From Escherichia coli (GTDB lineage: Bacteria > Pseudomonadota > Gammaproteobacteria > Enterobacterales > Enterobacteriaceae), in the NCBI RefSeq assembly GCF_030013595.1, contig NZ_CP122768.1: a DNA stretch of 64,000 nucleotides; one strand, written 5' to 3'. Below the pieces are notes generated by a model. The model had not been told where the DNA came from and did not search any database. It worked only from the letters and a program-made list of their open reading frames with translations. Of this stretch, positions 1 to 64,000 are shown piece after piece (positions within the stretch are counted from its first letter, which is position 1; each line of letters starts with the position of its first letter). A program made the translations under genes and the position numbers.

Positions 1-10
1 TTTCTCCTGT

Positions 11-36
11 AAATAAAAAAGGGCCACCAGCGGCCC
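11..36 (-). terminator. putative intrinsic terminator
   Basis: GGGCC/GGCCC inverted repeat at 21-36; the plus-strand A-run at 11-20 gives a U-tract for minus-strand transcripts. Confidence 0.4.
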
Positions 37-162
37 GTAAAAAACAACACCCCGTCAAAGGCACCCGCAGATACCTTTTGTGTGGTGTATTCAGATTTGA
101 CATACGCTGAGCAGGGCGAAGAAATGAAAAAGGCCCGCAGTAGCGAGCCATGAAGAAACTGA

Positions 163-190
163 ATAAAAAAAAACCGCCTGGTACGGCGGT
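163..190 (-). terminator. putative intrinsic terminator downstream of the tRNA array
   Basis: ACCGCC/GGCGGT hairpin at 173-190 preceded on the plus strand by A9, i.e. a U-tract on the minus strand. Confidence 0.55.
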
Positions 191-453
191 TAAGATGAAT
201 TTCCAGGTTTTGCTTAATACGTGATTAATCTCAACGTTTTTTATAGATGTTAACAACATCGGAATGATGCATCACCGGCCCTGTCAGGAAATACAACATC
301 TCCACCGATAATGCACCATTACGCTGTTGTAAAAAGACAGCACTGGGCTGTAACCGATATCACGTATTACAGAACAGGATGTGGATAAAGATTCAGGAAA
401 ACATCCCACATATAATATGTCAGTGCCCAAAACAACCTGGTATCGTCTACTGC

Positions 454-528
<75 letters not shown>

Positions 529-531
529 ATA

Positions 532-607
<76 letters not shown>

Positions 608-609
608 AC

Positions 610-686
610 TGGACCGCCACCGGGGACTCGAACCTCGCACACTCAACTTAAAGGGTTGACGCTCTTTCCCGATGAGCTAGTGGCGG
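610..686 (-). tRNA. atypical tRNA-like gene, apparent anticodon UUU (Lys) or degenerate Arg-like
   Basis: acceptor CCGCCAC/GTGGCGG, T-loop TTCGAGT and 3' CCA are present, but the anticodon loop is CCTTTAA (C at position 33) and the T-stem has one A-C mismatch. Confidence 0.5.
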
Positions 687-687
687 T

Positions 688-763
688 TGGTGGCCCTTGC
701 TGGATTTGAACCAGCGACCTGGCGATTATGAGTCGCTCGCTCTCACCACTGAGCTAAAGGGCC
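688..763 (-). tRNA. tRNA-Ile2/Met, anticodon CAU (ileX/ileZ-like)
   Basis: 76-nt cloverleaf: acceptor GGCCCTT/AAGGGCC, anticodon loop CTCATAA, 3' CCA; close to E. coli ileX as recalled. Confidence 0.8.
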
Positions 764-973
764 GGGCGCAGGATAATAACGTTACAAAATCAATGTTGCA
801 AGCATTCAAAAATCACCTGGTTAAAAATCACCCTTACTTCCTCCACCAGCGCATTCACCATGTCTATCCGAGATAAGTGGCACAAAAAAAACCACATTTG
901 GGCGGGTTTTGTTTGCTTTTGCCATCACGTACAAAATCGGCAAAATATCAGATTTGCATAAAATATATGCCTT

Positions 974-1669
974 TCAATCTACTTTTGCAACACTTTGCTT
1001 TGAAAATGCCGCCTTTTGTTTTGAACGCGTTCTCATTACAAACAATAAAGCCCCACTATCCAGTCGGTAAAAAATGTGTTTCATTGCAACCCAGTGACGA
1101 GTAAATGTTTTGGACCAGTTTTTAGTTGTCACTCCCGCCAGTAATGCCAGCTCCTGGTATTCATAACCTTCCCCACCAAAAAGTTCTGCTTTTACTGCCT
1201 GCGCCGCCAGCCAGATTAATTTTTTCAGGCGTTCCTGCGTTTTCCCTGCAATTTTTCTGGTACCGGATTGAGTATTAAATTCGTTCCACGCCCACTGTGT
1301 TATCGCGATCTGATGCTCCCAGCAAATGTTTCCGCCGTAACACCACAACAACCAGGCTTTATGATGCTCTTCAAGAGACAGCACAGCCCGCCGCCATGAT
1401 GATGTCGAAAACTCAACCGGGCTGACCAGGGCAATTGATGAGCCTTTCGCCAGTGATTGTTTTCCCGGGATTGGTGGATTATCCCGCGTTATCATTTTTC
1501 CAGTCACTTCATCGCGGTACCGGATTTTTTTACGCCTGTAACGCCCTGTATCAAACATGGCATTCTCCTGCCAGGCTTCAAGCTGACCTTTTGTTGCCCC
1601 ACTCAAATCAGCGGTGGCGATAATGAGCTGCTCGCGCACAAACTGTAAATACTGGTTATTCATGCGCAC
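974..1669 (-). CDS. putative late-gene antiterminator (Q-like), 231 aa
   Basis: ORF directly downstream of rusA and upstream of the tRNA/late leader, which is the Q position in lambdoid phages; called by position, no sequence match to lambda Q recognised. Confidence 0.5.
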   Translation of the reverse strand: MRMNNQYLQFVREQLIIATADLSGATKGQLEAWQENAMFDTGRYRRKKIRYRDEVTGKMITRDNPPIPGKQSLAKGSSIALVSPVEFSTSSWRRAVLSLEEHHKAWLLWCYGGNICWEHQIAITQWAWNEFNTQSGTRKIAGKTQERLKKLIWLAAQAVKAELFGGEGYEYQELALLAGVTTKNWSKTFTRHWVAMKHIFYRLDSGALLFVMRTRSKQKAAFSKQSVAKVD

Positions 1670-2025
1670 TCCAATTCTGTGATTTTTATCCCCAGCCGCC
1701 CACCAGGAACGAGCTGACCGCGCACAATATTGATTTCATCAAGCTGCTCGTCGTCTATGAGTAGTCCGGCATGCGTCAGCGCATCCAGTGGTGCTTTCAG
1801 GATATTGTCCAGGTCACGACGACGTTTATCCGGTGGCTCTGCAATCACCTTTATCGCCAGCCTTCCGGACAGGTTTAATTTCAGTCGCTGCTGGCGAACA
1901 ATTAGCGCCACATCCCGGCGATAACGCTCGCCGGCTTTTGATACAAAATATGTGCTGCCACGACGTCGCCAGTAGGTGTTCACCGTCGGCGGGTAAGGCA
2001 AAACAAATTCTATGCGTTCAGTCAT
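1660..2025 (-). CDS. rusA: Holliday-junction resolvase RusA
   Basis: 121-aa ORF with RusA family signature (…RRRRDLDN…LDAL…GGRL…I…E…), typical size and position. Confidence 0.85.
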   Translation of the reverse strand: MTERIEFVLPYPPTVNTYWRRRGSTYFVSKAGERYRRDVALIVRQQRLKLNLSGRLAIKVIAEPPDKRRRDLDNILKAPLDALTHAGLLIDDEQLDEINIVRGQLVPGGRLGIKITELECA

Positions 2026-2026
2026 T

Positions 2027-3085
2027 TCATGCTTTCCACTTCAGGACACCCGAATTTTTCGCGTGCATTAAAAAACGAATCAGCAACAACAGCTGGCTGC
2101 CGTGTTTTTCTTCAAAATCTTTTACCCCAGCATGCAGTTCGTTATGGCATTTGCGGCACAGCGGAATAACAAACAAATCGTCAGCCTTTGTTCCCATCCC
2201 TCCCAGCCCATGACCAATGATGTGGTGCGGATCATCTGCCTGATTGCCACACGTCACGCATTTCTGCGTTTTTACCCAGCGCGTGTATACGGGCATCTCT
2301 TCCCGTTGTGGTTTCTGGCGCTGGAGATACTGAGCCGGAGACTCCGGATCAACGGCAATGCTGACCACCGTCTTTTCCTGTGGCAGGCTCTGTTGCTGGT
2401 GGACGTGAGGCGGTAGCACAATATTTTTTGTGCGCTGCTTCAGTATGCTGGTGGCTGTCTGCTCTCCAGGTACGATGTCGCTGTCGCGGTACACTGAGAG
2501 GATTTTTTCCGTACGTAATCCCAACGAACGACGTAATACTGCCTCCGGTAGCGCGTCCGCCACCTGATTGCAGACCGCCCACCAGGATAACTCAGCCAGC
2601 GATAATTCCCGCTCCTGCGCACCGCTTATTGCGTGACGGATGACGTCAATCATCCATGCTGTCAGGTTTTGTTGAGCAAGTTGCTCAAGTGATTCTGAGG
2701 TCTGGTCACGCAGCTGGTTGTCGCAGTGCCAGCACAACACCATCGCGCCGGTGCCGTAACGATGTATGACGGTTTCGCTGTGGTGATAGTCACCATGAGG
2801 CCACTGGCAGGATTTAACATGACGCAGGAGCCAGTCAGACAGTGCACCAGCGCCGCCGGCAGCACGAATCACCCGTTCGTCGCTGAAAAATGGCAGTAAT
2901 GATTTATCTTCCGCCAGCGGCTGGCGAACGGCAGGAACAACTCCGGACGGCAGACCACGCATGCTTTTCGGTTCCGGCTCCACCAGCACTCGAGGGTTAT
3001 GAAATACCTGCATGGATTCACGGCCCGGCTTTAGCACCACCAGCCCAAGTTCCGGTACCGGAACAGGTCGAAGCAATACCCGCAC
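2027..3085 (-). CDS. DUF968/YdfU-like phage protein with C-terminal Cys/His (HNH-like) motif; start uncertain
   Basis: 352-aa ORF; C-terminal CVTCGNQADDPHHIIGHGLGG…CRKCHNELH motif; same position as ydfU in Qin. Confidence 0.6.
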   Translation of the reverse strand: MRVLLRPVPVPELGLVVLKPGRESMQVFHNPRVLVEPEPKSMRGLPSGVVPAVRQPLAEDKSLLPFFSDERVIRAAGGAGALSDWLLRHVKSCQWPHGDYHHSETVIHRYGTGAMVLCWHCDNQLRDQTSESLEQLAQQNLTAWMIDVIRHAISGAQERELSLAELSWWAVCNQVADALPEAVLRRSLGLRTEKILSVYRDSDIVPGEQTATSILKQRTKNIVLPPHVHQQQSLPQEKTVVSIAVDPESPAQYLQRQKPQREEMPVYTRWVKTQKCVTCGNQADDPHHIIGHGLGGMGTKADDLFVIPLCRKCHNELHAGVKDFEEKHGSQLLLLIRFLMHAKNSGVLKWKA

Positions 3086-3086
3086 G

Positions 3087-3365
3087 TTACCTCCAGATGC
3101 GTTGCTGGAATGTGCGGGACGGACGCGGTGGGCGTTCGGAATAAGGGAGTCTGACGTAGATTATCCAGTGACGATAATCGAGGCTGAGGGCTTTCCTAAA
3201 CTCATACCCACGTCTGCGGTAGTTCTGAATCAGCCATTCGGCCTGTTCTTCAGTGCAGGGGTCATGCTGATGCCAGTCATATTTGAATGTGTGAGAACAC
3301 CGCCCGTGCCTGCTGGCAAGGTCGGTTGAATCATCAGAATTGTGATGTTGGGTATAGCGTGCCAT
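3087..3365 (-). CDS. hypothetical phage protein (nin-region, 92 aa)
   Basis: ORF tightly packed (2-nt gap) upstream of the DUF968 gene on the same strand. Confidence 0.5.
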   Translation of the reverse strand: MARYTQHHNSDDSTDLASRHGRCSHTFKYDWHQHDPCTEEQAEWLIQNYRRRGYEFRKALSLDYRHWIIYVRLPYSERPPRPSRTFQQRIWR

Positions 3366-3431
3366 CGGTTTTCTCCGGTGGCACGGTGTTACTCAGCAGG
3401 AGTTCAATCCTGTTCTGGATTGTAGATGAGT

Positions 3432-3692
3432 TTATTCTTCTGCAAAAGCAGAAAATCCAGCCTTAAGACCAATCTCTTTCAGAACCTGTAATGATGTTAC
3501 AAATTCATCTTCACGCAAAATAAAACCGTCCGTCATAAGCTCATCAACAAAATAAATTAACACAGCTCCGCTCTTCCTTTGTTGAGATTGCAAACATTTA
3601 ATTCGGCAGTGACTGGCTATAACTCCATTCTCAACGCGTACAGCATAGAGGCCATTTTCACTAAAAATTTCACAAAATTCTTCGATTTTCAT
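3432..3692 (-). CDS. hypothetical protein, 86 aa
   Basis: ORF with AAGGA Shine-Dalgarno upstream of the ATG; lies downstream of the 9-bp repeat tract. Confidence 0.45.
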   Translation of the reverse strand: MKIEEFCEIFSENGLYAVRVENGVIASHCRIKCLQSQQRKSGAVLIYFVDELMTDGFILREDEFVTSLQVLKEIGLKAGFSAFAEE

Positions 3693-3834
3693 CTTCAGAA
3701 TCCTTCCAGATAAATAGCTCTCCCCTTCTCAGGGTCCATCCCTCTTGTCCCTGCGCGCTACTCAAAACAGGAGGATTCTAATTAATCTTTATTTCTAAGC
3801 AACGCAAAAAACAAACCAAAAAAAAGACAAAACC

Positions 3835-3933
3835 ACAAACAATACAAACAATACAAACAATACAAACAATACAAACAATACAAACAATACAAACAATACA
3901 AACAATACAAACAATACAAACAATACAAACAAT
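3835..3933. repeat. perfect tandem repeat (ACAAACAAT) x 11
   Basis: eleven identical 9-bp units read directly in the sequence; preceded by an A/C-only tract from about 3801. Confidence 0.95.
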
Positions 3934-4010
3934 ACAGGCGCATCGATAATTAATTAACTTATCGGGTTACAAGGTAATATAACTTCAGTTAAAATTATTA
4001 ATCTCTTATT

Positions 4011-4040
4011 CGTGAAAAACAAAACCCGCCGAAGCGGGTT
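4011..4040 (-). terminator. intrinsic terminator of the hok transcript
   Basis: CCCGC-CGAA-GCGGG hairpin at 4025-4038 followed on the minus strand by TTTTGTTTTT. Confidence 0.6.
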
Positions 4041-4108
4041 AAGTGCGGGTGCTTTGAGGATGCCTGACACATCAGAGGTGGCGAGGGATTTCTCCCTCGC
4101 CTGGTCTC

Positions 4109-4264
4109 TTACTCCTCAGGTTCGTAAGCTGTGAAGACAGCGACCTCCGTCTGGCCGGTTCGGATTCGTACCTCGCAGAGGTCTTTCCTCGTTACCAGTG
4201 CCGTCACTATGACGGTTAAACAGATGACGATCAGGGCGATTAACATCGCCTTTTGCTGCTTCAT
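4109..4264 (-). CDS. hokD: Hok/Gef-family type I toxin (HokD/RelF-like), 51 aa
   Basis: hand translation gives MKQQKAMLIALIVICLTVIVTALVTRKDLCEVRIRTGQTEVAVFTAYEPEE; below the 60-aa cutoff of the ORF track. Confidence 0.85.
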   Translation of the reverse strand: MKQQKAMLIALIVICLTVIVTALVTRKDLCEVRIRTGQTEVAVFTAYEPEE

Positions 4265-4474
4265 AGCCTGCTTCTCCTTGACCTTTCGGTCCGTAAGAGG
4301 CTAATCTCTATGTGTCGCATAGATATGGCCTCAGATTAATGTTAAGCGTCTTGCAGGACGCGTAATGTTAACTGGGGCTTTTCTCTATCTGCCTTTTGGT
4401 GTTCATGCCTGAGGCAGATAGCCTCAAGCACCCGCAGCAATTCTACTTAACTCTCCTTTTCCCGCAAACCGTTT

Positions 4475-4558
4475 TTATCCCCATCGGCAAATCGAATACA
4501 CCACCAACGCCACCGCCATCGCAATTCCTACTGTAGTGAATGCCTCAGGCCAGGTCAT
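4475..4558 (-). CDS. small hydrophobic peptide, 27 aa (MTWPEAFTTVGIAMAVALVVYSICRWG)
   Basis: AGGAGG Shine-Dalgarno 7 nt upstream; ATG overlaps the stop of the upstream 131-aa gene (ATGA); predicted single membrane helix. Confidence 0.4.
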   Translation of the reverse strand: MTWPEAFTTVGIAMAVALVVYSICRWG

Positions 4559-4950
4559 CGATTCACCTCCTGCTCAATATTTTTAAGGTCATTTTCCGCA
4601 TACAGTATTGCTGTCCTGGCTGCTCGTAACCGGGCTTTGGCGTTTTTCTCTTCACGTTCAAGTTTTGCCACAGCTTCACGAAGAGCATCCCGCTTTGCAT
4701 AGAGTGATTTTATCTCAGACACTATGTTTTCACCGTTTCTCGCACGCTCGAGAACAAGCTCGAACGGATCTAAAGCCAATCCGCATCGGTTACAGGTAAT
4801 CGTACGATTCACTTCTGAAATTGTTGTACGGATATGCTGACAGCATTTTTGCTCGCCGCTTTTTCTGTCGGTTATCACAACGTTGAGGAGTCCTTCCTCC
4901 TCTGATTTTGGCTGTACCAGGGTGATAACATTGTCGACTTCATTTTTCAT
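4555..4950 (-). CDS. hypothetical protein, 131 aa, Cys-rich N-terminal half and coiled-coil C-terminus
   Basis: ORF translationally coupled to the DUF551 gene upstream (ATG overlaps its stop); CC-x-H…C-x2-C motif; heptad-like K/E/A-rich tail. Confidence 0.55.
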   Translation of the reverse strand: MKNEVDNVITLVQPKSEEEGLLNVVITDRKSGEQKCCQHIRTTISEVNRTITCNRCGLALDPFELVLERARNGENIVSEIKSLYAKRDALREAVAKLEREEKNAKARLRAARTAILYAENDLKNIEQEVNR

Positions 4951-5483
4951 CAGTTCACCTCCTGCGGTGGTTCTGGTAGCGGCATCCAGTGAGTTGCCTG
5001 CTCAATATCATTACCCGGCTTAATCGTTGCATCCCCTCTCCGGAATGTACTTCCGGTATAGCGTGCGGAGCATATTAGCGGTTCAACCAGAGAGCTATCG
5101 AAATTCACCGAAATGATCACGTTCTGATTCTTCTCAGGCATTCGCTCACTACAGCTTATCCAGTCATTTTTAATGCCACTATCCTGACTCTGAAGCATAG
5201 TGGCGCGGTGACACCAGATAATCCAGCCAAGCGCCATATCCCATGCCATGTATTCGCTATCGCCATTTTTTGCCCTGCGACGATCTACAGATTCCCCGAA
5301 ACGCTTCTCCATAAATAATTCATAGGCTGCCCGTTCATCCGATACTGCTTCCAGCGATGCCAGTGCGATACGAAACACATCAGCAAGTAGGCTGTTTGAA
5401 GATTGGTTATCGTGCGCCGGATCGCTCAGGAAACCAGTGATGAATGATTTAATCTCCGCGTTTTCTCTGGTAATAGTGGTCAT
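4950..5483 (-). CDS. DUF551-domain phage protein
   Basis: C-terminal …ERMPEK…THWMPLPEPP motif typical of DUF551; start chosen at the ATG preceded by AAGGAG. Confidence 0.6.
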   Translation of the reverse strand: MTTITRENAEIKSFITGFLSDPAHDNQSSNSLLADVFRIALASLEAVSDERAAYELFMEKRFGESVDRRRAKNGDSEYMAWDMALGWIIWCHRATMLQSQDSGIKNDWISCSERMPEKNQNVIISVNFDSSLVEPLICSARYTGSTFRRGDATIKPGNDIEQATHWMPLPEPPQEVN

Positions 5484-5484
5484 A

Positions 5485-5703
5485 TCAGTTCTCCTTATAC
5501 GGATTAATTTTATTGTGCAGTGTGTTGAACGACGCCCATACCACGTCGTTATACAATTCAATAACGGGCTCAATTACTTTTCCGATTATCCAGGCCAGTA
5601 ATAGCGGGAATATCGGTATCATCAATACGATAAACAGAATGAGAAACAGAAATTCTGTCGCTCTACTTTTTCGCGGATATTCTTTTCTGAATAATGTAGT
5701 CAT
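5485..5703 (-). CDS. small membrane protein, 72 aa
   Basis: ORF with a long hydrophobic segment (FLFLILFIVLMIPIFPLLLAWIIG), packed between neighbouring genes. Confidence 0.45.
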   Translation of the reverse strand: MTTLFRKEYPRKSRATEFLFLILFIVLMIPIFPLLLAWIIGKVIEPVIELYNDVVWASFNTLHNKINPYKEN

Positions 5704-5830
5704 TTCTTACCGCCCTTTCGGGCGGCCTCCGGATGATTTGAGGGTGCAGGAATCCCTCCGGTTAAGGATTTAATAAAAACCACTTCTGATTTAAATTTTC
5801 AGTGTTTTGTTGTCAGGTGGTTTATCGCCT

Positions 5831-6412
5831 TTATGCTTCAGCCTTATTTCTCAGCCATACACAAACAGGGCCGTCTTCGGTGTCATGTATTGAACCAATA
5901 AACCAACCATCGCCCTCTGGTCGTTCCGGTTCCCATGCAGAAATATCAGCATCACACGCATCAAGGTCAGCACATCCTTCGTCTCTGAAGCAGAGGACGT
6001 ATTGAAGATTATTTTCCTCCATCCAGGCGTTAAACTCTTCCGTTGAAATATACTCCCGACCACCACAGAATTTTTCATATTCAGGATGCGTCCAGCAGCC
6101 ATATTCATCACGCATTACTGGTATTTCTTTAATTACGTTCATCAGTATCACTCCTAATGCTTTGTTAATTGCAGAATGGGCCATTTCGAATTCATCAGTT
6201 TTTCTGTCAGCAACACGAACCACCGCTTGCAGGGCTTCAAGTAATTCTGGTGCTGCCGCTAAAAGCTGAAAATTAGCTTTCTGCATCTGCCAGTCATTGT
6301 TGTATTTTGTCACCTTAGCAATTGCCTTATCGCGTTCACTATCCACTACCCAGCAATTAGCTGAACCGTGGAAACTTACATGCCATGGACCTGGTGTTCC
6401 TTTAAATTTCAT
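5831..6412 (-). CDS. hypothetical phage protein (Ead/Ea22-like?), start uncertain
   Basis: ORF 5831-6514; start placed at MKFKGTPGPW to limit overlap with the upstream gene; acidic Cys-containing C-terminus. Confidence 0.45.
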   Translation of the reverse strand: MKFKGTPGPWHVSFHGSANCWVVDSERDKAIAKVTKYNNDWQMQKANFQLLAAAPELLEALQAVVRVADRKTDEFEMAHSAINKALGVILMNVIKEIPVMRDEYGCWTHPEYEKFCGGREYISTEEFNAWMEENNLQYVLCFRDEGCADLDACDADISAWEPERPEGDGWFIGSIHDTEDGPVCVWLRNKAEA

Positions 6413-6683
6413 GCCATGATTTTTTGTATTGCTCACTCGCTTCCTCCCACGTTTTAATGCTTTCACCACAGAACGGGCAAAATGAAACCCGAACTGGTAA
6501 TTTAGAAAATTCACCGGATCGCAACATCACCAAATCAGGGCCGCGAGTTAAACTCTCATTCCAGATTTTGTATATCAGCAGGCCTTTTCGCGTCGTGTAT
6601 TCAGCATCATGCTCAAGGGATTTTGTCAGTGCCGTACACGGTTCTATCTGATTGCCCTTAACCTGGCATTTTGATTCACTCAC
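6402..6683 (-). CDS. hypothetical protein, 93 aa, with C-x2-C motif
   Basis: ORF in operon context; …FCPFCGESI… motif. Confidence 0.4.
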   Translation of the reverse strand: MSESKCQVKGNQIEPCTALTKSLEHDAEYTTRKGLLIYKIWNESLTRGPDLVMLRSGEFSKLPVRVSFCPFCGESIKTWEEASEQYKKSWHEI

Positions 6684-6957
6684 TGGTTGCTGTCTCCTGT
6701 CGGAACATCACGATCATCAGGCCATCTTTTGTTGCTACCCTGGCTGTTGTACCAGGCTCTATGCTGCTAAGGTCAAATGCATCACAGAACTCCTCTAACA
6801 CTTTCTGGCGTCTCTCCTGTTTGCGGCGCTTTTCCCACTGCTTCAGAAAAACAGAGGTCACCCACTTCCCCGCGCTGAACATGATGTAAAACCAACCAAG
6901 CAGAGCCAACCCCGTGTTGAGGGCTGTATCAATCGTTATTGTTGTGTCGATATTCAC
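6676..6957 (-). CDS. small membrane protein, 93 aa
   Basis: ORF with hydrophobic helix (LALLGWFYIMFSAG) and basic tail; overlaps neighbours by a few nt. Confidence 0.45.
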   Translation of the reverse strand: MNIDTTITIDTALNTGLALLGWFYIMFSAGKWVTSVFLKQWEKRRKQERRQKVLEEFCDAFDLSSIEPGTTARVATKDGLMIVMFRQETATSE

Positions 6958-7250
6958 TGTGTCTTCTCCTGGAAAATAACCGCATGCCCCAGTTTCTCCG
7001 CCAGTGCCAATTCTGCCTTAGCACCTGCTGACCGCTGCCAGCCTTTCAGCATGTAAATCGCATCCACACAACGAATCATTGCCATGCAAATATCCATGTA
7101 GTGTGGCTGTGTCAGCCCGTCTGGAAGTACTGCCGGGTTTAAGACTGTATGCCCTTCCCGTTTCAGTTCCTCTTCCGCCTTGTGGAACGCCTCACGGTTG
7201 AAATTTTTATACCCGGTCATCGGACCAGCGATATAAACCCTCACCCTCAC
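6954..7250 (-). CDS. DUF4406 protein (nucleoside 2-deoxyribosyltransferase-like fold)
   Basis: N-terminal MRVRVYIAGPMTG motif characteristic of the DUF4406/deoxyribosyltransferase-like family. Confidence 0.55.
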   Translation of the reverse strand: MRVRVYIAGPMTGYKNFNREAFHKAEEELKREGHTVLNPAVLPDGLTQPHYMDICMAMIRCVDAIYMLKGWQRSAGAKAELALAEKLGHAVIFQEKTQ

Positions 7251-7642
7251 GCCATCACCTCCTGAAAATTACCCTGATAAAACGCCAGCACTCGCTGCAT
7301 AACCTCACTCTTCCGGCACTCGCGGCAGATTATGTTCTGGCTCCTGTCGTAGCGGCGTATCTCTCCGTCTGGTAACTTTCGAATCAGCGTCTGGTCAGTT
7401 GTTTTCTCCGGCGTCTTACGCCATTCGCGATACGTCTGCTCTGACGTAAAAACACCGTATTTACCGGACATGTATAAATCGCCACAAGCCAGTACATCCA
7501 CAAGGCAGCGTCGGACCGAATGCCAGCCTGCTCCCGTCGCTCTCTCCAGTTGCGACATCGTCATGCGTCCATTTTTGCGTACCAATCCGATAATTCGTGC
7601 CTTCAGCTCTTCCCGCTGTTCGGGTGTAAAAGGTTTCGCCAT
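7247..7642 (-). CDS. hypothetical phage protein, 131 aa
   Basis: ORF directly downstream of the P-like gene, 4-nt overlap with the DUF4406 gene. Confidence 0.45.
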   Translation of the reverse strand: MAKPFTPEQREELKARIIGLVRKNGRMTMSQLERATGAGWHSVRRCLVDVLACGDLYMSGKYGVFTSEQTYREWRKTPEKTTDQTLIRKLPDGEIRRYDRSQNIICRECRKSEVMQRVLAFYQGNFQEVMA

Positions 7643-7671
7643 AAACCCTCCCGGTAAAATTACTTATCAAC

Positions 7672-8214
7672 TCAAACAAAACCTGCCGCTTTCCTGCGTT
7701 CATATTCCTGTTTCAGCAACTCAATTGGAGTTGGCCCCGACGGGCGTTCTGGTGCTGCCAGTTGCCTACGGACGGGTGGAACACTCAGTCCGTTACCAAC
7801 ATGCTTTGCCCATTTCGCTAGTTGCCGTTCTGCAAGCCGTTTTAACTCCCCTTCGGTCATCTGGCGCTCAATCCCCTTTGAACGCAGCTCGAGACAAATG
7901 TGATACAGCACAGGCTGAGACCACGGGTATTTATCGCTTCCGTCGTATCGCCAGGACTCGTTGCGCCAGCGTCGGTACTCCTCCATCACGTTATCCACCG
8001 TCAGACCAAATGGATTTGCCCCGCTCTCCGAAATCAGCGCCACAAACTCAGCCAGGTCCGGAGGCCATGTTTCACCCGCCCGGCAGCGGTCCATGCACTG
8101 GCGGCAGACCTGCCGGATTTGCTGCTCAGTCATCGCGCCAATCTGTGCAATCCAGAGCTTCGAAGGTGCGGCCCCGTTCTTCTGGGTCCAGCGGTTCGAA
8201 TAAACCTCCCCCAT
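7672..8214 (-). CDS. replication protein P-like (helicase loader), start uncertain
   Basis: C-terminal half resembles lambda P (…YPW…ELKRLAERQLAKW…); the ORF extends to 8337 but that overlaps the O-like gene. Confidence 0.6.
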   Translation of the reverse strand: MGEVYSNRWTQKNGAAPSKLWIAQIGAMTEQQIRQVCRQCMDRCRAGETWPPDLAEFVALISESGANPFGLTVDNVMEEYRRWRNESWRYDGSDKYPWSQPVLYHICLELRSKGIERQMTEGELKRLAERQLAKWAKHVGNGLSVPPVRRQLAAPERPSGPTPIELLKQEYERRKAAGFV

Positions 8215-9166
8215 GAGTTCCCACAGCTTCCAGGCCGTTTCCGTCGCTGATAAATCCGTTTTCACGTTCCCACTGCTCACGTGCTGCCCGAATTTCCTGA
8301 ACTGCCCGTGATGCGGTGCCACCTGGTGCTGCTGCATGGTTTACCCCCTTGCTGACTGGTTTAACCTGTGCCCTGACGTGATTTACGTGACGGGCGAATT
8401 TCTGCTCCCACTGAACCTGCGTGAACACTTTGCCCTCATCGCTCCAGTAATCCCGGAATGCGGCAAGTTCAGCAGGTGTAAATTCCGGCTCCGGCAAAGC
8501 CATCCCCCACAACGCAGCCCGTCGTCGAAAATCCCGTGACGGATGCCAGCTATCGGTCATCGGAAATTTTCCGATGGGTTCGCTCAGGCCATCCAGGAAT
8601 ACGGGTGGCACTGCCTGTAACGACAAAACTTCCTGCTCACTGGTCGGAGCACTCTCGCGTGCGTTATGTGTGGGGTTTAGATCTTTGGGTTCCTTTGGGT
8701 TCCGTGATCCGTTTTTGGGTGTCTTTGATGGAAAATTTGGGTGTCTTTGGTTATTTTCCATGCAGCTAAGAGTTCCGTTTTTGGGTCTGTTTTGTGCTGA
8801 AACATAACCATTTTCGGTACTGTTTTTATTAACAGTACCAATTTTACCCACCTTTAAAGACTCCCGTTTTTGGGTGTATTCAGGCTCGGCAACACTTTCT
8901 TCTACACCGATAAGTCGGTACACCACAATTTGCTTTGTTCTGCCTTTTCTCTCACCGGTATCAACAATTAACCCAATCTCCATCAGGTGTCGTAAGCTGT
9001 CCTGCACAGTCTTTTTGTTCAGTTCCGTTACTTCTGCCAGTGCAGATACAGACGGGTATGCACACAAATCGGCACCGCACATATCAGCAAGCCAGGTCAA
9101 TACTGACTTACTGGATGAACTGCCGGTTTTCACCTTTTTAGCCCATCGTAGTGCATCGATACTCAT
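8126..9166 (-). CDS. replication initiator O-like protein
   Basis: N-terminal helix-turn-helix replisome-organiser region; iteron repeats embedded mid-gene as in lambda O. Confidence 0.65.
   Translation of the reverse strand: MSIDALRWAKKVKTGSSSSKSVLTWLADMCGADLCAYPSVSALAEVTELNKKTVQDSLRHLMEIGLIVDTGERKGRTKQIVVYRLIGVEESVAEPEYTQKRESLKVGKIGTVNKNSTENGYVSAQNRPKNGTLSCMENNQRHPNFPSKTPKNGSRNPKEPKDLNPTHNARESAPTSEQEVLSLQAVPPVFLDGLSEPIGKFPMTDSWHPSRDFRRRAALWGMALPEPEFTPAELAAFRDYWSDEGKVFTQVQWEQKFARHVNHVRAQVKPVSKGVNHAAAPGGTASRAVQEIRAAREQWERENGFISDGNGLEAVGTHGGGLFEPLDPEERGRTFEALDCTDWRDD
8684..8879. repeat. iteron-type replication origin within the O-like gene
   Basis: at least four copies of CCGTTTTTGGGTGTC-like units (8709, 8736, 8775, 8863), TTTGGGTTCC direct repeats, and an AT-rich palindrome GGTACTGTTTTTATTAACAGTACC. 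Confidence 0.65.
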
Positions 9167-9689
9167 ACGAACCCCTGGCAGACATTTGTTTATCTGCAAA
9201 GTAATATTGGTATTGCTGACGATACGCGTGCTTGAAAGCAATAGCTTTTTCTATAAGCTCGTCAGTCTCACGTTCCACAACAGCTGGATCCGCAAAAAGC
9301 AGCCCGGACTCCACCACATCGCCATATTCTTTGTTTAACCCGGCGATCATGTACGTAATGCTTTTTCCGTCAGTAATTTCACAATACAACCTGAAATCGC
9401 TGATCCGGATAGCCTCCATAATTGCCGGAATCAGCGCCGTGAATTTTTCCCGCTTATCCCTGGTGTCGATAGCTTTCCAGCGTTCGAATATCTTCACCCG
9501 GTTAACGCCCAGCGCCCGTTGATCAACCGCGCCATCATCAAACGTGACGCGTTGAACATCGATGTTCGGGCGTTCTTTCAGAGCCCAGAAGGCTTCCGTG
9601 ATTAATATCGTCGCCTGCTCCTGTGTCATTCCTGGTCGGCACACCCAGGCATCCAGAGCCTCACAAACCTGTTCAGGGGTGATTTTCAT
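9138..9689 (-). CDS. early-region protein in the cII position (YdaT-like?), 183 aa
   Basis: ORF between the cro-like gene and the O-like gene; weak recalled resemblance to YdaT-family proteins. Confidence 0.4.
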   Translation of the reverse strand: MKITPEQVCEALDAWVCRPGMTQEQATILITEAFWALKERPNIDVQRVTFDDGAVDQRALGVNRVKIFERWKAIDTRDKREKFTALIPAIMEAIRISDFRLYCEITDGKSITYMIAGLNKEYGDVVESGLLFADPAVVERETDELIEKAIAFKHAYRQQYQYYFADKQMSARGSYEYRCTTMG

Positions 9690-9900
9690 TGTTCAACCGC
9701 CCCGCCCGCTTTGCCTTACGATATTCGTCATAAACTTTGGGGTCGTACTGAAGTTCCCCGCCGGATGCCTCTTGCAGGCGCATCGCGCGACCTTCAGGAA
9801 CCAGTTCCCCCCATGCAGCAATGCTTGCCAGCCTAACTCCTGCGGCATTGGCAAGCTTTGTTTTGCTGCCAAAAAACGCTATAGCATCAATTTTCAACAT
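9673..9900 (-). CDS. dicC: DicC-like (Cro-type) repressor
   Basis: 75-aa protein close to DicC as recalled (…FGSKTKLA…AAG…LVPEGRAMRLQEASGGELQYDPKVYDEY…); divergent from dicA. Confidence 0.75.
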   Translation of the reverse strand: MLKIDAIAFFGSKTKLANAAGVRLASIAAWGELVPEGRAMRLQEASGGELQYDPKVYDEYRKAKRAGRLNNENHP

Positions 9901-9908
9901 ATCGAGCT

Positions 9909-9926
9909 CCTTAGATTTTCCTAAGG
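9909..9926. promoter_or_regulatory. palindromic operator CCTTAGATTTTCCTAAGG in the dicC-dicA intergenic region
   Basis: perfect 18-bp inverted repeat between divergent repressor genes; related CTTAGG half-sites at 9945-9975 and 10457-10509. Confidence 0.5.
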
Positions 9927-9976
9927 AAACTAGATCGTAGAGAAACCTAAGTCAAGAAAAATTAGAATTCCCTAAT

Positions 9977-10384
9977 ATGAAAAACGAAACCTTCGGTGCT
10001 CGCCTCTTACATAGGCGTAAAAAATTAAAACTGTCTCAGGCCGCATTAGGTAAGCTGGTCAAAGTGGCTCACGTAACAATTTCTCAATGGGAAAGAGATG
10101 AAACACAGCCGGCGGGGAAAAGATTATTCGCACTGAGCCAAGCGCTTCAGTGCTCACCGACTTGGCTTCTTTTTGGGGATGAAGATAAACAACCAGGCGA
10201 ACCGATCCCGGATAATCAGCCAGCCATTCTGACAGAAGATCAAAAAGAGTTACTTCAACTGTTCGACGCACTGCCTGAGTCAGAGCAAAAGGCCCTGTTG
10301 TCAGAGATGCGTGCTCGAGTTGAAAATTTCAACAAACTTTTTGAAGAACTACTCAAAGCTCGCAAAAGAAGCGCAAACAAATAA
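9977..10384 (+). CDS. dicA: DicA-like HTH (XRE family) repressor
   Basis: 135-aa protein close to DicA as recalled (…SQWER…FALS…LQCSPTW…FGDEDKQP…NFNKLFEELLKAR…). Confidence 0.8.
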   Translation: MKNETFGARLLHRRKKLKLSQAALGKLVKVAHVTISQWERDETQPAGKRLFALSQALQCSPTWLLFGDEDKQPGEPIPDNQPAILTEDQKELLQLFDALPESEQKALLSEMRARVENFNKLFEELLKARKRSANK

Positions 10385-10586
10385 TCCCCTTTTTTCTCCA
10401 CACCCTGTAATAAAAAGCACAAACTTTCAAACACTTGTGTTTTTTACATCAAAAAACTTAGGTTTTTCTACATAAAAATCTTGACCACCAGCCTTAGGTT
10501 ATTCTAAATTTCATTCATCAAGACACCGCACGGTGTTCTCAGCAAACAGTTCCGCCACCCCGGCGTTAAGGGGAAATGAGGTCAAC

Positions 10587-10739
10587 ATGGATACTATCGA
10601 TCTTGGCAACAACGAATCTCTGGTATACGGCGTGTTTCCCAACCAGGACGGCACATTCACCGCGATGACGTATACCAAAAGCAAAACGTTTAAAACCGAA
10701 ACTGGCGCTCGTCGCTGGTTAGCCAGAAACACTGACTGA
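10587..10739 (+). CDS. ydfA: YdfA-like protein (DUF1391)
   Basis: MDTIDLGNNESLVYGVFPNQDGTFTAMTYTKSKTFKTE… matches YdfA of Qin as recalled; first gene of the dicB operon. Confidence 0.7.
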   Translation: MDTIDLGNNESLVYGVFPNQDGTFTAMTYTKSKTFKTETGARRWLARNTD

Positions 10740-10750
10740 TGAGGCTGACG

Positions 10751-11389
10751 ATGGAATTTAAAGATTTACCAATATCAATACAGGAAATGGCCGCTGATGT
10801 GATTCGCTCGCAACTGGCGCGGAACCCAATGATATTAGTAGATAAAGTGTTCATCAGAAATTTATCAAATCATGTCCGCAATTCTTTTACCGGACTGTAT
10901 TCATATTCGTTCACAAACAATCATTGTGTAGAAAATAAAGCAAAGCCCATTGCAGAAACGATAACGCAAAACATCAATACGAAACAAACCGAAGAAGAAA
11001 TTGACCAGTTTACCCGTGATGCTGGCTTAAAATGCAGGAAAGAAAAATCGCCATATGCGGGAAATATGTTTGTTTATGACAACCTTATCCGAATTCGTGG
11101 CGAAATTCCGACTGAATACCTGGCAAGAATTCACCAGGCATTACTTAAAAATCTGGAAACGGAAGTATTTGATGGCAATACCAACGGCTCCTTCGTGGTG
11201 TCAACTCTCGCAAAAGAGTGGGATACAGATAATCGCTGGAATGTTGCTACATGGTTATTCAGCAACAAAGCTGCTGCCCTGGAAGCTGCGGCCTGTATTT
11301 GCGACCTGCTAAGGACAGACCGCAAATACAACCTGGATGTGTATAGCTATATTTATGCTGAACACTATCCGCTATGGATTAACTGGTAA
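10751..11389 (+). CDS. hypothetical protein, about 212 aa, no recognisable domain
   Basis: AT-rich ORF; GAGG Shine-Dalgarno before the second ATG; occupies the ydfB/ydfC position. Confidence 0.55.
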   Translation: MEFKDLPISIQEMAADVIRSQLARNPMILVDKVFIRNLSNHVRNSFTGLYSYSFTNNHCVENKAKPIAETITQNINTKQTEEEIDQFTRDAGLKCRKEKSPYAGNMFVYDNLIRIRGEIPTEYLARIHQALLKNLETEVFDGNTNGSFVVSTLAKEWDTDNRWNVATWLFSNKAAALEAAACICDLLRTDRKYNLDVYSYIYAEHYPLWINW

Positions 11390-11599
11390 TTACAAAGCTG
11401 TACCAGCAGGGCCACGGCGACCAGCGCCACGATTGTAATCAATGATGCCATTATAAAGCGCATTATTTAATTTATCGTCGAATGCCGATTCTGTGAGCCC
11501 TAGATCTGAATGAGTTTTTAATAACCCTGATTGCCTGAGTTGATTAACCAGGCATTCAATCTGTTTTTCAATAAGCGGATGTATTGGCTTGTTTGGCAT
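11390..11599 (-). CDS. hypothetical small protein, 69 aa (MPNKPIHPLIEKQIECLVNQL…)
   Basis: GGAGG Shine-Dalgarno 4 nt before the ATG; stop codon abuts the stop of the convergent 212-aa gene. Confidence 0.5.
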   Translation of the reverse strand: MPNKPIHPLIEKQIECLVNQLRQSGLLKTHSDLGLTESAFDDKLNNALYNGIIDYNRGAGRRGPAGTAL

Positions 11600-11924
11600 T
11601 TTATCCTCCATTGAAGTTACTGGTTGAGAATGGAGACCACACGTGACAGCGTGTTGTCGTGCACCGGACACGGATAAGAATCCGGCACTGACAGTTTACT
11701 GAAAGGATATATCCCTGAAAAGTCAGGGCATAACGCGAAAGCGCACGGCGGAGGTGTCTTTTCCTTAGAAGGCTTGTCGTTAGATTTCTTCGATTGTGCG
11801 CTTCCGGTTGTAGCACTCCGCGAAATGGCGCGGCGGTAAGTATGGCGGGGTTATTCCTTCCCCGTTGAGGACACCGGGTTGTCAGGTTGACCATACGCTT
11901 AAGTGACAACCCCGCTGCAACAAC

Positions 11925-11988
11925 CCATGTTGATTACCTTTTGGTGGGTATCCGTTTTTTGTTTTCCCTTGTGATACCCGCCCTTTTT
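11925..11988 (+). ncRNA. dicF: DicF-like small RNA (divergent)
   Basis: upstream of dicB; TTTGGTGGGTATC…GATACCCGCCC hairpin followed by TTTTT resembles the recalled DicF 3' end; boundaries approximate. Confidence 0.4.
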
Positions 11989-12173
11989 AAAGTGAATTTT
12001 GTGATGCGGTGAATGCGGCTCAGCGCACGCGGAACAGTTAAAAAAGTGATCGGTACTCTGTATTTGTTTTATGGAGTTGGTTTCCCTGTATTCCGGCGTT
12101 AATTGTTAACTGGTTAACGTCACCTGGAGGCACCAGGCACCGCATCACAAAATTCATTGTTGAGGACGCGATA

Positions 12174-12362
12174 ATGGAAACGTTATTACCAAACGTCAAT
12201 ACGTCTGAAGGTTGTTTTGAAATTGGTGTCAGAATCAGTAACCCTGTATTTACTGAAGATGCCATTAATAAGAGAAAACACGAACGGGAGCTATTAAATC
12301 AAATATGCATTGTTTCAATGCTGGCCCGTTTACGCCTGATGCAAAAAGGACGCTGCCAATGA
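12174..12362 (+). CDS. dicB: cell-division inhibitor DicB
   Basis: 62-aa protein METLLPNVNTSEGCFEIGV…ICIVSMLARLRLM… close to K-12 DicB as recalled. Confidence 0.85.
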   Translation: METLLPNVNTSEGCFEIGVRISNPVFTEDAINKRKHERELLNQICIVSMLARLRLMQKGRCQ

Positions 12363-12562
12363 ATACAGCATTTGCACTCGTTCTGACAGTTTTTCTTAAT
12401 ACAGGCGAACCAGTCGATCTTGTTATTGGTATACATGACTCAATGAAAGAATGCATGGCTGCCGCAGCGGAACAGAAAATTCCCGGCAACTGTTATCCGG
12501 TTGATAAAGTTATTCGCATGGACAATAACGAAATCCCGGCAGGACTTAAAACAGCACCGTAA
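12359..12562 (+). CDS. ydfD: YdfD-like small protein
   Basis: MNTAFALVLTVFL…AAAEQKIPGNCYPVDKVI… resembles YdfD; ATG overlaps the dicB stop. Confidence 0.6.
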   Translation: MNTAFALVLTVFLNTGEPVDLVIGIHDSMKECMAAAAEQKIPGNCYPVDKVIRMDNNEIPAGLKTAP

Positions 12563-12639
12563 TTAATATCCGGTTTCATTTTTATATGCCAGCAATGGCA
12601 GGGATTTGTTCACCCTAAAAATAGTTACGAGGTTTATCA

Positions 12640-15102
12640 ATGAGCGCTGATAAAGAAGAAATTGCACTATATTACGAAGCCAAAAATGACAAAGTCAGAA
12701 AACGCCTTGGGATTAAAGGCGGTTTTTACTGGCGCACAGCAAAAAAATTATCGATTGCAATATCACGCGGTGTTGTCGCAATGGACGATGCCGGATTTGA
12801 CGAAGAGGATTTTAAAAAACCTGTTCGCGTCCATTTACCCGTTGTGAATGACCTTCCTCCGGAAGGCGTGTTTGATACCGAATTCTGCAACCGATACGAA
12901 AAAGGCGGGGAAGATGGTATCACAATGGTACTTATCGCGCCCTCTGTTCAGGACAAACCAGCCAGCACTGACAATACCAACGTCAACGGTGAAGACATGA
13001 CTGAGATTGAGGAGAATATGCTCCTGCCAGTTTCAGGTCAGATTCTGCCTGTTCGATGGCTGGCGCAACACAACAGCGAAAAACCGATCACGCACGTTTC
13101 GCGGGACGAACTGCGCGCATTACATAACGCACAGGATGAAAAACTTCCCGCCGTTACCGCGCTGGCCATCTCAAATAAAGCAGCGCAACTCGAACCACTG
13201 GAAATTCGCGATCTCCACAAACTGGTACGCGACACTGACAAAGTTTTCCCTAATCCTGGTAATTCAGACCTGGGACTGATGACCGCTTTTTTCGAAGCAT
13301 ACCTGGGCGCTAACTACACCGATCGCGGTCTGCTTACAAAAGAGTGGATGAAGGGAAATCGTGTTTCACGTATCACCCGCACGGCTTCCGGCGCTAATGC
13401 TGGCGGCGGGAACAAAACCGATCGCAATCCGAATTTAGTACACACCTTCGATACGCTGGATGTGGAGATTGCAGCAGCCACACTTCCGATGGATTTTAAT
13501 ATTTATGAAATTCCGGGCAGCGTTTATCGTCGCGCAAAAGAAGTCGTCCGGAAGAAAGAAAGTCCGTTCAAAGAATGGTCCGCAGCACTTCGCGCAATCC
13601 CGGGTATCCTGGATTATTCCCGTGCCGCTATTTTTGCACTTATCCGGAGCGCCCACCCTGAACTTTACCTCTACAGGGTACGCCTTCAGGTGTATATCAA
13701 CGCCCACTTAACGGAGACTGATCACGAGAATCCTACCGAGGAAACTCTCGCTGCTGCACGACATACACCGGAAAAAGATATCCTGGAAGAAGTTAACCGC
13801 GAACTGGCTGCTGCTAAACACGAAACAGAAGAAGAAAAAAATAATGAGGAAAAATCACAACCGTCTGACGCAATGGCAGATGAACAGGCAACGACTGAAA
13901 CAATGGAGCCGGATACAACTGAACATCGCCAGGACACGCAATCGCTGGATACTCAGGCGCAGATAGATCCGGTTAATCAGGTAAAAGTTACCGCTGACGA
14001 AGTAAACAAAATTATGCAGGCAGCCAATATCAACCAGCCTGACGCCAATCAGTTGCTTGCTGTATCACGTGGTGAATTTGTTGCAGGGATTAGCGACCCG
14101 AATGATCCGAAATGGGTGAAGGGGATTGAAACCCGCGATTCAGTGAATCAGAACCAGCAAGAAATGGAACAGAACGACCAGAAAGCGGAAAAAAACAGCC
14201 CAAATGCGTTACAAAACGAGCCAGAAACGAAACAACCTGAGCCAGTAGCGCAACAGGAATCGGAAAAAGTCTGCACCGCCTGCGGTCAGAGCGGTGGCGG
14301 CAGCTGCCCTGATTGTGGCGCGGTGATGGGCGACGCAACATACCAGGAAACATTCGATGAAGAGAATCAGGTTGAAGTTCAGGAAAATGATCCGGAGGAA
14401 ATGGAAGGCGCTGAACATCCACACAAGGAGAATGCTGGCAGCGCTCAGGACCACGCCAGCGATAATGAAACTGGCGAGACGGCAGATCCCTTAATTGCGG
14501 TGAACGGTCATCACGTTATCACATCCACCAGCAGAGTGTGGTACCACCTGATGATCGACCTTGAAACAATGGGAACCAACACCAATGCGCCCATCGTGGT
14601 TATTGGTGCGGTTTTCTTCGACCCACAAACAGGGGAAATCGGGCCAGTATTTTATATCGTTATCAGTCTGACTGACGCAATGAATACAGGGGCTGTTCCT
14701 GACGGTGGAACCATCGAATGGTGGCTGAAGCAGTCCAGTGAAGCCAGAGCTGCCATTTTAACAGACCAGGTAAAACTGAAGGATGCCCTTTCGCGGTTTC
14801 GGGAGTTCATCAACGAATACTCAGATGAAAAATTCGTTCAGGTATGGGGTAATGGTGCAACTTTCGATAACGCAATTTTGCGCACCTCATACGAACGTCT
14901 GGACATCCCCTGCCCGTGGCGCTACTACAACGATCGCGATGTACGCACAATCGTTGAGCTGGGAAAAACCATCGGTTTTGATGCCAGAACAGCTATCCCG
15001 TTCGAAGGTGTACCCCACAATGCACTGGATGATGCCCGTCACCAGGCGAAATACGTTTCAGTAATCTGGCAAAAACTGATCCCGAGTCAGGCTGATTTTT
15101 AA
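12640..15102 (+). CDS. prophage exonuclease (YdfE/exodeoxyribonuclease VIII-like), 820 aa, with C-terminal DnaQ-like DEDDh 3'-5' exonuclease domain
   Basis: C-terminus has Exo I (MIDLETMG), Exo II (WGNGATFD) and Exo III (HNALDDARH) motifs; acidic low-complexity linker and C-x2-C-x9-C-x2-C motif; sits upstream of xis-int. Confidence 0.7.
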   Translation: MSADKEEIALYYEAKNDKVRKRLGIKGGFYWRTAKKLSIAISRGVVAMDDAGFDEEDFKKPVRVHLPVVNDLPPEGVFDTEFCNRYEKGGEDGITMVLIAPSVQDKPASTDNTNVNGEDMTEIEENMLLPVSGQILPVRWLAQHNSEKPITHVSRDELRALHNAQDEKLPAVTALAISNKAAQLEPLEIRDLHKLVRDTDKVFPNPGNSDLGLMTAFFEAYLGANYTDRGLLTKEWMKGNRVSRITRTASGANAGGGNKTDRNPNLVHTFDTLDVEIAAATLPMDFNIYEIPGSVYRRAKEVVRKKESPFKEWSAALRAIPGILDYSRAAIFALIRSAHPELYLYRVRLQVYINAHLTETDHENPTEETLAAARHTPEKDILEEVNRELAAAKHETEEEKNNEEKSQPSDAMADEQATTETMEPDTTEHRQDTQSLDTQAQIDPVNQVKVTADEVNKIMQAANINQPDANQLLAVSRGEFVAGISDPNDPKWVKGIETRDSVNQNQQEMEQNDQKAEKNSPNALQNEPETKQPEPVAQQESEKVCTACGQSGGGSCPDCGAVMGDATYQETFDEENQVEVQENDPEEMEGAEHPHKENAGSAQDHASDNETGETADPLIAVNGHHVITSTSRVWYHLMIDLETMGTNTNAPIVVIGAVFFDPQTGEIGPVFYIVISLTDAMNTGAVPDGGTIEWWLKQSSEARAAILTDQVKLKDALSRFREFINEYSDEKFVQVWGNGATFDNAILRTSYERLDIPCPWRYYNDRDVRTIVELGKTIGFDARTAIPFEGVPHNALDDARHQAKYVSVIWQKLIPSQADF

Positions 15103-15154
15103 TGTTCAACCGTCGCCAGTTGTCGTTGGTATTCTGCAACTGGCGCGTTCCGGA

Positions 15155-15433
15155 GTGATAACCATGAGCGAACAGTACCTGATAACGCTCGACGAGTGGA
15201 AACCAAAACGGTTCAGTCTCCCAATAACAAACACCACCCTGGTGAAATACGGAAAACTAGGATACATCGTTCCAAGACCACAAAAAATTCGTGGGCGTTG
15301 GCTGATAGATCGCCGGGCAGTATTTGTTGGACCTGGTGAAACAGGAATTGCGCCGGAAATTCATACTGGCGATGATGATGCACTGAAGGAGATTTTAACT
15401 CATGTCACCGAGGCCACGAAAAAACAGCACTGA
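15155..15433 (+). CDS. xis: excisionase (Xis)
   Basis: lambda-Xis-like N-terminus (…LITLDEW…RPQKIRGRWL…), directly upstream of and overlapping int. Confidence 0.7.
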   Translation: MITMSEQYLITLDEWKPKRFSLPITNTTLVKYGKLGYIVPRPQKIRGRWLIDRRAVFVGPGETGIAPEIHTGDDDALKEILTHVTEATKKQH

Positions 15434-16520
15434 CGTAGCCGGTCTTTACGAAAAGTTTGATCGCAGAACTGGCAGGGTTTACTACCAGTATAAAAACCCT
15501 GTGACTGGAAAATTTCACGGACTCGGAACAGACAAAGGTAAGGCAGAAAAAATCGCTTCCACAGCCAATCAGCGAATAGCTGCAGCAGAGGCTGAATATT
15601 TCATGCGCAAAATTGATGAAAGTCCGTCAGCAACAAAACGTCGGGGTATCAGATTAAAGGCATGGGTTGATCGATATCTGAAAATACAGGACGCGCGACT
15701 GAAAAATGGAGATATTGCAGCTACAACTCACAAAGAAAAAGCCCGAATGGCTGCATACCTGGTTTCCCGTCTGGGAAACCACCCATTGAAAGAACTGGAA
15801 GTAAGAGACTTTGCATTAATACTGGATGAGTGGCTGGATAAAGACATGGTCAGCACAGCGAGAGTAAATCGCGGATTATGGGTTGATATTTATAAAGAAG
15901 CACAGCATGCAGGGGAAGTTCCTCCTGGATGGAATCCTCCGGAGGCTACCCGTAAACCGATCCCTAAAGTAACCAGAGCCAGGCTCACCATGGAAGACTG
16001 GCAAAAAATTTACAATGCAACGCCTGAAAAACACTTTATCCGTAACGCAATGCTTCTTGCGATTGTTACTGGTCAGCGCCGTGATGACATTTGCCACATG
16101 CGTTTTTCAGATGTGTGGAACGAACACTTGCATATCACCCAGGGAAAAACCGGAATGCGTCTGGCGTTACCGCTTACACTACGCTGTGATGCCATTGGGA
16201 TAACGTTAAAAGAAGTTATTGATGGGTGCCGAGACAGAATATTAAGTCCATATCTAATCCATAGTCGGCACCAGAAACAACCGAAGCCGATGAGTAAAGA
16301 CAACCTGAGCGACTACTTTGCCAAAGCACGGGATCTGGCTGGGATAATTCCACCAGCAGGAAAAACTCCGCCAACATTTCATGAACAACGCTCTCTATCA
16401 GAACGGCTGTACCGTGCACAGGGTATCGATACAAAAACATTACTAGGACATAAAGTCCAGGCAACCACCGATCGCTATAACGATACTCGAGGTCAGGAAT
16501 GGGTTAAGTTGGTTATTTGA
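15402..16520 (+). CDS. int: tyrosine-type site-specific integrase
   Basis: 372-aa ORF with an integrase-typical C-terminal region (…HEQRSL…LLGH…TDRYND…), next to the chromosome junction. Confidence 0.85.
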   Translation: MSPRPRKNSTDVAGLYEKFDRRTGRVYYQYKNPVTGKFHGLGTDKGKAEKIASTANQRIAAAEAEYFMRKIDESPSATKRRGIRLKAWVDRYLKIQDARLKNGDIAATTHKEKARMAAYLVSRLGNHPLKELEVRDFALILDEWLDKDMVSTARVNRGLWVDIYKEAQHAGEVPPGWNPPEATRKPIPKVTRARLTMEDWQKIYNATPEKHFIRNAMLLAIVTGQRRDDICHMRFSDVWNEHLHITQGKTGMRLALPLTLRCDAIGITLKEVIDGCRDRILSPYLIHSRHQKQPKPMSKDNLSDYFAKARDLAGIIPPAGKTPPTFHEQRSLSERLYRAQGIDTKTLLGHKVQATTDRYNDTRGQEWVKLVI

Positions 16521-16570
16521 CAAACACCATATGGAATATCCGTCACCATCTCAGGAAAAAAGTGTTGTAA

Positions 16571-16690
16571 AATGCGTGGCCTAGTTTTGGGGAAACGTTT
16601 TGGAGAGATTTTGGAGAAAGGAAAAAATTGAATAAATTCAAAATCCTGAAAGTGTCCCGCCTTATGAATAAGAAGGTGGAACTCGAATGA
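16571..16690 (+). pseudogene. potB: displaced 3' end of potB at the prophage-chromosome junction (att region)
   Basis: reading frame ends …SRLMNKKVELE with TGA overlapping the potC ATG, matching the recalled PotB C-terminus; upstream codons are not PotB-like; potA and the 5' part of potB are absent. Confidence 0.55.
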
Positions 16691-17481
16691 TCGGTCGACT
16701 GCTTCGCGGCGGTTTTATGACCGCTATCTACGCGTACCTGTATATTCCAATCATTATTTTGATTGTGAACTCTTTCAACAGCTCGCGCTTTGGCATCAAC
16801 TGGCAGGGTTTTACCACTAAATGGTATAGCCTGCTGATGAACAACGACAGTCTGTTGCAGGCAGCTCAGCATTCATTGACGATGGCGGTGTTTTCAGCGA
16901 CGTTTGCTACGCTTATCGGTTCACTGACGGCAGTTGCGCTGTACCGTTATCGCTTTCGCGGTAAACCGTTCGTTAGCGGAATGCTGTTCGTGGTGATGAT
17001 GTCGCCAGATATTGTGATGGCGATTTCTCTGCTGGTGCTGTTTATGCTGCTGGGTATTCAGCTTGGCTTCTGGTCGCTGCTGTTCTCGCATATCACCTTC
17101 TGCCTGCCGTTTGTGGTGGTGACGGTGTATTCGCGCCTGAAAGGTTTTGACGTGCGAATGCTGGAAGCGGCGAAAGATCTCGGTGCCAGCGAATTTACCA
17201 TTCTGCGAAAAATCATTCTGCCACTGGCAATGCCAGCGGTAGCGGCGGGCTGGGTGTTAAGCTTTACCCTGTCGATGGACGATGTAGTAGTTTCTTCGTT
17301 CGTCACCGGACCAAGCTATGAAATTCTGCCGTTAAAAATTTATTCGATGGTCAAAGTCGGCGTATCGCCGGAAGTTAACGCGCTGGCAACCATATTACTG
17401 GTGCTGTCGCTGGTGATGGTAATTGCCAGCCAGCTTATTGCTCGTGATAAAACGAAAGGTAACACAGGGGACGTTAAATGA
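16687..17481 (+). CDS. potC: spermidine/putrescine ABC transporter permease PotC
   Basis: 264-aa ORF recognised as PotC; overlaps potD start as in K-12. Confidence 0.95.
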   Translation: MIGRLLRGGFMTAIYAYLYIPIIILIVNSFNSSRFGINWQGFTTKWYSLLMNNDSLLQAAQHSLTMAVFSATFATLIGSLTAVALYRYRFRGKPFVSGMLFVVMMSPDIVMAISLLVLFMLLGIQLGFWSLLFSHITFCLPFVVVTVYSRLKGFDVRMLEAAKDLGASEFTILRKIILPLAMPAVAAGWVLSFTLSMDDVVVSSFVTGPSYEILPLKIYSMVKVGVSPEVNALATILLVLSLVMVIASQLIARDKTKGNTGDVK

Positions 17482-18524
17482 AAAAATGGTCACGCCACCT
17501 GCTCGCGGCGGGTGCTCTGGCACTGGGCATGAGCGCCGCTCACGCCGATGACAACAACACGCTGTATTTCTACAACTGGACCGAGTACGTGCCGCCAGGA
17601 CTGCTTGAACAGTTCACCAAAGAAACCGGTATTAAGGTTATCTATTCGACTTACGAGTCGAACGAAACCATGTACGCGAAGCTGAAAACGTACAAAGACG
17701 GTGCCTATGACCTGGTGGTTCCTTCAACCTATTACGTCGATAAAATGCGTAAAGAAGGGATGATCCAGAAGATCGACAAGTCGAAGTTAAGCAATTTCAG
17801 CAACCTCGATCCAGACATGCTCAACAAGCCGTTTGACCCGAATAACGACTATTCCATTCCGTATATCTGGGGTGCGACGGCGATTGGCGTTAACGGTGAT
17901 GCGGTAGATCCGAAATCCGTTACCAGCTGGGCCGATCTGTGGAAGCCTGAGTACAAAGGCAGCCTGCTGCTGACCGACGATGCCCGTGAAGTGTTCCAGA
18001 TGGCGCTGCGCAAACTGGGCTACTCCGGTAACACTACCGATCCGAAAGAGATTGAAGCTGCATATAACGAGCTAAAAAAACTGATGCCAAACGTAGCAGC
18101 GTTTAACTCCGATAACCCGGCTAACCCGTACATGGAAGGCGAAGTTAACCTCGGCATGATCTGGAACGGTTCTGCTTTCGTTGCACGCCAGGCGGGTACG
18201 CCTATTGACGTGGTGTGGCCGAAAGAAGGCGGTATTTTCTGGATGGACAGCCTGGCGATCCCAGCAAATGCCAAAAACAAAGAAGGCGCGCTGAAATTGA
18301 TCAACTTCCTGCTGCGCCCAGATGTGGCAAAACAGGTTGCAGAAACTATCGGTTATCCAACGCCAAACCTTGCGGCGCGTAAGCTGTTAAGTCCGGAAGT
18401 GGCGAACGATAAAACGCTCTACCCGGATGCTGAAACCATTAAAAATGGTGAATGGCAGAATGACGTTGGCGCAGCCAGCAGCATTTATGAAGAGTATTAT
18501 CAGAAGCTGAAAGCAGGACGTTAA
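17478..18524 (+). CDS. potD: spermidine/putrescine-binding periplasmic protein PotD
   Basis: 348-aa ORF with signal peptide, recognised as PotD. Confidence 0.95.
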   Translation: MKKWSRHLLAAGALALGMSAAHADDNNTLYFYNWTEYVPPGLLEQFTKETGIKVIYSTYESNETMYAKLKTYKDGAYDLVVPSTYYVDKMRKEGMIQKIDKSKLSNFSNLDPDMLNKPFDPNNDYSIPYIWGATAIGVNGDAVDPKSVTSWADLWKPEYKGSLLLTDDAREVFQMALRKLGYSGNTTDPKEIEAAYNELKKLMPNVAAFNSDNPANPYMEGEVNLGMIWNGSAFVARQAGTPIDVVWPKEGGIFWMDSLAIPANAKNKEGALKLINFLLRPDVAKQVAETIGYPTPNLAARKLLSPEVANDKTLYPDAETIKNGEWQNDVGAASSIYEEYYQKLKAGR

Positions 18525-18533
18525 TTCAGCAAG

Positions 18534-18562
18534 CGGGCGGTGGTATTACCGCCCGTTTTTTA
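18534..18562 (+). terminator. intrinsic terminator after potD
   Basis: CGGGCGGT/ACCGCCCG hairpin followed by TTTTTTATTT. Confidence 0.75.
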
Positions 18563-18581
18563 TTTAGCAAGGATGTGGCTA

Positions 18582-19043
18582 ATGAGTCAGGACAGTAGAG
18601 TTTTCTTTCATATATTCCTCGGTATCGGTCTGGTACTGATCCTCATTTCTGTTGTTGTCTTTTATAACCAGTTCACCTATAGCAAAGATGCGATTCATAC
18701 TGAAGGCGTCATTGTTGATACCGTCTGGCACTCCAGTCATTCTCATCGCACGGGTAAAAATGGTTCGTGGTATCCCGTCGTTGCCTTTCGACCGACGCCT
18801 GATTACACGCTAATTTTCAATTCGAGTATTGGCAGCGATTTTTATGAAGACAGCGAAGGCGATAAAGTTAATGTTTATTATTCTCCAGGACATCCTGAAA
18901 AGGCTGAGATAAATAACCCGTGGGTTAATTTTTTTAAATGGGGGTTTATCGGCATTATGGGCGTTATTTTTATCTCCGTCGGTTTATTAATCAGTATGCC
19001 CTCCTCTAAAAAGACACGCAGGAAACGGAAGTCCCGCCCATGA
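18582..19043 (+). CDS. ymfA: inner membrane protein YmfA
   Basis: ORF 18540-19043; start set at MSQDSRVFF to match the 153-aa K-12 protein. Confidence 0.8.
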
Positions 19044-19825
19044 AAAAAATCATAATATTGCTCAGTTTACTGATACTCCTGCCTCTGACGGCAACCAGTA
19101 ATCCATTGATTCCAATAATGAAGACTCTTTTTACAGATGTTACAGGTACTGTACCGGATGCTGAAGAGATCGCGCATAAAGCCGAGCTTTTTCGCCAACA
19201 AACCGGGATTGCGCCGTTTATCGTGGTTGTACCTGGCGTTAATGAAGCAAGCTTCAGGCAAAATGGCAAAGCGATGCTGGCGCATGCGTCATCTTCATTG
19301 AGTGATGTAAAAGGCAGCGTCCTGTTACTTTTTACCACCCGCGAGCCACGGTTAATTATGATAACCAACGGCCAGGTTGAAAGCGGTCTGGACGATAAAC
19401 ATCTCGGCCTTCTGGTAGAAAATCACACTCAGGCTTATTTACATGCGGACCTCTGGTATCAGGGAATCAATAATGCATTGGCTGTTTTACAAGCACAGAT
19501 ATTAAAACAACCGACGCCGCCACTGACATATTATCCGCATCCCGGACAACAGCAGGAGAATGATCCTCCCGGCAGTACCACGATATTAGGTCTTTTTGCC
19601 TGGGCAGTTGCATTCATCGTCTTTACTGCATTTTTTTACTACACGACGCGCCTTAATTATGCATTAAAGTTTGCAGTGGCGATGACTATTGCCAATATGG
19701 GTTATCAGGCTTTATGTTTGTACATCGATAATAGCTTGGCGATTACCAGAATATCGCCGCTCTGGGCAGGGCTGATTGGTGTCTGTACGTTTATTGCCGC
19801 GTTGTTATTGACGAGTAAACGGTAA
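19040..19825 (+). CDS. ycfZ: inner membrane protein YcfZ
   Basis: 261-aa ORF overlapping the ymfA stop; K-12 synteny. Confidence 0.85.
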
Positions 19826-19852
19826 AAGAGGCAGTAAAGTGTGCGTTTATTA

Positions 19853-19950
19853 TGCCGGATGCGGCGCGAACGCCTTATCTGGCCCACAAAACCCGCAAAT
19901 TCAATTAATTGCGTCCCCTTGTAGGCCTGATAAGCGTAGCACATCAGGCA
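19853..19950. repeat. REP elements (pair)
   Basis: GCCGGATGCGGCG…CGCCTTATC and GTAGGCCTGATAAGCGTAGC…CATCAGGC REP consensus sequences. Confidence 0.8.
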
Positions 19951-19962
19951 ATGCTTCCTGCT

Positions 19963-20784
19963 TTATAAGCCCTTCAGCAACTTTTCAACAAACTCTGGCA
20001 CCACCTGGCTTGCCGGGCCGTAATATTTCTCGGCAAATTCATTACCGACCTGGCTTGGTTCAAGATTCAGTTCCACGGTGTGTGCGCCATGCAGTTTCGC
20101 TTCGTGAACAAACCCAGCCGCCGGATAAACATGCCCTGATGTACCAATGGCAATGAAAATATCGGCCATTGACAACGCCATATAAATTTCATCCATGCCG
20201 AGTGGCATTTCGCCAAACCAAACGACGTGCGGGCGCAAGGGTGCCGGGAACTGGCAACAATGGCATTTATCTTCTGGCGTAACGTCTTCGGTCCAGTCGA
20301 GAACCTGACCACTTTGCGAACAACGAACTTTTAGCAGTTCCCCATGCATATGAATGACATTGGTATTACCTGCGCGTTCATGCAGGTTGTCTATATTCTG
20401 CGTTACCAGCAAAAAGCGATCGCCGAGGGCGTCTTGCAGTTTAGCCAGCGCAAGATGCGCGGCGTTAGGCTGAATTTCTGGCTGCTGCAGCTGTCGGCGA
20501 CGGGCGTTATAAAACGCTTGCACCAGTTCAGGATCGCGATCGAAACCTTCCGGCGTTGCCACATCTTCAACCCGATGTTCTTCCCACAGGCCATCTGCGG
20601 CGCGAAAGGTACGAATACCTGATTCCGCAGAAATACCTGCCCCTGTCAGTACGAGTACTCTTGGTTTTTCCATTGCTTCCGGCACCACTTTATCTCTGAA
20701 AAAAATACGCTGACGCAAACGCTCGCGCAGACGGCGTTTATTTTTACGAAAACGACTTAACCGATGACCCCGACGCGACAGCAT
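19963..20784 (-). CDS. cobB: NAD-dependent protein deacylase (sirtuin) CobB
   Basis: 273-aa ORF recognised as CobB (GAGIS…FR… motifs); K-12 synteny. Confidence 0.9.
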
Positions 20785-20799
20785 AGCAACCTCTGTTGT

Positions 20800-21711
20800 T
20801 TAATCGGTTAGATGTAGGAAGGCCGCACCACGCATTCCTCCCGCATCACCGTGGCGCGCGCGTTCAATGCGCGGAACACGAGCTACAGGTAAGAGATGAC
20901 GAGGCAGCCTGTCCGCCAGTTGCGTTGTGATTGCCGGGAAATTCGATAAGCCACCACCAATGACGACCAGGTCAGGGTCAACAATGGTCAGGATATTTCC
21001 CAGACAAACCGCTAATAAATCCAGATAACGCTCAACGTGCGCCCTTGCCTGCTCATCACCTTGATCATAAAGCGCAATAATTTCGGGAGCCTGCAACGGT
21101 TGATGATAATAGTGTTGATACAGCCACGCAAAACCGCGACCAGACAGATAATTTTCAATGCAGCCATGCTGACCACAGCCGCAGCGGCGTAACGGGAAAT
21201 CCAGCCCCATCATGGTTAACGCATCAACCGGCAGACGCATATGGCCAAACTCGCCGGTAATATAGCTTTTACCGGTAATTGGTTTACCGTTGAAAATCAG
21301 CCCGCCGCCAACGCCGGTGCCGAGAATCAACCCCATCACCAGTGGATATTGAGTAAATTCATCATCCCAGGCTTCTGAAAGGGCAAAACAGTTGGCATCG
21401 TTATCAAGGCGGACATCGCGATCAAGACGTGCGCTCAGGTCGGCACGCAGCGGTTTACCGCTGGCAGCGGGGACATTGGCGGCATACAGCGTACCATCTT
21501 CTGTTTCCGGCATTCCCGGAATACCGATGCCGACAGAGCCTTTACAGCCAAAACGTTGGTCAGCTTCAGCTACCAGCTCACACACTGCATCTAAAAATGC
21601 GTCATAGCTGTCACGCGGTGTCGGCACCCGCTTTTCCCACTGCAACTGCCGACCGCTATCAAACACGCCAAGCGCAATTTTTGTTCCACCAATATCAAAC
21701 CCGTAATACAT
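20800..21711 (-). CDS. nagK: N-acetyl-D-glucosamine kinase NagK
   Basis: ORF to 21771; start set at [11 protein letters not shown] (ROK-family motif), 303 aa. Confidence 0.9.
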
Positions 21712-21739
21712 TGCCGCTCCTTGTTTTAATGTACTGCCT

Positions 21740-24988
<3,249 letters not shown>

Positions 24989-25137
24989 TCAATCGGCTAA
25001 AGGGCCTCATTTTCTCATCGGCCTTGTAGCCTGATCTTTATCTGAAAAATAACCAAATACAGACAGATACGCATTACACCACGCGACTGGCCCCTCAGGA
25101 TCAACAGCATGTTAAATAAAAAGAGCGTGTTGTCCTG

Positions 25138-26211
25138 ATGAAACAAAAAGAGCTATGGATTAACCAGATCAAAGGGTTATGTATTTGTCTGGTGGTGATT
25201 TATCACTCGGTTATTACCTTTTATCCGCATCTGACCACTTTCCAGCATCAGTTATCGGAAGTCCTGAGCAAATGCTGGATCTATTTCAATCTTTACCTTG
25301 CACCCTTTCGTATGCCGGTTTTTTTCTTTATATCCGGCTATTTGATTCGCCGCTATATCGACAGCGTACCGTGGGGAAATTGTCTCGATAAACGGATCTG
25401 GAACATCTTCTGGGTGCTGGCGCTTTGGGGCGTGGTGCAGTGGCTGGCGTTAAGTGCGCTGAACCAGTGGCTGGCACCTGAGCGCGATTTAAGCAATGCC
25501 TCCAATGCCGCTTATGCCGATTCCACCGGTGAGTTCCTGCACGGGATGATCACCGCCAGCACCAGCTTGTGGTATCTGTATGCGTTAATTGTCTATTTCG
25601 TGGTATGTAAAATTTTTAGCCGTCTGGCGCTGCCACTATTCGCCTTGTTTGTACTGCTGAGTGTGGCGGTTAATTTCGTTCCCACGCCGTGGTGGGGATT
25701 GAACAGTGTGATCCGCAATTTGCCTTATTACAGCCTTGGCGCATGGTTTGGCGCAACATTAATGACCTGTGTTAAAGAGGTGCCGTTGCGCCGCCATCTG
25801 CTGATGGCTTCTTTGCTGGCTGTTCTGGCGGTCGGTGCCTGGTTGTTTACTATCTCGCTGCTGTTGTCGCTGGTATCGATTGTGGTGATCATGAAACTGT
25901 TTTATCAGTACGAGCAACGTTTCGGTATGCGCTCCACCAGCCTGCTGAATGTGATTGGCTCCAACACCATTGCTATCTACACCACCCATCGCATTCTGGT
26001 AGAAATATTCAGCTTAACTCTGCTTGCGCAAATGAACGCGGCACACTGGTCGCCGCAAGTCGAACTGACACTCCTGCTGGTTTATCCCTTTGTCAGTTTG
26101 TTCATCTGTACTGTTGCGGGCTTGCTGGTAAGAAAACTTTCACAGCGTGCATTCAGCGATCTGTTGTTCTCCCCGCCTTCACTGCCCGCTGCCGTCAGTT
26201 ACTCCCGCTAA
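25138..26211 (+). CDS. ycfT: inner membrane acyltransferase-family protein YcfT
   Basis: 357-aa polytopic membrane ORF; K-12 synteny. Confidence 0.85.
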   Translation: MKQKELWINQIKGLCICLVVIYHSVITFYPHLTTFQHQLSEVLSKCWIYFNLYLAPFRMPVFFFISGYLIRRYIDSVPWGNCLDKRIWNIFWVLALWGVVQWLALSALNQWLAPERDLSNASNAAYADSTGEFLHGMITASTSLWYLYALIVYFVVCKIFSRLALPLFALFVLLSVAVNFVPTPWWGLNSVIRNLPYYSLGAWFGATLMTCVKEVPLRRHLLMASLLAVLAVGAWLFTISLLLSLVSIVVIMKLFYQYEQRFGMRSTSLLNVIGSNTIAIYTTHRILVEIFSLTLLAQMNAAHWSPQVELTLLLVYPFVSLFICTVAGLLVRKLSQRAFSDLLFSPPSLPAAVSYSR

Positions 26212-26338
26212 GCCATCGCCCCAGCCGGGGCGATTCAATTTGCTAAACCATGTCGATTACGGATAATGAACAGCATTGCTTATCAGAGATATGCCCCCAT
26301 ATGTTGAGGCATATCCTAACGAGAATCTGACAACCGTT

Positions 26339-29300
26339 ATGCCTGAACAATATCGTTATACGCTGCCCGTCAAAGCGGGTGAGCAGCGTCTGCTGGGCGA
26401 GTTAACCGGCGCTGCCTGCGCGACGCTGGTAGCGGAAATTGCCGAACGTCACGCCGGTCCGGTGGTACTCATTGCACCAGATATGCAAAATGCTCTGCGT
26501 TTGCATGATGAAATCAGCCAGTTTACCGATCAAATGGTGATGAATCTGGCGGACTGGGAAACTCTTCCCTACGACAGTTTTTCGCCTCATCAGGACATTA
26601 TCTCCTCGCGCCTTTCCACCCTTTACCAGCTACCGACGATGCAGCGTGGCGTACTGATTGTTCCGGTGAATACGCTTATGCAGCGCGTTTGCCCGCACAG
26701 TTTTCTCCACGGTCATGCGCTGGTGATGAAAAAAGGTCAGCGCCTGTCACGAGATGCATTACGAACCCAACTGGACAGCGCCGGTTATCGCCATGTTGAC
26801 CAGGTGATGGAGCACGGCGAATACGCCACGCGCGGCGCGTTGCTGGATCTCTTCCCGATGGGGAGTGAGCTGCCTTATCGTCTTGATTTCTTTGATGATG
26901 AAATCGACAGCCTGCGGGTGTTTGACGTCGATAGCCAGCGCACGCTGGAGGAAGTAGAAGAGATCAATCTGCTGCCCGCGCACGAATTTCCGACCGATAA
27001 AGCGGCAATTGAACTGTTCCGCAGCCAGTGGCGTGATACCTTCGAAGTGAAGCGCGATCCAGAACATATTTATCAGCAAGTGAGTAAAGGCACATTACCT
27101 GCCGGGATCGAGTACTGGCAGCCATTGTTCTTCAGCGAACCACTGCCGCCGCTGTTCAGTTATTTCCCTGCCAATACCTTGCTGGTGAATACTGGCGATC
27201 TGGAAAACAGTGCCGAACGTTTCCAGGCTGACACGCTGGCGCGTTTTGAGAATCGCGGCGTCGATCCGATGCGTCCACTGTTGCCACCACAATCGCTCTG
27301 GCTGCGGGTAGACGAGCTCTTTTCAGAGCTGAAAAACTGGCCGCGTGTGCAGCTAAAAACTGAACATTTACCGACAAAAGCCGCGAATGCCAATTTAGGT
27401 TTCCAGAAACTGCCAGACCTGGCCGTTCAGGCACAACAAAAAGCGCCGCTGGATGCGCTACGTAAGTTCCTCGAGACTTTCGACGGTCCGGTGGTGTTCT
27501 CGGTAGAAAGTGAAGGTCGCCGTGAAGCGCTGGGTGAACTGCTCGCACGAATTAAAATTGCTCCGCAACGCATTATGCGTCTTGATGAAGCCAGCGACCG
27601 TGGGCGTTATCTGATGATTGGCGCTGCCGAACATGGTTTTGTCGATAAGGTGCGTAACCTGGCGCTGATTTGCGAAAGCGATCTGCTCGGTGAACGTGTT
27701 GCCCGCCGTCGTCAGGATTCTCGCCGCACCATCAACCCCGATACACTGATCCGCAACCTCGCGGAGCTGCATATTGGCCAGCCGGTGGTCCATCTGGAGC
27801 ACGGCGTCGGTCGCTATGCCGGAATGACCACGCTGGAAGCGGGCGGCATTACTGGCGAGTATTTGATGCTCACCTATGCCAACGACGCCAAACTGTATGT
27901 TCCGGTGTCGTCACTGCATCTGATTAGCCGTTACGCCGGTGGCGCGGAAGAAAACGCCCCGCTGCATAAACTTGGCGGCGATGCGTGGTCACGCGCGCGG
28001 CAGAAAGCGGCGGAAAAAGTGCGTGATGTGGCGGCAGAATTGCTGGATATCTACGCGCAACGCGCCGCCAAAGAGGGCTACGCGTTTAAACACGATCGTG
28101 AGCAGTATCAGTTGTTCTGCGACAGCTTCCCGTTTGAAACCACGCCGGATCAGGCGCAGGCCATTAATGCGGTGCTTAGCGACATGTGTCAGCCGCTGGC
28201 AATGGATCGTCTGGTGTGTGGCGATGTTGGCTTTGGGAAAACTGAAGTCGCGATGCGCGCCGCTTTCCTGGCAGTAGATAACCACAAGCAGGTGGCGGTG
28301 CTGGTGCCTACCACCCTTCTCGCGCAGCAGCATTACGACAACTTCCGCGACCGTTTCGCCAACTGGCCAGTACGCATCGAAATGATCTCCCGTTTCCGCA
28401 GTGCCAAAGAACAGACGCAAATCCTTGCGGAAGTGGCGGAAGGGAAAATCGATATTCTGATCGGTACGCACAAACTGCTGCAAAATGACGTCAAGTTTAA
28501 AGATTTAGGCCTGCTGATTGTCGATGAAGAACACCGCTTCGGGGTACGTCATAAAGAGCGCATTAAAGCGATGCGTGCGAACGTGGATATTCTGACGCTT
28601 ACCGCTACGCCGATCCCACGTACGCTGAATATGGCGATGAGCGGAATGCGCGATCTGTCGATTATTGCCACGCCGCCCGCCCGTCGTCTGGCGGTCAAAA
28701 CGTTTGTCCGCGAGTATGACAGTCTGGTGGTCCGGGAGGCGATCCTGCGTGAAATTTTGCGCGGAGGACAGGTTTATTATCTCTACAATGATGTGGAAAA
28801 CATTCAGAAAGCCGCCGAACGGCTGGCAGAACTGGTGCCAGAAGCGCGGATCGCCATCGGTCACGGGCAGATGCGCGAGCGCGAACTGGAGCGGGTGATG
28901 AATGATTTCCATCATCAACGTTTCAACGTGCTGGTTTGTACAACCATTATCGAAACCGGGATCGACATCCCGACAGCCAACACCATTATTATTGAACGCG
29001 CGGATCACTTCGGTCTGGCGCAGCTGCACCAGTTGCGCGGTCGCGTCGGGCGTTCGCATCATCAGGCATATGCATGGTTGCTGACACCGCATCCAAAAGC
29101 GATGACTACCGATGCACAAAAACGTCTTGAAGCGATTGCCTCGCTGGAAGATCTCGGGGCAGGTTTTGCGCTGGCAACGCACGATCTGGAGATTCGCGGC
29201 GCGGGTGAATTGCTTGGCGAAGAACAAAGCGGCTCAATGGAAACTATCGGTTTCTCGCTGTATATGGAGTTGCTGGAAAACGCCGTCGATGCGCTGAAAG

Positions 29301-29785
29301 CCGGACGCGAGCCGTCGCTGGAAGATCTCACCAGTCAACAAACAGAAGTCGAGCTGCGGATGCCGTCGCTGTTGCCGGATGATTTCATTCCTGACGTGAA
29401 TACGCGTTTGTCGTTCTATAAACGTATTGCCAGCGCCAAAACGGAAAACGAACTGGAAGAGATCAAAGTTGAGCTTATCGATCGCTTCGGCCTGCTGCCG
29501 GATCCGGCGCGTACCCTGCTGGATATTGCCCGTCTGCGCCAGCAAGCGCAGAAACTGGGGATCAGGAAGCTGGAAGGTAATGAGAAAGGCGGCGTGATCG
29601 AATTTGCCGAGAAGAATCACGTTAATCCGGCATGGCTGATTGGTTTGCTGCAAAAACAGCCGCAGCATTACCGCCTTGATGGTCCGACGCGCCTGAAGTT
29701 TATTCAGGATTTGAGTGAGCGGAAAACGCGTATCGAATGGGTACGCCAGTTTATGCGTGAACTGGAAGAGAACGCCATCGCTTGA
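26339..29785 (+). CDS. mfd: transcription-repair coupling factor Mfd
   Basis: ORF 26276-29785; start set at MPEQYRYTLP (1148 aa); helicase motifs GDVGFGKTEVA and DEEHRFG. Confidence 0.95.
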   Translation: MPEQYRYTLPVKAGEQRLLGELTGAACATLVAEIAERHAGPVVLIAPDMQNALRLHDEISQFTDQMVMNLADWETLPYDSFSPHQDIISSRLSTLYQLPTMQRGVLIVPVNTLMQRVCPHSFLHGHALVMKKGQRLSRDALRTQLDSAGYRHVDQVMEHGEYATRGALLDLFPMGSELPYRLDFFDDEIDSLRVFDVDSQRTLEEVEEINLLPAHEFPTDKAAIELFRSQWRDTFEVKRDPEHIYQQVSKGTLPAGIEYWQPLFFSEPLPPLFSYFPANTLLVNTGDLENSAERFQADTLARFENRGVDPMRPLLPPQSLWLRVDELFSELKNWPRVQLKTEHLPTKAANANLGFQKLPDLAVQAQQKAPLDALRKFLETFDGPVVFSVESEGRREALGELLARIKIAPQRIMRLDEASDRGRYLMIGAAEHGFVDKVRNLALICESDLLGERVARRRQDSRRTINPDTLIRNLAELHIGQPVVHLEHGVGRYAGMTTLEAGGITGEYLMLTYANDAKLYVPVSSLHLISRYAGGAEENAPLHKLGGDAWSRARQKAAEKVRDVAAELLDIYAQRAAKEGYAFKHDREQYQLFCDSFPFETTPDQAQAINAVLSDMCQPLAMDRLVCGDVGFGKTEVAMRAAFLAVDNHKQVAVLVPTTLLAQQHYDNFRDRFANWPVRIEMISRFRSAKEQTQILAEVAEGKIDILIGTHKLLQNDVKFKDLGLLIVDEEHRFGVRHKERIKAMRANVDILTLTATPIPRTLNMAMSGMRDLSIIATPPARRLAVKTFVREYDSLVVREAILREILRGGQVYYLYNDVENIQKAAERLAELVPEARIAIGHGQMRERELERVMNDFHHQRFNVLVCTTIIETGIDIPTANTIIIERADHFGLAQLHQLRGRVGRSHHQAYAWLLTPHPKAMTTDAQKRLEAIASLEDLGAGFALATHDLEIRGAGELLGEEQSGSMETIGFSLYMELLENAVDALKAGREPSLEDLTSQQTEVELRMPSLLPDDFIPDVNTRLSFYKRIASAKTENELEEIKVELIDRFGLLPDPARTLLDIARLRQQAQKLGIRKLEGNEKGGVIEFAEKNHVNPAWLIGLLQKQPQHYRLDGPTRLKFIQDLSERKTRIEWVRQFMRELEENAIA

Positions 29786-29926
29786 TGGTTAGATTGGGGG
29801 CGTTTCTGCGCCCCCATCTGCAACATTTACAAATTCTTTGCACTTCCCTGCACTATCCGACACTGTCACCATCCATAATTCAGGCTTATCTGTTTATTAC
29901 AATAACCTTATATTTATTATGGATTT

Positions 29927-30892
29927 TTGGTGATGATCAAAACGCGTTTTTCTCGCTGGCTAACGTTTTTTACGTTCGCCGCTGCCGTGGCGCTGGCGCT
30001 ACCGGCAAAAGCCAACACCTGGCCGCTGCCGCCAGCGGGCAGTCGTCTGGTTGGCGAAAACAAATTTCATGTGGTGGAAAATGACGGTGGTTCTCTGGAA
30101 GCCATCGCCAAAAAATATAATGTCGGCTTTCTCGCTCTGTTACAGGCTAACCCCGGCGTTGATCCTTACGTGCCGCGCGCGGGTAGCGTGTTAACGATCC
30201 CGTTGCAAACCCTACTTCCAGATGCGCCGCGCGAAGGCATTGTGATCAATATTGCGGAACTGCGTCTCTATTACTACCCGCCGGGTAAAAATTCGGTAAC
30301 CGTGTATCCCATCGGCATTGGTCAGTTGGGTGGTGACACGCTGACGCCAACGATGGTGACTACCGTTTCGGACAAGCGTGCAAACCCAACCTGGACGCCA
30401 ACAGCGAATATTCGCGCCCGTTATAAAGCTCAGGGGATTGAGCTACCTGCAGTGGTTCCGGCAGGACCGGATAACCCAATGGGGCATCATGCGATTCGTC
30501 TGGCGGCCTATGGTGGCGTTTATTTGCTTCACGGTACGAACGCCGATTTCGGCATCGGCATGCGGGTAAGTTCTGGCTGTATTCGTCTGCGTGATGACGA
30601 TATCAAAACACTCTTTAGCCAGGTCACCCCAGGCACCAAAGTGAATATCATCAACACTCCGATAAAAGTCTCTGCCGAACCAAACGGTGCGCGTCTGGTT
30701 GAAGTACATCAGCCGCTGTCAGAGAAGATTGATGACGATCCGCAGCTGCTGCCAATTACGCTGAATAGCGCAATGCAATCATTTAAAGATGCAGCACAAA
30801 CTGACGCTGAAGTGATGCAACATGTGATGGATGTCCGTTCCGGGATGCCGGTGGATGTCCGCCGTCATCAAGTGAGCCCACAAACTCTGTAA
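29927..30892 (+). CDS. ldtC: L,D-transpeptidase LdtC (YcfS)
   Basis: 321-aa ORF with signal peptide, LysM-like region and YkuD catalytic motif (…HGT…SSGCIRL…). Confidence 0.9.
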   Translation: MVMIKTRFSRWLTFFTFAAAVALALPAKANTWPLPPAGSRLVGENKFHVVENDGGSLEAIAKKYNVGFLALLQANPGVDPYVPRAGSVLTIPLQTLLPDAPREGIVINIAELRLYYYPPGKNSVTVYPIGIGQLGGDTLTPTMVTTVSDKRANPTWTPTANIRARYKAQGIELPAVVPAGPDNPMGHHAIRLAAYGGVYLLHGTNADFGIGMRVSSGCIRLRDDDIKTLFSQVTPGTKVNIINTPIKVSAEPNGARLVEVHQPLSEKIDDDPQLLPITLNSAMQSFKDAAQTDAEVMQHVMDVRSGMPVDVRRHQVSPQTL

Positions 30893-30973
30893 ATCCTGGA
30901 TAAAAAAATCCCCGCGACACGGCATGTCGCGGGGAAAAAATCAGCAGTAGCAGGCATTAATGAGGGTTAATGC

Positions 30974-31231
30974 TTATTTATAAATTACTGCTGTTCCATG
31001 GAGGGTATTTGGACCGGTTACAGAAGTAATACGGAATGATTTTGCGCCCATCTCATCCGCTTTTTGCGCCAGCTGCTCTTCCAGCGATCCCAGATTTGTC
31101 CCCGCGTTAGCACTGATAGTACCGACTTTTTGTTGGCCTTCTGGCGTTGACTGAACTTCGACAGCCGCAAAGCTGGCAAATGACATGGAGCTTAAAATCG
31201 CCGCAGCGATGAGGGTTTTTACGTTTTTCAT
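30974..31231 (-). CDS. bhsA: multiple stress resistance protein BhsA (YcfR)
   Basis: 85-aa ORF with signal peptide; K-12 synteny. Confidence 0.85.
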   Translation of the reverse strand: MKNVKTLIAAAILSSMSFASFAAVEVQSTPEGQQKVGTISANAGTNLGSLEEQLAQKADEMGAKSFRITSVTGPNTLHGTAVIYK

Positions 31232-31471
31232 AATAGTGGCCTTATGCAGATGAATGACGTCGCAAGCAATTACTTAACGATCGATAACTAAATGATAGAT
31301 GTGATCTGGATCACATACAAGATATTTTTTATAACAATCATTAATTAATTTAAAAATCTTTAAATTTCAGTTAAATAGAAAGCAATTATTTTTATGGTTT
31401 GTGGACTGGTGAACGGAGGTGATTATTTTTATAATAACCTTTCAATCACAGTCACCAGGTACAACGGCATC

Positions 31472-32104
31472 ATGGCAACTGACTCAACACAATGTGTAAA
31501 AAAAAGCCGTGGCCGCCCAAAAGTGTTCGACAGGGATGCCGCGCTTGATAAGGCCATGAAATTGTTCTGGCAGCACGGTTATGAAGCGACTTCTCTTGCG
31601 GACCTCGTCGAAGCGACCGGAGCCAAAGCGCCCACGCTATACGCGGAATTTACCAACAAAGAGGGGTTATTTCGCGCCGTACTCGACCGCTATATCGATC
31701 GTTTTGCCGCTAAGCATGAAGCACAGCTGTTTTGTGAAGAGAAAAGCGTGGAGACTGCGCTGGCTGACTATTTTGCTGCCGTCGCCAACTGCTTTACCAG
31801 CAAAGACACCCCGGCTGGCTGCTTTATGATCAACAACTGCACCACCCTCTCCCCGGATTCCGGAGATATCGGCAATACGCTGAAATCACGCCATGCGATG
31901 CAAGAGCGCACTTTGCAGCAGTTTTTATGTCAACGACAAGCGCGCGGGGAAATCCCGACCCACTGTGACGTGACGCATCTGGCAGAATTCCTTAATTGTA
32001 TTATTCAGGGGATGTCGATCAGCGCACGCGAAGGTGCATCGCTGGAAAAACTGATGCAGATTGCCCGAACGACTTTGCGTTTATGGCCCGAACTGGTGAA
32101 ATAA
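31472..32104 (+). CDS. comR: TetR-family repressor ComR (YcfQ)
   Basis: start set at MATDSTQ (210 aa); N-terminal TetR HTH. Confidence 0.85.
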   Translation: MATDSTQCVKKSRGRPKVFDRDAALDKAMKLFWQHGYEATSLADLVEATGAKAPTLYAEFTNKEGLFRAVLDRYIDRFAAKHEAQLFCEEKSVETALADYFAAVANCFTSKDTPAGCFMINNCTTLSPDSGDIGNTLKSRHAMQERTLQQFLCQRQARGEIPTHCDVTHLAEFLNCIIQGMSISAREGASLEKLMQIARTTLRLWPELVK

Positions 32105-32165
32105 GTCGCAAAAAAAGCCCCTCAGCCTGAGCGAATGAGGGGCTAAATTGCAGAGTACAGCCTTG

Positions 32166-32705
32166 TTATACTTTGTTATTCAAAATCAGTTGCCCGTTGC
32201 TATCTAGCGGGATCTGCGTACCCGGATCGCGGTCCATGCGGATTTTGCCCTGCTGATCGCCAATCTTATAGGTCACATCATAACCGAGCATTTTTTCTGA
32301 CTTGTCATACACCGTTTTACAACGCTGTTGCGTAGTCGTGTAAGTATCGCTTTCCTGGAGAGAGCCCTGGATCTGGTTACCGGCATAGCCACCTCCCAGC
32401 GCCCCCACAACAGTGGCGACATCTTTACCGCGACCACCGCCAAACTGATGCCCTATCACGCCGCCAGCAACAGCGCCGAGCACCGACCCGGTAATGCGAT
32501 TTTCATCCTGCACCGGTCGACGATGGGTCACTGTGACGTTGCGACACTCCTGACGCGGTGTTTTAACCGTTTCCTTGATTGGGGTTGCAGAAACAACCTG
32601 AGCGTATTGCGGGCCACGTTCAAACACGTTCAGACTGGCCACTGCCGCTACGCCCAACGCAGCTGCGACACCAATCCCGATACCCGCCAACATTGATTTA
32701 TTCAC
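32166..32705 (-). CDS. ycfJ: glycine-zipper protein YcfJ
   Basis: Gly-rich zipper motifs; start set at GTG to match the 179-aa K-12 protein. Confidence 0.8.
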   Translation of the reverse strand: MNKSMLAGIGIGVAAALGVAAVASLNVFERGPQYAQVVSATPIKETVKTPRQECRNVTVTHRRPVQDENRITGSVLGAVAGGVIGHQFGGGRGKDVATVVGALGGGYAGNQIQGSLQESDTYTTTQQRCKTVYDKSEKMLGYDVTYKIGDQQGKIRMDRDPGTQIPLDSNGQLILNNKV

Positions 32706-32828
32706 GGGAACACCTCCTTCTTTGCTGTTATGCCAATCATGCAAGCGAAGGAGAAAAGCAGCTATCAGACAGAAGATGAAAAGCGCGGGAATGGCTGGAA
32801 ATACTTAGGGATTCGGAGGAGTCTGAAG

Positions 32829-32919
32829 GAATGCCTGATGCGACGCTTAACGCGTCTTATCAGGCCTACCGCTCGTACCATTTGTCCAGGGCGGATGAAG
32901 CGTTTATGCCCCATCCGCC
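32829..32919. repeat. REP elements
   Basis: …GCCTGATGCGACGCTTAACGCGTCTTATCAGGCCTAC… REP consensus. Confidence 0.75.
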
Positions 32920-32931
32920 AGTACAAGCCGA

Positions 32932-34236
32932 TTAATGCAACTTCAAACGTGGACGGATAACGCGGTTAATACTCCCCACCAGCATCATTAATCCGGTTTT
33001 AAAGTAACCATGCAGCGCAATCTGATGCATTCTGTACAGCGAGATGTATACAAAGCGCGCAATTCGTCCTTCAATCATCATTGAGCCGCGCGTCAGGTTA
33101 CCCATCAGGCTACCGACGGTGGAGAAGTTCGACAGCGATACCAGAGAACCGTGATCTTTATACTGATAATTTTTCAGCGGCTTACCATTCATCTGCGCCA
33201 GAATGTTGTTCATTGCGCAGGTTGCCATCTGGTGTGCGGCCTGCGCACGCGGCGGAACAAAGCCCCCTTCCGGACGCGGGCATGACGCGCAATCGCCAAT
33301 AGCGTAAATGTCTGGATCGCGAGTGGTTTGCAGCGTCGGTTCCACCACCAGCTGGTTGATACGGTTGGTTTCAAGACCACCGATATCTTTCAGGAAGTCT
33401 GGCGCTTTGATCCCGGCTGCCCACACCATCAGATCAGCCTCAATATATTCGCCATCTTTAGTATGCAGGCCGCCTTCATCAGCACTGGTGACCATGGTTT
33501 GCGTCAGCACGCGAACGCCAAGTTTCGTTAACTCATTATGGGCCGCAGCAGAGATACGTGGCGGTAATGCAGGCAAAATACGTTCGCCCGCTTCTACCAG
33601 CGTTACGTTCAGGGCTTCGTTGGTCAGACCTTTATAGCCGTAGCTGTGCAGTTGCTTGACCGCGTTGTGCAATTCAGCGGAGAGTTCTACACCCGTCGCG
33701 CCGCCACCGACAATCGCAATGTTCACTTTGCCATTCGCGCCCAGGTTGGCGGAGTATTTCAGGAACAGATTCAGCATCTCCTGGTGGAAGCGACGCGCCT
33801 GGTGCGGGTTATCGAGGAAAATGCAGTTCTCTTTGACACCTGGTGTATTGAAATCGTTAGAGGTGCTACCCAGCGCCATTACCAGGGTGTCATAGGCGAT
33901 TTTACGTTCCGGAACCAGCAATTCACCTTTTTCGTCGCGCAGTTCTGCAATAGTGATTGTTTTCGCTTCACGATCAATATCAATGACGGAACCCAGCTGG
34001 AACTGGAAACCATGATTACGCGCATGGGCCAGATAGCTCAACGCATCAACGCCTTCATCAAGCGAGCCAGTCGCCACTTCGTGCAGCAGCGGTTTCCACA
34101 GGTGGCTGTGGTTACGATCGACCAGCGTGATTTTGGCTTTTTTCTTGCGTCCCAGCTTATGCCCCAGCTGTGTTGCCATTTCCAGCCCACCAGCACCGCC
34201 GCCGACAATCACAATTTTTTTCAATGGCGTAGTCAA
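32932..34236 (-). CDS. ndh: NADH:quinone oxidoreductase II (NDH-2)
   Basis: FAD/NAD-binding GGGAGG and GGGATG motifs; start set at TTG to match the 434-aa K-12 protein. Confidence 0.9.
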
Positions 34237-34507
34237 CGTGACCCCCTTAAATTTATTAACCAATTGTTAATTAATGGTTGTTAACATAGCTCTTAATTAA
34301 CAACAGGTTACAGCAATGAAAATGTTCTTCGCTATTGAGAATAACATGAATGGTGCATTGGTCATACCAAAATTGATGTTAATCAAGTTTTGTTGCTGAA
34401 AAGATAGGCGACTTTACCGGGCGAGATCAAAAAACAGAGTTTGTTGTTTATTATTTGAGCTAATTTATGAGAGTGGTATAGCGTGAGGGGTGTATGGAGG
34501 ACGTTCG

Positions 34508-34630
<123 letters not shown>

Positions 34631-34635
34631 GGCAT

Positions 34636-35178
34636 TTACCCGAGGGTTTTGAACGCTTTAATGCGCTGCAAATGCGGGGAGATATTCTTGAATTTGTGCG
34701 TCTGCTCTTCGTCCCAGACAATCTCGTAATAATGATGCAGCTCTTCAGATGTCCGCTGGCTGTTAAGCGCTTCATCATTACGCGACAAAATCACCAGGCA
34801 ACGATCGCGATTCTTCTCACGGAAGTTGGTCACACACTTAGTGGCAATATCGGCATACTCTTCCGGGCGATCAATCTTGCCTTCCATGTTCTCATAAGGG
34901 AACAAATTAGGGTTGAAGATCACCTGGCGGATATCGCAAAGAAAACCAATCCGTTCCGCCCAGTATCCGCCCAGACCAACGCCGCAAATCAGCGGACGCT
35001 CGTCGACGTTCAGTTGCAACATTTTGTCCACTTCTTTGAGCAGATGCTGCATATCATGTTTCGGATGCCGCGTACTGTAGCTTATCAAGCGTACATCCGG
35101 GTCAATAAACTGCAATTGTAAGACTTTCTCGTGGTTACCCGGACTGTTAGAGTCAAAACCGTGTAAATAGATAATCAT
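34636..35178 (-). CDS. ycfP: UPF0227 esterase-like protein YcfP
   Basis: start set at [10 protein letters not shown] (180 aa); K-12 synteny. Confidence 0.85.
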
Positions 35179-35200
35179 CGCTTCCTCACATAAGCCAGGG

Positions 35201-37041
<1,841 letters not shown>

Positions 37042-37061
<20 letters not shown>

Positions 37062-37683
37062 CTTTACCTGACCAGATAATTTCGCCCGTCTGCACCAGCA
37101 TTAGCTGCATTTGTAGGGTCGGAGCGTTAACGTTGCCAGAGGCACTGGAGTATAGTACGTAATGAGCGCCGACATTGCGGGCAATGCCTATGGCTTTACT
37201 ACGGGTGCCTAAACTGTCCTGCGGCGACAAACCTAACTGTTGCTTTGCCATCGACAGCTGCTGGGCGGAAACCAGGGTAAATTTACCGTTATTAGCCAGC
37301 GCATTTCGCAGCGTTTCGGTCGCTTCTGCGGCATTCAGCGAACCGTTAGTACGGTTGTTAACGCTATCAACCAGCAGGACGCTACCCGCAGTCACGCCGT
37401 CAGCCCCAAGCATCTTACTGACCATCGGCTGCATTGCACCATTCCAGTCATAATGGCGAATATGCGGCGCAGGCGGTGCAGTTTGATCTTCGTGCTCAAT
37501 TGGGCCTGGCTGCTGCGGGATCGTCGGCACCGAGGGCACTGTGGGGACAGGCTGTTGTGGCTCGGCTGGTTGTTCCGGCGCTGGTTTCACTTCTTCTACC
37601 GGTGCAGGTTCACGTTGCCCCACACACCCGGCGAGAAACATCGCCAGCGCGGTAATCAAGGCGTAGCGACTCATTTTTGTCAT
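37042..37683 (-). CDS. lpoB: penicillin-binding protein activator LpoB
   Basis: lipoprotein signal (…LAGC), Pro-rich linker; 213 aa. Confidence 0.85.
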
Positions 37684-37696
37684 CAAGATTCACCCC

Positions 37697-38074
37697 TTAC
37701 AAATATAGATAAAGTCTGACTTTGTGCGCCCCCAGAAAATTGGCGCTGCCGTACAGCGTTACCGCCGAATGTGCGGGAATGGTAACGCTGCGTGGCCTTT
37801 CCAGAGGATGCATCTCCAGCCCTCTGGCGTCATACCAGTAAAAACGATAATGAACGGTAACGGGTTCTTGCCTTTCGTTATAAAGCGTTGAGGATGCTGA
37901 AGGTTGAATATCAGACGTCGAAAGGACGGGCTTTTCTGCACTGATGCCCGCAGCCAATAAAGATGACTCCATCACCAGCGATTGCTCATCATTCACCGGA
38001 ATTTCCGGATGTGTACGACAGCCCACCAGCACTAACAACGCCAGAGACACCAGCCCAAAGCATCCTTTTCTCAT
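37697..38074 (-). CDS. ycfL: lipoprotein YcfL
   Basis: 125-aa ORF with lipoprotein signal; K-12 synteny. Confidence 0.8.
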   Translation of the reverse strand: MRKGCFGLVSLALLVLVGCRTHPEIPVNDEQSLVMESSLLAAGISAEKPVLSTSDIQPSASSTLYNERQEPVTVHYRFYWYDARGLEMHPLERPRSVTIPAHSAVTLYGSANFLGAHKVRLYLYL

Positions 38075-38076
38075 CG

Positions 38077-38436
38077 TTACAGACCTTTATGCGCCAGCAT
38101 TGGTCCCAGCGGACGGCCACCCAACAAGTGCATATGGATGTGGTAAACCTCTTGCCCGCCGTGGCGGTTGGTGTTCATGATCAGACGATAGCCATCTTCG
38201 GCAATACCTTCTTGCTCAGCAATTTTTGCCGCTACGGTGATCATGCGTCCCAGCGCCTGCTCATGCTCAGCAGACACGTCGTTCACAGTTGGAATGAGGA
38301 TATTTGGAATGATCAGAATATGCGTTGGCGCTTGCGGCGAAATATCGCGAAACGCCGTTACCAGATCATCCTGGTAGACGATATCGGAGGGGATCTCACG
38401 ACGAATAATTTTGCTAAATATAGTTTCTTCTGCCAC
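38077..38436 (-). CDS. hinT: purine nucleoside phosphoramidase HinT (HIT family)
   Basis: HIT motif HxHxHLL; start set at GTG to match the 119-aa K-12 protein. Confidence 0.9.
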
Positions 38437-38769
38437 GACATTTTCCTTTTTCAAATAGCCATGCGTTGCGCCATGCTACGCCGCGCCACACTGCGAGTAT
38501 AGAGTATGGTCGAGTTAAACCTGCTCTTTCAACCTTAACTCACGATTTCTTAAGCAAAAAATCGTTTTGCTGCCGTATATATCGCCATTATTCCCATTTC
38601 TGCCTGCGAATGCGCTGAAAAGACATTCTCTGTTTGGTTTACACGCCAAACATGAATGCGTACATTTCTCATTTGCATTTACATACAAAATTATTCGCAC
38701 ACTAAATATAACCGCTCATCACCCTCCTCCGGCATGAGCCTGACGACAACATAAACCAAGAGATTTCAA

Positions 38770-40959
38770 ATGCTTTCAACACAATTTAACAGGGATAATC
38801 AATATCAAGCCATCACCAAACCGTCACTGCTTGCCGGTTGCATTGTACTGGCACTATTACCTTCTGCCGCTTTTGCTGCACCAGCCACTGAAGAAACGGT
38901 GATTGTTGAGGGTTCAGCCACAGCTCCAGATGATGGCGAAAATGATTACAGCGTAACGTCTACCTCTGCAGGTACCAAAATGCAGATGACTCAACGTGAT
39001 ATTCCTCAGTCGGTCACTATTGTTAGCCAGCAGCGGATGGAAGATCAGCAGTTACAAACGCTGGGCGAGGTGATGGAAAACACGCTGGGGATCAGCAAAA
39101 GTCAGGCGGATTCCGATCGTGCTCTTTATTATTCCCGCGGATTCCAGATCGATAACTATATGGTTGATGGTATCCCCACCTATTTTGAATCGCGCTGGAA
39201 TCTGGGCGACGCACTTTCTGATATGGCACTGTTTGAACGCGTAGAAGTTGTGCGTGGCGCGACAGGCCTCATGACCGGGACGGGTAATCCATCTGCGGCA
39301 ATTAATATGGTTCGAAAACACGCGACCAGTCGTGAATTTAAAGGCGATGTCTCGGCGGAATACGGTAGCTGGAACAAAGAACGGTATGTGGCGGATTTAC
39401 AAAGCCCACTCACCGAAGATGGTAAAATCCGCGCACGAATTGTCGGCGGCTACCAGAATAACGACTCATGGCTGGACCGCTACAACAGTGAAAAGACCTT
39501 CTTCTCCGGCATTGTCGATGCTGATTTAGGCGATCTTACGATGCTTTCAGCCGGTTACGAATATCAGCGTATTGATGTTAATAGCCCAACCTGGGGCGGT
39601 TTACCGCGCTGGAATACTGATGGCAGCAGCAACAGTTACGATCGCGCACGCAGTACCGCACCTGACTGGGCGTACAACGATAAAGAGATCAACAAGGTCT
39701 TTATGACCCTGAAGCAGCGGTTTGCTGATACCTGGCAAGCGACACTGAATGCCACCCACTCCGAAGTCGAATTTGACAGCAAAATGATGTATGTCGATGC
39801 CTATGTAAGTAAAGCGGATGGTATGCTGGTTGGGCCATACAGTAATTATGGACCTGGCTTTGATTATGTCGGCGGCACCGGTTGGAACAGCGGCAAACGT
39901 AAAGTTGATGCGCTGGATTTGTTCGCTGACGGTAGTTATGAATTGTTTGGTCGTCAGCACAATCTAATGTTTGGTGGCAGTTACAGCAAACAAAACAATC
40001 GTTACTTCAGTTCATGGGCCAACATCTTCCCGGATGAAATTGGCAGTTTCTACAACTTTAATGGCAATTTCCCACAAACCGACTGGTCACCACAGAGTCT
40101 GGCGCAGGACGATACCACACATATGAAATCGTTATATGCTGCCACTCGAGTCACCCTTGCCGATCCGCTGCATCTGATCCTCGGCGCACGTTATACCAAC
40201 TGGCGGGTTGATACGCTGACTTACAGCATGGAGAAAAACCACACCACGCCTTATGCTGGTTTGGTATTTGACATCAATGACAACTGGTCGACCTACGCCA
40301 GCTATACCTCTATTTTCCAGCCGCAAAATGATCGTGACAGTTCAGGCAAATATCTGGCTCCAATCACCGGTAACAACTACGAGCTGGGTCTGAAATCGGA
40401 CTGGATGAATAGCCGTCTGACCACCACGTTAGCCATCTTCCGTATTGAGCAGGATAATGTCGCTCAGTCCACCGGTACACCTATCCCCGGCAGCAACGGC
40501 GAAACCGCCTATAAAGCGGTGGATGGGACAGTCAGTAAAGGTGTGGAATTTGAACTCAACGGCGCAATTACCGACAACTGGCAGCTGACGTTTGGCGCAA
40601 CGCGCTATATTGCAGAGGATAACGAAGGAAACGCCGTTAATCCTAATCTGCCACGCACCACGGTTAAAATGTTCACCAGCTACCGGTTGCCTGTCATGCC
40701 AGAGTTGACGGTCGGCGGTGGTGTTAACTGGCAAAATCGCGTGTATACCGACACCGTGACACCGTATGACACCTTCCGCGCCGAGCAAGGTAGCTACGCG
40801 CTGGTGGATCTCTTCACCCGCTACCAGGTGACGAAAAACTTCTCGTTACAGGGGAACGTCAATAACCTGTTCGACAAAACCTACGATACCAACGTGGAAG
40901 GTTCTATCGTCTACGGCGCACCGCGTAATTTCAGCATTACCGGCACGTATCAATTCTGA
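38770..40959 (+). CDS. fhuE: TonB-dependent ferric coprogen/rhodotorulic acid receptor FhuE
   Basis: 729-aa ORF with signal peptide, TonB box and C-terminal …TGTYQF. Confidence 0.9.
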   Translation: MLSTQFNRDNQYQAITKPSLLAGCIVLALLPSAAFAAPATEETVIVEGSATAPDDGENDYSVTSTSAGTKMQMTQRDIPQSVTIVSQQRMEDQQLQTLGEVMENTLGISKSQADSDRALYYSRGFQIDNYMVDGIPTYFESRWNLGDALSDMALFERVEVVRGATGLMTGTGNPSAAINMVRKHATSREFKGDVSAEYGSWNKERYVADLQSPLTEDGKIRARIVGGYQNNDSWLDRYNSEKTFFSGIVDADLGDLTMLSAGYEYQRIDVNSPTWGGLPRWNTDGSSNSYDRARSTAPDWAYNDKEINKVFMTLKQRFADTWQATLNATHSEVEFDSKMMYVDAYVSKADGMLVGPYSNYGPGFDYVGGTGWNSGKRKVDALDLFADGSYELFGRQHNLMFGGSYSKQNNRYFSSWANIFPDEIGSFYNFNGNFPQTDWSPQSLAQDDTTHMKSLYAATRVTLADPLHLILGARYTNWRVDTLTYSMEKNHTTPYAGLVFDINDNWSTYASYTSIFQPQNDRDSSGKYLAPITGNNYELGLKSDWMNSRLTTTLAIFRIEQDNVAQSTGTPIPGSNGETAYKAVDGTVSKGVEFELNGAITDNWQLTFGATRYIAEDNEGNAVNPNLPRTTVKMFTSYRLPVMPELTVGGGVNWQNRVYTDTVTPYDTFRAEQGSYALVDLFTRYQVTKNFSLQGNVNNLFDKTYDTNVEGSIVYGAPRNFSITGTYQF

Positions 40960-41018
40960 ATAACACCTGTAAAAAAGGCAGCCATCCGGCTGCCTTAGTC
41001 TCCCCAACGTCTTACGGA

Positions 41019-42452
41019 TTAGTGGTTACGGATGTACTCATCCATCTCGGTTTTCAGGTTATCGGATTTAGTACCGAAAATCGCCTGAACACCAGAACCA
41101 GCAACCACTACGCCCGCTGCGCCCAGTTTCTTCAGGCCAGCCTGATCCACTTTAGACACATCAGCAACGCTGACGCGCAGACGGGTAATACATGCGTCGA
41201 GGTTAGTAATGTTTTCTTTACCACCAAATGCAGCAACCAGAGCCGGTGCCATTTCGCTGGTACCTGTCGCTTTTGCATCTTCAGTCGCATCTTCACGACC
41301 CGGCGTTTTCAGATCCAGTGCTTTAATCAGCACGCGGAAGATGGTGTAGTAAACAATCGCATAACCGATACCGACGATCGGGAACAGCCACAGTTTGCTG
41401 CTGTTACCAGACAGAACGATGAAGTCGATCAGACCGTGCGAGAACGACGTACCGTCACGCATCCCCAGAAGAATACAGATTGGGAATGCCAGGCCTGCCA
41501 GAATCGCGTGGATGATGTACAGGATCGGCGCAACGAACATGAAGGAGAACTCGATCGGCTCGGTGATACCGGTCAGGAACGAGGTCAGCGCCGCGGAGAT
41601 CATAATACCGCCCACTTTCGCGCGGTTTTCTGGTTTAGCAGAGTGCCAGATAGCAATTGCGGCAGCTGGCAGACCGTACATTTTGAACAGGAAGCCACCA
41701 GACAGTTTACCCGCAGTCGGGTCACCCGCCATATAACGCGGAATGTCGCCGTGGAAAACCTGACCTGCTGCGTTGGTGTATTCACCAATTTGCATCTGGA
41801 AAGGTACGTTCCAGATGTGGTGCAGACCAAACGGTACCAGGCAACGTTCGATGAAACCGTAAATGCCAAACGCAACTACCGGGTTCTGGTAAGCAGCCCA
41901 CTGAGAGAAGGTCTGGATTGCAGAACCAATAGGCGGCCAAATGAAGGACAGCACAACGCCAGTAAAGATGGCAGCCAGGCCTGAAATGATCGGCACAAAG
42001 CGTTTACCGGCAAAGAAGCCAAGATACTCAGGCAGCTTAATACGGTAGAAACGGTTAAACATGTACGCTGCGATCGCACCGGAGATTATCCCCCCGAGTA
42101 CGCCAGTATCCGCCAGGTGTTTAGAGGCGATTTCTTCAGCAGGTAAATGCAGTACCAGTGGCGCAACCACGGCCATGGTTTTAACCATGATGCCATAGGC
42201 AACAACTGCGGCCAGCGCGGATACGCCATCGTTATTGGTAAAGCCGAGGGCGACACCGATCGCAAAAATCAGTGGCATGTTTGCAAAGACGGAACCGCCT
42301 GCTTCTGCCATAACATGCGATACAACGGCGGGCAGCCAGCTGAAATTCGCGGAACCGACGCCCAGCAGAATACCTGCGATAGGCAGTACGGATACCGGCA
42401 GCATCAGCGATTTACCGACCTTTTGCAGGTTAGCAAATGCATTCTTAAACAT
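41019..42452 (-). CDS. ptsG: PTS glucose-specific EIICB component PtsG
   Basis: 477-aa ORF recognised as PtsG; C-terminal IIB domain with CITRLR. Confidence 0.95.
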
Positions 42453-42746
42453 AATTGAGAGTGCTCCTGAGTATGGGTGCTTTTTTTACGTTCTCACGCG
42501 TGGCAAGGGGGGAGAGCCTCGCCGTGTACAGGGCATCTAAGCGCCCTTTATTTATTACACAGAGTAAAATAATTCAGTGCCGATTTGTTTGACGGCTATC
42601 ACGTTTCAACTTCAGATCATTGGAGAAGTTGCACATTTTGACAAAACATATGTCACAATATTTCAAACGTGGTTATTCACCGCCCAATTTTTGGCGGTGA
42701 ACTTTACTCGTTTTAGCCATTAATTACGAGCTTTAAAAAAACTCAT

Positions 42747-43544
42747 TCAACGGATGGATTGAAGGCGGGAAGCGTCGATGTGAAACAGACGGGCGAAGTT
42801 ATCGGTGGTTACCTGCGCCAGTTCTTCAACGGCAACACCTTTCAACACAGCCATGTTTTCTGCAACGTCACGAACCATCGCAGGTTGATTCTCTTTTCCT
42901 CGATGCGGAACCGGTGCAAGGTAAGGTGAGTCAGTTTCTACCAGTAACCGATCCAGGGGGACATAACGCGCGGCATCGCGCAGTTGCTCCGCATTACGGA
43001 AGGTCACAATGCCGGAAAAGGAGATGTAAAATCCGAGATCCAGTAATTTTCCCGCCGTTTCTCTGTCCTCTGTAAAACAGTGTAGTACGCCACCGCAATC
43101 CGTCACTTTTTCTTCGCGCAGAATTGCCAGCGTATCGGCGCGGGCGTCACGGGTGTGGACGATAACCGGCTTGTTCAGTTCACGACCAATCTGGATATGA
43201 TGGATGAAGGACTCTTGCTGCCGTACTTTAGTTTCCGGCGTGTAATAATAATCCAACCCGGTTTCACCCAGCGCAACAACGCCCTCTTCTGCCGCCAGAC
43301 GGCGTAAATCTTCTACATCGTAGGGATCATTCTGGTTGAGTGGATGCACGCCACAAGAAAATACGACGTTGTCACGTTCGCCTACCAGATCCCGCATGTG
43401 TAAATAACCCGGTAATGTTGTGGCGACTGCCAGACAAAATTTCACATCGCGTGCGGCGGCTTTCGCCAGAACGTCATCCACGTCCTTATGCAAAGATTCA
43501 TAATCCAGTCCATCGAGATGGCAGTGTGAGTCGACTAAAAACAT
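42747..43544 (-). CDS. ycfH: TatD-family metal-dependent DNase YcfH
   Basis: start set at MFLVDSHCHLD (265 aa). Confidence 0.9.
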   Translation of the reverse strand: MFLVDSHCHLDGLDYESLHKDVDDVLAKAAARDVKFCLAVATTLPGYLHMRDLVGERDNVVFSCGVHPLNQNDPYDVEDLRRLAAEEGVVALGETGLDYYYTPETKVRQQESFIHHIQIGRELNKPVIVHTRDARADTLAILREEKVTDCGGVLHCFTEDRETAGKLLDLGFYISFSGIVTFRNAEQLRDAARYVPLDRLLVETDSPYLAPVPHRGKENQPAMVRDVAENMAVLKGVAVEELAQVTTDNFARLFHIDASRLQSIR

Positions 43545-43554
43545 GATGTCTCTC

Positions 43555-44559
43555 TTAAAGATGAGGAACCGGTAGCACAACGCCCGGTTGCAGGTAATGC
43601 TCAATACGCAGTAAAAGATCGGTGATGAGAAGCTCGCGGTTGATGCCTGTGACAGACATTAACTGTTCACGAATGTGGCAAACATCCCCCAGTATAGCCT
43701 GCAGGCGCGAGGGAGAAAGATGATTTGCCAGTTCGACGACCAGGCCCGGCACATCAACATTGGTCACCTGCGCAGCGCCATGATGGCGTTTTAGCGCATC
43801 CATCAGCAACGTTGCCAGCCAGTGTAAACGCGCCGGAGCTTGTTCATGATTAAGGGCCGCTAGCAGCGAATACCAGTCGCCCGATTGCACGCTATATGCC
43901 AGCGCCTGACACAATGTTTCACGAGCCTGCCAGTTATCTCCCTGAAACAACGCCAGTGCCGCCCCAGGCGAACCGGCGCTTAAGCGCAATGCGGCAAGTA
44001 GTGCATCCTGTGACATTGTCACTTCGCGTGAAAGCCAGGTCACGGCGTACTGTTCCGGCGGCGGCGCAAGGTAATGTAACCGACAACGACTACGTAATGT
44101 TGCCAGTAAACGTTCAGGCTCGCGGGTAGCCAGGAAAAACCAGGTTTCTGCTGGTGGCTCTTCAAGCGTTTTCAGCAATGCGTTAGCCGCGGCGTCAGTC
44201 AGTAAGGCAGCATCGGTTACCCAGACAACTTTCGCACCACCTAAGCGTGCGTGCTCATTTAACTTTTCGGTGACTTCACGTACCGCATCAATGCCCAGCG
44301 CATTTTTCCCTTTTTCGGGAGCCAGGGTGTAATAATCGGGATGCGTGCCAGCCTGCATCAACTGACATCCACGACAGTGACCGCAACTTTTGTGGCCCTG
44401 CGGTTGTTGGCAGAGTAAATAACGGCTCAGGGCGTAGATTAAAGCATCATCGCCCATGCCCGGTAACGCCTGAATGAGTAGCGCATGGTGACCTCTTCCG
44501 GCCTGATAGCTGGCTACCAGTTTTTCGAAATCAGGTCGTAACCATGGATACCATCTCAT
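43555..44559 (-). CDS. holB: DNA polymerase III delta-prime subunit HolB
   Basis: 334-aa ORF; AAA-like N-terminus and zinc module C-x-H-C-x2-C. Confidence 0.9.
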
Positions 44560-45197
44560 GCGTCCAACTCCTTCACCCAGTTGGTCACGGTAGTGCGGAT
44601 TGCATCCATCACGGCCTCCAGCGGCTGGGTGGCATCAATGGTATGAATGCTTTTATCTTGTGCTGCCAGTTCCAGATAGCGGGCGCGGGTGCGATTAAAG
44701 AAATCGAAAGACTCTTGCTCAATACGATCCAGCTCGCCGCGCGCACGCGCGCGTTTTAAGCCAACCTCCGGGGTAACATCGAGATAGAGCGTTAAGTCGG
44801 GGCGAAAATCCCCGAGAACAGCATCACGCAGTGTTGCCAGCATATGTTGGTCAATACCACGTCCTCCACCCTGATAGGCTTGAGTGGAGAGATCGTGGCG
44901 ATCGCCAATCACCCAGGTGCCGTTAGCCAGCGCAGGTTTGATGACCGTTTCTACCAGTTGAACGCGCGCGGCATAAAACATCAGAACTTCGGCTTTATCG
45001 GTAATGACTTCATCGCCTACCGATTTGATATCCAGCACCAGGCTTCTTAACTTTTCGGCAAGTTGCGTACCGCCAGGTTCCCGAGTGAAAACCATGTCGC
45101 GGATACCCAGTTGCTCGAGCGTCTCAACCACCACGTTACGCGCGGTAGTTTTGCCTGCGCCTTCCAGCCCCTCAATGACGATATACTTACTGCGCAT
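44556..45197 (-). CDS. tmk: thymidylate kinase Tmk
   Basis: P-loop GLEGAGKTT; 213 aa. Confidence 0.95.
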
Positions 45198-46209
45198 TTT
45201 TTTCCTTAAGCACTTTCAGATAATCCTGCACAGACTTGTTATGACTGGCAAGATTGGTATTAAACGTGTGACCACCTTTACCATCGGCCACAAAATAGAG
45301 ATACGGCGTTTTTGCCGGATGCGCAGCAGCCTTCAGCGAATCCGCCCCCGGCGTCGCTATCGCACCTGGCGGCAGACCGGTAATGGTATAGGTGTTATAC
45401 GCTGTCGGCGTTTCCAGGTCTGCACGAGAAAGTTTGCCATTATAACGCTCTCCCATCCCGTAAATCACGGTCGGGTCGGTCTGCAGGCGCATACCAATGC
45501 GTAAACGGTTGATAAATACTGAGGCAACCTGATCGCGTTCACTGGCAACGGCGGTTTCTTTTTCGATAATTGATGCCATCGTCACCAACTGGTTTTTATC
45601 TTTATAAGGCAGACCGTCCGCACGCCCTTCCCAGGCGCTATCGACCGCTTTCACCATTTTCTTGTGCGCTCGCTTGAGTAACGCGACATCGGTGGTATTG
45701 GCGGTATACATCCAGGTGTCTGGCCAGAACCAACCTTCAATCCACTCCGGGTTTTCCAGTTCAAGTGCCTGCGCTACGGTGGCGTACTTATCGTCGCTCA
45801 GCGTGTGCTTGATATACGGGGCCTCACGCAATTGCTTGAGGTAATCGCTCAGACGCATCCCTTCTACCAGTCGCAGAGGGAACTGTGCTTCTTTACCGCT
45901 TTCCAGCAATTTCAGCATCTCGCGCACGGTCATCTGCGGTGTAAAGCGGTAAGTCCCGGCTTTAAAGTGAGAAAGATCCGGTTCGATACGCAGCAGCCAT
46001 TGGAAAACCCGTGGGCGATTGATGATCTTATCGGCATAAAGCTGTTCACCGAGCGCCAGACGTCCGGTCCCTGGCTTCAGGGTAAATATCGTCTCTTCTT
46101 TGATAAGCAATTTGCTGTCGGCAAGATGGCGAACCTTCCAGACGCCCACACCAGCGGCGATACCCAGTACCACCAGCAATAACAAGATAATCAATAACAC
46201 TTTTTTCAT
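45187..46209 (-). CDS. mltG: endolytic murein transglycosylase MltG (YceG)
   Basis: 340-aa ORF with N-terminal membrane anchor; K-12 synteny. Confidence 0.9.
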
Positions 46210-46211
46210 GA

Positions 46212-60298: not shown

Positions 60299-61942
60299 TT
60301 AGCGAATGTTAATCAGCGCATCAAAAATCGCGTTTGCCGTCTGCAGAACCTGCGCATTCGCGAGGTAATACTGCTGAAAACGTTGCAGATTTCCGTACTC
60401 CTCATCGAGATTGACACCGGAAATCGACTGCTGCTGATTGGAAAGCTGCGTCACCACATTACCTTGCGTGGTGCTACTGGTTTTCAACGTCGCGGTTTTA
60501 TTACCGATATCACTCACTAACGAGGCATAAGCGTCGTTAAAGGATTTCGCACCACCCACCGTTTTACTGTTGCTTTGCAGATCCAGCAGGGCCTGACCGT
60601 TGCGGTTGTCGCTATCACCCGCATCTTCTGCGCTCGCCATGGCGATTTTCGCTTCGTCGGTGATTAATACATCCATGTTGACGATGGCGTCACTTACCGG
60701 TTTCAGCGTGAAGCTGTCGTTAACGGCAGGCGTTCCTGTAAACGTCAACTCCAGACCATCAAATGCCACTTTACCGTTGGCATCCGGCGTCACCGTAAAA
60801 GTGGTATTGCTGGCAAGGCGGGTGACCTGCCACTGATTATTATCGAACGAGATTTTGTAATCTGTCGCCAGTACCGCGGAGGCATCAGTTACCGTTGCAC
60901 CGATCGCAACGTCACCATTGTTTTTCGTGTTTTGCAGTACCGCGGGCTTACCGATAGCAAAGAAATCTTCACCGGCATCGCCGTTAGCATCAAATCCGGC
61001 TTTGTGTTGGGTGTTGAAAGCCTCGGCAAATGCCAGCGCCAGTTGTCCAAGCGTATTACGCGTCTGGTCCAGATCCTGAGAACGGAATGTCAGAATGCCA
61101 CCCAGCGACCCGGTATTCAGTAATTTTTCAGGGATCTCAATATTGCCTGCCGTCCCATCAACATAAGCGACAGTCGTACGAGAAGGGTCGGCGCTGGAAG
61201 GAACTGCCGCAAGTTGCCGCGCCGTACTTCCCTGAACCAGTGAGTAGCCATTGGCCATCGTGATATTATAAGTGCCACCATCCTGAACGCTGACTTCTAC
61301 GCCAACAATCTGGTTTAATTCGCTCACCAGTTGATCGCGTTGATCCAGCAGATTGTTAGGTGACGCCCCTGCCCCCACGCCTGTCAGGCGGGAGATTTGA
61401 TCGTTCAGGCTGGCGATTTGTTTAGCGTAATTGTTGATCTGATCAACGCTGGCACCTATCGCGATATTGACCTGTTTGTCCTGGTCGCGCAGATATTGAT
61501 CGGTGGTTTTAAACTGATTCACCAACCCTTCTGATTTCCCAATCAGCGCCTGGCGCGCTGCCGGGTCTTCCGCGTTACTCACCAGCGTTTGCAGGCTGGT
61601 GAAGAAATCCTGCATCTGTGTTGCCAGCGAAGAGGTACTGGTGGAGAGCATATTGTCGATTTTCGACATCTGCTCATAGCGGGCAGTCAGGCCGCTACTT
61701 TGCGTCTGCGCCGCACGTAACTGGTTGGTAATAAACGCATCATACTCACGCTGCACACCAGAAACGTAGACGCCATTGCCAACCCAGCCGCCAGCGCCCA
61801 ACGTGCTATTGGCCTGCGTCATAATAGTGGTTTGGCGGGTATATCCGGCAACGTTATAGCTGGAGATATTATTACTTGCCGTATTTAACGCCGCCTGGGC
61901 CGCGTTCAGTCCGCTCATGGCGTTATTGATCAAGCTGGACAT
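60299..61942 (-). CDS. flgK: flagellar hook-associated protein 1 FlgK
   Basis: 547-aa ORF recognised as FlgK. Confidence 0.9.
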   Translation of the reverse strand: MSSLINNAMSGLNAAQAALNTASNNISSYNVAGYTRQTTIMTQANSTLGAGGWVGNGVYVSGVQREYDAFITNQLRAAQTQSSGLTARYEQMSKIDNMLSTSTSSLATQMQDFFTSLQTLVSNAEDPAARQALIGKSEGLVNQFKTTDQYLRDQDKQVNIAIGASVDQINNYAKQIASLNDQISRLTGVGAGASPNNLLDQRDQLVSELNQIVGVEVSVQDGGTYNITMANGYSLVQGSTARQLAAVPSSADPSRTTVAYVDGTAGNIEIPEKLLNTGSLGGILTFRSQDLDQTRNTLGQLALAFAEAFNTQHKAGFDANGDAGEDFFAIGKPAVLQNTKNNGDVAIGATVTDASAVLATDYKISFDNNQWQVTRLASNTTFTVTPDANGKVAFDGLELTFTGTPAVNDSFTLKPVSDAIVNMDVLITDEAKIAMASAEDAGDSDNRNGQALLDLQSNSKTVGGAKSFNDAYASLVSDIGNKTATLKTSSTTQGNVVTQLSNQQQSISGVNLDEEYGNLQRFQQYYLANAQVLQTANAIFDALINIR

Positions 61943-62007
61943 GGAGGTTCCTTATAAGCCTTCAATTACAGAGTATTATCGGCAGCGACCCGCCGGACTT
62001 GAGTTAT

Positions 62008-62949
62008 TCAGAACAGATTATCAATGTTCATGCTGTAGGTTTTGCTCACCTTGTCGCTTATCGATTTCATCTGCTGAATCATGTTGGTGAGTTTGCGGGC
62101 ATAGTGAGGATCGGTGGCATAGCCCGCGTCCTGTAGGGCCTGCGCCCCCTGCTCCGCACTCGCGGCGGTCGTCACGGCGGCGTAGCGCGGGTTACGCGTT
62201 AACAGCCCAACGTAATCCGACAATGCTTCCAGATACGAGCTGTAGACCCGAAACTTCGCTTTTACTTTCTTCGCTTCGCCATTTTCATATTCAGTCGTGG
62301 TGATTTCAGTGACTGGCCCTTTCCAGTTGCCAGAGGCTTTGACGCCAAACAGGTTATAGCTCGGCTCGCCGTTTTCACGGCGGATTTGCCGTTGTCCCCA
62401 GCCAGACTCCAGCGCCGCCTGAGCGAGGATCAAATGATGTGGCACACCGCTTTGCTGGCTTGCCAGTTGGGCGGGCAACGAGAGTTGCGCGAGGAATGCT
62501 TTACTGTCACCCGGCAGCGAATCATCGTAGTTACGTGGTACGGCCTTTTGCACCAGCTGCGAAAGCGTCTGATTTTGATAACGCACCACGGTTTCGAGCG
62601 GGAATTTCATCGGTGCTGCTGGCGTGGACTCCTCTGGCAATGGTTGTTCTGGCGTCATCTGTTTAACCATCATCTCTGCCAGCCCCAGACCTTTGCCCGC
62701 CGTCATCTGTTGGGCAATCTGCTGGTCATACATACTGGTATACAGGCGAGTGTGCTCGCTGCTGAACAGGCCATCTTTTGGTAAAGCGTCGCGCATGCTT
62801 TTCAACATCATCTGCACGAACATCCCTTCCACCTGGCGGGCCACCGGACGGATATTTGCCGCCGGATCTTCGCCCGCTTTCGCCTTAAGTTCGTTGAGCG
62901 ATTGTGCATCCCAGGCCGCACTTGCCAGTAGTTTGCTGTCGCTGATCAT
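62008..62949 (-). CDS. flgJ: flagellar peptidoglycan hydrolase FlgJ
   Basis: start set at [10 protein letters not shown] (313 aa); C-terminal glucosaminidase domain. Confidence 0.9.
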   Translation of the reverse strand: MISDSKLLASAAWDAQSLNELKAKAGEDPAANIRPVARQVEGMFVQMMLKSMRDALPKDGLFSSEHTRLYTSMYDQQIAQQMTAGKGLGLAEMMVKQMTPEQPLPEESTPAAPMKFPLETVVRYQNQTLSQLVQKAVPRNYDDSLPGDSKAFLAQLSLPAQLASQQSGVPHHLILAQAALESGWGQRQIRRENGEPSYNLFGVKASGNWKGPVTEITTTEYENGEAKKVKAKFRVYSSYLEALSDYVGLLTRNPRYAAVTTAASAEQGAQALQDAGYATDPHYARKLTNMIQQMKSISDKVSKTYSMNIDNLF

Positions 62950-64000
62950 CAGATGATTTCCAGTTTTGCCCGCAGACATCCCGCACTTTGCATTGATTGC
63001 AGTATGGACATCAGATCCATCGGCGTAGCGCCCAGCGCATTGAGCGCACGCACCACGTTATTGAGGCTGGCGCTGGAACGTACGCTTTGCAGCGAACCGC
63101 CGCTCTGGCGTAAATCGATCTGCGTTTGTGGAGTAACCACAGTCTGCCCACCACCAAACGGTGTATCTGGCTGGCTGACATTGGCCTGGCGATTAACTGT
63201 TACTGAGAGATTCCCCTGCGCTACCGCGCAGCTGTCGAGGGTCACTTCGCGATTCATCACCACCGAACCAGTGCGCGAGTTAATCACTACTTTAGCGTCC
63301 TGCGGGGTGACATTAACCTGCATATTCTGGATATCGGCAAGGAAACGGACCTGGGAACTGTTGCCACTCGGTACGCGCACCTGAATAGTCCGCGCATCTA
63401 ACGCGGTGGCGCTGCCATATCCACGCACACGGTTGATGGTGTCAGCGATTTGCTGCGCCATACTGAAATCTTCGTCGTTAAGTTGCAAATTAAGGGTATT
63501 CCCGACGCCAAACTGGCTGGGCAATTCACGTTCAATAACCGCACCATTGGTGATCCGTCCACCGTTCAGTTGGTTCACCTGAACACTGCTACCGCCAGCG
63601 GAGGCCCCTGCGCCGCCAACCAGAATATTGCCCTGCGCCAGCGCATACACCTGACTGTCAACGCCCTTAAGCGGTGTCATCAATAACGTACCGCCACGCA
63701 GACTTTTGGCATTTCCCATGGAAGAAACCACCACGTCAATGGTTTGCCCCTGACGTCCAAACGGTGGAAGTGACGCTGTCACCATAACCGCAGCGACGTT
63801 TTTTAGCTGCATATTAGTGCCCGTCGGAACGGTAATTCCCAGCTGTGAGAGCATGTTATTAAGCGTTTGTGTGGTAAACGGCGTCTGAGTTGTCTGGTCA
63901 CCTGTACCATCAAGCCCCACCACCAGGCCATAGCCAATCAGTGAGTTTTGCCTTACCCCCTGAACACTGGTGAGATCGCGAATACGCTCAGCCTGAGCAG
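62949..64000 (-). CDS. flgI: flagellar P-ring protein FlgI (5'-truncated by the window end)
   Basis: open frame runs from stop at 62949 to the window edge; recognised as FlgI. Confidence 0.85.

Follow-up and report, generated by a model that had tools for sequence, protein, structure and literature searches.

The closest described relatives of the gene analyzed here are the argN genes (anticodon UCG) in the ileZ-argN-argO tRNA cassettes of Stx phages and other lambdoid phages. A second set of related systems, currently an active and young field, comprises phage tRNAs that replace host tRNAs targeted by anti-phage nucleases, as described for T5 versus PARIS, retron-Eco7 and PrrC170 and for several phages versus P2 OLD. 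So far, tests have mainly concerned virulent phages that encode large sets of tRNAs. Lys(UUU), Thr(UGU), and Gly(UCC) have been published as targets of PARIS and P2 OLD, two defences that cleave tRNAs, and Thr(UGU) and Gly(UCC) are the top targets of the P2 OLD tRNase. Among the targets of anti-phage tRNases, tRNA-Lys(UUU) is the one documented best. PARIS AriB cuts tRNA-Lys(UUU) between C40 and A41; the exchange U39A abolishes cleavage, A41C and U16C impair it, and the tRNA-Lys of T5 escapes AriB and neutralises PARIS (PMC12409363, PMC11464382). PrrC cuts tRNA-Lys 3' of U33 (PMC2275089, PMC2610378) and, according to the AriB study, needs ct6A37. In the case of PrrC170, phages are rescued by a phage tRNA-Lys (PMC11555353). 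For the E. coli enzyme TsaBCDE, a U33C exchange in the substrate stops the synthesis of t6A37 (PMC8887486). The Thr tRNA of phage HK446 counters P2 OLD, whereas E. coli Thr(UGU) does not rescue phages from this nuclease.

The window, by which we mean the whole stretch of 64,000 nucleotides of E. coli DNA analyzed in this study, contains four adjacent tRNA genes on the minus strand, which ARAGORN called in the order CAU, Lys, Thr-UGU, and Gly-UCC with a spacing of 1–3 bases. The first gene of the cassette (688–763; Rfam score 72.5 bits) has the anticodon CAU, is ileZ-like, and is annotated as tRNA-Ile by PGAP. The gene at 610–686, called tRNA-Lys(ttt) by ARAGORN and referred to below as the Lys gene, is followed by a tRNA-Thr(UGU) gene (532–607; 73.8 bits) with the host-type nucleotides U36-A-A-U-C-A41 and by a tRNA-Gly(UCC) gene (454–528; 65.6 bits). 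These last two genes are copies of the host genes thrU and glyT without the intervening tyrU. The Thr gene is identical to that of the host, and the Gly gene of the window carries a compensatory exchange from C6-G67 to U6-A67; in most related cassettes this pair is still that of the host. An earlier reading made from the letters alone (the sequence-only reading) had taken these three neighbours for ordinary tRNAs, and the ARAGORN calls and covariance scores are in agreement with it.

An open reading frame of 231 amino acids (974–1669, minus strand), taken from the ORF list, matches the gene of antitermination protein Q in related prophages by annotation and blastn collinearity. The gene order Q, tRNAs, holin is annotated in the matching prophage of E. 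coli strain ETEC1730 and in phage PhiR47_1, and the lysis genes (holin and others in the matching prophages) fall just outside the window. Being located downstream of the Q frame and upstream of the lysis genes, the cassette falls within the Q-dependent late transcript. In addition, a promoter-like TTGCAA-17-TATTAT site (773–801, minus strand; 9 of 12 consensus matches in a consensus scan only, which returned 8 sites versus 3.0 expected) ends approximately 10 bases upstream of the CAU tRNA and may provide the cassette with a transcript of its own. Phage HK446 has Asn(GUU) and Thr(UGU) tRNAs at the same genomic position (L125, 35097–35252), where its RefSeq record contains no tRNA feature. It appears that, in lambdoid phages, tRNA sets of various composition generally land between Q and the lysis genes.

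Several other features were observed in the surroundings of the cassette. The minus strand within window positions 21–191 has a tandem of three strong hairpins (191–172, 149–132, and 36–21) that resemble terminators and have long T runs. They follow the tRNA cassette at a distance of ~260–430 bases and precede the lysis genes. In a scan of 2.6 kb, 11 sites of this terminator-like kind were returned versus 3.0 expected. The prophage extends from window position 1 to ~16.5 kb, and its integrase adjoins the potC side. It carries a hok/sok-type toxin-antitoxin locus (4109–4433, minus strand), in which an Rfam sok match (4262–4433; 108.3 bits) is adjoined by an ORF of 51 amino acids (4109–4264) matching hokD of the ETEC1730 prophage. 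The latter prophage, which is related and not identical, has a serine/threonine kinase and PP2C phosphatase pair between hokD and the replication region (L367, 15654–17147) that may be an accessory or defence module. From ~16.56 kb onward the window consists of ordinary E. coli chromosome. This part is collinear with strain ETEC1730 between 16,557 and at least 40,895 and also holds, on the minus strand, the sRNA SraB (53564–53732) and, at 55593–55929, the 5' UTR element of RNase E.

The Lys gene (610–686, minus strand) reads CCGCCAC UA GCUC AUCGGGAAA GAGC G UCAAC CCUUUAA GUUGA GUGUG CGAGG UUCGAGU CCCCG GUGGCGG U CCA. Sequence and covariance-model alignment agree on a cloverleaf with stems of 7, 4, 5, and 5 bp and with anticodon and T loops of 7 nt each. 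All seven acceptor pairs, beginning with C1-G72, are perfect, the T loop is UUCGAGU, and the 3' end consists of U73 and an encoded CCA. The conserved U8, A14, G18G19, A21, and T-loop UUCRANY are all present, and the sole stem defect is the mismatch A51·C63 in the T stem (window 635/623). The Rfam tRNA model (RF00005) matched the gene over its full length (1–71) with 44.6 bits, above the curated gathering score of 29 bits that served as cut-off. The backbone pattern of the gene occurred once in the window and in none of 100 shuffles.

In the anticodon loop CCUUUAA (648–654, minus strand), C32 is located at window position 654, C33 at 653, U34-U36 at 652–650, A37 at 649, and A38 at 648, and the Rfam alignment sets the C at 653 opposite the consensus U33. 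A shifted register with the anticodon UUA was rejected, because the 5-bp stem UCAAC/GUUGA fixes the 7-nt loop. In thermodynamic folding, the minimum free energy structure (−28.0 kcal/mol) is not the cloverleaf (−25.5 kcal/mol). This is no argument against the loop as read here, since the minimum free energy folds of the ordinary CAU and Thr neighbours are likewise not cloverleaves, and this kind of folding was therefore dropped as a criterion for a tRNA. The features listed by the sequence-only reading, namely the 7-bp acceptor stem, T loop, CCA, C33, UUU, and T-stem mismatch, were all correct, and its reading of the loop withstood re-folding with the covariance model. It had also described an anticodon context unlike that of host tRNA-Lys. 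In an alignment, the body of the gene is unrelated to host lysT. Gene, cloverleaf, and genomic position are direct observations, and the stretch 610–686 is a genuine tRNA gene of a lambdoid prophage cassette.

BLAST against phage genomes matched the stretch of the CAU, Lys, and Thr genes to the ileZ-argN-argO cassettes of Stx and other lambdoid phages at 84–88%. In a gene-by-gene alignment the Lys gene is a homologue of argN: its acceptor, D, and T arms are the same or almost so, including C1-G72, the T arm with A51·C63, U73, CCA, and a D loop that keeps A20. It also occupies the argN slot, directly after the ileZ-like CAU tRNA and between Q and the lysis/stx genes. Its anticodon is UUU instead of the arginine anticodon (UCG/UCU) of the argN type, and in sequence terms the gene is best regarded as a derivative of the argN family and not as an argN. 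The Rfam score of Stx argN itself is only 43.0 bits, so the low score and the T-stem mismatch of the Lys gene are inherited family traits and not signs of fresh decay. Hence, of the earlier suggestion that this might be a decaying argN-type gene, the affiliation was borne out by homology, slot, and alignment with ileZ-argN-argO. The decay was not, as far as the copy in the window is concerned: it scores like argN, inherited its mismatch, C1-G72, and U73, and belongs to a gene found in ~15% of the genomes searched, although some sister copies are degraded.

An unbiased sample of related cassettes, anchored only on the flanking CAU and Thr genes, comprised 122 arrays in IMG/VR. The middle gene was a Lys gene with the loop CCUUUAA in 108 of them and with UCUUUAA in two, an Arg(UCU) gene in five, and a singly mutated or degraded gene in seven. 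All five Arg(UCU) genes, among them those at L374, L375, and L376, have the same backbone, the anticodon stem UCAAC/GUUGA, U33, and a fully paired T stem; the closest Arg(UCU) relatives scored 53.5–55.6 bits. Between the Lys loop and the nearest Arg(UCU) loop (CUUCUAA) the only differences are C35U and U33C, both transitions, and relative to argN(UCG) the anticodon stem shows a compensatory exchange from G30-C40 to A30-U40. Among the sampled copies, position 33 is C in every UUU copy and U in every UCG or UCU copy. A version of this backbone combining U33 with UUU had no match in IMG/VR, compared to at least 120 matches of the C33 form. Ancestry and exact loop changes can be read directly from these alignments. 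The sequences indicate that two loop changes converted Arg(UCU) to Lys, with C35U creating the anticodon UUU and U33C replacing the near-universal U33.

A further lysine anticodon was found in seven of the 122 related cassettes (L368, L372, L384, L385, L388, L376, and L383), where the thrU-derived homologue of window 532–607 has the anticodon UUU and not UGU, the loop CUUUUAA, and in addition A26G (74.2 bits). The anticodon arm on this Thr body is almost identical to that of host tRNA-Lys. On sequence grounds we regard this gene as a second, independent switch to a lysine anticodon within the cassette, which suggests repeated selection for a phage-borne Lys tRNA. As a separate observation, the Yersinia phage YeP1 harbors an annotated "tRNA-Pseudo-TTG" (L004, 1725–1802) with acceptor, D, and T arms of the argN type and a scrambled anticodon arm, which is located before the CAU tRNA and not after it; here, too, the anticodon arm of an argN-type backbone changed and the remainder was kept.

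The Lys gene was detected in 797 of 5,426 complete E. coli genomes (~15%), and ~600 contain the full array of four tRNAs. The argN-type Lys family was seen in E. coli strains and their phages, with the degenerate relative in phage YeP1, and the family pattern had no match in 100,044 species-representative genomes. It is already known from public records that the gene is a tRNA-Lys by annotation, as PGAP assigns this name to copies of ≥97% identity, including a gene identical to that of the window. Such an identical gene is present in strains ETEC1730 and UMNF18. Two types of variants are left unannotated by PGAP. One has a one-base deletion in the D stem, scores 28.2 bits and thus below 29, and is common in O157, O55, and O111 strains; the other carries C4U/U8C/C11U and scores 37.1 bits. 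A literature search on ileZ, argN, and argO returned nothing relevant, and as far as we could find, the origin by an anticodon switch on an Arg scaffold, the linked C33, and the predicted escape from PARIS and PrrC are undescribed.

The anticodon of the Lys gene is that of the host tRNA targeted by PARIS AriB, PrrC, and PrrC170. By sequence comparison only, the gene has G39-U40-U41 and C16 at the AriB determinants, where the host tRNA has U39-C40-A41 and U16, and its C33 directly adjoins, on the 5' side, the bond 33|34 that PrrC and RloC cleave. Based on these features we tentatively propose, at a probability of roughly 45%, that the phage supplies a tRNA-Lys(UUU) that evades tRNA-Lys-cleaving defences. 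For this tRNA we infer expression, charging with lysine, decoding, modification state, and nuclease resistance as follows. Upon prophage induction, it would be transcribed together with its cassette neighbours and released by RNase P and 3' trimming, a route proposed because the genes are 1–3 bases apart and the CCA is encoded. LysRS would charge it through the anticodon UUU, and it would read AAA and AAG. The anticodon U34-U35-U36, which is present in the gene, is the main LysRS identity set. The value to the phage would lie in the difference from host tRNA-Lys, as translation could continue when the host tRNA-Lys is destroyed. AriB would be evaded by means of the Arg-type body, which lacks the needed U39-C40-A41 and U16, and C33 would act at the bond cut by PrrC/RloC and as an anti-determinant for the E. 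coli t6A37 enzyme. With the AriB determinants absent and C33 present, the tRNA should survive the cleavage of host tRNA-Lys. Going by the published U33C data, t6A37 is probably absent from it.

Several features count against such an evasion. C33 removes the canonical U-turn uridine. The loss of t6A37, a modification that matters especially for the reading of AAA and AAG by tRNA-Lys(UUU), should weaken the decoding of these codons. The A73 and Lys-type body of a Lys isoacceptor were not found, since the gene has U73 (G73 in some copies) and no similarity to lysT, and U73 together with the retained A20 may compromise its lysine identity. Because the Thr and Gly genes are identical or nearly identical to those of the host, and E. 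coli Thr(UGU) does not rescue phages from OLD, codon supply fits the cassette as a whole better than nuclease evasion does. Moreover, many sister copies of the Lys gene look damaged.

This damage leads to the main rival explanation, according to which the gene is a relic or near-pseudogene: a redundant Arg tRNA gained C35U and U33C, became barely functional, and persists because selection acts on the other genes of its cassette (CAU/Ile2, Thr, Gly, Arg) and because the cassette spread recently. The evidence on constraint is mixed, and we consider this explanation less likely than the proposed evasion, though a serious rival to it. With 44.6 bits the Lys gene has the lowest covariance score in the array (65.6–73.8 bits for its neighbours), and it combines C33 with a T-stem mismatch, while the closest Arg(UCU) relatives in the same slot have U33, a paired T stem, and higher scores; on the other side, the copy in the window scores the same as argN. 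In PPompW-type arrays the next gene is argO(UCU), which would have made a middle Arg(UCU) gene redundant. Nucleotide diversity (pi) within the cassette is 0.0015–0.036 versus ~0.3 in the highly mosaic flanks. When the CAU, Lys, and Thr genes are compared, variability peaks in the Lys gene (pi = 0.033, compared to 0.005 for CAU and 0.014 for Thr), as expected for a relic, but its diversity is still approximately tenfold below that of the flanks and equal to that of the Gly gene.

Roughly a quarter of the copies carry further suspicious changes, including U8C in ~27 of 122, the one-base D-stem deletion that falls below the score threshold, and three badly degraded copies. These common damaged variants, the variant types left unannotated by PGAP, and the degenerate anticodon arm in YeP1 would all suit a gene in decay. 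In contrast, none of the frequent polymorphisms in the stems breaks a pair (C-G to U·G at 2-71, 4-69, and 11-24, and U4-A69 in L374), and loop positions 33–38 are invariant among ~130 Lys-type copies while positions 31, 32, and 42 vary. Copies with different T stems (C63/U63), discriminators (U73/G73), and acceptor and D-stem variants all retain the loop CCUUUAA, in arrays that continue with argO as well as in those that continue with Thr-Gly. A covariation test on 23 distinct members of this young family gave 94.8% paired cells and two double changes, which is not above shuffles. This result and the conservation of C33 carry little statistical weight because the divergence within the family is very low. 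The second, independent UUU switch in the cassette and the occurrence of C33 in many otherwise canonical phage tRNAs also speak against a mere relic.

The distribution of C33 was assessed by scanning IMG/VR for CCUUUAA loops, with the argN-type Lys family excluded (L126–L245), and for the corresponding Thr tRNAs (L247–L366). At least 65 ARAGORN-confirmed C33 tRNA-Lys(UUU) genes, representing at least 52 distinct sequences, occur on unrelated backbones, and at least 100 C33 Thr(UGU) genes (100 of the 120 matches listed) represent at least 87 distinct sequences. Among ~1,500 other, unselected tRNAs in the contigs of the matches listed, position 33 is C in 69 and a purine in ~5. This ratio indicates that C is a specifically tolerated alternative at this position and not noise, and that it is compatible with real tRNAs. 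The frequency of C33 among these other tRNAs is ~4–6%, across many anticodons. A tighter C33 Lys pattern gave 31 matches in IMG/VR (a complete count) and 22 matches in the 100,044 species-representative genomes (298 Gb; L396–L417), of which 16 are true C33 Lys genes, mostly in dense phage-like tRNA arrays of metagenome-assembled genomes. Thus, many phage tRNAs that are unrelated to one another have C33, and cellular genomes almost entirely lack it. A literature search found no description of C33 in phage tRNAs.

Specificity of C33 for Lys was rejected, as C33 Thr(UGU) tRNAs are at least as common among the matches listed, and so was t6A avoidance as a general explanation of C33, which among the other tRNAs of these contigs is found in ~4.8% of the t6A-class (ANN-decoding) tRNAs and in ~4.5% of the others. 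A further-reaching version of the proposed evasion holds that C33 is a recurrent phage adaptation that yields "stealth" tRNAs, in which t6A37 synthesis by TsaBCDE would be blocked and the base at the PrrC/RloC scissile bond altered while decoding is kept, and which would be coupled here to the Arg-to-Lys switch on a PARIS-evading scaffold. We regard this as unlikely.

The gene might also be an extra tRNA-Lys for the late genes of the phage, with no link to defence and with C33 as a neutral, tolerated quirk. Compared to chromosomal genes, the codons AUA, ACA, GGA, AGA, and CGA are enriched 1.2- to 6.7-fold in a related prophage, which classically explains why a phage has tRNAs for Ile2, Thr(UGU), Gly(UCC), and Arg and leaves Lys as the odd one out. 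Lys codons are somewhat enriched as well (AAA+AAG 5.7–6.0% versus 3.9%, ~1.5-fold; AAG 2- to 2.4-fold). A plain supply function would agree with this bias, with the rare-codon fit of the remaining cassette, with Thr and Gly genes that are host copies and not resistant variants, and with a C33 tolerated at ~4–6% over many anticodons with no excess in the t6A class. However, an additional Lys tRNA should matter little in E. coli, which already has six tRNA-Lys(UUU) genes and uses AAA commonly, and a C33 tRNA that is hypomodified would be ill suited to raising capacity; we therefore consider plain supply improbable.

The least probable alternatives, which we hold to be very unlikely, are a decoy that binds and titrates an anticodon nuclease such as PrrC and stays uncut owing to C33, for which the position of C33 exactly 5' of the PrrC/RloC scissile bond and the possible competition by overexpressed viral tRNAs raised by the authors of the AriB study could be cited although in the case of OLD the viral tRNA supplemented the pool and did not inhibit the nuclease, and a C33-shifted turn that presents U35-U36-A37 and reads UAA, for which one could cite the genuine UUA suppressor tRNAs that ARAGORN detects in phage contigs, although these have another stem register, the 5-bp stem and 7-nt loop of the Lys gene are unambiguous, and C33 Thr tRNAs shifted in this way would present GUA (Tyr), with no sense common to the two cases.

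If the proposed evasion of tRNA-Lys-cleaving defences is true, the idea of counter-defence tRNAs would then also cover a cassette of temperate phages that is very common, occurring in ~15% of complete E. coli genomes. Such an evasion would, moreover, reveal another route to a resistant tRNA, in which the anticodon of an unrelated body is re-aimed instead of a Lys tRNA being mutated. Should C33 in addition have the stealth role outlined above, the lysine tRNA would be a purpose-built anti-defence device in a prophage cassette that is common in E. coli. The Lys gene offers a natural test case for C33 in a bacterial elongator tRNA with regard to t6A loss, PrrC cleavage, and decoding. If it is inert, it would be a clean example of anticodon drift and decay in a mobile tRNA cassette and a caution for the automatic naming of tRNA-Lys genes.

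Among the known systems, E. coli tRNA-Lys(UUU) (lysT family) has the anticodon UUU and the loop bases C32 and U34-A38 in common with the Lys gene. It shows no homology in the body, has another D loop, and carries U33, A73, and A31-U39 where the Lys gene has C33, U73, and C31-G39. The best-known natural class of functional C33 tRNAs is the eukaryotic initiator tRNA-Met; it belongs to multicellular eukaryotes and is unrelated to the Lys gene in sequence and role, and C33 substrates are rejected by the t6A enzymes of both E. coli and yeast.

The tRNA-Lys(UUU) of T5 is, like the Lys gene, phage-encoded and has the same anticodon, and it has been shown experimentally to suppress PARIS (the tRNA-Lys of the T5-like phage SP15 does so for PrrC170). 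At the AriB positions 39–41, T5 has A-C-C, the Lys gene G-U-U, and the host U-C-A, and position 16 is C in both phage tRNAs. The T5 tRNA has a Lys-type body, a normal CUUUUAA loop with U33, and A73, and belongs to a virulent phage with ~24 tRNAs, whereas the Lys gene has an Arg-type body, C33, and U73 and belongs to a temperate phage that encodes four; in the case of T5, both resistance and rescue were demonstrated, and they would apply here by analogy.

The closest system is argN. The Lys gene shares with it the lineage, the slot after the CAU tRNA and downstream of Q, the acceptor with C1-G72, the T arm with A51·C63, U73, CCA, the D loop with A20, and the covariance score (43.0 bits for argN and 44.6 bits for the Lys gene). 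It differs from argN by the anticodon UUU instead of UCG/UCU, by C33 instead of U33, and by an anticodon stem with A30-U40 and U27-A43 where argN has G30-C40 and U27·G43. In addition, the Lys gene of the window is followed by the host-derived Thr and Gly genes, whereas argN is followed by argO.

Follow-up and report, generated by a model that had tools for sequence, protein, structure and literature searches.

The gene on the minus strand at positions 974 to 1663 of the analysed window (the whole stretch of 64,000 nucleotides of Escherichia coli DNA) very probably encodes a Q protein of the phage 82 type, that is, the protein by which a lambdoid prophage located beside potC antiterminates transcription of its late genes. 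It is an ordinary representative of an established family, and relatives of 95-97% identity already carry a Q annotation in phages and E. coli genomes. In the initial annotation, the protein had been called Q from synteny, by position only. The call is borne out by the homology described below, while its basis is superseded by that homology together with a complete, conserved qut-type site.

An uninterrupted open reading frame extends from 974 to 1669 on the minus strand and comprises 231 codons when counted from GTG 1669. This extent had been given correctly before, and the start was refined to ATG 1663-1661, yielding a protein of 229 aa. ATG 1663 is most likely the start codon rather than GTG 1669, since GGAG is found 5 nt upstream of it and since it overlaps the stop codon TGA of rusA (1662-1660) as ATGA. 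A length of 229 aa, or 690 bp, is also that of phage 82 Q and of PGAP-annotated E. coli homologues. The gene and its predicted translation signal are as follows.

974..1663, minus strand: Q gene, phage 82 type, 229 aa plus stop codon; the maximal open reading frame extends to GTG 1669
1669..1672, minus strand: Shine-Dalgarno sequence GGAG of Q, 5 nt before ATG 1663, read from the sequence

Directly upstream of Q in the direction of transcription lies rusA (1660-2025, PF05866), which is itself preceded by the gene of a DUF968/HNH protein (2027-3085). Downstream of Q, a non-coding stretch is followed by a tRNA cluster. With rusA and the DUF968 gene before it and with tRNAs and terminators after it, the gene occupies the end of the early-right (nin) region of the prophage, directly upstream of the late promoter.

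Family membership was established via the profile search against phage antitermination Q families that had been proposed initially. The protein matched Pfam PF06323 (Phage_antiter_Q) with an E-value of 2.8e-92 and 308.8 bits, covering profile positions 1-217 of 220, at a curated cut-off of 25 bits for this model, and it matched PHROG 304 ('anti-termination protein Q-like') with an E-value of 1.7e-108. On the same Pfam model, the Q protein of phage 82 itself scored similarly (E 6.4e-95, 317.5 bits). Direct comparison with phage 82 Q (CAA63332, X92588), the founding member of the family, revealed full-length homology, with 176 of the 229 residues being identical (77%; E 7e-132) and the alignment being free of gaps. 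The gene annotated in X92588 as 'phage 82 Q antiterminator' was also picked up by tblastn on phage records. The 'Q82-like' protein of phage 434 is 74% identical to the window protein, and IMG/VR contains 511 relatives, two of them being 100% identical. In an alignment of nine family sequences including the window Q, all of the 18 invariant columns are intact in the latter. There was no model match for the protein in NCBIfam.

The statement of the initial annotation that no similarity to lambda Q is recognisable was correct. Profile comparison of the window Q family with lambda Q using hhalign gave a probability of 0.3%, which is not significant, and lambda Q had no tblastn match in the window. 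The best local pairing with lambda Q in that comparison fell on the presumed recognition-helix region (TxxxWSxT); it was not counted as evidence. Three Q families have been distinguished, namely Q21 (PF06530), Q-lambda (PF03589) and Q82 (PF06323), which are without obvious sequence similarity to one another (PMC9388147). Lambda Q itself matches PF03589 with an E-value of 6e-58, whereas the window Q has no Pfam match to this family, and likewise none to the Q21/933W family PF06530. No lambda Q likeness was seen at first reading because the protein belongs to the Q82 family and the families are mutually dissimilar; the missing similarity is expected and is no argument against the Q call.

Searching the PDB by sequence, both with the single protein and with the family profile at E-values up to 10, revealed no related structure, including the solved Q21 chains. 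The sole weak match, a listerial Ply protein (E 0.26), was dismissed as chance. An AlphaFold model was built from the alignment of nine sequences and had a mean pLDDT of 71.9, with values of 80-94 over most of residues 90-220. Confidence was low at residues 20-44 and 63-86, the N-terminal third being poor. Foldseek placed lambda Q (7UBN) at the top rank with a non-significant E-value of 0.76, none of the fold matches reaching significance by this measure, and the best structural matches of the model were two antiterminators, the predicted fold resembling lambda Q and AlpA. This resemblance lends independent but modest support to an antiterminator fold of the modelled protein and hints at a core possibly common to the Q82 family and other Q families.

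The prophage part of the window spans position 1 to approximately 16.6 kb. An integrase gene with Arm-binding and tyrosine recombinase domains is located at 15402-16520, and potC starts at 16687 as judged by homology. The integrase gene thus abuts potC. Within the potABCD operon, the prophage is therefore located at the potB/potC end, a site that is also occupied in several E. coli strains. A separate Q gene elsewhere in the prophage, which had been named initially as a finding that would speak against the call, was not encountered in the window. Between 1 and approximately 16.6 kb, all plausible genes were scanned with Pfam and PHROG, and no other antiterminator was detected; the matches were to common early functions, among them Cro, a repressor, YdaT, a DnaT-like protein, P, DUF977, DicB, an exonuclease, Xis and Int, besides several unknowns. 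When lambda Q, 933W Q, 82 Q and N15 Q were compared with all 64 kb via tblastn, 977-1663 was the only match, 933W Q being without a match in the window.

Two further features of the early region were observed. A hok/sok type I toxin-antitoxin module is present at 4109-4433 on the minus strand, consisting of a Hok-family open reading frame at 4109-4264, the homologue of which is annotated hokD, and of a sok RNA at 4262-4433 (Rfam RF01794, 108 bits). Between a rem-like open reading frame and hokD, a perfect tandem repeat occupies 3835-3936, in which a 9-bp unit, ACAAACAAT, occurs in 11.3 copies with 100% matches; it gives rise to spurious LYC-repeat open reading frames on the minus strand.

The initial annotation had also considered that the gene might encode a different regulator. 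An ordinary helix-turn-helix activator or repressor that happens to occupy the Q slot would be an example. The lack of lambda Q similarity, of an NCBIfam match and of a solved relative by sequence would agree with such a protein, but the homology is to an antiterminator family over the full length, including phage 82 Q, for which antitermination has been proven biochemically; downstream, there is a conserved pause element of the sigma-dependent kind, the two best structural matches are antiterminators and a second Q candidate was not found in the window. In view of this evidence, a regulator of another kind is extremely improbable.

A late promoter of the sigma70 type, PR', with a pause element was recognised at the end of the gene. 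The elements are listed in the order of transcription.

985..990, minus strand: -35 hexamer TTGCAA of PR', found in the promoter scan, within the last codons of Q
968..984, minus strand: PR' spacer AAGTAGATTGAAAGGCA, 17 bp, where the Q-binding element (QBE), to which Q would bind, is expected
962..967, minus strand: -10 hexamer TATATT of PR', found in the promoter scan and in relatives
955, minus strand: predicted +1 (A), 7 nt past the -10 hexamer; this register sets GCC at +15-17 and U at +25
939..950, minus strand: putative sigma70-dependent pause element, TGaTATTTT (+6 to +14) followed by GCC (+15-17), from the sequence and its match to the description of 82 pR'
930..931, minus strand: predicted pause positions +25 (U) and +26, from the register shared with 82 pR'

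Both a qut-like site and a promoter, which were originally to be looked for in 770-973, are present; the promoter begins slightly outside that range, at 990, inside the 3' end of Q, and its spacer contains the Q stop codon (976-974). The QBE sits between the -35 and -10 hexamers, and a fragment of 82PR' from -31 to +30 carries both QBE and pause element (PMC4914094). The pause-inducing sequence of 82 pR' has been described as a near-consensus -10-like repeat that includes an extended -10, followed by a GCC 'discriminator' at +15-17 and an AT-rich stretch, with pausing at +25/+26 and U at +25 (PMC5001585). With A955 taken as +1, the window shows TG at +6/+7, TATTTT at +9 to +14, GCC at +15-17 and U at +25, and both promoter and pause element fit that description. 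The comparison with 82 pR' is based on the published verbal description and on phage PhiR47_2 as a proxy, rather than on the 82 sequence itself. PhiR47_2, with a Q that shares 97% identity with 82 Q, has the same PR' hexamers as the window and an identical pause element, TGATATTTTGCC.

Presence and register of these elements are read directly from the DNA, and their conservation was apparent at several distances. PR' and the pause region are nearly invariant in 76 close relatives, and the -35 hexamer TTGCAA is invariant in the 82-like phage, 434, PPompW and ETEC1730 as well as in distant family members. The promoter/pause layout was also found after Q82-family genes of 27-77% identity from six genera (phages of Escherichia, Klebsiella, Cronobacter, Hafnia, Aeromonas and Citrobacter), with the Q genes of the Klebsiella, Cronobacter, Hafnia, Aeromonas and Citrobacter phages keeping it in the range of 27-64% identity. 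The shared layout comprises TTGCAA, a spacing of 17 bp, nATATT, approximately 13 nt, TGnTAnnnT, GCC or GTC, an AT-rich stretch and an intrinsic terminator. Of the arguments drawn from sequence, the persistence of this layout in different genera speaks most strongly for a functional site. After the gene of N15 Q, a member of the family, no PR'-like site was found, implying that a promoter adjoining Q is not a feature of every member of the Q82 family. In the record of Citrobacter phage phiNP (locus L092, 1-1296), two adjacent genes are annotated as antitermination protein Q ('ater Q_2', then 'ater Q'), and the match is to the second only.

The spacer of the window PR' differs from that of the 82-like phage at 5 of 17 positions, so the DNA specificity of the protein may differ from that of phage 82 Q. 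Across the Q82 family, at least two types of the presumed QBE spacer were observed: the window shares GATTnAA with the 82-like phage and with 434, and AACAAAAT is the type of the phages of Hafnia, Aeromonas and Citrobacter. The spacer types track protein subgroups, and specificity may co-vary with them. It is conceivable, at somewhat less than even probability, that the window encodes a working Q82-type antiterminator with a DNA specificity of its own that would not be interchangeable with phage 82 Q. The divergent spacer, the existence of at least two spacer types and the 23% of residues that differ between the two proteins speak for such a specificity; part of the spacer change is, on the other hand, forced by the coding of the last Q residues (VD* versus LD*). 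This reading refines the assignment as a phage 82-type Q rather than competing with it.

Beyond the pause region, the late leader contains terminators, tRNA genes and a further promoter-like site.

884..910, minus strand: first leader terminator, AAAACCCGCCCAAATGTGG followed by T8, identified by folding; it would give a leader RNA of approximately 70 nt
773..801, minus strand: second promoter-like site, TTGCAA, 17 bp, TATTAT, a consensus match only, 10 nt upstream of the first tRNA
454..763, minus strand: four tRNAs, CAT (Met or Ile2), Lys-TTT, Thr-TGT and Gly-TCC, from ARAGORN, Rfam and homologue annotation
191-172, 149-132 and 36-21, minus strand: three strong intrinsic terminators, each with a T-run, from the terminator scan

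The terminator scan returned five sites, compared with 1.1 ± 1.0 in shuffled sequences, and included a weak terminator-like site at 351-337. Folding of the whole leader RNA was no better than that of shuffled sequences (z = -0.57), and a structured leader RNA is consequently claimed for the terminator alone. At the window edge, AGGAG at 8-4 on the minus strand is the ribosome-binding site of the holin gene. In the collinear prophage of ETEC1730, the holin gene starts 6 nt past window position 1 and is followed by a second holin gene and an M15 endolysin gene. The three strong terminators are contained within 170 nt ahead of the holin ribosome-binding site and form an unusually dense barrier to Q.

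At the position equivalent to the second promoter-like site, the annotation of phage 933W shows pT, a putative promoter of tRNA genes (locus L094, 4083-4111). The site at 773-801 is a possible tRNA promoter, which would allow Q-independent expression of the tRNAs from the prophage. The tRNA with CAT anticodon (688-763, minus strand) was typed as tRNA-Met by ARAGORN, and its ETEC1730 homologue was annotated as tRNA-Ile by PGAP (locus L003, 6687-6762). Probably, it is an Ile2 tRNA with a lysidine modification, comparable to ileZ of 933W.

The hairpin of the first terminator was calculated at -8.5 kcal/mol in the window versus -16.4 to -16.6 kcal/mol in the 76 close relatives. Its 3' arm reads GTGGT in the window versus GCGGG in the relatives, in which the CCCGC/GCGGG stem is intact. 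A contig with a 100% identical Q is among those relatives that have the strong first terminator. In the absence of Q, the degraded terminator may permit leaky expression of the leader and the tRNAs; alternatively, it may indicate decay. Under the latter interpretation, the gene would belong to the Q82 family and yet, the prophage being cryptic and in decay, persist as a relic without function, the protein or its site having lost control of the late genes. Relaxed selection could explain a terminator weaker by approximately 8 kcal/mol; in addition, the late region lies beyond the window edge, and the related prophage PPompW_699 has an IS element just after its tRNAs. Arguing against a relic, the open reading frame is of full length and without gaps relative to phage 82 Q, all family-invariant columns are retained, identical proteins occur on other contigs, and the promoter, the pause element and the three downstream terminators are intact. 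We regard a relic as unlikely.

Compared with phage 82, the window shares the length of the Q protein, its gap-free alignment and the position of the gene after rus/rusA, along with the promoter hexamers and the pause element, as judged via PhiR47_2 and the published description. Differences, apart from those in protein and spacer named above, are the absence from the window of orf45/ylcG between rusA and Q, a different leader terminator and the insertion of the tRNA cluster in the late leader. The annotated relatives from the E. coli prophages/phages PPompW and vB_EcoS-689R5 and the PGAP protein WP_089622479 ('bacteriophage antitermination protein Q') have 95-97% protein identity to the window Q; the order rusA-Q-PR'-tRNA is the same, and PR' and the pause region hardly differ. 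Unlike the window, they have the intact terminator stem, and their tRNA sets differ, that of PPompW_699 being Met-Lys-Arg. Lambda is set apart by its Q of the PF03589 family, which is without detectable sequence similarity, and by a pause at +16/17 instead of +25 (PMC5001585). The late region of 933W is organised alike, with Q, a PR' overlapping the end of Q, qut, terminators, the putative tRNA promoter, tRNAs, a terminator and late genes in succession, whereas its Q is of the Q21/933W family, its tRNAs are different and it carries stx genes.

From the arrangement of these elements, the following mechanism is proposed. Host sigma70 RNA polymerase would start at PR' (-35 at 990-985, -10 at 967-962), near position 955. 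Re-binding of sigma70 to the extended -10-like sequence TGaTATTTT at +6 to +14 would make the polymerase pause near +25, where Q, sitting on the QBE within the PR' spacer, would load onto the paused complex with the help of NusA. The modified polymerase, travelling with Q, would then pass the terminators at 910-884 and 191-21. Read-through would reach the genes for holin and endolysin, just beyond the left edge of the window, and the lysis and morphogenesis genes would be switched on. Antitermination by phage 82 Q is stimulated by NusA (PMC4914094), and a NusA-stimulated activity of the window Q is assumed by homology. Start site, pausing, Q binding and antitermination activity are, in this scheme, predictions from the sequence. 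Concerning the way in which Q acts on the polymerase, the 'nozzle' mechanism was shown for Q21 and lambda Q and was stated to be open for the Q82 type (PMC9388147).

The Q82 family comprises thousands of entries, among which this copy is routine and adds nothing special on the mechanism of the family. Of note are the weakened hairpin of the first terminator, the promoter-like site that may serve the tRNAs and the resemblance of the modelled fold to lambda Q and AlpA. The map of cis-elements, covering promoter, pause site and terminators, is directly usable for reporter or in vitro work. With regard to the prophage, the doubt over the annotation can be considered settled in that it very probably has a bona fide phage 82-type late-gene switch. 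Given such a switch, the lysis genes and any cargo of the late leader, such as the four tRNAs, should be under the control of Q.

Follow-up and report, generated by a model that had tools for sequence, protein, structure and literature searches.

A rem antirepressor allele and a PHROG 1212 nin-region gene, possibly accessory to recombination, in a Qin-like prophage of Escherichia coli

Introduction

What is encoded by two short open reading frames (ORFs) that lie between a tract of 9-bp repeats and a DUF968 gene in a Qin-like prophage of Escherichia coli, and are they genes at all? Both belong to a stretch of 64,000 nt of contig NZ_CP122768.1 (assembly GCF_030013595.1), which we analysed as a whole and call the window. 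A first-pass annotation, made from the sequence alone, had described them as orphan genes of 86 and 92 aa, the former without a recognised motif, and had placed them in a variable slot between hok and rusA.

Results

Two genuine prophage genes

Both ORFs were present as described, and both are on the (-) strand, which the first-pass annotation had left unstated. The 86-aa ORF (3432-3692), which starts with MKIEEFCEIFSENGLYAVRVENG, encodes an acidic protein (pI 4.8) and is indeed, in the direction of transcription, the first gene downstream of a perfect 9-bp array (3835-3936). The 92-aa ORF (3087-3365) encodes a basic protein (pI 9.6) and, also as claimed, is packed against the DUF968 gene, with its TAA stop 1 base before the DUF968 GTG start; tight gene packing is normal for phage operons.

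In the annotated frame, pairwise dN/dS was 0.16 for the 86-aa gene, as compared with K-12, and 0.20-0.25 for the whole 92-aa gene, whose region gave 0.54-2.2 in the remaining five frames. The two products matched PHROG profiles (phrog_340, E = 5e-17, and phrog_1212, E = 4e-37, respectively), and both exact protein sequences were found again on tens of public contigs. The low in-frame dN/dS, the profile matches and this recurrence together indicate that the ORFs are genuine lambdoid-prophage genes, transcribed leftward, and did not arise by chance. Neither protein was matched in searches of Pfam-A (in a copy that lacks PF27490), NCBIfam or PADLOC, whose defence models did not match the DUF968 protein either, and sequence searches of the PDB returned no match below E = 0.3.

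We find it extremely improbable that a cryptic prophage left either ORF, or both, as a decaying remnant devoid of current function. It is true that the Qin prophage of K-12 is cryptic, that its 92-codon ORF was omitted from the curated MG1655 annotation and that PGAP flags the identical rem of strain C311 as frameshifted. However, the C311 rem DNA is 100% identical to the intact ORF of the window, the flag arising because the sequence was compared with a 95-aa variant. Moreover, dN/dS values of 0.10-0.25 show purifying selection on both genes, thousands of genomes carry the ORFs intact, as do isolated phages that are presumably viable, and K-12 Rem is active upon expression (PMC10448788).

The 86-aa gene is a rem allele

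By homology, the 86-aa gene is rem, because its product shares 69% identity with K-12 Rem along its entire length (E = 8e-38) and matches phrog_340, and because the precomputed Pfam family PF27490 is assigned to its close homologues (99-56% identical). The term orphan is thus wrong for this gene; the statement that no motif could be recognised is still fair when applied to the 92-aa gene. The 86-aa gene is instead an allele of a gene with a published function, since K-12 Rem is an antirepressor of DicA that relieves the repression exerted by DicA on the dicB promoter of prophage Qin (Ragunathan et al. 2023, PMC10448788). Ectopic K-12 Rem increased dicBp-lacZ expression 165-fold and produced filamentation dependent on DicB/DicF; its toxicity was fully accounted for by DicB and DicF and was gone in a Qin-less strain, and its inducing signal was reported as still missing (PMC10448788).

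The window also encodes a presumed target for Rem, a DicA homologue (9977-10384, (+) strand) that is 62% identical to K-12 DicA (E = 2e-60) and is a short repressor of 135 aa without the S24 cleavage domain. It is accompanied by a DicC-like gene (9673-9900, (-) strand), a DicB gene (12174-12362, (+) strand) and a YdfA homologue. From its homology to K-12 Rem, the acidic Rem of the window would inactivate this non-cleavable DicA-type repressor, encoded 6.3 kb away, and would thereby derepress the dicB-side early promoter and counteract the repression of the prophage. By analogy with the Gifsy antirepressors, for which alone binding to the repressor has been demonstrated biochemically (PMC3121763), Rem probably binds the DicA-type protein and strips it from its operators. 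AlphaFold2 prediction of a Rem-linker-DicA fusion, from a 29-row alignment, gave pLDDT values of 30-55 for the Rem part and a pTM of 0.37, with no confident fold or interface.

Comparison of nine Rem clusters with four DicA types revealed no association (Mantel r = -0.04), and at one locus (L011) a Rem identical to that of the window is found with a DicA only 53% identical. We consequently rejected the idea that Rem alleles co-diversify with DicA immunity type: the alleles do not track DicA immunity and occur with at least four types. This suggests that Rem probably recognises parts common to all DicA types, the candidates being the ...SPTWxLFGDEDK motif and the C-terminal ALPxSEQ...NFNKLFEELL helices, and not the variable helices with which DicA would read DNA. 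Such mixing fits the published cross-talk of Gifsy antirepressors with heteroimmune repressors, with which they form an A2B2 heterotetramer (Lemire et al. 2011, PMC3121763).

The variable slot and the putative rem promoter

The proposed variable slot proved real as to variability but misplaced, because it is the hok-to-rem spacer that varies, and both ORFs are common. The spacer measures from 217 to 2057 bp among loci, sometimes with inserted genes. Its upstream boundary is formed by hokD (4109-4264) and a terminator hairpin (4040-4023), a feature spanning 4023-4264 on the (-) strand and identified by a phrog_251 match and a terminator scan; the Rfam sok family matched at 4262-4433. Inside the spacer, the 9-bp tandem array, to which no strand is assigned, contains 11.3 copies with 100% matches (Tandem Repeats Finder) and ends 33 bp upstream of the putative rem -35 element. 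Loci that are otherwise nearly identical differ in having 7, 11 or 13 copies, and most loci lack the array. A second mosaic junction coincides with the start codon of the next gene downstream of rem, and either of two alternative nin modules continues from there; the intergenic block, the GGAG and the ATG GCA start are kept even when another gene follows rem.

Homology between loci starts at a TAGAAT element (3775-3780, (-) strand), conserved in 33 of 34 distinct upstream sequences, which is the putative -10 of a rem promoter, P_rem. The putative -35, TTGCTT (3797-3802, (-) strand), is separated from it by a 16-nt spacer, and a TTGNNN sequence occurs 16 or 18 nt upstream of TAGAAT in around seven otherwise unrelated spacer contexts (TTGATT, TTGAAG, TTGCTT, TTGATA, TTGAGG, TTGAAC and TTGATC). 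Judging from these elements, hok-linked rem appears to have its own sigma-70 promoter. A consensus promoter scan upstream of rem found nothing, because the -35 matches at only three of six positions. The case for P_rem is built on consensus and conservation, and TAGAAT could have been kept instead as the arm of an RNA helix.

The rem leader (3693-3768, (-) strand; approximately 76-82 nt, within estimated limits) is part of the rem homology block and shows a mean pairwise identity of 85%, compared with 39% for the next 200 nt upstream. It includes the Shine-Dalgarno sequence, AAGGA (3701-3705, (-) strand), read from the sequence 8 nt before the ATG and kept in 15 of the 16 aligned loci shown, the other one (L033) containing AATGA. 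The possibility that the leader is more conserved than the coding region was rejected (mean identity 0.85 vs 0.90). A structured leader RNA was likewise dropped: RNAalifold paired UAGAAUC with GAUUCUG, beside the rem Shine-Dalgarno, but its helices showed almost no covariation (z-score -1.7) and no Rfam family matched the leader. A megablast search with the 90-nt leader alone matched 84 genomes, being too insensitive for genome counts.

LexA control of rem was also rejected. Whereas all 80 mEp237-clade loci carry a perfect LexA box some 36 nt before dinI, none of the 79 hok-linked loci contains one within 400 nt upstream of rem, and no CTGT-N8-ACAG sequence, allowing up to one mismatch, was found between hok and rem in the window. 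With a LexA-independent promoter and a conserved leader, hok-linked rem could sense a prophage-inducing signal that is independent of SOS.

The 92-aa protein belongs to PHROG 1212

The match of the 92-aa protein to phrog_1212 (E = 4.4e-37) aligns residues 27-92 with profile positions 1-66 of 66. Of 5426 complete E. coli genomes, 2872 contain the gene, in as many as seven copies each; it is therefore a conserved nin-region gene and no orphan either. Among 1.84 billion representatives, a profile search recovered no more than 108 clusters (50% identity), with a typical length of 66 aa. Profile matches to two long proteins (P0284 and P0305) were discarded as uninformative, reflecting repeats of an amphipathic 'TxEQAxxLxxxY' helix. 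No Pfam-A family, including NinE (PF05322), matched the 92-aa protein even at E ≤ 10. The K-12 MG1655 chromosome contains, at 1644306-1644584 on the (-) strand of NC_000913.3, an intact 92-codon ORF that is absent from the curated annotation.

In the protein, an N-terminal extension of 26 aa precedes a beta-alpha-beta-beta core of 66 aa and a basic tail, whose last residues are ...QQRIWR. AlphaFold2 placed strands at residues 28-33, 56-60 and 67-75 and a helix at 39-52, in the order strand-helix-strand-strand, with pLDDT values above 90 for the core, below 50 for residues 12-23 and around 80 for the tail. The extension, with a dN/dS of 0.55-0.87 as against 0.10-0.17 for the core, is weakly constrained and probably disordered. 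Residues Y49 and W91 are invariant in an alignment of 51 sequences; Trp is penultimate in 42 of 51 PHROG 1212 sequences, with a mean tail charge of +3.2 and a pI of 9.5-10, and is retained also in members without a closely following gene. We describe the family by its beta-alpha-beta-beta core and its basic tail with a near-terminal Trp, a description of our own that the 92-aa protein fits.

This tail could be taken to mean that the protein is mainly a hijacker of host factors, whose Q-x-[RK]-hydrophobic-W-x end docks on the beta sliding clamp, SSB or RecA, so that host replication or recombination is redirected during induction and the neighbouring phage nuclease is not what is served. We consider this rather unlikely. 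The conservation of the tail across the family speaks for it, as does the persistence of Trp even where no downstream gene constrains the codon, and the variety of neighbours described below argues against one fixed phage partner; the tail also loosely resembles what we take to be short terminal docking peptides, such as clamp-binding motifs. Conversely, the tail pLDDT of about 80 suggests that it may pack on the domain instead of hanging free, and its motif departs from the canonical clamp-binding QL[SD]LF.

We found no convincing fold or structural match for the 92-aa protein, and no helix-turn-helix, ribbon-helix-helix or other known DNA-binding motif. This weighs against the idea, which we regard as unlikely, that the protein is no recombination factor but a small regulator that binds DNA and controls the nin/Q operon or rem. 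The protein is small and basic, with an antirepressor gene upstream and the Q antiterminator gene two genes downstream, and in the Gifsy type the family gene follows the LexA-controlled dinI-antirepressor-irsA operon, as a regulator might; nevertheless, other members of the family are far from Q or antirepressor genes, beside SSB, RdgC or an exonuclease.

Gene neighbourhood and a possible role in recombination

The Shine-Dalgarno sequence of the 92-aa gene, GGAG (3373-3376, (-) strand), was read from the sequence 7 nt before the ATG. Immediately downstream of the gene is the DUF968/YdfU-type gene (2027-3085, (-) strand, with a GTG start at 3085), whose product is Orf-like (NinB-like) and carries an HNH nuclease domain (PMC4118853); it matched phrog_96, 'HNH endonuclease' (E = 1e-163), and PGAP labels its homologue DUF968. 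The Shine-Dalgarno sequence for DUF968, GGAGG (3090-3094, (-) strand), lies inside the last two codons, TGG AGG, of the 92-aa gene, which suggests that the two genes may be translationally coupled.

DUF968 is directly downstream of the family gene in the Qin type and in one distant locus. In Gifsy-1, mEp237 and phiES15, a gene for NinB-like/IrsA or YbcN is directly upstream and one for NinG or YbcO directly downstream, and in the mEp237 clade the family gene occupies that slot in nearly all of 80 loci, the absences corresponding to loci that end early and to L139, where YbcO comes directly. Other neighbours are RdgC together with an RNase T-like exonuclease, SSB, and RecA, and entries of the AlphaFold database show the domain fused to YbcO/DUF1364, although these fusions could be frameshift artefacts. 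Some members are in uninformative contexts, and the neighbours vary without implying a single partner. Because the family gene sits among recombination and repair genes wherever it is found, our best guess, held with low confidence, is an accessory role of the 92-aa protein in DNA recombination; it would assist the phage recombination module by binding nucleic acid or a partner.

A different relationship is implied by two phage records (ON470583 and ON470612) in which a homologue of the 92-aa protein is named 'toxin to Rem'. Rem and the 92-aa protein would then be a toxin-antitoxin-like pair, in which the acidic Rem neutralises a basic 92-aa toxin. The two genes are neighbours with a common orientation, the acidic protein comes first, the charges are opposite (pI 4.8 vs 9.6) and the surroundings are rich in toxin-antitoxin genes, with hok/sok here and relBE in K-12. 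However, the pair is not obligate: of the Rem loci whose sequence continues downstream, about one third have a NinB-like gene and ybcO where the 92-aa gene would be; a gene of 200 aa lies between the two members of the pair in Gifsy-1 and the mEp237 clade; distant members of the 92-aa family have no Rem neighbour at all; and in one of the two records, ON470583, the 'toxin' is preceded by a gene for a phrog_16082 protein and not by rem. Furthermore, K-12 strains with a rem deletion are viable and normal although they retain the intact 92-codon ORF, and the toxicity of Rem is entirely due to DicB/DicF, disappearing without Qin (PMC10448788). Neither protein matched the PADLOC models, and our literature search did not find the phrase 'toxin to Rem' in a toxin-antitoxin sense. 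Together, these data make a toxin-antitoxin pair very unlikely.

Returning to an accessory role in recombination, PHROG 1212 could be an unrecognised part of a recombination and repair cassette located beside the antirepressor gene, in the order dinI or hok, antirepressor, NinB/IrsA/DUF968, PHROG 1212 protein and nuclease. Its members could serve as small basic adaptors whose C-terminal Trp tail, upon induction, brings to DNA a phage mediator of the Orf family or a nuclease, or else a host hub such as SSB, RecA or the sliding clamp. The joint proposal that PHROG 1212 is such an unrecognised adaptor of the recombination cassette and that, separately, hok-linked rem senses an SOS-independent signal is tentative, and on the whole doubtful.

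Discussion

We consider it moderately probable that the locus is, overall, a rem antirepressor gene followed by a PHROG 1212 nin gene accessory to the recombination module. Rem-type antirepressors decide when prophages of the DicA type, which are very common in E. coli, turn on DicB, DicF and the lytic genes. The lack of LexA wiring, a promoter-like element of its own and the free mixing of alleles point to an induction switch that may be SOS-independent and cross-reactive, and the window supplies concrete rem elements for mutation. For its part, the 92-aa gene is among the most widespread unnamed prophage genes of E. coli, occurring in more than half of the complete genomes, and the recombination genes that always accompany it make it an inexpensive and tractable candidate for the assignment of a function.

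The closest known system is prophage Qin of K-12, which shares with the window the gene order hokD - rem (b1561) - 92-aa ORF - ydfU, the leader and the TAGAAT element of rem, and a resident DicA-type repressor (62% identical) with DicC and DicB. Unlike K-12 Rem, of 83 aa, the allele of the window has 86 aa, with a four-residue insertion (QSQQ), and is paired with a different DicA immunity type; also, the upstream spacer of K-12 does not contain the 9-bp repeat array found in the window.

The Gifsy antirepressors (GfoA, GfhA/GftA and FsoA of Fels-1) and the gp049 clade of mEp237 are, like Rem, small proteins whose genes lie in the nin region and not in the immunity region. They act on short DicA-related repressors that are not cleaved by RecA, and cross-react with heteroimmune ones (PMC3121763). 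Protein gp049 belongs to PHROG 340, as does Rem, and GfoA to a different one, PHROG 4847. In Gifsy and mEp237, a perfect LexA box and then a dinI homologue precede the antirepressor gene, within a LexA-controlled dinI operon, whereas rem of the window follows hokD, with no LexA box and with a promoter-like element of its own.

Homologues of PHROG 1212 include STM2620.1n of Gifsy-1, gp051 of mEp237, ORF47 of PY54, gp17 of phiES15 and Orf QD1 of N15. These 66-aa relatives have in common with the 92-aa protein the core and the tail, at 35-45% identity, and a nin-region setting beside NinB/Orf-family and nuclease genes. The Qin-type form of E. coli, by contrast, possesses the 26-aa N-terminal extension, under weak constraint, and it lies upstream of DUF968, while the 66-aa relatives lie between a NinB-like gene and NinG or YbcO. 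NinE of lambda and DLP12 occupies an equivalent position in the nin operon: the order in DLP12, which we take to be ybcN - ninE - ybcO - rusA, parallels that of phiES15, YbcN - 66-aa gene - YbcO - RusA - Q. Nevertheless, NinE has no detectable sequence relationship to the 92-aa protein and is a positional analogue only. None of these findings amounts to a new kind of system; both genes belong to known kinds, rem to the antirepressors of DicA-type prophages and the 92-aa gene to the nin-region family PHROG 1212.

A rem allele and its genomic setting

Both ORFs of the first-pass annotation were confirmed by ORF call on the minus strand, at 3432..3692 (86 aa) and 3087..3365 (92 aa). Transcription order, from right to left, is hokD (4109..4264, minus strand) with a terminator hairpin (4040..4023, minus strand, terminator scan), a perfect 9-bp tandem array (11.3 copies of ACAAACAAT, plus strand; 3835..3936), the 86-aa gene, which is, as annotated, the first downstream of the array, the 92-aa gene, a DUF968 gene (2027..3085, minus strand), the RusA gene (1660..2025), Q (974..1669) and four tRNA genes. 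The close packing claimed for the 92-aa and DUF968 genes also held: the TAA stop of the former lies one base before the GTG start of the latter, whose GGAGG Shine-Dalgarno is provided by the final two 92-aa gene codons, TGG AGG. The tRNA genes (Gly-tcc, Thr-tgt, Lys-ttt and Met-cat; 454-763, minus strand) follow the Q antiterminator gene, a position also seen in many Stx-like and lambdoid phages. The prophage extends beyond the left end of the window; its integrase gene is at 15402..16520, and the adjoining genes (within 15402-18524, integrase included), which by their sequence we take to be potC and potD, suggest that it integrated at the potB/potC junction or close to it.

The homology search proposed in the first-pass annotation contradicted its description of the 86-aa gene as an orphan. 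The deduced product shares 69% identity with Rem (b1561), encoded by the K-12 prophage Qin, and matches the PHROG 340 profile; close homologues bear the newer Pfam family PF27490, which our local Pfam copy does not contain. K-12 rem likewise lies between hokD and ydfU, and a dN/dS of 0.16 between the two genes indicates purifying selection in the annotated frame. At 80% query coverage or more, the window allele occurs in only 20 genomes. Ragunathan et al. (J Bacteriol 2023, PMC10448788) identified Rem by searching iteratively with the Gifsy-1 antirepressor GfoA as the starting point; ectopic Rem increased dicBp-lacZ expression 165-fold and caused a filamentation that required DicB or DicF and was lost on deletion of Qin. 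As judged by homology, the window prophage holds the matching partner set: a DicA homologue (135 aa, 62% identical to K-12 DicA; 9977..10384), a DicC-like gene (9673..9900, minus strand), a YdfA-like gene and DicB. Because of this partner set and the identity to K-12 Rem, we assign the 86-aa gene as a new allele of a known antirepressor, functionally characterised elsewhere.

A frequent Rem variant of 95 aa has another C-terminus (...GFLLLLKNKLIYNLEQD) where the NinB-like module follows (loci L052:10001-10288 and L001:4405-4693). In strain C311, PGAP calls rem frameshifted despite complete DNA identity with the intact 86-codon ORF of the window; the flag probably arose from comparison with the 95-aa variant.

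Variation around rem

The idea of a variable slot between hok and rusA proved partly right but misplaced. Both ORFs are common in themselves. We collected 80 viral loci with Rem homologues 77–100% identical to that of the window; what varies is the spacer from the hok terminator to the rem promoter, from 217 to 2057 bp, and the junction after rem. The 9-bp array is missing from most other rem loci, and its copy number is 11 in the window but 7 and 13 in L011 and L012, loci near-identical to the window's and with Rem 99–100% identical. Since the downstream end of the array is 33 bp from the putative rem -35, such changes could tune the putative promoter. At the equivalent of window 3803-4022, some loci carry a 2-kb insert (L068:7950-9990) encoding proteins of 216 aa and 368 aa, the latter with helix-turn-helix and HExxH (ImmA/IrrE-like) motifs, and others a 1.1-kb insert (L021:8880-9990) encoding a 164-aa Fic/Doc-like protein with the motif HPFANANKRTA. 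The spacer appears to be an insertion hot spot for accessory genes.

Rfam also matched isrK, an Hfq-binding sRNA of Gifsy-1, below its threshold (4019-4100, minus strand; 28 bits, gathering score 50, E=0.001); the match overlaps the hok 3' end and terminator and probably reflects hairpin similarity only.

A second mosaic junction coincides exactly with the start codon of the gene following rem, where the sequence continues either with the 92-aa gene, DUF968 and RusA or with a NinB-like gene and YbcO; both alternatives share the intergenic region, the Shine-Dalgarno and an 'ATG GCA' start. Across the rem 3' end and this intergenic region (3419-3446, minus strand) we noted a promoter-like TTTGCA-16 nt-TACAAT (9/12 matches; TTTTCA ... 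TACAAT in K-12), a putative site that could drive 92-aa/DUF968/RusA/Q separately from rem.

A putative LexA-independent rem promoter

We collected a further 80 loci for gp049 of phage mEp237, a distant PHROG 340 relative. Their gene order is dinI, rem-like, NinB-like and a 66-aa gene, with a perfect LexA box around 36 nt upstream of dinI in all 80, which is the arrangement of the Gifsy dinI-antirepressor-irsA operon (PMC3121763). No perfect LexA box occurred within 400 nt upstream of rem in any of 79 hok-linked loci, and the search upstream of the window rem found none; we therefore rejected LexA wiring of hok-linked rem.

The homology block common to all rem loci starts at TAGAAT, around 82 nt before the ATG. 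In about seven spacers with no other relationship to one another, a TTGNNN precedes this element by 16 or 18 nt, a pattern very unlikely to occur by chance if these contexts are independent. This is the classic sigma-70 signature and likely marks the promoter of hok-linked rem, with a putative -35 TTGCTT (3802-3797) and -10 TAGAAT (3780-3775) on the minus strand of the window. A consensus promoter scan upstream of rem did not pick up this pair, because the -35 matches at only three of six positions. Such a promoter-like, LexA-independent element would be an incremental addition to what is known of rem.

An RNA structure in the rem leader is unproven: the predicted fold pairs UAGAAUC with GAUUCUG beside the Shine-Dalgarno (z-score -1.7, almost no covariation), the leader is not more conserved than the coding region (0.85 versus 0.90), and an Rfam search of it matched no family.

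The 92-aa gene belongs to a common phage family

Nor is the 92-aa gene an orphan, since residues 27-92 match PHROG 1212 (66 positions, function unknown) and at the megablast level 2872 of 5426 complete E. coli genomes have the gene, in as many as seven copies each. In K-12 MG1655, an intact homologue of 92 codons lies between rem and ydfU (NC_000913.3 1644306-1644584; L002:4307-4585, minus strand), under purifying selection and missing from the reference annotation, a gap that we report as a minor new point. PGAP does annotate this ORF, as a hypothetical protein, in other strains, and the exact K-12 protein occurs on at least 1000 contigs, labelled 'hypothetical' or 'prophage protein'. Distant homologues of 66 aa (35–45% identical) occur in Gifsy-1, mEp237, PY54, phiES15, N15 and others. 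Among 1.84 billion representative proteins, a profile search recovered only 108 clusters, almost all from Enterobacterales. Searches with the 92-aa protein of Pfam, NCBIfam, PADLOC and, by sequence, the PDB assigned no function, and AFDB50 and BFVD returned uncharacterised relatives only; by homology, it belongs to a phage family that is common but uncharacterised.

Like rem, the gene is under purifying selection in its annotated frame (dN/dS 0.20–0.25 among four sequences, versus 0.54–2.2 in the five other frames of the region), with weak constraint on the N-terminal extension (0.55–0.87) as compared with the core (0.10–0.17). The proposed structure prediction was informative for the core, a strand-helix-strand-strand modelled by AlphaFold2 with pLDDT above 90; for the extension, which only the E. 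coli form has, the model predicts disorder. The family is basic (pI 9.5–10), an alignment of 51 sequences shows Y49 and W91 to be invariant, and the tail carries a charge of +3.2 on average, with a penultimate Trp in 42 of 51 sequences. This Trp is kept even without a closely following gene, indicating constraint on the protein and not merely on a downstream Shine-Dalgarno.

DNA recombination and repair genes are consistent neighbours of the family, a further incremental finding. DUF968 proteins, which have an HNH domain and are described as Orf-like (NinB-like) relatives of recombination mediators (PMC4118853), are encoded directly downstream in all Qin-type loci (phrog_96 in the window) and in one distant locus from a metagenome, where RecA and a LexA-like gene are also present. 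The 66-aa gene of Gifsy-1 and the mEp237 clade directly follows NinB-like/IrsA and directly precedes NinG or YbcO; in phiES15 it lies between YbcN (upstream) and YbcO (downstream). PY54-like elements have RdgC upstream and an RNase T-like exonuclease downstream, one locus has SSB downstream, another DUF1367 and NinG nearby, and a few contexts were uninformative. Our best reading, of low confidence, is that the protein may be an accessory nucleic-acid- or partner-binding factor of the phage recombination module.

Two AFDB entries, A0A2X2YPE4 (Citrobacter koseri, 166 aa) and A0A939NUB8 (Klebsiella pneumoniae, 177 aa), fuse the 66-aa domain to YbcO/DUF1364; they could reflect a true fusion linking both functions or a frameshift or annotation artefact at a 4-nt gene overlap.

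Two phage records label the 92-aa homologue 'toxin to Rem'. The two genes are often uncoupled, and K-12 rem deletion strains that keep the 92-codon ORF are viable; both facts contradict this label, of which a literature search found no trace.

Rem alleles are not linked to immunity type

Across 45 loci that carry rem as well as a DicA gene, the nine Rem clusters mix freely with four DicA types (Mantel r=-0.04); in L011, Rem is identical to that of the window, yet DicA is only 53% identical. This absence of linkage is likewise an incremental new point. At least two more short-repressor types adjoin Rem-family genes (L040 and neighbouring loci, upstream of rem) and keep the same architecture (...YLLGED... 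and ...LLDELP(D/E)SE...), widening the range of possible Rem targets. A Rem-linker-DicA fusion model gave neither a confident Rem fold nor a confident interface. All these repressors, including those of the mEp237 clade, have in common a central ...W(L/I)L(F)GED... motif and an L-L-E-L-x-x-L-P-E-x-E-Q helix region; their helix-turn-helix regions differ. The free mixing and the shared repressor elements suggest that Rem may recognise a shared part of the repressors, in agreement with the published inactivation of heteroimmune repressors by Gifsy antirepressors as A2B2 complexes (PMC3121763).

Follow-up and report, generated by a model that had tools for sequence, protein, structure and literature searches.

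The array of perfect 9-bp repeats that lies just upstream of a rem homolog in a lambdoid prophage of Escherichia coli is, with a probability of about 0.7 in our estimate, a near-neutral hypermutable VNTR produced by slippage and without required function. In the mechanism proposed, slipped-strand mispairing in replication would make the array and keep its units perfect, and the array would have grown from a degenerate A/C-rich tract that was there before it; the spacer in which this tract lies, between rem and the hok terminator of a DicA/Rem-type prophage, is AT-rich, non-coding and specific to the lineage. Whole 9-bp units are gained and lost far faster than point mutations appear in the flanks, and the sole mechanical effect of the array would be to place 36-117 bp of extra DNA upstream of the putative rem promoter, from about -67 outward. 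Near-neutrality is most likely given that the array seems dispensable and its copy number unconstrained, and it is the pattern of alleles that points to slippage.

Sequence and composition of the repeat array

Tandem Repeats Finder places the repeat at 3835..3936 of the window, that is, of the whole 64-kb stretch of DNA analysed, with 11.3 copies of a 9-bp unit, 100% matches, 0% indels and a score of 204, and direct reading of the letters agrees with this call. The array is made of 11 full units, ACAAACAAT on the + strand, followed by the partial unit ACA that ends at 3936; the unit reads ATTGTTTGT on the - strand, the sense strand for the genes nearby. An A/C-rich lead-in tract (3803..3834), containing an A6 run at 3806-3811 and an A8 run at 3818-3825, adjoins the array. 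The first-pass annotation, made from the letters of the sequence, had described eleven identical 9-nt units in a tract almost devoid of G on the + strand, and both observations are borne out: from 3803 to 3936 that strand holds 90 A, 31 C, 11 T and 2 G. The range it gave, 3801-3933, spans the lead-in and the 11 full units, whereas the array proper runs from 3835 to 3936. In 100-nt windows over 3800-3900 the GC content is 0.26, the GC skew -0.85 and the AT skew +0.81, and the block 3800-4000 has 26% G+C.

The array is far beyond chance. The 64-kb window has 13 occurrences of the unit ACAAACAAT, of which 11 lie in the array; dinucleotide-preserving shuffles predict 1.08, and a count of 13 was reached in none of the 100 made. 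A VNTR is characterized by a short unit repeated head to tail at one locus, as is the case here. Perfect short arrays had been considered unusual for E. coli, and they are indeed uncommon, although they belong to a known class in this species, that of the MLVA/VNTR loci (PMC3777172). The other tandem repeats that Tandem Repeats Finder reports in the window have at most 3.3 copies each. The 820-aa ORF at 12640-15102 contains an imperfect 21-bp tandem repeat (14166-14235; 3.3 copies, 67% matches), located where an acidic low-complexity stretch of the protein is encoded.

Genetic context and the rem homolog

The array is located in the nin-like region of a lambdoid prophage in the E. coli chromosome, among genes that are all on the - strand. 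A hokD-type toxin gene of 51 aa (4109..4264, -), taken from the ORF list and annotated as hokD in all related genomes, is accompanied by the hok leader/sok antitoxin region (4262..4433, -; Rfam RF01794, 108.3 bits against a gathering score of 59) and by the intrinsic terminator of the hok mRNA (4023..4040, -), for which a terminator scan gives a 7-pair stem, a loop of 4 and a T-rich tail. Toward lower coordinates follow an AT-rich spacer specific to array-bearing lineages (3937..4018; present in only 20 of 5,426 E. coli genomes, absent from phage records), the array with its lead-in, the conserved rem leader (3693..3768, -) and the rem homolog itself (3432..3692, -), a putative antirepressor of the prophage's DicA. 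The first-pass annotation had correctly placed the repeat, with the hok terminator (stem 4040..4023) on one side and the region upstream of the ORF at 3432-3692 on the other. Beyond this ORF, in the direction of low coordinates, lie a 92-aa ORF, a DUF968 gene, rusA, a Q-type antiterminator gene and four tRNA genes. These phage-borne tRNA genes (454-763, -; Gly-TCC, Thr-TGT, Lys-TTT and Met-CAT) are found just downstream of the Q antiterminator gene. The replication genes are about 4 kb from the array, and the window also has the rne leader, SraB and potCD. The integrase gene (15402-16520) abuts intact potC (from 16687) and potD, which suggests integration of the prophage at the potB/potC junction. 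At the joint that the array occupies in the window, E. coli PSS-15 has an inserted type II toxin-antitoxin pair between hokD and the rem-like gene (L013, 1521-2204), made up of a toxin gene of the death-on-curing type and a small gene upstream of it.

The 86-aa gene downstream of the array had been taken for an orphan, a view that does not hold, as its product is 71% identical, end to end, to the Rem protein of phage mEp460 and of K-12-type Qin prophages, with which it shares the C-terminus GFSAFAEE. It also has 85% identity to a 95-aa Rem variant and matches phrog_340 (E = 5e-17). In 11 genomes (L002-L012) PGAP flags the gene as a 'frameshifted' pseudogene; this label probably reflects only the comparison with the 95-aa variant, and since the alignment is full-length and includes the C-terminus, the rem homolog is probably intact. 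Rem is the antirepressor of Qin and, when overproduced, relieves the DicA repression of the Qin dicB promoter 165-fold (PMC10448788; PMC11430063); its natural inducer has been reported as unknown (PMC10448788). The same prophage contains dicA (9977-10384, +; NCBIfam NF007257, 237.3 bits with a cut-off of 101) and dicC (9673-9900, -; NCBIfam NF007282, 167.9 bits with a cut-off of 130). Full-length similarity to Rem is therefore found together with a DicA-type repressor, as in the Rem family, and the prophage carries, to judge from these matches, a pair made of the repressor DicA and a putative antirepressor. No Rfam match to DicF RNA was obtained at the gathering threshold anywhere in the window, so that the prophage may be without the dicBF-type cell-division inhibitors of Qin. 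A search for LexA boxes (CTGT-N8-ACAG, with at most one mismatch) gave none between 3690 and 4020, and the total for the window equals that expected by chance.

Putative rem promoter and leader

A candidate sigma-70-type promoter for rem is located at 3775..3802 on the - strand, with TTGCTT as -35 (3802->3797), a 16-nt spacer and TAGAAT as -10 (3780->3775), and scores 8/12. The hexamer TAGAAT stands 86-89 nt before the rem ATG in every lineage compared (the window, the mEp460/K-12 type, L013/L014, L015 and L016), and similarity ends there, the spacers further upstream being unrelated. Upstream of TAGAAT each lineage has a TTGnnn hexamer, and the sequences with their spacer lengths are TTGAAG-18, TTGATT-16, TTGATT-16, TTGTTA-19 and, in the window, TTGCTT-16. 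The conservation of TAGAAT suggests that it marks the rem promoter. A consensus promoter scan, for which the candidate fell below threshold, gave no site that would drive rem, with counts equal to chance, and no rem start site is listed in the supplements of two E. coli transcriptome papers.

The array starts 143 bp upstream of the rem ATG. Counted from the candidate promoter it would extend from about -67 to -168, upstream of the -35 element; the lead-in 3803..3834, at about -35 to -66, would occupy the position of an UP-like element, with its two A runs, A6 and A8 (read as T on the sense strand), at about -38 to -57 and the A8 run at about -50 to -57, and the hok terminator would lie at about -255. 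With this geometry the array cannot alter the spacing between -35 and -10 and could only move or rotate the distal DNA, one 9-bp unit being equivalent to about -51 degrees of helical phase. The proposal of the first-pass annotation that copy-number change could alter promoter spacing is thus unlikely in its strict sense, given an array upstream of the putative -35. The repeats of phase-variable contingency loci lie in a reading frame or between -35 and -10, and the array, to judge from the putative -35 and from the lack of a credible ORF across it, occupies neither position.

The leader between the promoter and rem, aligned over 6 lineages, contains a small CCCC/GGGG hairpin. Its consensus structure consists of this small GC hairpin only, with one compensatory pair, and the single-sequence fold is no better than that of shuffles (z = 0.71). 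The TAGAAT hexamer, the AGTAGCGCGCAGGGA leader and the CCCC/GGGG hairpin are conserved as a unit before two unrelated small genes, namely the rem-like gene in the window (unit at 3693-3780, -) and the gene of a 55-aa phrog_34610 protein in L048 (1405-1504). As the upstream DNA differs between lineages, this unit behaves as a portable promoter/leader module.

Distribution and allelic diversity

The array locus is present in 19 of 5,426 complete E. coli genomes (0.35%; narrower query), the whole 3400-4400 stretch in only 11 of the 5,426, and the locus was also found in three IMG/VR contigs and two metagenome contigs. It has no match among all cultured phage records, and its flank has none among GTDB species-representative genomes. 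A query of IMG/VR with three copies of ACAAACAAT returned 27 contigs, of which 25 are unrelated (AT-rich giant-virus sequences or coding Asn/Thr-type repeats) and only two, L020 and L029, belong to this locus. The prophage lineage that bears the array comes mostly from livestock, food and STEC isolates. Literature searches for the unit in both orientations gave unrelated primer and genome matches only; the locus appears to be undescribed, even though the kind of element is well known.

The alleles fall into three families, within each of which all length differences are multiples of 9. Family A comprises perfect ACAAACAAT arrays of 4, 5, 5, 6, 7, 7, 7, 8, 10, 10, 10, 11, 13 and 13 units, the allele of the window being the 11-unit member. 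Families B and C have 7-9 degenerate units: in family B two or four copies of ACAAACAAC are followed by degenerate units, and family C is of the form ACAAACAAC GCAAATAAT AAAAACAAT (ACAAACAAT)2-3 ACGAACAAT GCAAACAAT ACAAACAAT and similar, with 7-9 units. In strain DCE7 the same spacer and flanks enclose only a degenerate A-rich tract, with no 9-bp array. The copy numbers of 4-13 are evenly spread, with no preferred value and no helical-phase class, in what is a small sample of 14 perfect alleles with the same flanks from 14 independent sequences. Next to the array, the A8 run at 3818-3825 appears as A7, A8 or A9 among the alleles; A9 is common to four independent assemblies, and part of this variation could be homopolymer sequencing error.

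The array is dispensable, as it is absent both from most rem-bearing prophages and from the DCE7 allele of the same spacer. Other prophages with rem, including mEp460 of the K-12 type, have unrelated spacers of 80-250 bp without array. In family C the array and the promoter-like module precede the unrelated 55-aa gene (phrog_34610) instead of rem, which indicates that the array is not tied to rem itself.

Hypermutability of the array

The comparison of copy number among related prophages that the first-pass annotation had suggested shows that it is far from invariant, with 4 to 13 units. Flanks of 900 bp on each side of the array (1,800 bp in total) were compared for this purpose. Three prophages with 5, 10 and 13 units (L003, L004 and L007) differ from each other by 0 SNPs in the left flank and 1-2 in the right, and two others with 6 and 10 units (L008 and L009) have identical flanks, with 0 SNPs in 1,800 bp. 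Among prophages with 0-2 SNPs per 1.8 kb of flank, the arrays differ by 3-8 units, from which it follows that changes in the array are no rarer than those at all 1,800 flanking sites combined. Four strains from different sources (L048-L051) carry one and the same interrupted 9-unit allele of family C, and the perfect arrays vary; such stability of interrupted arrays fits slippage, because slippage needs identity between units. The locus therefore shows whole-unit polymorphism of copy number, faster change than its flanks and stable interrupted arrays, as VNTRs do. For VNTRs of E. coli O157, mutation rates of 4.4e-5 to 1.8e-3 per generation have been published and ascribed to slipped-strand mispairing (PMC3777172), and with such rates diversity at the array locus is to be expected. 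Varying perfect arrays, stable interrupted ones and an array-less allele read, when the alleles are compared, as the signature of slipped-strand mispairing at a VNTR, and the recent expansion by slippage that had been proposed for the repeat accords with the finding of 4-13 whole units among prophages with nearly identical flanks. Larger jumps in copy number could have come from recombination instead.

The order of expansion would have run from a state like that of DCE7 to families B and C and then to family A. With regard to the spacer, the sequence just downstream of the hok terminator occurs twice, 3781-3795 resembling 3997-4011 (80%) and 3823-3834 resembling 4015-4026 (92%), and both duplicated stretches flank the AT-rich spacer and the array. 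In array-less lineages the terminator is only about 50 bp from TAGAAT. Given the duplicated flanks and this short gap in other lineages, the AT-rich block of about 216 bp looks as if it arose at a mosaic joint of lambdoid phages, by insertion or by unequal recombination.

Alternative explanations

The position of the array raises the question of a regulatory role, and we regard it as possible, if unlikely, that the array, perhaps together with the A7-A9 run, heritably and reversibly sets the basal level of Rem through the distance and helical phase of distal DNA, which includes the UP-like T tracts and the AT-rich spacer that contains the near-palindrome of 3942-3962, the level of Rem in turn setting the frequency of prophage derepression. 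The array (about -67 to -168) and the variable A8 run (about -50 to -57) are positioned, with respect to the putative promoter, in a way compatible with a rheostat tract, just upstream of a derepressing gene and at a distance from which upstream elements can influence promoters, and upstream DNA could matter more here since the candidate -35, TTGCTT, matches at 3/6 positions, versus 4/6 in the array-less lineages. The 165-fold derepression of a DicA-controlled promoter by overproduced Rem (PMC10448788) and the DicA/DicC immunity of a prophage with no LexA box near rem are in line with such a role, for which there are precedents in the TAAA repeats of nadA, acting via operator spacing (PMC2791445), and in the T-tract of sabA, a rheostat beside the -35 (PMC4081817). 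Against it stand the flat distribution of copy numbers, with neither a preferred value nor a helical-phase class among 4-13 units, the absence of the array from nearly all rem loci and the presence of the array module before an unrelated 55-aa gene in family C; moreover, the promoter is itself a prediction and the flanking palindrome has no known binder. It is still less likely that the VNTR and the variable A-run constitute an evolvable dial on the Rem promoter, generating sub-lineages of lysogens that differ in spontaneous induction, as a form of bet-hedging; if true, this would be contingency-repeat bet-hedging of the lysis-lysogeny decision, which has not been described for temperate phages.

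The same free copy number and dispensability speak against an array of protein-binding sites, to which we give only a slim chance and in which a DNA-binding protein would be recruited by every single 9-bp unit or by the entire AT-rich block; it could be a phage regulator, or a nucleoid protein such as H-NS that nucleates on the adjacent TCGATAATTA-type motif, spreads over the array and silences rem. The low G+C content of 3800-4000 (26%), the adjacent gene, which needs to be silent in the lysogen (PMC10448788), the near-palindrome in the spacer and the mention of NAP-mediated silencing of cryptic prophages (PMC10448788) would all suit this explanation. The near-palindrome, CGATAAT-TAATTAA-CTTATCG (CGATAATTAATTAACTTATCG, 3942-3962), is next to the array and contains TCGATAATTA, and its DCE7 form is CGAAAAT...CTATTCG, where both arms differ at the corresponding position. 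The motif within it may resemble the high-affinity motif of H-NS. As DNA makes one turn per 10.5 bp, units of 9 bp do not keep the helical phase; successive ones face different sides of the helix, and bends should not add in one plane. Elsewhere in the window the unit occurs only as 2 chance singletons, and it resembles neither the DicA/DicC operator region, with its CCTAAGG-type motifs, nor LexA boxes. The selection for an array of binding sites that had been put forward as an option for the perfect repeat thus finds no support, since the array is missing from most rem prophages and from one allele of the same spacer, its copy number is free and its unit matches neither of these operators. 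Several other kinds of repeat were considered and rejected. Comparison by eye spoke against direct-repeat boxes of response regulators, DnaA boxes, IHF sites and Rho rut sites, for reasons of poor matches, the wrong period (10-11 bp expected) or no C on the transcribed RNA. The units are contiguous and without unique spacers, unlike a CRISPR array, and free copy number, contiguous 9-bp units and lack of likeness to the dicA-dicC operator region or a LexA box dismiss an iteron or operator array. As to a coding repeat or RNA element, the array is in fact crossed by two ORFs on the - strand, 3782..3943 (53 aa, MRLYCLYCLY...) and 3795..3932 (45 aa, MFVLFVLF...), contrary to an earlier statement that there is none, and the unit is a multiple of 3, so that changes in copy number would stay in frame. 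It is nevertheless scarcely credible that they encode a small hydrophobic peptide of CLY or LFV repeats, or that a U/G-rich transcript acts: the tract is nearly free of A on the - strand, which leaves all frames open by composition alone, neither ORF start is preceded by a ribosome-binding site, the spanning ORFs have no PHROG or NCBIfam matches, the A7/A8/A9 run inside both of them shifts the frame, and the peptide is not conserved in the array-less and degenerate alleles. These ORFs are artefacts of composition, not credible genes. On the RNA side, Rfam at gathering thresholds returned nothing over 3432-4100 except sok, and a C-free U/G repeat without self-complementarity is not a Rho-loading sequence.

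Relation to known systems and significance

A near-neutral VNTR, the reading preferred here, has its closest counterparts in the E. coli VNTR (MLVA) loci O157-10, TR and Vhec (PMC3777172), with which the array shares short perfect units (6-9 bp class), gains and losses of whole units, strong polymorphism between strains and change far faster than point substitution. Unlike these loci, the array is found in just one rare prophage lineage (0.35% of complete genomes), which makes it no general typing marker. It also resembles the (TAAA)n repeat of N. meningitidis nadA (PMC2791445) and the T-tract of H. pylori sabA (PMC4081817) in being a slippage-prone tract upstream of a -35, predicted in the present case, that would alter the spacing between distal elements and the core promoter. 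The units of the nadA and sabA tracts are of 1-4 bp, in contrast to the 9 bp found here, and for these tracts effects on expression, binding proteins (NadR, IHF and the RNAP alpha subunit) and in-host variation have been demonstrated (PMC2791445, PMC4081817). With the Qin Rem-DicA and the Gifsy GfoA/GftA systems the prophage has in common a Rem homolog, here directly downstream of the array, in a prophage with DicA/DicC immunity; the Gifsy antirepressor genes are LexA-controlled (PMC10448788), which is not matched here by any LexA box. A literature search retrieved no paper that links a tandem repeat to an antirepressor gene or promoter. Like iterons, the array is built of direct repeats and occupies AT-rich non-coding DNA in a mobile element. 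Iterons are longer, have helical-phase spacing and a fixed number and are bound by a cognate initiator, whereas the array is made of contiguous 9-mers of free copy number, with the replication genes about 4 kb away.

As a VNTR the array is ordinary biology, and it could be a very fast marker for tracking a rare prophage lineage. Its wider interest lies in its position only, immediately before the gene for a homolog of Rem, which as an antirepressor can switch on DicA-repressed prophage genes. The natural allelic series, of 0 and 4-13 units and of interrupted arrays on near-identical backgrounds, is a ready-made experiment on the length of upstream DNA; if no effect were seen, the locus would illustrate cleanly how a neutral repeat can expand out of low-complexity sequence where lambdoid phages have a mosaic joint.

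Follow-up and report, generated by a model that had tools for sequence, protein, structure and literature searches.

A Probable Complete hok/mok/sok Locus of the hokW-sokW Kind in a Lambdoid Prophage of Escherichia coli

Introduction

Loci of the kind described here are already known. In phage 933W mokW, hokW and a sokW misc_RNA are annotated, and the counterpart in phage Sp5 (VT2-Sakai) was functionally characterised in 2021, hokW/mokW/sokW being established experimentally as a toxin-antitoxin system belonging to type I (Takada et al., PMC8621323). In Sp5, HokW is toxic, and sokW, a 71-nt RNA made from its own promoter and detected by northern blot, protects against it (PMC8621323). Mutation of the sokW −10 from TAACCTA to GAGCCGG (primers YO-421/422, legend of Fig. 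1E) led to the loss of antitoxin activity, and the protection lost in the −10 mutant was partly restored by sokW in trans. RNase III and Hfq contribute to the system, the sokW RNA disappears after mitomycin C in a RecA-dependent manner, and hokW-sokW affects lysis and phage release (all PMC8621323).

The Hok protein of plasmid R1 is 44% identical to HokW (PMC8621323). The closed, open and metastable states of hok mRNA are described by an alternative-structure model, and in R1 mok need be translated only as far as the hok initiation region (PMC9841398).

We analysed positions 4266–4430 of a 64,000-nt stretch of E. coli DNA (assembly GCF_030013595.1, contig NZ_CP122768.1), called the window below. 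An initial annotation had proposed a Sok antisense promoter and a hok mRNA stem in this segment. Very probably, this segment forms part of a type I toxin-antitoxin locus, a complete hok/mok/sok set of the hokW-sokW (hokD-type) kind borne by a lambdoid prophage. The window allele differs in detail from the allele studied in Sp5.

Locus Organization and Genomic Setting

The first 17 kb or so of the window corresponded to the early region of a lambdoid prophage, which adjoins potC/potD. The prophage genes, all on the − strand, followed the order Q, RusA, DUF968, rem, hokD, nin-type genes, P, O-like, YdaT and Cro. The locus was situated in the early-right (nin) region and is prophage-borne, not a core chromosomal copy. 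The hok gene is co-directional with the early-right operon (cro-O-P-nin-Q) and sok is convergent with it. The elements recognised were as follows, listed in the direction of hok transcription.

4440–4467, − strand: putative hok promoter, read from the sequence (TTGCGG 4467–4462, 16-nt spacer, TAGAAT 4445–4440)
4422–4433, − strand: tac element at the hok mRNA 5′ end, GGGUGCUUGAGG (start of the Rfam RF01794 match; pairs with fbi)
4385–4421, − strand: stable 5′ hairpin of the hok mRNA, arms 4421–4412 and 4394–4385 (fold; covariation)
4374–4382, − strand: ucb, or anti-SD, AAAAGCCCC (Rfam structure and full-length fold; model of PMC9841398)
4314–4383, + strand: predicted Sok antisense RNA of about 70 nt (aligned sok ends; fold)
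4297–4332, − strand: Sok-target hairpin, outer stem GAGGC...GCCUC (fold; Rfam alignment)
4302–4307, + strand: sok promoter −10, TAATCT, after an 18-nt spacer (homologous to TAACCT(A) of Sp5 sokW)
4278–4283, + strand: sok promoter −35, TTGACC (sequence; same position as the −35 of sokW, R1 sok, sokC and sokB)
4261–4320, − strand: mok-like leader ORF of 19 codons, MRHIEISLLRTERSRRSRL (sequence; its TGA overlaps the hok ATG as ATGA)
4109–4264, − strand: hok toxin gene, 51 aa (Pfam HOK_GEF)
4080–4101, − strand: 3′ UTR stem-loop GGCGAGGGA-GAAA-UCCCUCGCC (fold)
4047–4059, − strand: fbi element, CCUCAAAGCACCC, complementary to tac (minimum-free-energy fold of the 418-nt transcript)
4016–4040, − strand: intrinsic terminator of the hok mRNA (terminator scan: 7-bp stem, then a T run)

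The hok ORF matched Pfam PF01848 (HOK_GEF) with E = 1.2e-23 and 82.9 bits, against a cutoff of 22, and its protein was identical to the K-12-like HokD (WP_000813254.1). In RefSeq only hokD is annotated at this locus and in its close relatives, with no mok, sok or ncRNA. Of 5426 complete E. coli genomes, 4727 contained matches to the locus, 481 nt in length, with at least 80% of it covered in 3904 of them, and up to 10 places matched in a single genome. A further 110 phage records also matched.

Several features were seen in or next to the locus. A 27-aa hydrophobic ORF, MTWPEAFTTVGIAMAVALVVYSICRWG (4475–4558, − strand), stops just short of the hok −35, and its ATG shares bases with the TGA of an upstream 131-aa ORF (4555–4950) that had no Pfam match. 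The start sequence of the 27-aa ORF recurs in a primer used to clone the Sp5 locus. An A-rich tract immediately downstream of the hok terminator contains a perfect tandem repeat (3835–3936) of the 9-nt unit ACAAACAAT, with 11.3 copies and 100% matches. The TAC codon of hok Tyr47 (around 4120–4127, − strand) stands in a UUACGAA context. A preprint describes A-to-I editing of the hokC, hokD and hokE mRNAs that affects the cysteine at position 46 (bioRxiv 10.1101/2025.08.07.668861). A Rfam match to Salmonella isrK (4019–4100, − strand; 28.1 bits, the gathering score being 50) covered the 3′ UTR stem-loop, fbi and the terminator, and was probably driven by the terminator. The ceN48, rsmX and CrcZ matches were well below their gathering scores. 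Since the isrK and rsmX matches both cover the terminator of the hok 3′ UTR, all four sub-threshold matches were treated as due to chance or to the terminator.

Comparison with Known Systems

The window locus and that of 933W were 92.4% identical at the DNA level. With the Stx2 phages 933W and Sp5, the window shares the lambdoid position, the set of elements, the place of the sok promoter and a Sok of 70–71 nt with the same hairpin. Apart from the promoter hexamers treated below, the differences concerned the target-loop allele (CGACA in the window, CUGAACA in the phages), the C-terminus of Hok (TAYEPEE and VDYESEK, respectively) and mok, which in the phages is an in-frame, N-extended Hok, whereas the window has an out-of-frame mok of 19 codons that terminates at the hok ATG. 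The in-frame arrangement was also found in hokC and in the R1-like plasmid. Among 158 IMG/VR copies, 27 had the 19-codon form of the window, 120 were in-frame and nine had a long +1 overlap resembling that of R1.

The R1 system was represented by the copy on an R1-like IncFII plasmid; the mok-hok spacing of this copy is 1 nt off the numbering of PMC9841398, so it is not R1 itself. The hok/sok (parB) system of R1 resembles the window locus in tac/fbi, ucb, the coupling through mok and the location of the sok promoter over the hok SD region, and the mechanism is presumed to be the same. It differs in that the toxin is only distantly similar, the loop of the 5′ hairpin is longer, and the locus is carried by a plasmid and serves post-segregational killing.

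In the hokD locus of K-12 (relF, Qin prophage), the 51-aa protein is identical to that of the window, and the CDS, 3′ UTR, fbi and terminator are nearly so. The match of K-12-type hokD is nevertheless limited to 4015–4278. Upstream comes relE (relBE-hokD), and leader, mok, tac and sok are all missing. The homology ends at about 4278, the first base of the sok −35, and the window has the intact form. The K-12 copy is therefore a 5′-truncated remnant of a locus of the window type. The same truncated form was present in 4 of 80 IMG/VR loci, and two others of the 80 showed another leaderless junction. The K-12 hokC/mokC/sokC locus (gef) shares with the window the TTGACC −35, the 18-nt spacer, the column of the sokC 5′ end and a homologous 5′ hairpin, but it is a core-chromosome locus with IS186 adjacent, its mokC is in frame with hokC and its −10 is cACTCT.

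The initial annotation had taken the intact-looking promoter as a sign of an active locus. Activity is plausible because all the canonical elements are intact, and because it is exactly at 4278 that the K-12 hokD copy is truncated. By analogy, the window allele would behave as its relatives in R1 and Sp5 do. It might instead be functionally silent despite its intact appearance, so that an intact promoter would be a poor guide to activity. This would recall the chromosomal hok loci of K-12, E. coli C and ECOR24, which, as cited in the same preprint, failed to mediate post-segregational killing when tested, the failure being given there for chromosomal hokA, hokB and hokC (bioRxiv 10.1101/2025.08.07.668861), and the mok of the window is indeed frame-shifted and limited to 19 codons, unlike the in-frame form of 933W. 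We consider a silent locus unlikely. The prophage homologue hokW-sokW is active, with effects on lysis and phage release, and the allele of the window ranks second in frequency among the 26 in IMG/VR. As R1 needs mok translation only as far as the hok start, a 19-codon mok is compatible with coupling.

The Probable Sok Promoter and the Predicted Sok RNA

The two hexamers given in the initial annotation, TTGACC at 4278–4283 of the + strand and a TAATCT-like −10 about 18 nt downstream, were verified by direct reading of the sequence. The −10 is TAATCT (4302–4307) and the spacer is exactly 18 nt. Their match to the consensus was weak, 5/6 for the −35 and 3/6 for the −10, and a scan for consensus promoters and terminators at default thresholds reported neither the sok promoter, nor the hok promoter, nor the Sok terminator. 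The sok promoter passed a relaxed rule (−35 with at least 5/6, spacer of 16–18, −10 with at least 3/6 including A2 and T6). Sites fulfilling this rule occurred in the window at about 0.46 per kilobase per strand, which corresponds to 0.076 expected in the 165-nt interval. Sequence alone is only suggestive for the sok promoter, and its support comes from homology.

The window was aligned with 933W, the R1-like plasmid, K-12 hokC and K-12 hokB. The sok promoter had the same position in every comparator, which supports the view that the hexamers are those of a Sok antisense promoter. The window has TTGACC-18-TAATCT, as compared to TTGCCT-17-TAACCT for sokW in 933W and Sp5. The comparison with R1 proposed in the initial annotation placed TTGCGC-17-TATCCT at the same site of the R1-like plasmid. 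In K-12, the corresponding sequences are TTGACC-18-ACTCTA for sokC (shifted by one, cACTCT) and TTGCCG-17-TAAGAT for sokB. The TAACCTA segment mutated in Sp5 is the exact alignment counterpart of TAATCTC in the window.

The initial annotation had named non-conservation of the hexamers in homologous loci as a ground for refuting the promoter; a census of 158 distinct IMG/VR copies with a full leader found their position kept in all 158. The form TTGCCT-17-TAACCT was present in 118 copies and that of the window in 33, the other seven being recombinants or one-base variants. Considered separately, the −35 was TTGCCT in 121 copies and TTGACC in 37, and the −10 corresponded to TAAYCT in 155.

This conservation is confounded by the constraints that act on the hok mRNA and on mok, on the opposite strand. 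The 3′ arm of the SD-proximal hairpin of hok, together with AA of the hok SD region, has the sok −35 as its complement, and this hairpin showed two compensatory pair changes with respect to 933W. Conservation of the −10 in spite of its being unpaired in the hok mRNA was given up as an argument, the segment being paired in most other alleles. The hexamers might then be a by-product of sense-strand constraints exerted by the SD-proximal hairpin, the mok codons and the target hairpin, in which case sok would be weak or dead and hok would be controlled by folding only. The exact complementarity between the −35 and a covarying hairpin arm would suit such an origin, as would the 3/6 match of the −10, the 18-nt spacer, the silence of the promoter scan and the expectation of about 0.08 such sites by chance in the interval. 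It is quite improbable all the same, given that the equally weak-looking promoter of Sp5 is functional, that 33 of the 158 copies carry the form of the window, whose −35 and spacer are common to K-12 sokC, and that the Sok hairpin and U tract downstream are intact. We retain a genuine sok promoter as the preferred reading.

The annotated 5′ ends of sokW, sokC and sokB aligned to a single column, at window position 4314, 7 nt after TAATCT. The annotated 3′ ends corresponded to window positions of about 4382 for sokW and about 4388 for sokC and sokB. In the predicted Sok RNA, a 13-nt single-stranded 5′ tail (4314–4326) would be followed by a long interrupted hairpin (4327–4379) and a CUUUUCU tract. 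The segment 4314–4383 folded with an energy of −29.3 kcal/mol (z = −4.9). An antisense Sok gene was recognised opposite the mok start by its promoter, placed by homology, its predicted single-stranded 5′ tail and its hairpin with a U tract.

Folding of the hok mRNA Leader

The Rfam model RF01794 matched over its full length at 4262–4433 on the − strand, with 108.3 bits for a gathering score of 59. In the three loci compared, those of the window, 933W and the R1-like plasmid (87 bits), the match was on the hok-sense strand and ended at the hok AUG. Though named "sok antitoxin", RF01794 models the hok leader rather than the Sok strand. The −10 of the putative hok promoter ends 7 nt upstream of the first matching position, 4433.

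When the 418-nt transcript was folded to its minimum free energy (−176.4 kcal/mol, z = −9.98), tac (4433–4422) paired with fbi (4059–4047). The mok SD, GAGG (4332–4329), was paired in this fold with the CCCC of ucb, so that the partner of ucb is the mok SD region in the full-length fold and tac in the Rfam (open) structure. The predicted Sok-target hairpin holds the mok SD, the mok AUG (4320–4318) and a 5-nt loop, CGACA, and its sequence complements that of the predicted Sok 5′ tail. By analogy with R1 (PMC9841398), the 4080–4101 stem-loop would likely be the terminal stem of the 3′-processed hok mRNA.

The 9-bp perfect stem of the initial annotation is real, but its span, given as 4384–4429, began 1 nt too far to the left and ended 8 nt too far to the right. 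It is formed by CTATCTGCC (4385–4393) with GGCAGATAG (4413–4421), and reaches 10 bp with an adjacent T-A pair. Its assignment to the hok mRNA stands; its assignment to the fold-back is only roughly right, as the true fold-back is the tac/fbi pairing. The hairpin lies immediately 3′ of tac, between tac and ucb, and in the folding model it would be a part of the switch and not the fold-back pairing itself. It is very hard to believe that the stem is the fold-back (fbi) structure, or else a + strand element such as a second Sok terminator: it does adjoin tac, just downstream of the Sok U tract, but the fold-back partner of tac is 360 nt away at 4047–4059, no T run follows the stem on the + strand, and the sok 3′ ends fall before the stem at 4385–4421 (sokW) or within its first 4 nt (sokC and sokB).

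The stable 5′ hairpin, folded as a 59-nt segment, had an energy of −23.5 kcal/mol (z = −3.67), and none of 200 shuffles was as stable. Across 21 distinct homologous sequences 97.3% of the cells could pair, as compared to 25–54% for slid controls. Three pairs had changed on both sides, the third from A-U to G-C, U-A or G-U. In a nascent transcript of 34–40 nt, tac was predicted to pair with 4414–4405 in an 11-bp hairpin of −19.6 kcal/mol (z = −5.2). This metastable hairpin (nt 3–29, 4431–4405) makes use of part of the 5′ arm of the 9-bp stem. Among the 21 variants 97.4% of its cells pair, but the covariation was not above that of column shuffles. The three pairing states predicted for the window match the closed, open and metastable states of the model.

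A Hypervariable Block at the Sok 5′ Tail

A 19-nt block at 4308–4326 was hypervariable. On the two strands it covers the Sok 5′ tail, the loop of the target hairpin and the surroundings of the mok AUG, and its flanks were almost invariant. The diversity of the transcribed region peaked there, with a pi of 0.284, where the third-codon positions of hok gave 0.030 and the Sok hairpin 0.027, in a sample partly selected for an identical Hok protein and a 20-nt exact match, a selection that lowers the diversity in some of the comparison regions. The 26 alleles of the block were counted in 166 IMG/VR copies. All of the 12 common alleles kept the hairpin, at −12.0 to −13.6 kcal/mol, with different loops. 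The target loop of the window, CGACA, is without a YUNR motif, and eight of the 12 commonest alleles have one in the loop or bordering it.

Avoidance of identical alleles among co-resident copies was unsupported in 16 isolate genomes: 6 of 22 within-genome pairs were identical, for 2.3 expected, and these six were confined to two genomes, each with three identical copies that may be duplicates of assembly.

Two tandem leaders preceding a single hok were observed once among 188 loci, in IMGVR_UViG_651053022_000007 (L164, 4500–4900; the same locus as L034). The proximal leader is the window allele. The distal one begins with a sok −35 of its own and has another of the common alleles, along with the hok promoter. 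This arrangement would amount to two sok genes of different specificity.

Discussion

We infer for the window locus the following mechanism, by analogy with its relatives in R1 and Sp5, for which it has been demonstrated (PMC9841398 and PMC8621323). A Sok RNA of about 70 nt would be transcribed on the + strand from TTGACC-18-TAATCT, and the hok mRNA would start near 4433 on the − strand. In the nascent transcript, tac would pair with the segment just downstream to form the metastable hairpin, and in the full-length mRNA the pairing of tac with fbi, at the 3′ end, would give the closed, untranslatable form. Trimming of the 3′ end would then allow tac to pair with ucb in the open form. There, the mok SD and AUG would be held in a hairpin attacked by the Sok 5′ tail. 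Since hok translation would require ribosomes that read mok as far as the hok start, the pairing of Sok would block the translation of the mok leader and hence that of hok, and the duplex of Sok and hok mRNA would then be degraded. Once Sok is lost, the stable hok mRNA would be translated and Hok would damage the inner membrane.

Two readings go beyond the published work. We advance them together and tentatively, as proposals more doubtful than probable. In the first, the 4308–4326 block may serve as a specificity cassette, diversifying much more quickly than the remainder of the locus. If so, many prophage hok/sok copies would coexist without cross-protection, or orphan sok copies would act as anti-addiction genes. 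The second reading starts from the convergence of sok with the early-right operon. Antiterminated read-through at induction could shut off Sok by occluding its promoter, or could titrate it. This hypothesis would account for the RecA-dependent disappearance of sokW in Sp5.

As a discovery the locus matters little, and its use is for annotation. Strand calls taken from RF01794 would be wrong, because this "sok" model matches the hok-sense leader. The window locus shows the form of the intact ancestor of the truncated K-12 hokD/relF, and the diversity of alleles at the Sok 5′ tail is possibly relevant to antitoxin specificity among co-resident prophages.

Follow-up and report, generated by a model that had tools for sequence, protein, structure and literature searches.

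The stretch at positions 5485-7642 of the analysed DNA (64,000 nucleotides from Escherichia coli, hereafter the window) carries six open reading frames, all on the minus strand: 7642-7247 (131 aa), 7250-6954 (98 aa), 6957-6676 (93 aa), 6683-6402 (93 aa), 6514/6436-5831 and 5703-5485 (72 aa). Gene order along this strand, with every gene in the same orientation, runs from a cro-like gene through a YdaT-family gene at the cII position, an O-like gene, a P-like gene and a DUF977 gene, and further on to hok, DUF968/HNH, RusA and Q. The O-like replication gene (9166-8126) is placed by this order, and the lambda-P-like helicase loader (7672-8133, minus strand) matches phrog_109 (1.1e-62) and, as a 153-aa call in the identical locus of assembly L004, PF06992; a mechanical ORF of this gene reaches 8337. 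Between the block and hok lie a DUF551 gene (5483-4950) and a 131-aa gene (4950-4555). The hok toxin gene occupies 4109-4264 (ORF translation; PF01848) and the sok antisense RNA region 4262-4433 (Rfam sok, 108.3 bits; entered with hok as 4109-4433, minus strand), while RusA (2025-1660) and the Q antiterminator (1669-974) follow downstream. An earlier note on this DNA had described small minus-strand ORFs between a P-like gene and hok, and these coordinates bear it out.

Chance ORFs can be ruled out, as conserved protein homologues exist for every one of the six. Each matches a PHROG family (E between 1e-18 and 1e-56), and each exact protein falls in public clusters, named from E. coli, whose sizes range from 42 to 1272 members. 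The ORFs were previously given as six of 72-227 aa with overlaps of 1-11 nt. They are real and conserved, but the 227-aa ORF is over-extended and its 201-aa version is a two-gene fusion, so that the block appears to consist of seven ancestrally separate small genes, two of them fused in the present copy. In transcription order the junctions measure -4, -4, -8 and -35 nt, followed by a gap of +127 nt before the 72-aa gene; three junctions thus do overlap by 4-8 nt, but one overlaps by 35 nt and one is a gap. The 11-nt figure arises solely from an unsupported start at ATG 6412. Shine-Dalgarno sequences accompany the block genes, and GTG starts overlapping the stop of the preceding gene suggest that translation of most of them is coupled. 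A consensus scan of the minus strand within 5485-7642 finds neither a sigma-70-like promoter nor a convincing terminator, and the block genes would be transcribed with the replication genes upon induction or infection. GC3 is 0.57-0.585 in the first three genes (DUF977, DUF4406 and DUF4752) and 0.35-0.47 in the other four, with a step at about 6680.

The DUF977 gene (7247-7642, minus strand, 131 aa) starts 29 nt past the P-like stop, behind a GGGAGG Shine-Dalgarno. Its product matches Pfam DUF977 (2.4e-66) and phrog_142, 'Ren-like exclusion protein' (1.5e-45), and lambda Ren itself matches the same family at 1.6e-41. Direct comparison with lambda Ren gives a BLASTP E-value of 2e-7 with 29% identity across 87 residues, and the two proteins have a C-terminal motif in common, N-(I/L)-x-x-(R/K)-E-C-R-(K/Q)-S-x-x-M-(Q/K)-R-V-L-A-x-Y. 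By sequence, then, the DUF977 protein is a homologue of lambda Ren, 35 residues longer than Ren. Lambda Ren counters Rex exclusion; by analogy, resting on this identity and on synteny, the DUF977 protein would let the phage escape Rex-type exclusion. Its N-terminal half is predicted to be a winged helix, the fold assigned to DUF977 in PMC2686095. PHROG files phrog_142 in the category 'moron, auxiliary metabolic gene and host takeover'. A Ren homologue as first gene after the P-like gene supports the label 'nin-like', used in the earlier note, for position: the block follows the O- and P-like genes and precedes Q on the same strand. The label does not hold for content, as PHROG, scanned with every ORF in 5485-7642, yields no Nin family. 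Because none of these ORFs matches NinA-NinI, the possibility that they would all prove to be nin-region replication or recombination proteins also falls away.

The second gene encodes the DUF4406 protein (6954-7250, minus strand, 98 aa), which matches Pfam DUF4406 (PF14359) at 6.6e-38 over model positions 2-91 of 91. The family had already been proposed from the MRVRVYIAGPMTG start of this protein, correctly, and the deoxyribosyltransferase-like fold is confirmed: it matches those of NDT, MilB, DNPH1 and DUF1937, with target-normalised TM-scores of about 0.5 against chains of 135-165 aa. Modelling thus identifies the protein as a minimal, four-stranded member of the nucleoside 2-deoxyribosyltransferase/DNPH1/MilB superfamily, with a flavodoxin-like alpha/beta fold. 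The match to DUF1937 (PDB 1t1j, a structural-genomics protein) gives no mechanism, since DUF1937 is likewise of unknown function. Three residues, Y6, S74 and E80, never vary within the family, and D53 hardly does (at least 90% conserved). Human DNPH1 uses Y24, D80 and E104 in catalysis, and its S98, six residues before the nucleophile, sits on the phosphate (PMC10603095); S74 of DUF4406 likewise lies six residues before E80. With each of three parameter sets, pairwise alignment puts Y6 on Y24 and D53 on D80; one of the three also puts S74/E80 on S98/E104. An hhalign comparison of the DUF4406 alignment with the human DNPH1 sequence gives a probability of 0.4 and is of no use, and a PDB search with the DUF4406 profile returns no NDT match; sequence similarity to the superfamily is undetectable by profile methods. 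As the profile comparison with DNPH1 fails, the residue equivalences rest on motif spacing and parameter-dependent alignment, and we regard Y6, D53 and E80, together with S74, as candidate counterparts of the Tyr-Asp-Glu triad and the 5'-phosphate serine of DNPH1.

Strand 4 is the last element of the DUF4406 chain, which is 98 residues long, and the C-terminal third of NDT and DNPH1 is missing. In those proteins the dimer partner contributes a further phosphate-binding serine from a C-terminal helix (S128' in DNPH1), and DUF4406 is without that helix. With no C-terminal extension, the trans-acting phosphate and base contacts of the superfamily are absent, and DUF4406 might bind without cleaving, or need a partner. 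An NDT-like phage enzyme, DmtZ, is a dAMP hydrolase (PMC12884076). The most defensible functional prediction for the block makes DUF4406 a minimal (deoxy)nucleotide N-glycosidase, most likely cleaving the N-glycosidic bond of some (deoxy)nucleoside 5'-monophosphate; its target while phage DNA is being replicated would then be the nucleotide pool.

With 527 phage records, the DUF4406 family is widespread among phages that infect Proteobacteria and Actinobacteria. In some of these records DUF4406 seemed at first to be fused to dCMP deaminase or MazG, but the names proved to label a 122-aa CDS and a truncated 42-aa CDS with no fusion, and the domain-fusion argument was dropped for that reason. 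A PHROG scan of DUF4406 also matched longer families with the putative names 'MazG-like' and 'hydrolase'. Its very small size, shared with many sponges, and its presence in the early operons of many temperate phages could also suit a protein outside nucleotide metabolism, namely a sponge or signal cleaver that neutralises immune second messengers (TIR/Thoeris or CBASS-type). We consider this quite improbable: resemblance to TIR is expected for any flavodoxin-like fold member of this kind, strict Tyr/Asp/Ser/Glu conservation suits the NDT/DNPH1 catalytic set and not a binding-only role, and our literature search found no link between DUF4406 and immune-signal neutralisation. A bolder form of the N-glycosidase prediction is unlikely, in our estimate: that DUF4406 is an unrecognised 98-residue N-glycosidase used early by temperate phages, destroying a nucleotide-derived immune signal or its precursor or purging a specific nucleotide, and that it forms an anti-exclusion pair with DUF977 in Escherichia and Salmonella.

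The third gene encodes a DUF4752 protein (6676-6957, minus strand, 93 aa; Pfam DUF4752 7.1e-40, phrog_667 4.8e-41), and its GTG start overlaps the DUF4406 stop by 4 nt. Its N-terminal helix is weakly hydrophobic, with a marginal Kyte-Doolittle maximum of 1.27 (19-residue window), and is followed by KRRKQERRQK. The fourth gene overlaps that of DUF4752 by 8 nt and encodes a rac21-like protein (6402-6683, minus strand, 93 aa; phrog_4030 5.3e-37) with four conserved cysteines, C6, C17, C69 and C72. The C-x2-C motif seen earlier is indeed present and conserved, as CPFCG, and the protein is probably zinc-binding. A Pfam search with it finds no family, and its own family is narrow, with 68 clusters among 5.8 billion, in Escherichia, Salmonella and Citrobacter.

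The fifth ORF is longer in appearance than in origin. Its 227-aa version is the mechanical maximum from GTG 6514, while gene callers and RefSeq start a 201-aa ORF at GTG 6436 (5831-6436, minus strand), 6 nt downstream of a GGGAGG Shine-Dalgarno; the exact 201-aa product is found on at least 24 contigs. The N-terminal half (6143-6436, minus strand; phrog_1273 7.1e-19) corresponds to a PF27050 (Phage_P22_Y8K6) gene with GTPGPW and AAAPELLEAL motifs, and standalone PF27050-bearing homologues of about 110 aa align to residues 10-95 of the ORF. The PF27050 match is precomputed for the identical 201-aa protein; our direct Pfam search returned none, presumably because of an older Pfam release. Against deposited phages, tblastn with this half gives 5 weak matches and no others. 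The C-terminal half (5831-6142, minus strand) is a rac22-like acidic protein of 103 aa, with a pI of 4.2 and 6 Cys, that has an ATG and a GGAG Shine-Dalgarno of its own and no match to a known fold. A joint MAFFT alignment of the 201-aa ORF with the half-length homologues misaligned the two families and was discarded. At the nucleotide level, the window, E2865 and L004 read GTGAT-ACTGATG where E. coli A30 and CM2010 read GTGATAACTGATG; the single A missing at 6145/6146 (minus strand) places the two halves in one frame. A30 and CM2010 annotate two genes here, of 102 aa (the PF27050 half) and 103 aa, overlapping by 14 nt. This alignment identifies the 201-aa ORF as a fusion of two normally separate genes, PF27050 and rac22-like, by a one-base deletion. 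Programmed frameshifting was considered and rejected, as a slippery heptamer is absent from the site and each of the two alleles is found as a fixed sequence. The frameshift inflates one ORF, and in the one fused-allele genome inspected, E2865, RefSeq leaves the N-terminal half unannotated.

The last gene of the block encodes a DUF4014 protein (5485-5703, minus strand, 72 aa; Pfam DUF4014 2.2e-24, phrog_1832 9.7e-44) with a basic N-terminus followed by FLFLILFIVLMIPIFPLLLAWIIG. Its Kyte-Doolittle maximum of 3.09 makes it the sole clear membrane protein of the block, presumably a small single-pass protein of the inner membrane; of the two small membrane proteins reported before, DUF4014 stands and DUF4752 is marginal. 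Upstream of it lies a 127-nt intergenic spacer (5704-5830, minus strand; RNA fold -33.6 kcal/mol, z -2.15) that marks a module junction. Within it, an imperfect hairpin runs into UUUUUAUU; this hairpin-plus-U-run arrangement is not called as a terminator by the consensus scan of the minus strand. At about 5709-5726 a 7-bp G+C hairpin, its loop GAAA, stands between a GGAGG and the start codon of DUF4014. A30, CREC-2 and CM2010 have a spacer that agrees with this one in length, the feature compared, between the rac22-like gene and downstream genes that differ. Small prophage membrane proteins often mediate exclusion, and one might read the block as a set of lysogen-benefit morons, superinfection-exclusion or defence genes that protect the host, with DUF4014 as an example, its upstream gap as a possible promoter site and the category of phrog_142 (moron/host takeover) as a further hint. 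We find this very unlikely. The scan finds no minus-strand sigma-70-like promoter in gap or block, and the gap holds hairpins instead; the genes sit within a repressor-controlled early operon, straight after the replication genes, and PADLOC gives no match.

Searches for function across the block gave little. An NCBIfam scan of the six block proteins found no match, nor did PADLOC defence profiles at E up to 0.1. PDB sequence searches with DUF4406 and two further ORFs (ORF2 and ORF6) yielded nothing meaningful, and a TolR match at 8.7e-4 was dismissed as a coiled or helical stretch. Our literature search found no described function for DUF4406, DUF4752, DUF4014 or DUF977, and nothing functional on deoxyribosyltransferases with anti-defence or on the nin region with anti-defence. 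The DUF4752, four-cysteine, PF27050 and rac22-like proteins have no assignable activity, and the searches lend no direct support to a host-takeover or anti-defence role for the block genes, which is a general expectation for such a genome region and not a finding.

We also examined how the block is distributed. Part of the interval 5400-7700 is present in 1830 of 5426 complete E. coli genomes, about a third, and the identical architecture recurs in other assemblies, such as L004. Across prophages the individual genes are conserved, but every gene junction varies. One alternative to independent genes is that the overlapping genes, or at least DUF977, DUF4406 and DUF4752, form one cooperating host-takeover or anti-defence system. 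These three are joined by 4-nt overlaps and have similar GC3, and the Rex-countering activity of lambda Ren would fit such a role. With DUF4406 as anchor, DUF977 lies directly upstream in 68 of 80 close relatives; these copies are at least 92% identical, so that shared descent can explain the adjacency. The DUF977-DUF4406 adjacency is kept in Salmonella along with DUF4752, at about 81% identity, and in Edwardsiella DUF4406 and DUF4752 are one gene apart. Other anchors break the trio, however: DUF4406 is directly upstream of DUF4752 in 6 of 80 loci anchored on DUF4752 and directly downstream of DUF977 in 17 of 80 anchored on DUF977. In the loci anchored on DUF4406, DUF4752 lies directly downstream in 11 of 80. 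In Enterobacter and Edwardsiella, diverged DUF4406 genes are found near int, in the leftward early region, and in Rouxiella they follow DnaB; Enterobacter, Rouxiella and many Actinobacteria, Vibrio and Pseudomonas phages carry DUF4406 with neither partner. No block protein matches a defence-related profile. A single cooperating system is thus an unlikely reading, although some functional link within the trio may exist.

Since junctions vary between prophages and identical proteins are already named at NCBI, we read the block as a mosaic of exchangeable, independent cassettes and not as one system. Every gene belongs to a catalogued family, which makes this an ordinary prophage accessory block whose families, genes and arrangement are in public databases and are not new. 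Our preferred interpretation is that 5485-7642 is the accessory stretch at the ren/nin position in a Rac-like lambdoid E. coli prophage, within its rightward early (pR-type) operon; we assign a probability of about 0.8 to this reading taken whole, that is, to the position, the exchangeable cassettes and the gene-by-gene explanation jointly. As a discovery it carries little weight, given that the arrangement was already public. Its value lies in having shown cassettes where a system might have been supposed, and in identifying DUF4406 as the only gene of the block whose predicted biochemistry can be tested.

Comparison with known phages agrees with this placement. Lambda has the order cro-cII-O-P-ren-nin-Q (PMC3640518), and its ren-nin interval (NC_001416, 40280-43886), like the block, lies between P and Q in the rightward early operon, consists of short, overlapping, dispensable ORFs and begins after P with a protein of the Ren family (phrog_142). 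The two differ in the NinA-NinI genes that the block lacks; the junction-resolvase role filled by NinG/Rap and NinB in lambda falls here to RusA and DUF968/HNH, downstream of the block. Closer counterparts are the Rac-type prophages Rac-SA53 (KU052037: lygF, rac19, ead, rac21, rac22) and CREC-2, which share about 93-96% nucleotide or protein identity with DUF977 (lygF), DUF4406 (rac19), rac21 and rac22 of the block and have the same order with the same continuation into hok, DUF968, RusA and Q; for Rac-SA53 the shared identity is about 94%. Their replication module is ydaU/ydaV, whereas the window has the O-like and P-like genes. In Rac-SA53, ead/eae replaces DUF4752 and both the PF27050 gene and DUF4014 are missing, and the CREC-2 prophage is likewise without the PF27050 gene.

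The block is part of a continuous minus-strand gene array (ORF list) in the early region of a lambdoid, Rac-like E. coli prophage. On the same strand, it is preceded by a cro-like gene (9900-9673), a YdaT-family protein in the cII position (9689-9138), an O-like initiator (9166-8126), and a lambda-P-like loader (8133-7672). It is followed by a DUF551 gene (5483-4950), a 131-aa gene (4950-4555), hok/sok (4109-4433; Rfam sok, 108 bits), and then DUF968/HNH, RusA, and Q genes, with four tandem tRNA genes (Gly-TCC, Thr-TGT, Lys-TTT, and Met-CAT; 454-763, also minus strand) just 3' of the Q antiterminator gene. An HTH repressor gene (9977-10384) is divergent; the integrase is presumably encoded by a 372-aa ORF at 15402-16520. 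Lying between the O-like/P-like replication genes and hok, DUF968/HNH, RusA, and Q, the block occupies the nin-like position that the earlier note gave it. Towards its C-terminus the O-like initiator (7672-9241 region) resembles DnaT (NCBIfam DnaT 92.6 bits, under the 201-bit cut-off), and Pfam DnaT is recorded for its equivalent at an identical locus. Read mechanically, the P-like ORF (221 aa from 8337) overlaps the O-like gene by ~200 nt; its product exists in databases in 153-, 180-, and 221-aa versions, with differing start calls. The AT-rich spacer (GC 0.34) that separates hok/sok from a Rem-like gene contains a perfect 9-bp tandem repeat (ACAAACAAT, plus strand; 3835-3936, 11.3 copies, 100% matches), which produces the 'YCLYCLYCL' pseudo-ORFs of the ORF list.

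All block ORFs (7642-7247, 7250-6954, 6957-6676, 6683-6402, 6514-5831, and 5703-5485 in the mechanical list, minus strand) are conserved protein-coding genes. Every block protein has an exact match in public E. coli records, with cluster sizes from 42 to 1272, and family-level matches and recognizable Shine-Dalgarno sequences are found throughout. Four details of the earlier description needed revision: the length of the fifth ORF, its origin as a fusion, the junctions, and the membrane proteins. The fifth ORF, read as 227 aa, is over-extended: gene callers, and RefSeq for the homologous gene, start at GTG 6436, where a GGGAGG lies 6 nt upstream, and the product is then 201 aa. Instead of 1-11 nt overlaps throughout, consecutive genes meet at -4, -4, -8, and -35 nt, and a 127-nt gap separates the last of them from the 72-aa gene. 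Pfam identifies DUF4752 (6957-6676; 7.1e-40) and DUF4014 (5703-5485; 2.2e-24). The earlier note counted two small membrane proteins in the block; only DUF4014 has an unambiguous transmembrane segment, and DUF4752 is no more than marginally hydrophobic over its candidate stretch. The DUF4014 family, phrog_1832, is described as 'released from the phage upon host infection', an odd description for a 72-aa single-pass membrane protein of an early operon; at least one RefSeq phage record (PA28) has inherited this label. A Pfam family search returned nothing for the four-cysteine protein (6683-6402), whose narrow family comprises only 68 clusters from Escherichia/Salmonella/Citrobacter; the conservation of C6, C17, C69, and C72 suggests a small zinc-binding protein.

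The 201-aa ORF (5831-6436) is a fusion of two genes. Its residues 99-201 share 95% identity with a 103-aa prophage protein (rac22-like) that very commonly occurs on its own, and residues 10-95 align to standalone ~110-aa proteins with PF27050. E. coli A30 and CM2010 carry the two halves as distinct annotated genes that overlap by 14 nt. DNA alignment shows that one A is absent at 6145/6146 in the window, in E. coli E2865, and in another-assembly locus of identical architecture (GTGATAACTGATG to GTGATACTGATG). Its presence on at least 24 contigs marks the fused allele as a polymorphism in circulation rather than a read error in the window. With an ATG and a GGAG of its own still in place, the downstream gene can probably still give the rac22-like protein separately. 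RefSeq under-annotates the fused allele, at least in the complete genome of E2865 (NZ_AP018808.1), which carries the same deletion: at locus 2844-3102, only the 103-aa downstream gene is annotated and the PF27050 half is not.

The DUF4406 call of the earlier note (7250-6954) was right (Pfam 6.6e-38). The AlphaFold2 model, built with 40 homologues, is confident (pLDDT 89.9) and shows a four-stranded beta-alpha repeat. Y6, S74, and E80 are invariant in the alignment, and D53 is at least 90% conserved. The core triad of human DNPH1 is Y24, D80, and E104, and its 5'-phosphate is bound by S98, six residues before the nucleophile, together with S128' of the other subunit (PMC10603095). In DUF4406 the same six-residue spacing separates S74 from E80. 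Whichever of three parameter sets was used, simple pairwise alignments placed Y6 on Y24 and D53 on D80; one of the three placed S74/E80 on S98/E104. We infer this residue equivalence from motif spacing and these alignments, as the DUF4406-DNPH1/NDT relationship escapes detection by profile methods. In contrast to classical NDT/DNPH1 enzymes, the DUF4406 protein is without the C-terminal third. The phage NDT-like enzyme DmtZ hydrolyses dAMP (PMC12884076) and thus provides a precedent for a phage dNMP N-glycosidase. Our tentative assignment for DUF4406 is a (deoxy)nucleoside 5'-monophosphate N-glycosidase. The family is widespread, in 527 deposited phage genomes (Arthrobacter, Vibrio, Gordonia, Mycobacterium, Pseudomonas, and others); apparent fusions to 'deoxycytidylate deaminase' or 'MazG-like' domains were rejected as mis-annotation of short CDSs. 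The gene start (7238-7250), GTGAGGGTGAGG, carries a direct 6-nt duplication giving MRVRV. Most homologues begin M-K/R-I/V-Y, which makes the second GTG (7244) an alternative start; its use would remove the 4-nt overlap with DUF977.

The block is a mosaic of independent cassettes. By megablast against 5426 complete E. coli genomes, part of 5400-7700 is present in 1830, and at least 80% is covered in one only. We mapped the window proteins onto 80 IMG/VR loci per anchor, where neighbour counts are lower bounds because diverged homologues drop below thresholds. DUF4406 has DUF977 immediately upstream in 68 of 80 loci and DUF4752 immediately downstream in 11; DUF4752 has DUF4406 (6/80) or DUF977 (14/80) immediately upstream, its downstream side being uninformative; and DUF977 directly follows the window's P type in 20 of 80 and directly precedes DUF4406 in 17 and the four-cysteine gene in 7. 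Every junction is therefore exchangeable. Diverged DUF4406 genes (60-65% identity) are found elsewhere: in Enterobacter, beside Dam/xis/int in the leftward early region; in Edwardsiella, flanked by ead-type genes and int; and in Rouxiella, 3' of DnaB and 5' of NinB. GC3 falls at ~6680 (6676-6690, the DUF4752/four-cysteine junction) from 0.57-0.585 in the first three genes to 0.35-0.47 in the four-cysteine gene, both halves of the 201-aa ORF, and DUF4014, marking a boundary between modules of different origin. The DUF977-DUF4406-DUF4752 trio, retained in Salmonella, may be one inherited module.

A consensus scan found no minus-strand promoter inside the block and a single weak terminator-like site, inside the rac22-like gene; co-transcription from the pR-equivalent promoter is likeliest. 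In the 127-nt gap, the fold has an imperfect hairpin with a U-run after it and, close to the start of DUF4014, a strong hairpin with a GAAA loop. A gap that matches it in length follows the rac22-like gene in other prophages before different downstream genes, and the gap looks like a module boundary. A GGAGG lies ~25 nt 5' of the DUF4014 ATG (5704-5745), separated from it by the 7-bp G+C hairpin with its GAAA loop (~5709-5726). This is a possible split ribosome-binding site, since the folded hairpin would bring the Shine-Dalgarno to a normal distance from the start codon.

Ren is reportedly lambda's escape from Rex exclusion (Toothman and Herskowitz, 1980). The DUF977 protein (7642-7247; Pfam 2.4e-66) shares phrog_142 with Ren, which scores 1.6e-41 when scanned directly. 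The two match by BLASTP (2e-7), with a conserved C-terminal ECR-S-x-x-M-x-RVLA-x-Y motif, and the DUF977 gene lies directly 3' of P, in Ren's position. A winged-helix fold has been assigned to DUF977 (PMC2686095); the cro-cII-O-P-ren operon is confirmed, with ren dispensable for replication phenotypes (PMC3640518). The genes after the first belong to DUF or PHROG families without assigned function, already named by RefSeq; the literature searched assigns these families none, and a defence-profile scan of the block proteins gave no match. The earlier note is borne out in part: it was right on position and on DUF4406, and the anti-defence role that it suggested is at most a conjecture. In working and position the block resembles the lambda ren-nin segment, which holds a counterpart for the first gene (DUF977) only. 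The block is an ordinary, already catalogued prophage accessory segment, nothing new in kind, with DUF4406 as its one reasonable biochemical lead and the one-base fusion as a curiosity relevant to annotation.

What the first reader, a model, noticed from the sequence alone, without database searches (positions are those of the whole stretch)
8684..8879. Iteron-type origin embedded in the O-like gene
At least four copies of a CCGTTTTTGGGTGTC-like motif, additional TTTGGGTTCC repeats and a 24-bp AT-rich palindrome sit in the middle of the O-like coding sequence, the lambda ori arrangement. The preserved repeats suggest the replication module may still be functional.
Basis: partly seen in the sequence, partly recalled or inferred. 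Interest (0 to 1): 0.35.

Follow-up and report, generated by a model that had tools for sequence, protein, structure and literature searches.

The report
Iteron replication origin inside prophage initiator gene
The repeats are real and most likely form the replication origin of a lambda-like E. coli prophage, placed inside its own initiator gene as in phage lambda; this is an ordinary design, but here in an initiator family whose origin has not been described in the papers I could search.

Summary
All six TTTGGGT in the 64-kb window lie at 8684-8875 on one strand, in the middle of a 346-aa initiator gene (8126-9166, minus strand).

The gene encodes a confident winged-helix N-domain, a disordered linker and a DnaT-like C-domain. 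A lambda-P-like loader gene follows. The repeats sit in the linker-coding part.

Read on the coding strand, the core is CCCAAAAACGG. The same core recurs 2-7 times, almost always on that strand and at the same gene position, in 8 of 10 phage relatives and a Klebsiella record with a homologous N-domain (Edwardsiella, Escherichia, Vibrio, Acinetobacter, Burkholderia hosts; 35-67% aa identity). Copies often fall in different reading frames, so selection acts on the DNA, not on a peptide repeat. The core is absent where the N-domain is replaced (Rac YdaU).

A mosaic junction falls exactly at the end of the repeat block (8684-8686).

The 24-bp palindrome is real but imperfect in 46 of 52 distinct close relatives, so it is probably incidental.

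The protein is not Pfam lambda O, and the AT-rich tract lies between iterons rather than after them.

Verdict: a lambda-type intragenic iteron origin, a new member of a known kind. Origin activity is untested.

The parts
8126..9166 (-). O-like replication initiator gene (346 aa): winged-helix N-domain, disordered linker, DnaT-like domain, C-terminal tail
   Evidence: ORF. Pfam DnaT domain at aa 201-267 (E 1e-17) and weak HTH_36. Best PHROG is phrog_1032 'replication initiation protein'. PGAP calls it 'DnaT-like ssDNA-binding domain-containing protein'. AF2 model.
8897..9166 (-). Coding region of the N-terminal winged-helix DNA-binding domain (aa 1-90), the presumed iteron reader
   Evidence: AF2 pLDDT 94-98 with H-H-H-H plus a beta-hairpin wing. 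Foldseek matches winged-helix DNA binders. Homologues pass the HTH_36 threshold. Alignment A1 has an invariant DTGE..G.T motif.
8861..8877 (-). Iteron A, ACACCCAAAAACGGGAG on the coding strand (reading frame 1; partial dyad ACaCCC/GGGaGT)
   Evidence: No variable site in the motif (8864-8878) among 52 distinct close relatives; 8862, within this feature, varies in 9 of 52. Same position and frame in Edwardsiella phage EPP-1.
8799..8858 (.). AT-rich, least stable duplex segment (candidate unwinding element). It contains three degenerate iteron-like units: 8835-8849 GGGTAAAATTGGTAC, 8817-8831 TAATAAAAACAGTAC, 8805-8819 TACCGAAAATGGTTA.
   Evidence: GC 0.28-0.35. Easiest-melting 0.8% of the window. 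The Klebsiella homologue has better-preserved iterons at this position. Unit coordinates.
8816..8839 (.). 24-bp palindrome GGTACTGTT-6-AACAGTACC, formed where two degenerate iteron-like units abut
   Evidence: Imperfect (AACAGCACC) in 46 of 52 distinct relatives and in loci L090 and L096. Absent from EPP-1 and the Klebsiella homologue.
8772..8788 (-). Iteron B, AGACCCAAAAACGGAAC (frame 0)
   Evidence: More variable among close relatives than iterons A and C.
8728..8744 (-). Iteron C', the AAATTT variant ACACCCAAATTTTCCAT (frame 2)
   Evidence: Equivalent AAATTT variants occur in EPP-1, LZ35, Bcep176, GF-2 and Ab105, and in lambda iteron 3.
8706..8722 (-). Iteron C, ACACCCAAAAACGGATC (frame 0)
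   Evidence: No variable site among 52 distinct close relatives.
8684..8703 (-). They are the local form of a family-wide GAAC(C/A) repeat that follows the last iteron. The mosaic junction lies at 8684-8686.
   Evidence: Copy number of 1 or 3 in relatives causes frameshifts. Homology to Rac-SA53 ends at 8686 and homology to EPP-1 begins at 8684.
8366..8566 (-). Coding region of the DnaT-like domain (aa 201-267)
   Evidence: Pfam PF17948. About 50% identical to E. coli DnaT residues 82-157 (PDB 4ou6, 6aep, 9zbt).
7672..8133 (-). Lambda-P-like helicase-loader gene (153 aa from the ATG at 8133, an 8-nt overlap ATGACTGA with the O-like stop). The open frame and the P homology continue upstream to 8337.
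   Evidence: Pfam PF06992. phrog_109 'P-like helicase loader'. PGAP 'replication protein P'. Alignment with phiV10 P starts at aa 18 of the long ORF.
9138..10384 (.). Upstream control region: YdaT-like gene 9138-9689 (-), Cro/DicC-like gene 9673-9900 (-), divergent CI/DicA-like repressor gene 9977-10384 (+). Rightward early transcription would run through the origin.

Best explanation
Window 8684-8878 is the cis-acting origin of a lambdoid (Rac/DicA-type) E. coli prophage, embedded in the linker-coding part of its own initiator gene.

Proposed mechanism (all steps inferred). The winged-helix N-domain of the 346-aa initiator binds the same-orientation iterons. Their consensus is GAAnnnnCCC(A/G)AAAACGG(G). 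There are four strong copies (A, B, C', C) and about three decayed ones. Binding assembles an O-some-like complex on A-tract DNA and destabilises the adjacent easily melted DNA. The best candidate for melting is 8799-8858; the GAACC repeats at 8684-8703 are the alternative. The DnaT-like C-domain, probably together with the P-like protein encoded just downstream, then brings in host DnaB.

Shown here: the repeats, their position, their conservation at the DNA level, their linkage to the N-domain, and the domain architecture.
Inferred: binding, unwinding, helicase recruitment and origin activity.
For: 1. Anatomy. Six TTTGGGT are confined to 192 nt on one strand. They sit in the linker between a confident winged helix (pLDDT 94-98) and a DnaT-like domain. 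A P-like loader gene follows.

2. The repeats are not forced by the protein. Synonymous-codon shuffles never give six ACCCAAA (0 of 5000). Copies occupy frames 1, 0, 2 and 0.

3. Family conservation. With the motif defined from the window alone (up to 2 mismatches), relatives carry 2-7 copies at nt 260-470 of the gene, all on the coding strand except one palindromic variant in Ab105. These are EPP-1, phiV10, Vibrio Her, Acinetobacter LZ35 and Ab105, Bcep176, EBPR podovirus 1 and GF-2, plus a Klebsiella homologue. Flanks have almost none. With a relaxed pattern the density is 24-fold higher in the linker (the pattern was partly derived after seeing the data). Copies fall in more than one frame in EPP-1, Her, LZ35, Bcep176, EBPR1, GF-2 and the Klebsiella record.

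4. Specificity linkage. Rac-SA53 YdaU has the same DnaT-like half (91.5% nt identity) but a DUF1376 N-domain, and it lacks the motif. The mosaic junction is at 8684-8686. The N-domain plus iteron block is combined with at least three kinds of C-terminal domain: DnaT, Phg_2220_C and lambda-O-C-like; several relatives have no Pfam hit there.

5. Link to lambda. Iterons such as phiV10's TCCC-AAAAACG-GGGA resemble lambda's TCCCTC-AAAACG-AGGGA, including an AAATT(T) variant copy. PHROGs 678 and 345 are hit by both N-domains. A published HHpred analysis places lambda O's N-terminus in HTH_36 (PMC5509034). In lambda and Stx phages, iterons in mid-O are the experimentally proven origin (PMC7466680).

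6. The domesticated chromosomal homologue DopC has the same architecture, and its authors report no iterons in it. This fits the repeats serving the replicon rather than the protein.
Against: - There is no binding or replication experiment for this module or for any family member in the literature I could search.
- The AT-rich tract is not where lambda has it, and its position is not conserved among relatives.
- The palindrome is not conserved.
- Two N-domain relatives lack the core: Mcat8, which has other long repeats, and BS46.
- phiV10 and Ab105 have all copies in one frame, so in those genomes a peptide-repeat reading is not excluded.
- The window's own HTH_36 score is below Pfam's threshold (20.8 against 25 bits).
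- PPompW prophages with a 97.9% identical gene are described as defective, although they excise.
Confidence: 0.75

Rival explanations
1. The repeats are initiator-binding sites, but they serve autoregulation or a transcriptional roadblock within the early operon rather than origin firing. The true origin would lie elsewhere in the prophage.
For: All the evidence that the sites are read by the N-domain fits this equally well. No AT-rich tract follows the array as it does in lambda.
Against: In every characterised lambda-type system the mid-gene iterons are the origin. No second cluster of the motif exists in the 64-kb window. The least stable DNA of the gene is inside the array. Phages with 38-54 kb genomes keep the array in the same place.
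Confidence: 0.1
2. The repeats only reflect a low-complexity peptide repeat (PKNG-type) in a flexible linker, produced by in-frame duplication, and have no function as DNA.
For: Frame-0 copies encode PKNG or PENG. In phiV10 and Ab105 all copies are in frame, and spacings are often multiples of 3. Given the protein sequence alone, three or more near-matches to the 11-mer arise in 7% of synonymous shuffles.
Against: The same DNA core is kept in two or three reading frames in seven genomes, giving unrelated peptides such as TQKRE, PKNG and HPNFP. The trailing GAAC(C/A) repeats are conserved as DNA while their peptides differ completely, for example QNQSYNQSY against HRTVGTVENS. Six ACCCAAA never arise from the protein sequence alone. 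DopC is reported to lack the repeats.
Confidence: 0.05
3. The block is mainly a recombination or slippage hotspot at a module boundary, kept similar between phages by repeated exchange rather than by selection for binding.
For: A mosaic junction lies exactly at 8684-8686. The copy number of the 10-bp unit varies, producing frameshifts.
Against: Recombination cannot keep an 11-nt core alike between phages of Burkholderia, Acinetobacter, Vibrio and E. coli whose surrounding DNA is unalignable (no blastn match to phiV10). The extended consensus has invariant positions across 37 copies.
Confidence: 0.05

Closest known systems
Phage lambda ori with the O and P genes (and the 6-iteron origins of Stx phages 933W and P27)
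   Same: Same-orientation iterons sit in the middle of the initiator gene, in the linker between an N-terminal DNA-binding domain and a C-terminal domain. A P-type helicase-loader gene lies immediately downstream, and the cI/cro-type control region upstream. The iteron design is similar: C-rich arm, A-tract, CG, G-rich arm, with one AAATT(T) variant copy.
   Different: The initiator does not hit Pfam Phage_rep_O, and BLASTP against lambda O is not significant. The C-domain is DnaT-like, not lambda-O-C. The iteron core is about 3 nt shorter. The AT-rich tract lies between iterons, not after them. Conserved GAAC(C/A) repeats follow the array instead.
DopC/DopE of Cellvibrionales and Oceanospirillales and their mobile-element relatives (Brezellec et al. 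2017, PMC5509034)
   Same: The two-gene architecture is identical: an HTH_36 N-domain plus DnaT C-terminal motif, followed by a PF06992 P-like protein.
   Different: DopC is a domesticated chromosomal gene in which the authors found no iteron-like sequences. The prophage gene here carries a full array.
Rac prophage YdaU with its downstream replication gene (phage Rac-SA53)
   Same: The DnaT-like C-terminal half and the P-like gene are 91.5% identical at the nucleotide level (window 7647-8686). Gene order is the same, with dicA/dicC/ydaT-type neighbours.
   Different: YdaU has a DUF1376 N-domain and no CCCAAAAACGG array. Its linker carries other inverted repeats.
Initiator genes of phiV10, EPP-1, GF-2, Vibrio H20-like phages (Her), Acinetobacter Obolenskvirus (LZ35) and Bcep176
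   Same: They have a homologous N-domain (35-58% aa in tblastn), the same iteron core and strand, the same position in the gene, and the same trailing GAAC(C/A) repeats.
   Different: Copy number (2-7) and spacing vary. The C-terminal domain and partner gene differ: P-like, DnaB-like helicase or DUF6475. None of the records examined annotates an origin.

Membership tests
Lambda-type intragenic iteron origin | Three or more direct repeats in one orientation inside the initiator gene | tested here: met
   Four strong copies and about three degenerate copies, all on the coding strand, at nt 290-461 of a 1041-nt gene.
Lambda-type intragenic iteron origin | Repeats lie in the linker between the N-terminal DNA-binding domain and the C-terminal domain | tested here: met
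   aa 96-161 lie between the winged helix (aa 1-90, pLDDT above 94) and the DnaT-like domain (aa 201-267). The linker has pLDDT 39-54 and essentially no secondary structure (one 4-residue helix, aa 99-102).
Lambda-type intragenic iteron origin | Iterons co-inherited with the N-terminal (specificity) part of the initiator | tested here: met
   Mosaic junction at 8684-8686. The array is absent with a DUF1376 N-domain and present with at least three kinds of C-domain.
Lambda-type intragenic iteron origin | AT-rich unwinding tract directly following the iteron array | tested here: not met
   The least stable DNA (8799-8858) lies between iterons A and B. The DNA after the last iteron is about 50% GC. 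The position of minimum GC is not conserved among relatives.
Lambda-type intragenic iteron origin | P-type helicase-loader gene immediately downstream | tested here: met
   PF06992 and phrog_109 hits. PGAP names it 'replication protein P'. The genes overlap by 8 nt.
Lambda-type intragenic iteron origin | Initiator binds the iterons, and the fragment supports replication | not testable with these tools
   No experiment was found for this family.
Lambda O protein family (Pfam PF04492 Phage_rep_O) | Significant match to the Phage_rep_O model | tested here: not met
   No hit at E <= 0.01, whereas lambda O scores 123 bits. BLASTP against lambda O gives E = 2.8. Only indirect links exist, through phrog_678 and phrog_345 and published HHpred.
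HTH_36 + DnaT_C O-like initiators (phage relatives of DopC) | N-terminal HTH_36 (PF13730) winged helix | tested here: met
   The window protein scores 20.8 bits, below the 25-bit cut-off. Its homologues (73% to 39% identity in alignment A1) score 29-49 bits, and the AF2 and Foldseek results show a winged helix.
HTH_36 + DnaT_C O-like initiators (phage relatives of DopC) | C-terminal DnaT DNA-binding domain followed by a PF06992 gene | tested here: met
   PF17948 at E 1e-17. PDB DnaT chains at E 1e-19 to 3e-16. P-like gene downstream.
Rac YdaU family (DUF1376 + DnaT) | DUF1376 N-terminal domain | tested here: not met
   Rac-SA53 YdaU hits DUF1376 at 91 bits; the window protein does not.
Iteron-plasmid Rep proteins (Rep_3 / RepA-type tandem winged helices) | Match to a plasmid Rep family model | tested here: not met
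   Only a sub-threshold RP-C N-terminal hit (16.5 against 24.4 bits). No plasmid Rep appears among the Foldseek top hits.

The most novel reading that the evidence does not exclude
HTH_36-type phage initiators across Gamma- and Betaproteobacteria share one bipartite origin design that has not been described.

- The first part is an array of CCC(A/G)AAAACGG iterons. Lambda's own iteron would be a version expanded by about 3 nt.
- The second part is a conserved element immediately downstream: 2-4 GAAC(C/A) units spaced about 10-12 nt apart.

The second element is kept whatever C-terminal domain or helicase partner the initiator has. It could be the true loading or unwinding site, or an array of iteron half-sites. 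The N-domain plus origin cassette would then be a portable specificity module that recombines with at least three kinds of helicase-recruiting domain at a fixed junction.
Probability: 0.3. Interest if true: 0.5.

Novelty: new member of a known kind. Interest (0 to 1): 0.3.

Why it matters
The module is common: 907 of 5,426 complete E. coli genomes carry it, with up to four copies per genome, including O157:H7, O26, O111, O103 and O145 STEC. Current annotation names only a 'DnaT-like ssDNA-binding protein' and no origin.

Knowing the origin and its specificity determinant has three uses.
- It predicts which co-resident prophages can activate each other's replication in trans. This bears on prophage-prophage interactions in STEC.
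- It explains why frameshifts at the 10-bp repeat disable the module.
- It gives a simple sequence signature, the CCCAAAAACGG array after an HTH_36 domain, for annotating origins in phages of several genera.

Conceptually it extends the lambda paradigm rather than overturning it.

Tried and rejected
- **Wider locus sampling.** The search for related loci on IMG/VR with the N-domain alignment returned only the 80 best hits, all 94-100% identical E. coli prophages. They served for population variation but not for diversity, so I took diversity from annotated phage records instead.
- **Direct similarity to lambda O.** BLASTP was not significant. Only profile-level links exist.
- **Host-factor sites.** No DnaA-box or IHF consensus occurs in 8400-9300.
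- **The palindrome as a conserved element.** Rejected: it is imperfect in most close relatives and absent in more distant ones.
- **Natural mini-replicons as proof of autonomy.** An 8.46-kb circular record, pZ1323HEC0067-2, consists only of this early region. A sister record of 15.6 kb has the cro-like, ydaT and O-like genes all frameshifted. Assembly artefacts cannot be excluded, so I did not use these records as evidence.
- **Literature.** Ten full-text searches found no description of this iteron. Motif-string hits were all Cas13a direct repeats. Subscription-only papers, such as the epsilon15 and phiV10 genome papers, were not searchable.
- **Locating the module in O157 Sakai.** I guessed coordinates in order to link it to published prophage-replication data. 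The guess failed: the region fetched was Sp13, a P2-like prophage.
- **Protein database search.** The search for homologous proteins with the 95-aa profile listed only short or partial proteins. They were usable as an alignment for structure prediction but not for a survey of domain architectures.

Full report
**1. What is in the sequence**

The interval 8684-8879 lies inside a 1041-nt ORF on the minus strand (8126-9166, 346 aa). On the coding strand the repeats read as follows.
- Iteron A: ACACCCAAAAACGGGAG, 8861-8877.
- Iteron B: AGACCCAAAAACGGAAC, 8772-8788.
- Iteron C', an AAATTT variant: ACACCCAAATTTTCCAT, 8728-8744.
- Iteron C: ACACCCAAAAACGGATC, 8706-8722.
- An exact tandem pair GGAACCCAAA, 8684-8703.

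The palindrome GGTACTGTT-6-AACAGTACC is at 8816-8839.

All six TTTGGGT heptamers of the 64-kb window fall within these 192 nt on one strand. I permuted synonymous codons while keeping the protein and codon usage. Six ACCCAAA never appeared in 5000 trials, and three exact copies of any 11-mer appeared 3 times. The stretch 8799-8858 is the least stable duplex of the gene and lies in the easiest-melting 0.8% of the window.

**2. The gene and its neighbours**

Pfam finds a DnaT DNA-binding domain at aa 201-267 (E 1e-17) and a sub-threshold HTH_36 at the N-terminus. It finds no Phage_rep_O. The C-domain is about 50% identical to E. coli DnaT residues 82-157, which have solved structures.

An AlphaFold model built on a 78-sequence alignment gives three regions.
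- aa 1-90: a very confident winged helix, pLDDT 94-98.
- aa 91-200: low confidence and almost no secondary structure.
- The DnaT-like domain: moderately confident.

Foldseek matches the N-domain to winged-helix DNA binders such as Lrs14-like, AspA, TubR, MarR and ArsR proteins. The repeats encode aa 96-161, so they lie in the predicted disordered linker.

Downstream is a lambda-P-like gene, supported by PF06992, phrog_109 and PGAP's name 'replication protein P'. Upstream are a YdaT-like gene, a Cro/DicC-like gene and a divergent CI/DicA-like gene.

The closest deposited phages are the PPompW prophages of STEC O145:H28, at 97.9% identity. The N-terminal half with the repeats is found in 907 of 5,426 complete E. 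coli genomes.

**3. DNA element or peptide repeat?**

The copies in the window occupy frames 1, 0, 2 and 0 and encode unrelated peptides: TQKRE, PKNG, HPNFP, PKNG.

I then examined ten phage genes whose N-domain is homologous (35-58% identity in tblastn) and a Klebsiella record (67%). The motif, defined from the window alone and allowed up to 2 mismatches, recurs in most of them.

| Genome | Copies |
|---|---|
| Edwardsiella phage EPP-1 | 5 |
| Escherichia phage phiV10 | 7 |
| Vibrio phage Her | 6 |
| Acinetobacter phage LZ35 | 2 |
| Acinetobacter phage Ab105-2phi | 2 |
| Burkholderia phage Bcep176 | 4 |
| EBPR podovirus 1 | 5 (in the linker) |
| Edwardsiella phage GF-2 | 4 (in the linker) |

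The Klebsiella homologue has 4 copies under the relaxed pattern.

The copies are on the coding strand, apart from one palindromic variant in Ab105, and lie at nt 260-470 of the gene. Flanks carry almost none. Under the relaxed pattern, copies fall in two or three frames in EPP-1, Her, LZ35, Bcep176, EBPR1, GF-2 and the Klebsiella record.

Aligning 37 copies gives an extended consensus, nAAnnnnCCC(A/G)AAAACGG, with invariant positions.

After the last iteron every member has 2-4 GAAC(C/A) units spaced about 10-12 nt apart.
- Window: GGAACCCAAA, 2 units.
- phiV10: AACCAGTCATAT, 3 units.
- Her: GAACCAGTCAT, 2 units, in two frames.
- Bcep176: GAACAGTAG, 4 units.

The peptides these units encode are unrelated.

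Two relatives lack the core: Mcat8, which carries other long repeats, and BS46.

**4. Linkage to the N-domain**

Rac-SA53 YdaU shares the DnaT-like half and the P-like gene with the window at 91.5% nt identity (window 7647-8686). It has a DUF1376 N-domain and no array. In the other direction, window 8684-9173 aligns with EPP-1 at 67% nt identity.

The junction therefore falls exactly at the end of the repeat block. The N-domain plus array is combined with DnaT-like, Phg_2220_C and lambda-O-C-like C-domains, and several relatives have no Pfam hit there. This is the behaviour expected of a specificity cassette: a DNA-binding domain together with its sites.

**5. Relation to lambda**

Lambda's four iterons read TCCCTCAAAACGAGGGA and similar, with one AAATTG variant. 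They lie mid-O and are followed by an AT-rich tract. They are the proven origin in lambda and Stx phages (PMC7466680).

The present core has the same parts with a spacer about 3 nt shorter, for example TCCCAAAAACGGGA in phiV10. It also has an AAATT(T) variant copy.

BLASTP between the two initiators is not significant. However, PHROGs 678 and 345 are hit by both N-domains. Brezellec et al. (PMC5509034) report by HHpred that the N-terminus of lambda O is an HTH_36 domain. The same paper describes DopC/DopE, chromosomal descendants with the same architecture as the pair here (HTH_36 plus DnaT_C, then P-like), and states that no iterons are detectable in dopC.

**6.

- The palindrome is perfect in only 6 of 52 distinct close relatives; the majority have AACAGCACC. 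It is missing from EPP-1 and the Klebsiella homologue.
- In the Klebsiella homologue, the region that corresponds to the window's AT-rich tract holds well-formed iterons. The window's tract contains three decayed iteron-like units. The palindrome is therefore best read as a by-product of two abutting decayed units.
- No AT-rich tract follows the array, and the position of minimum stability is not conserved across the family. Where unwinding starts is an open point.

**7. Is the module functional?**

The O-like and P-like ORFs are intact and of standard length. Iterons A and C are invariant among 52 distinct close relatives. Some relatives are inactivated by loss or gain of one 10-bp unit.

PPompW prophages excise after mitomycin C treatment but are otherwise described as defective. 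No replication data exist for the module, so 'may still be functional' is plausible but untested.

**8. Verdict**

This is a lambda-type intragenic iteron origin in an initiator family (HTH_36 winged helix plus DnaT-like domain) for which I found no published description of the origin. It is a new member of a known kind and of modest interest. The family-wide conservation of the iteron core and of the trailing GAAC(C/A) repeats is the one result that goes beyond the expected.

Noticed in passing
window 8126-8337: The 221-aa ORF 8337..7672 aligns with phiV10 P from its residue 18. P-type homology therefore begins about 50 codons upstream of the annotated P start (8133 or 8094). It overlaps the last 70 codons of the O-like gene in another frame. 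That O tail is itself conserved in a Klebsiella homologue. This may be a 212-nt dual-coding overlap, or a remnant of an older gene boundary.
   Followed up: partly
window 8684-8703; L090:1501-1600: The 10-bp tandem unit TTTGGGTTCC varies in copy number. E. coli 07_3636 has one copy, which splits the initiator gene (a PGAP pseudogene). One IMG/VR relative has three copies. Slippage here frameshifts the gene.
   Followed up: yes
L096 (NZ_CP148379.1, 8,461 bp circular) and L098 (NZ_CP148543.1, 15,643 bp circular): These small 'plasmids' consist only of this prophage early region (CI-like, Cro-like, YdaT, O-like, P-like and a few neighbours) with no other replication gene. If real they would be lambda-dv-like. 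In L098 the cro-like, ydaT and O-like genes are all frameshifted, which suggests long-read errors or assembly artefacts.
   Followed up: partly
L004:1909-1944; L005 (Her initiator gene nt ~468-505); L007:1942-1977: The short repeats right after the iteron array are conserved as DNA across hosts: AACCAGTCATAT x3 in phiV10, GAACCAGTCAT x2 in Vibrio phage Her in two frames, and AGAACAGTAGGAACAGT x2 in Bcep176. Their role is unknown.
   Followed up: partly
window 8680 and 8706; the same positions in L003, L004 and L097: GATC (Dam) sites flank the GAACC repeats in the enterobacterial members (and the sequences). They are absent in the Acinetobacter and Burkholderia members. This may be chance.
   Followed up: no
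L002:3593-3646: Rac-SA53 ydaU, which has a different N-domain, carries its own inverted repeats in the equivalent linker region (TGTTCAAACA / TGTTTGAACA and a 16-nt pair). They could be that lineage's origin sites.
   Followed up: no
L093 (Edwardsiella phage GF-2, gene 1429-2271): GF-2 combines this N-domain and iteron array with a C-terminal region resembling lambda O's C-domain, followed by a P gene. It is a natural hybrid of the two initiator types, matching phrog_391.
   Followed up: partly
window 8600-8617: Most E. coli genomes match the query only from window 8611 onward. In the one relative aligned (L090) the sequence differs upstream of about 8617. This suggests a second mosaic boundary about 70 nt downstream of the repeat block.
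   Followed up: no
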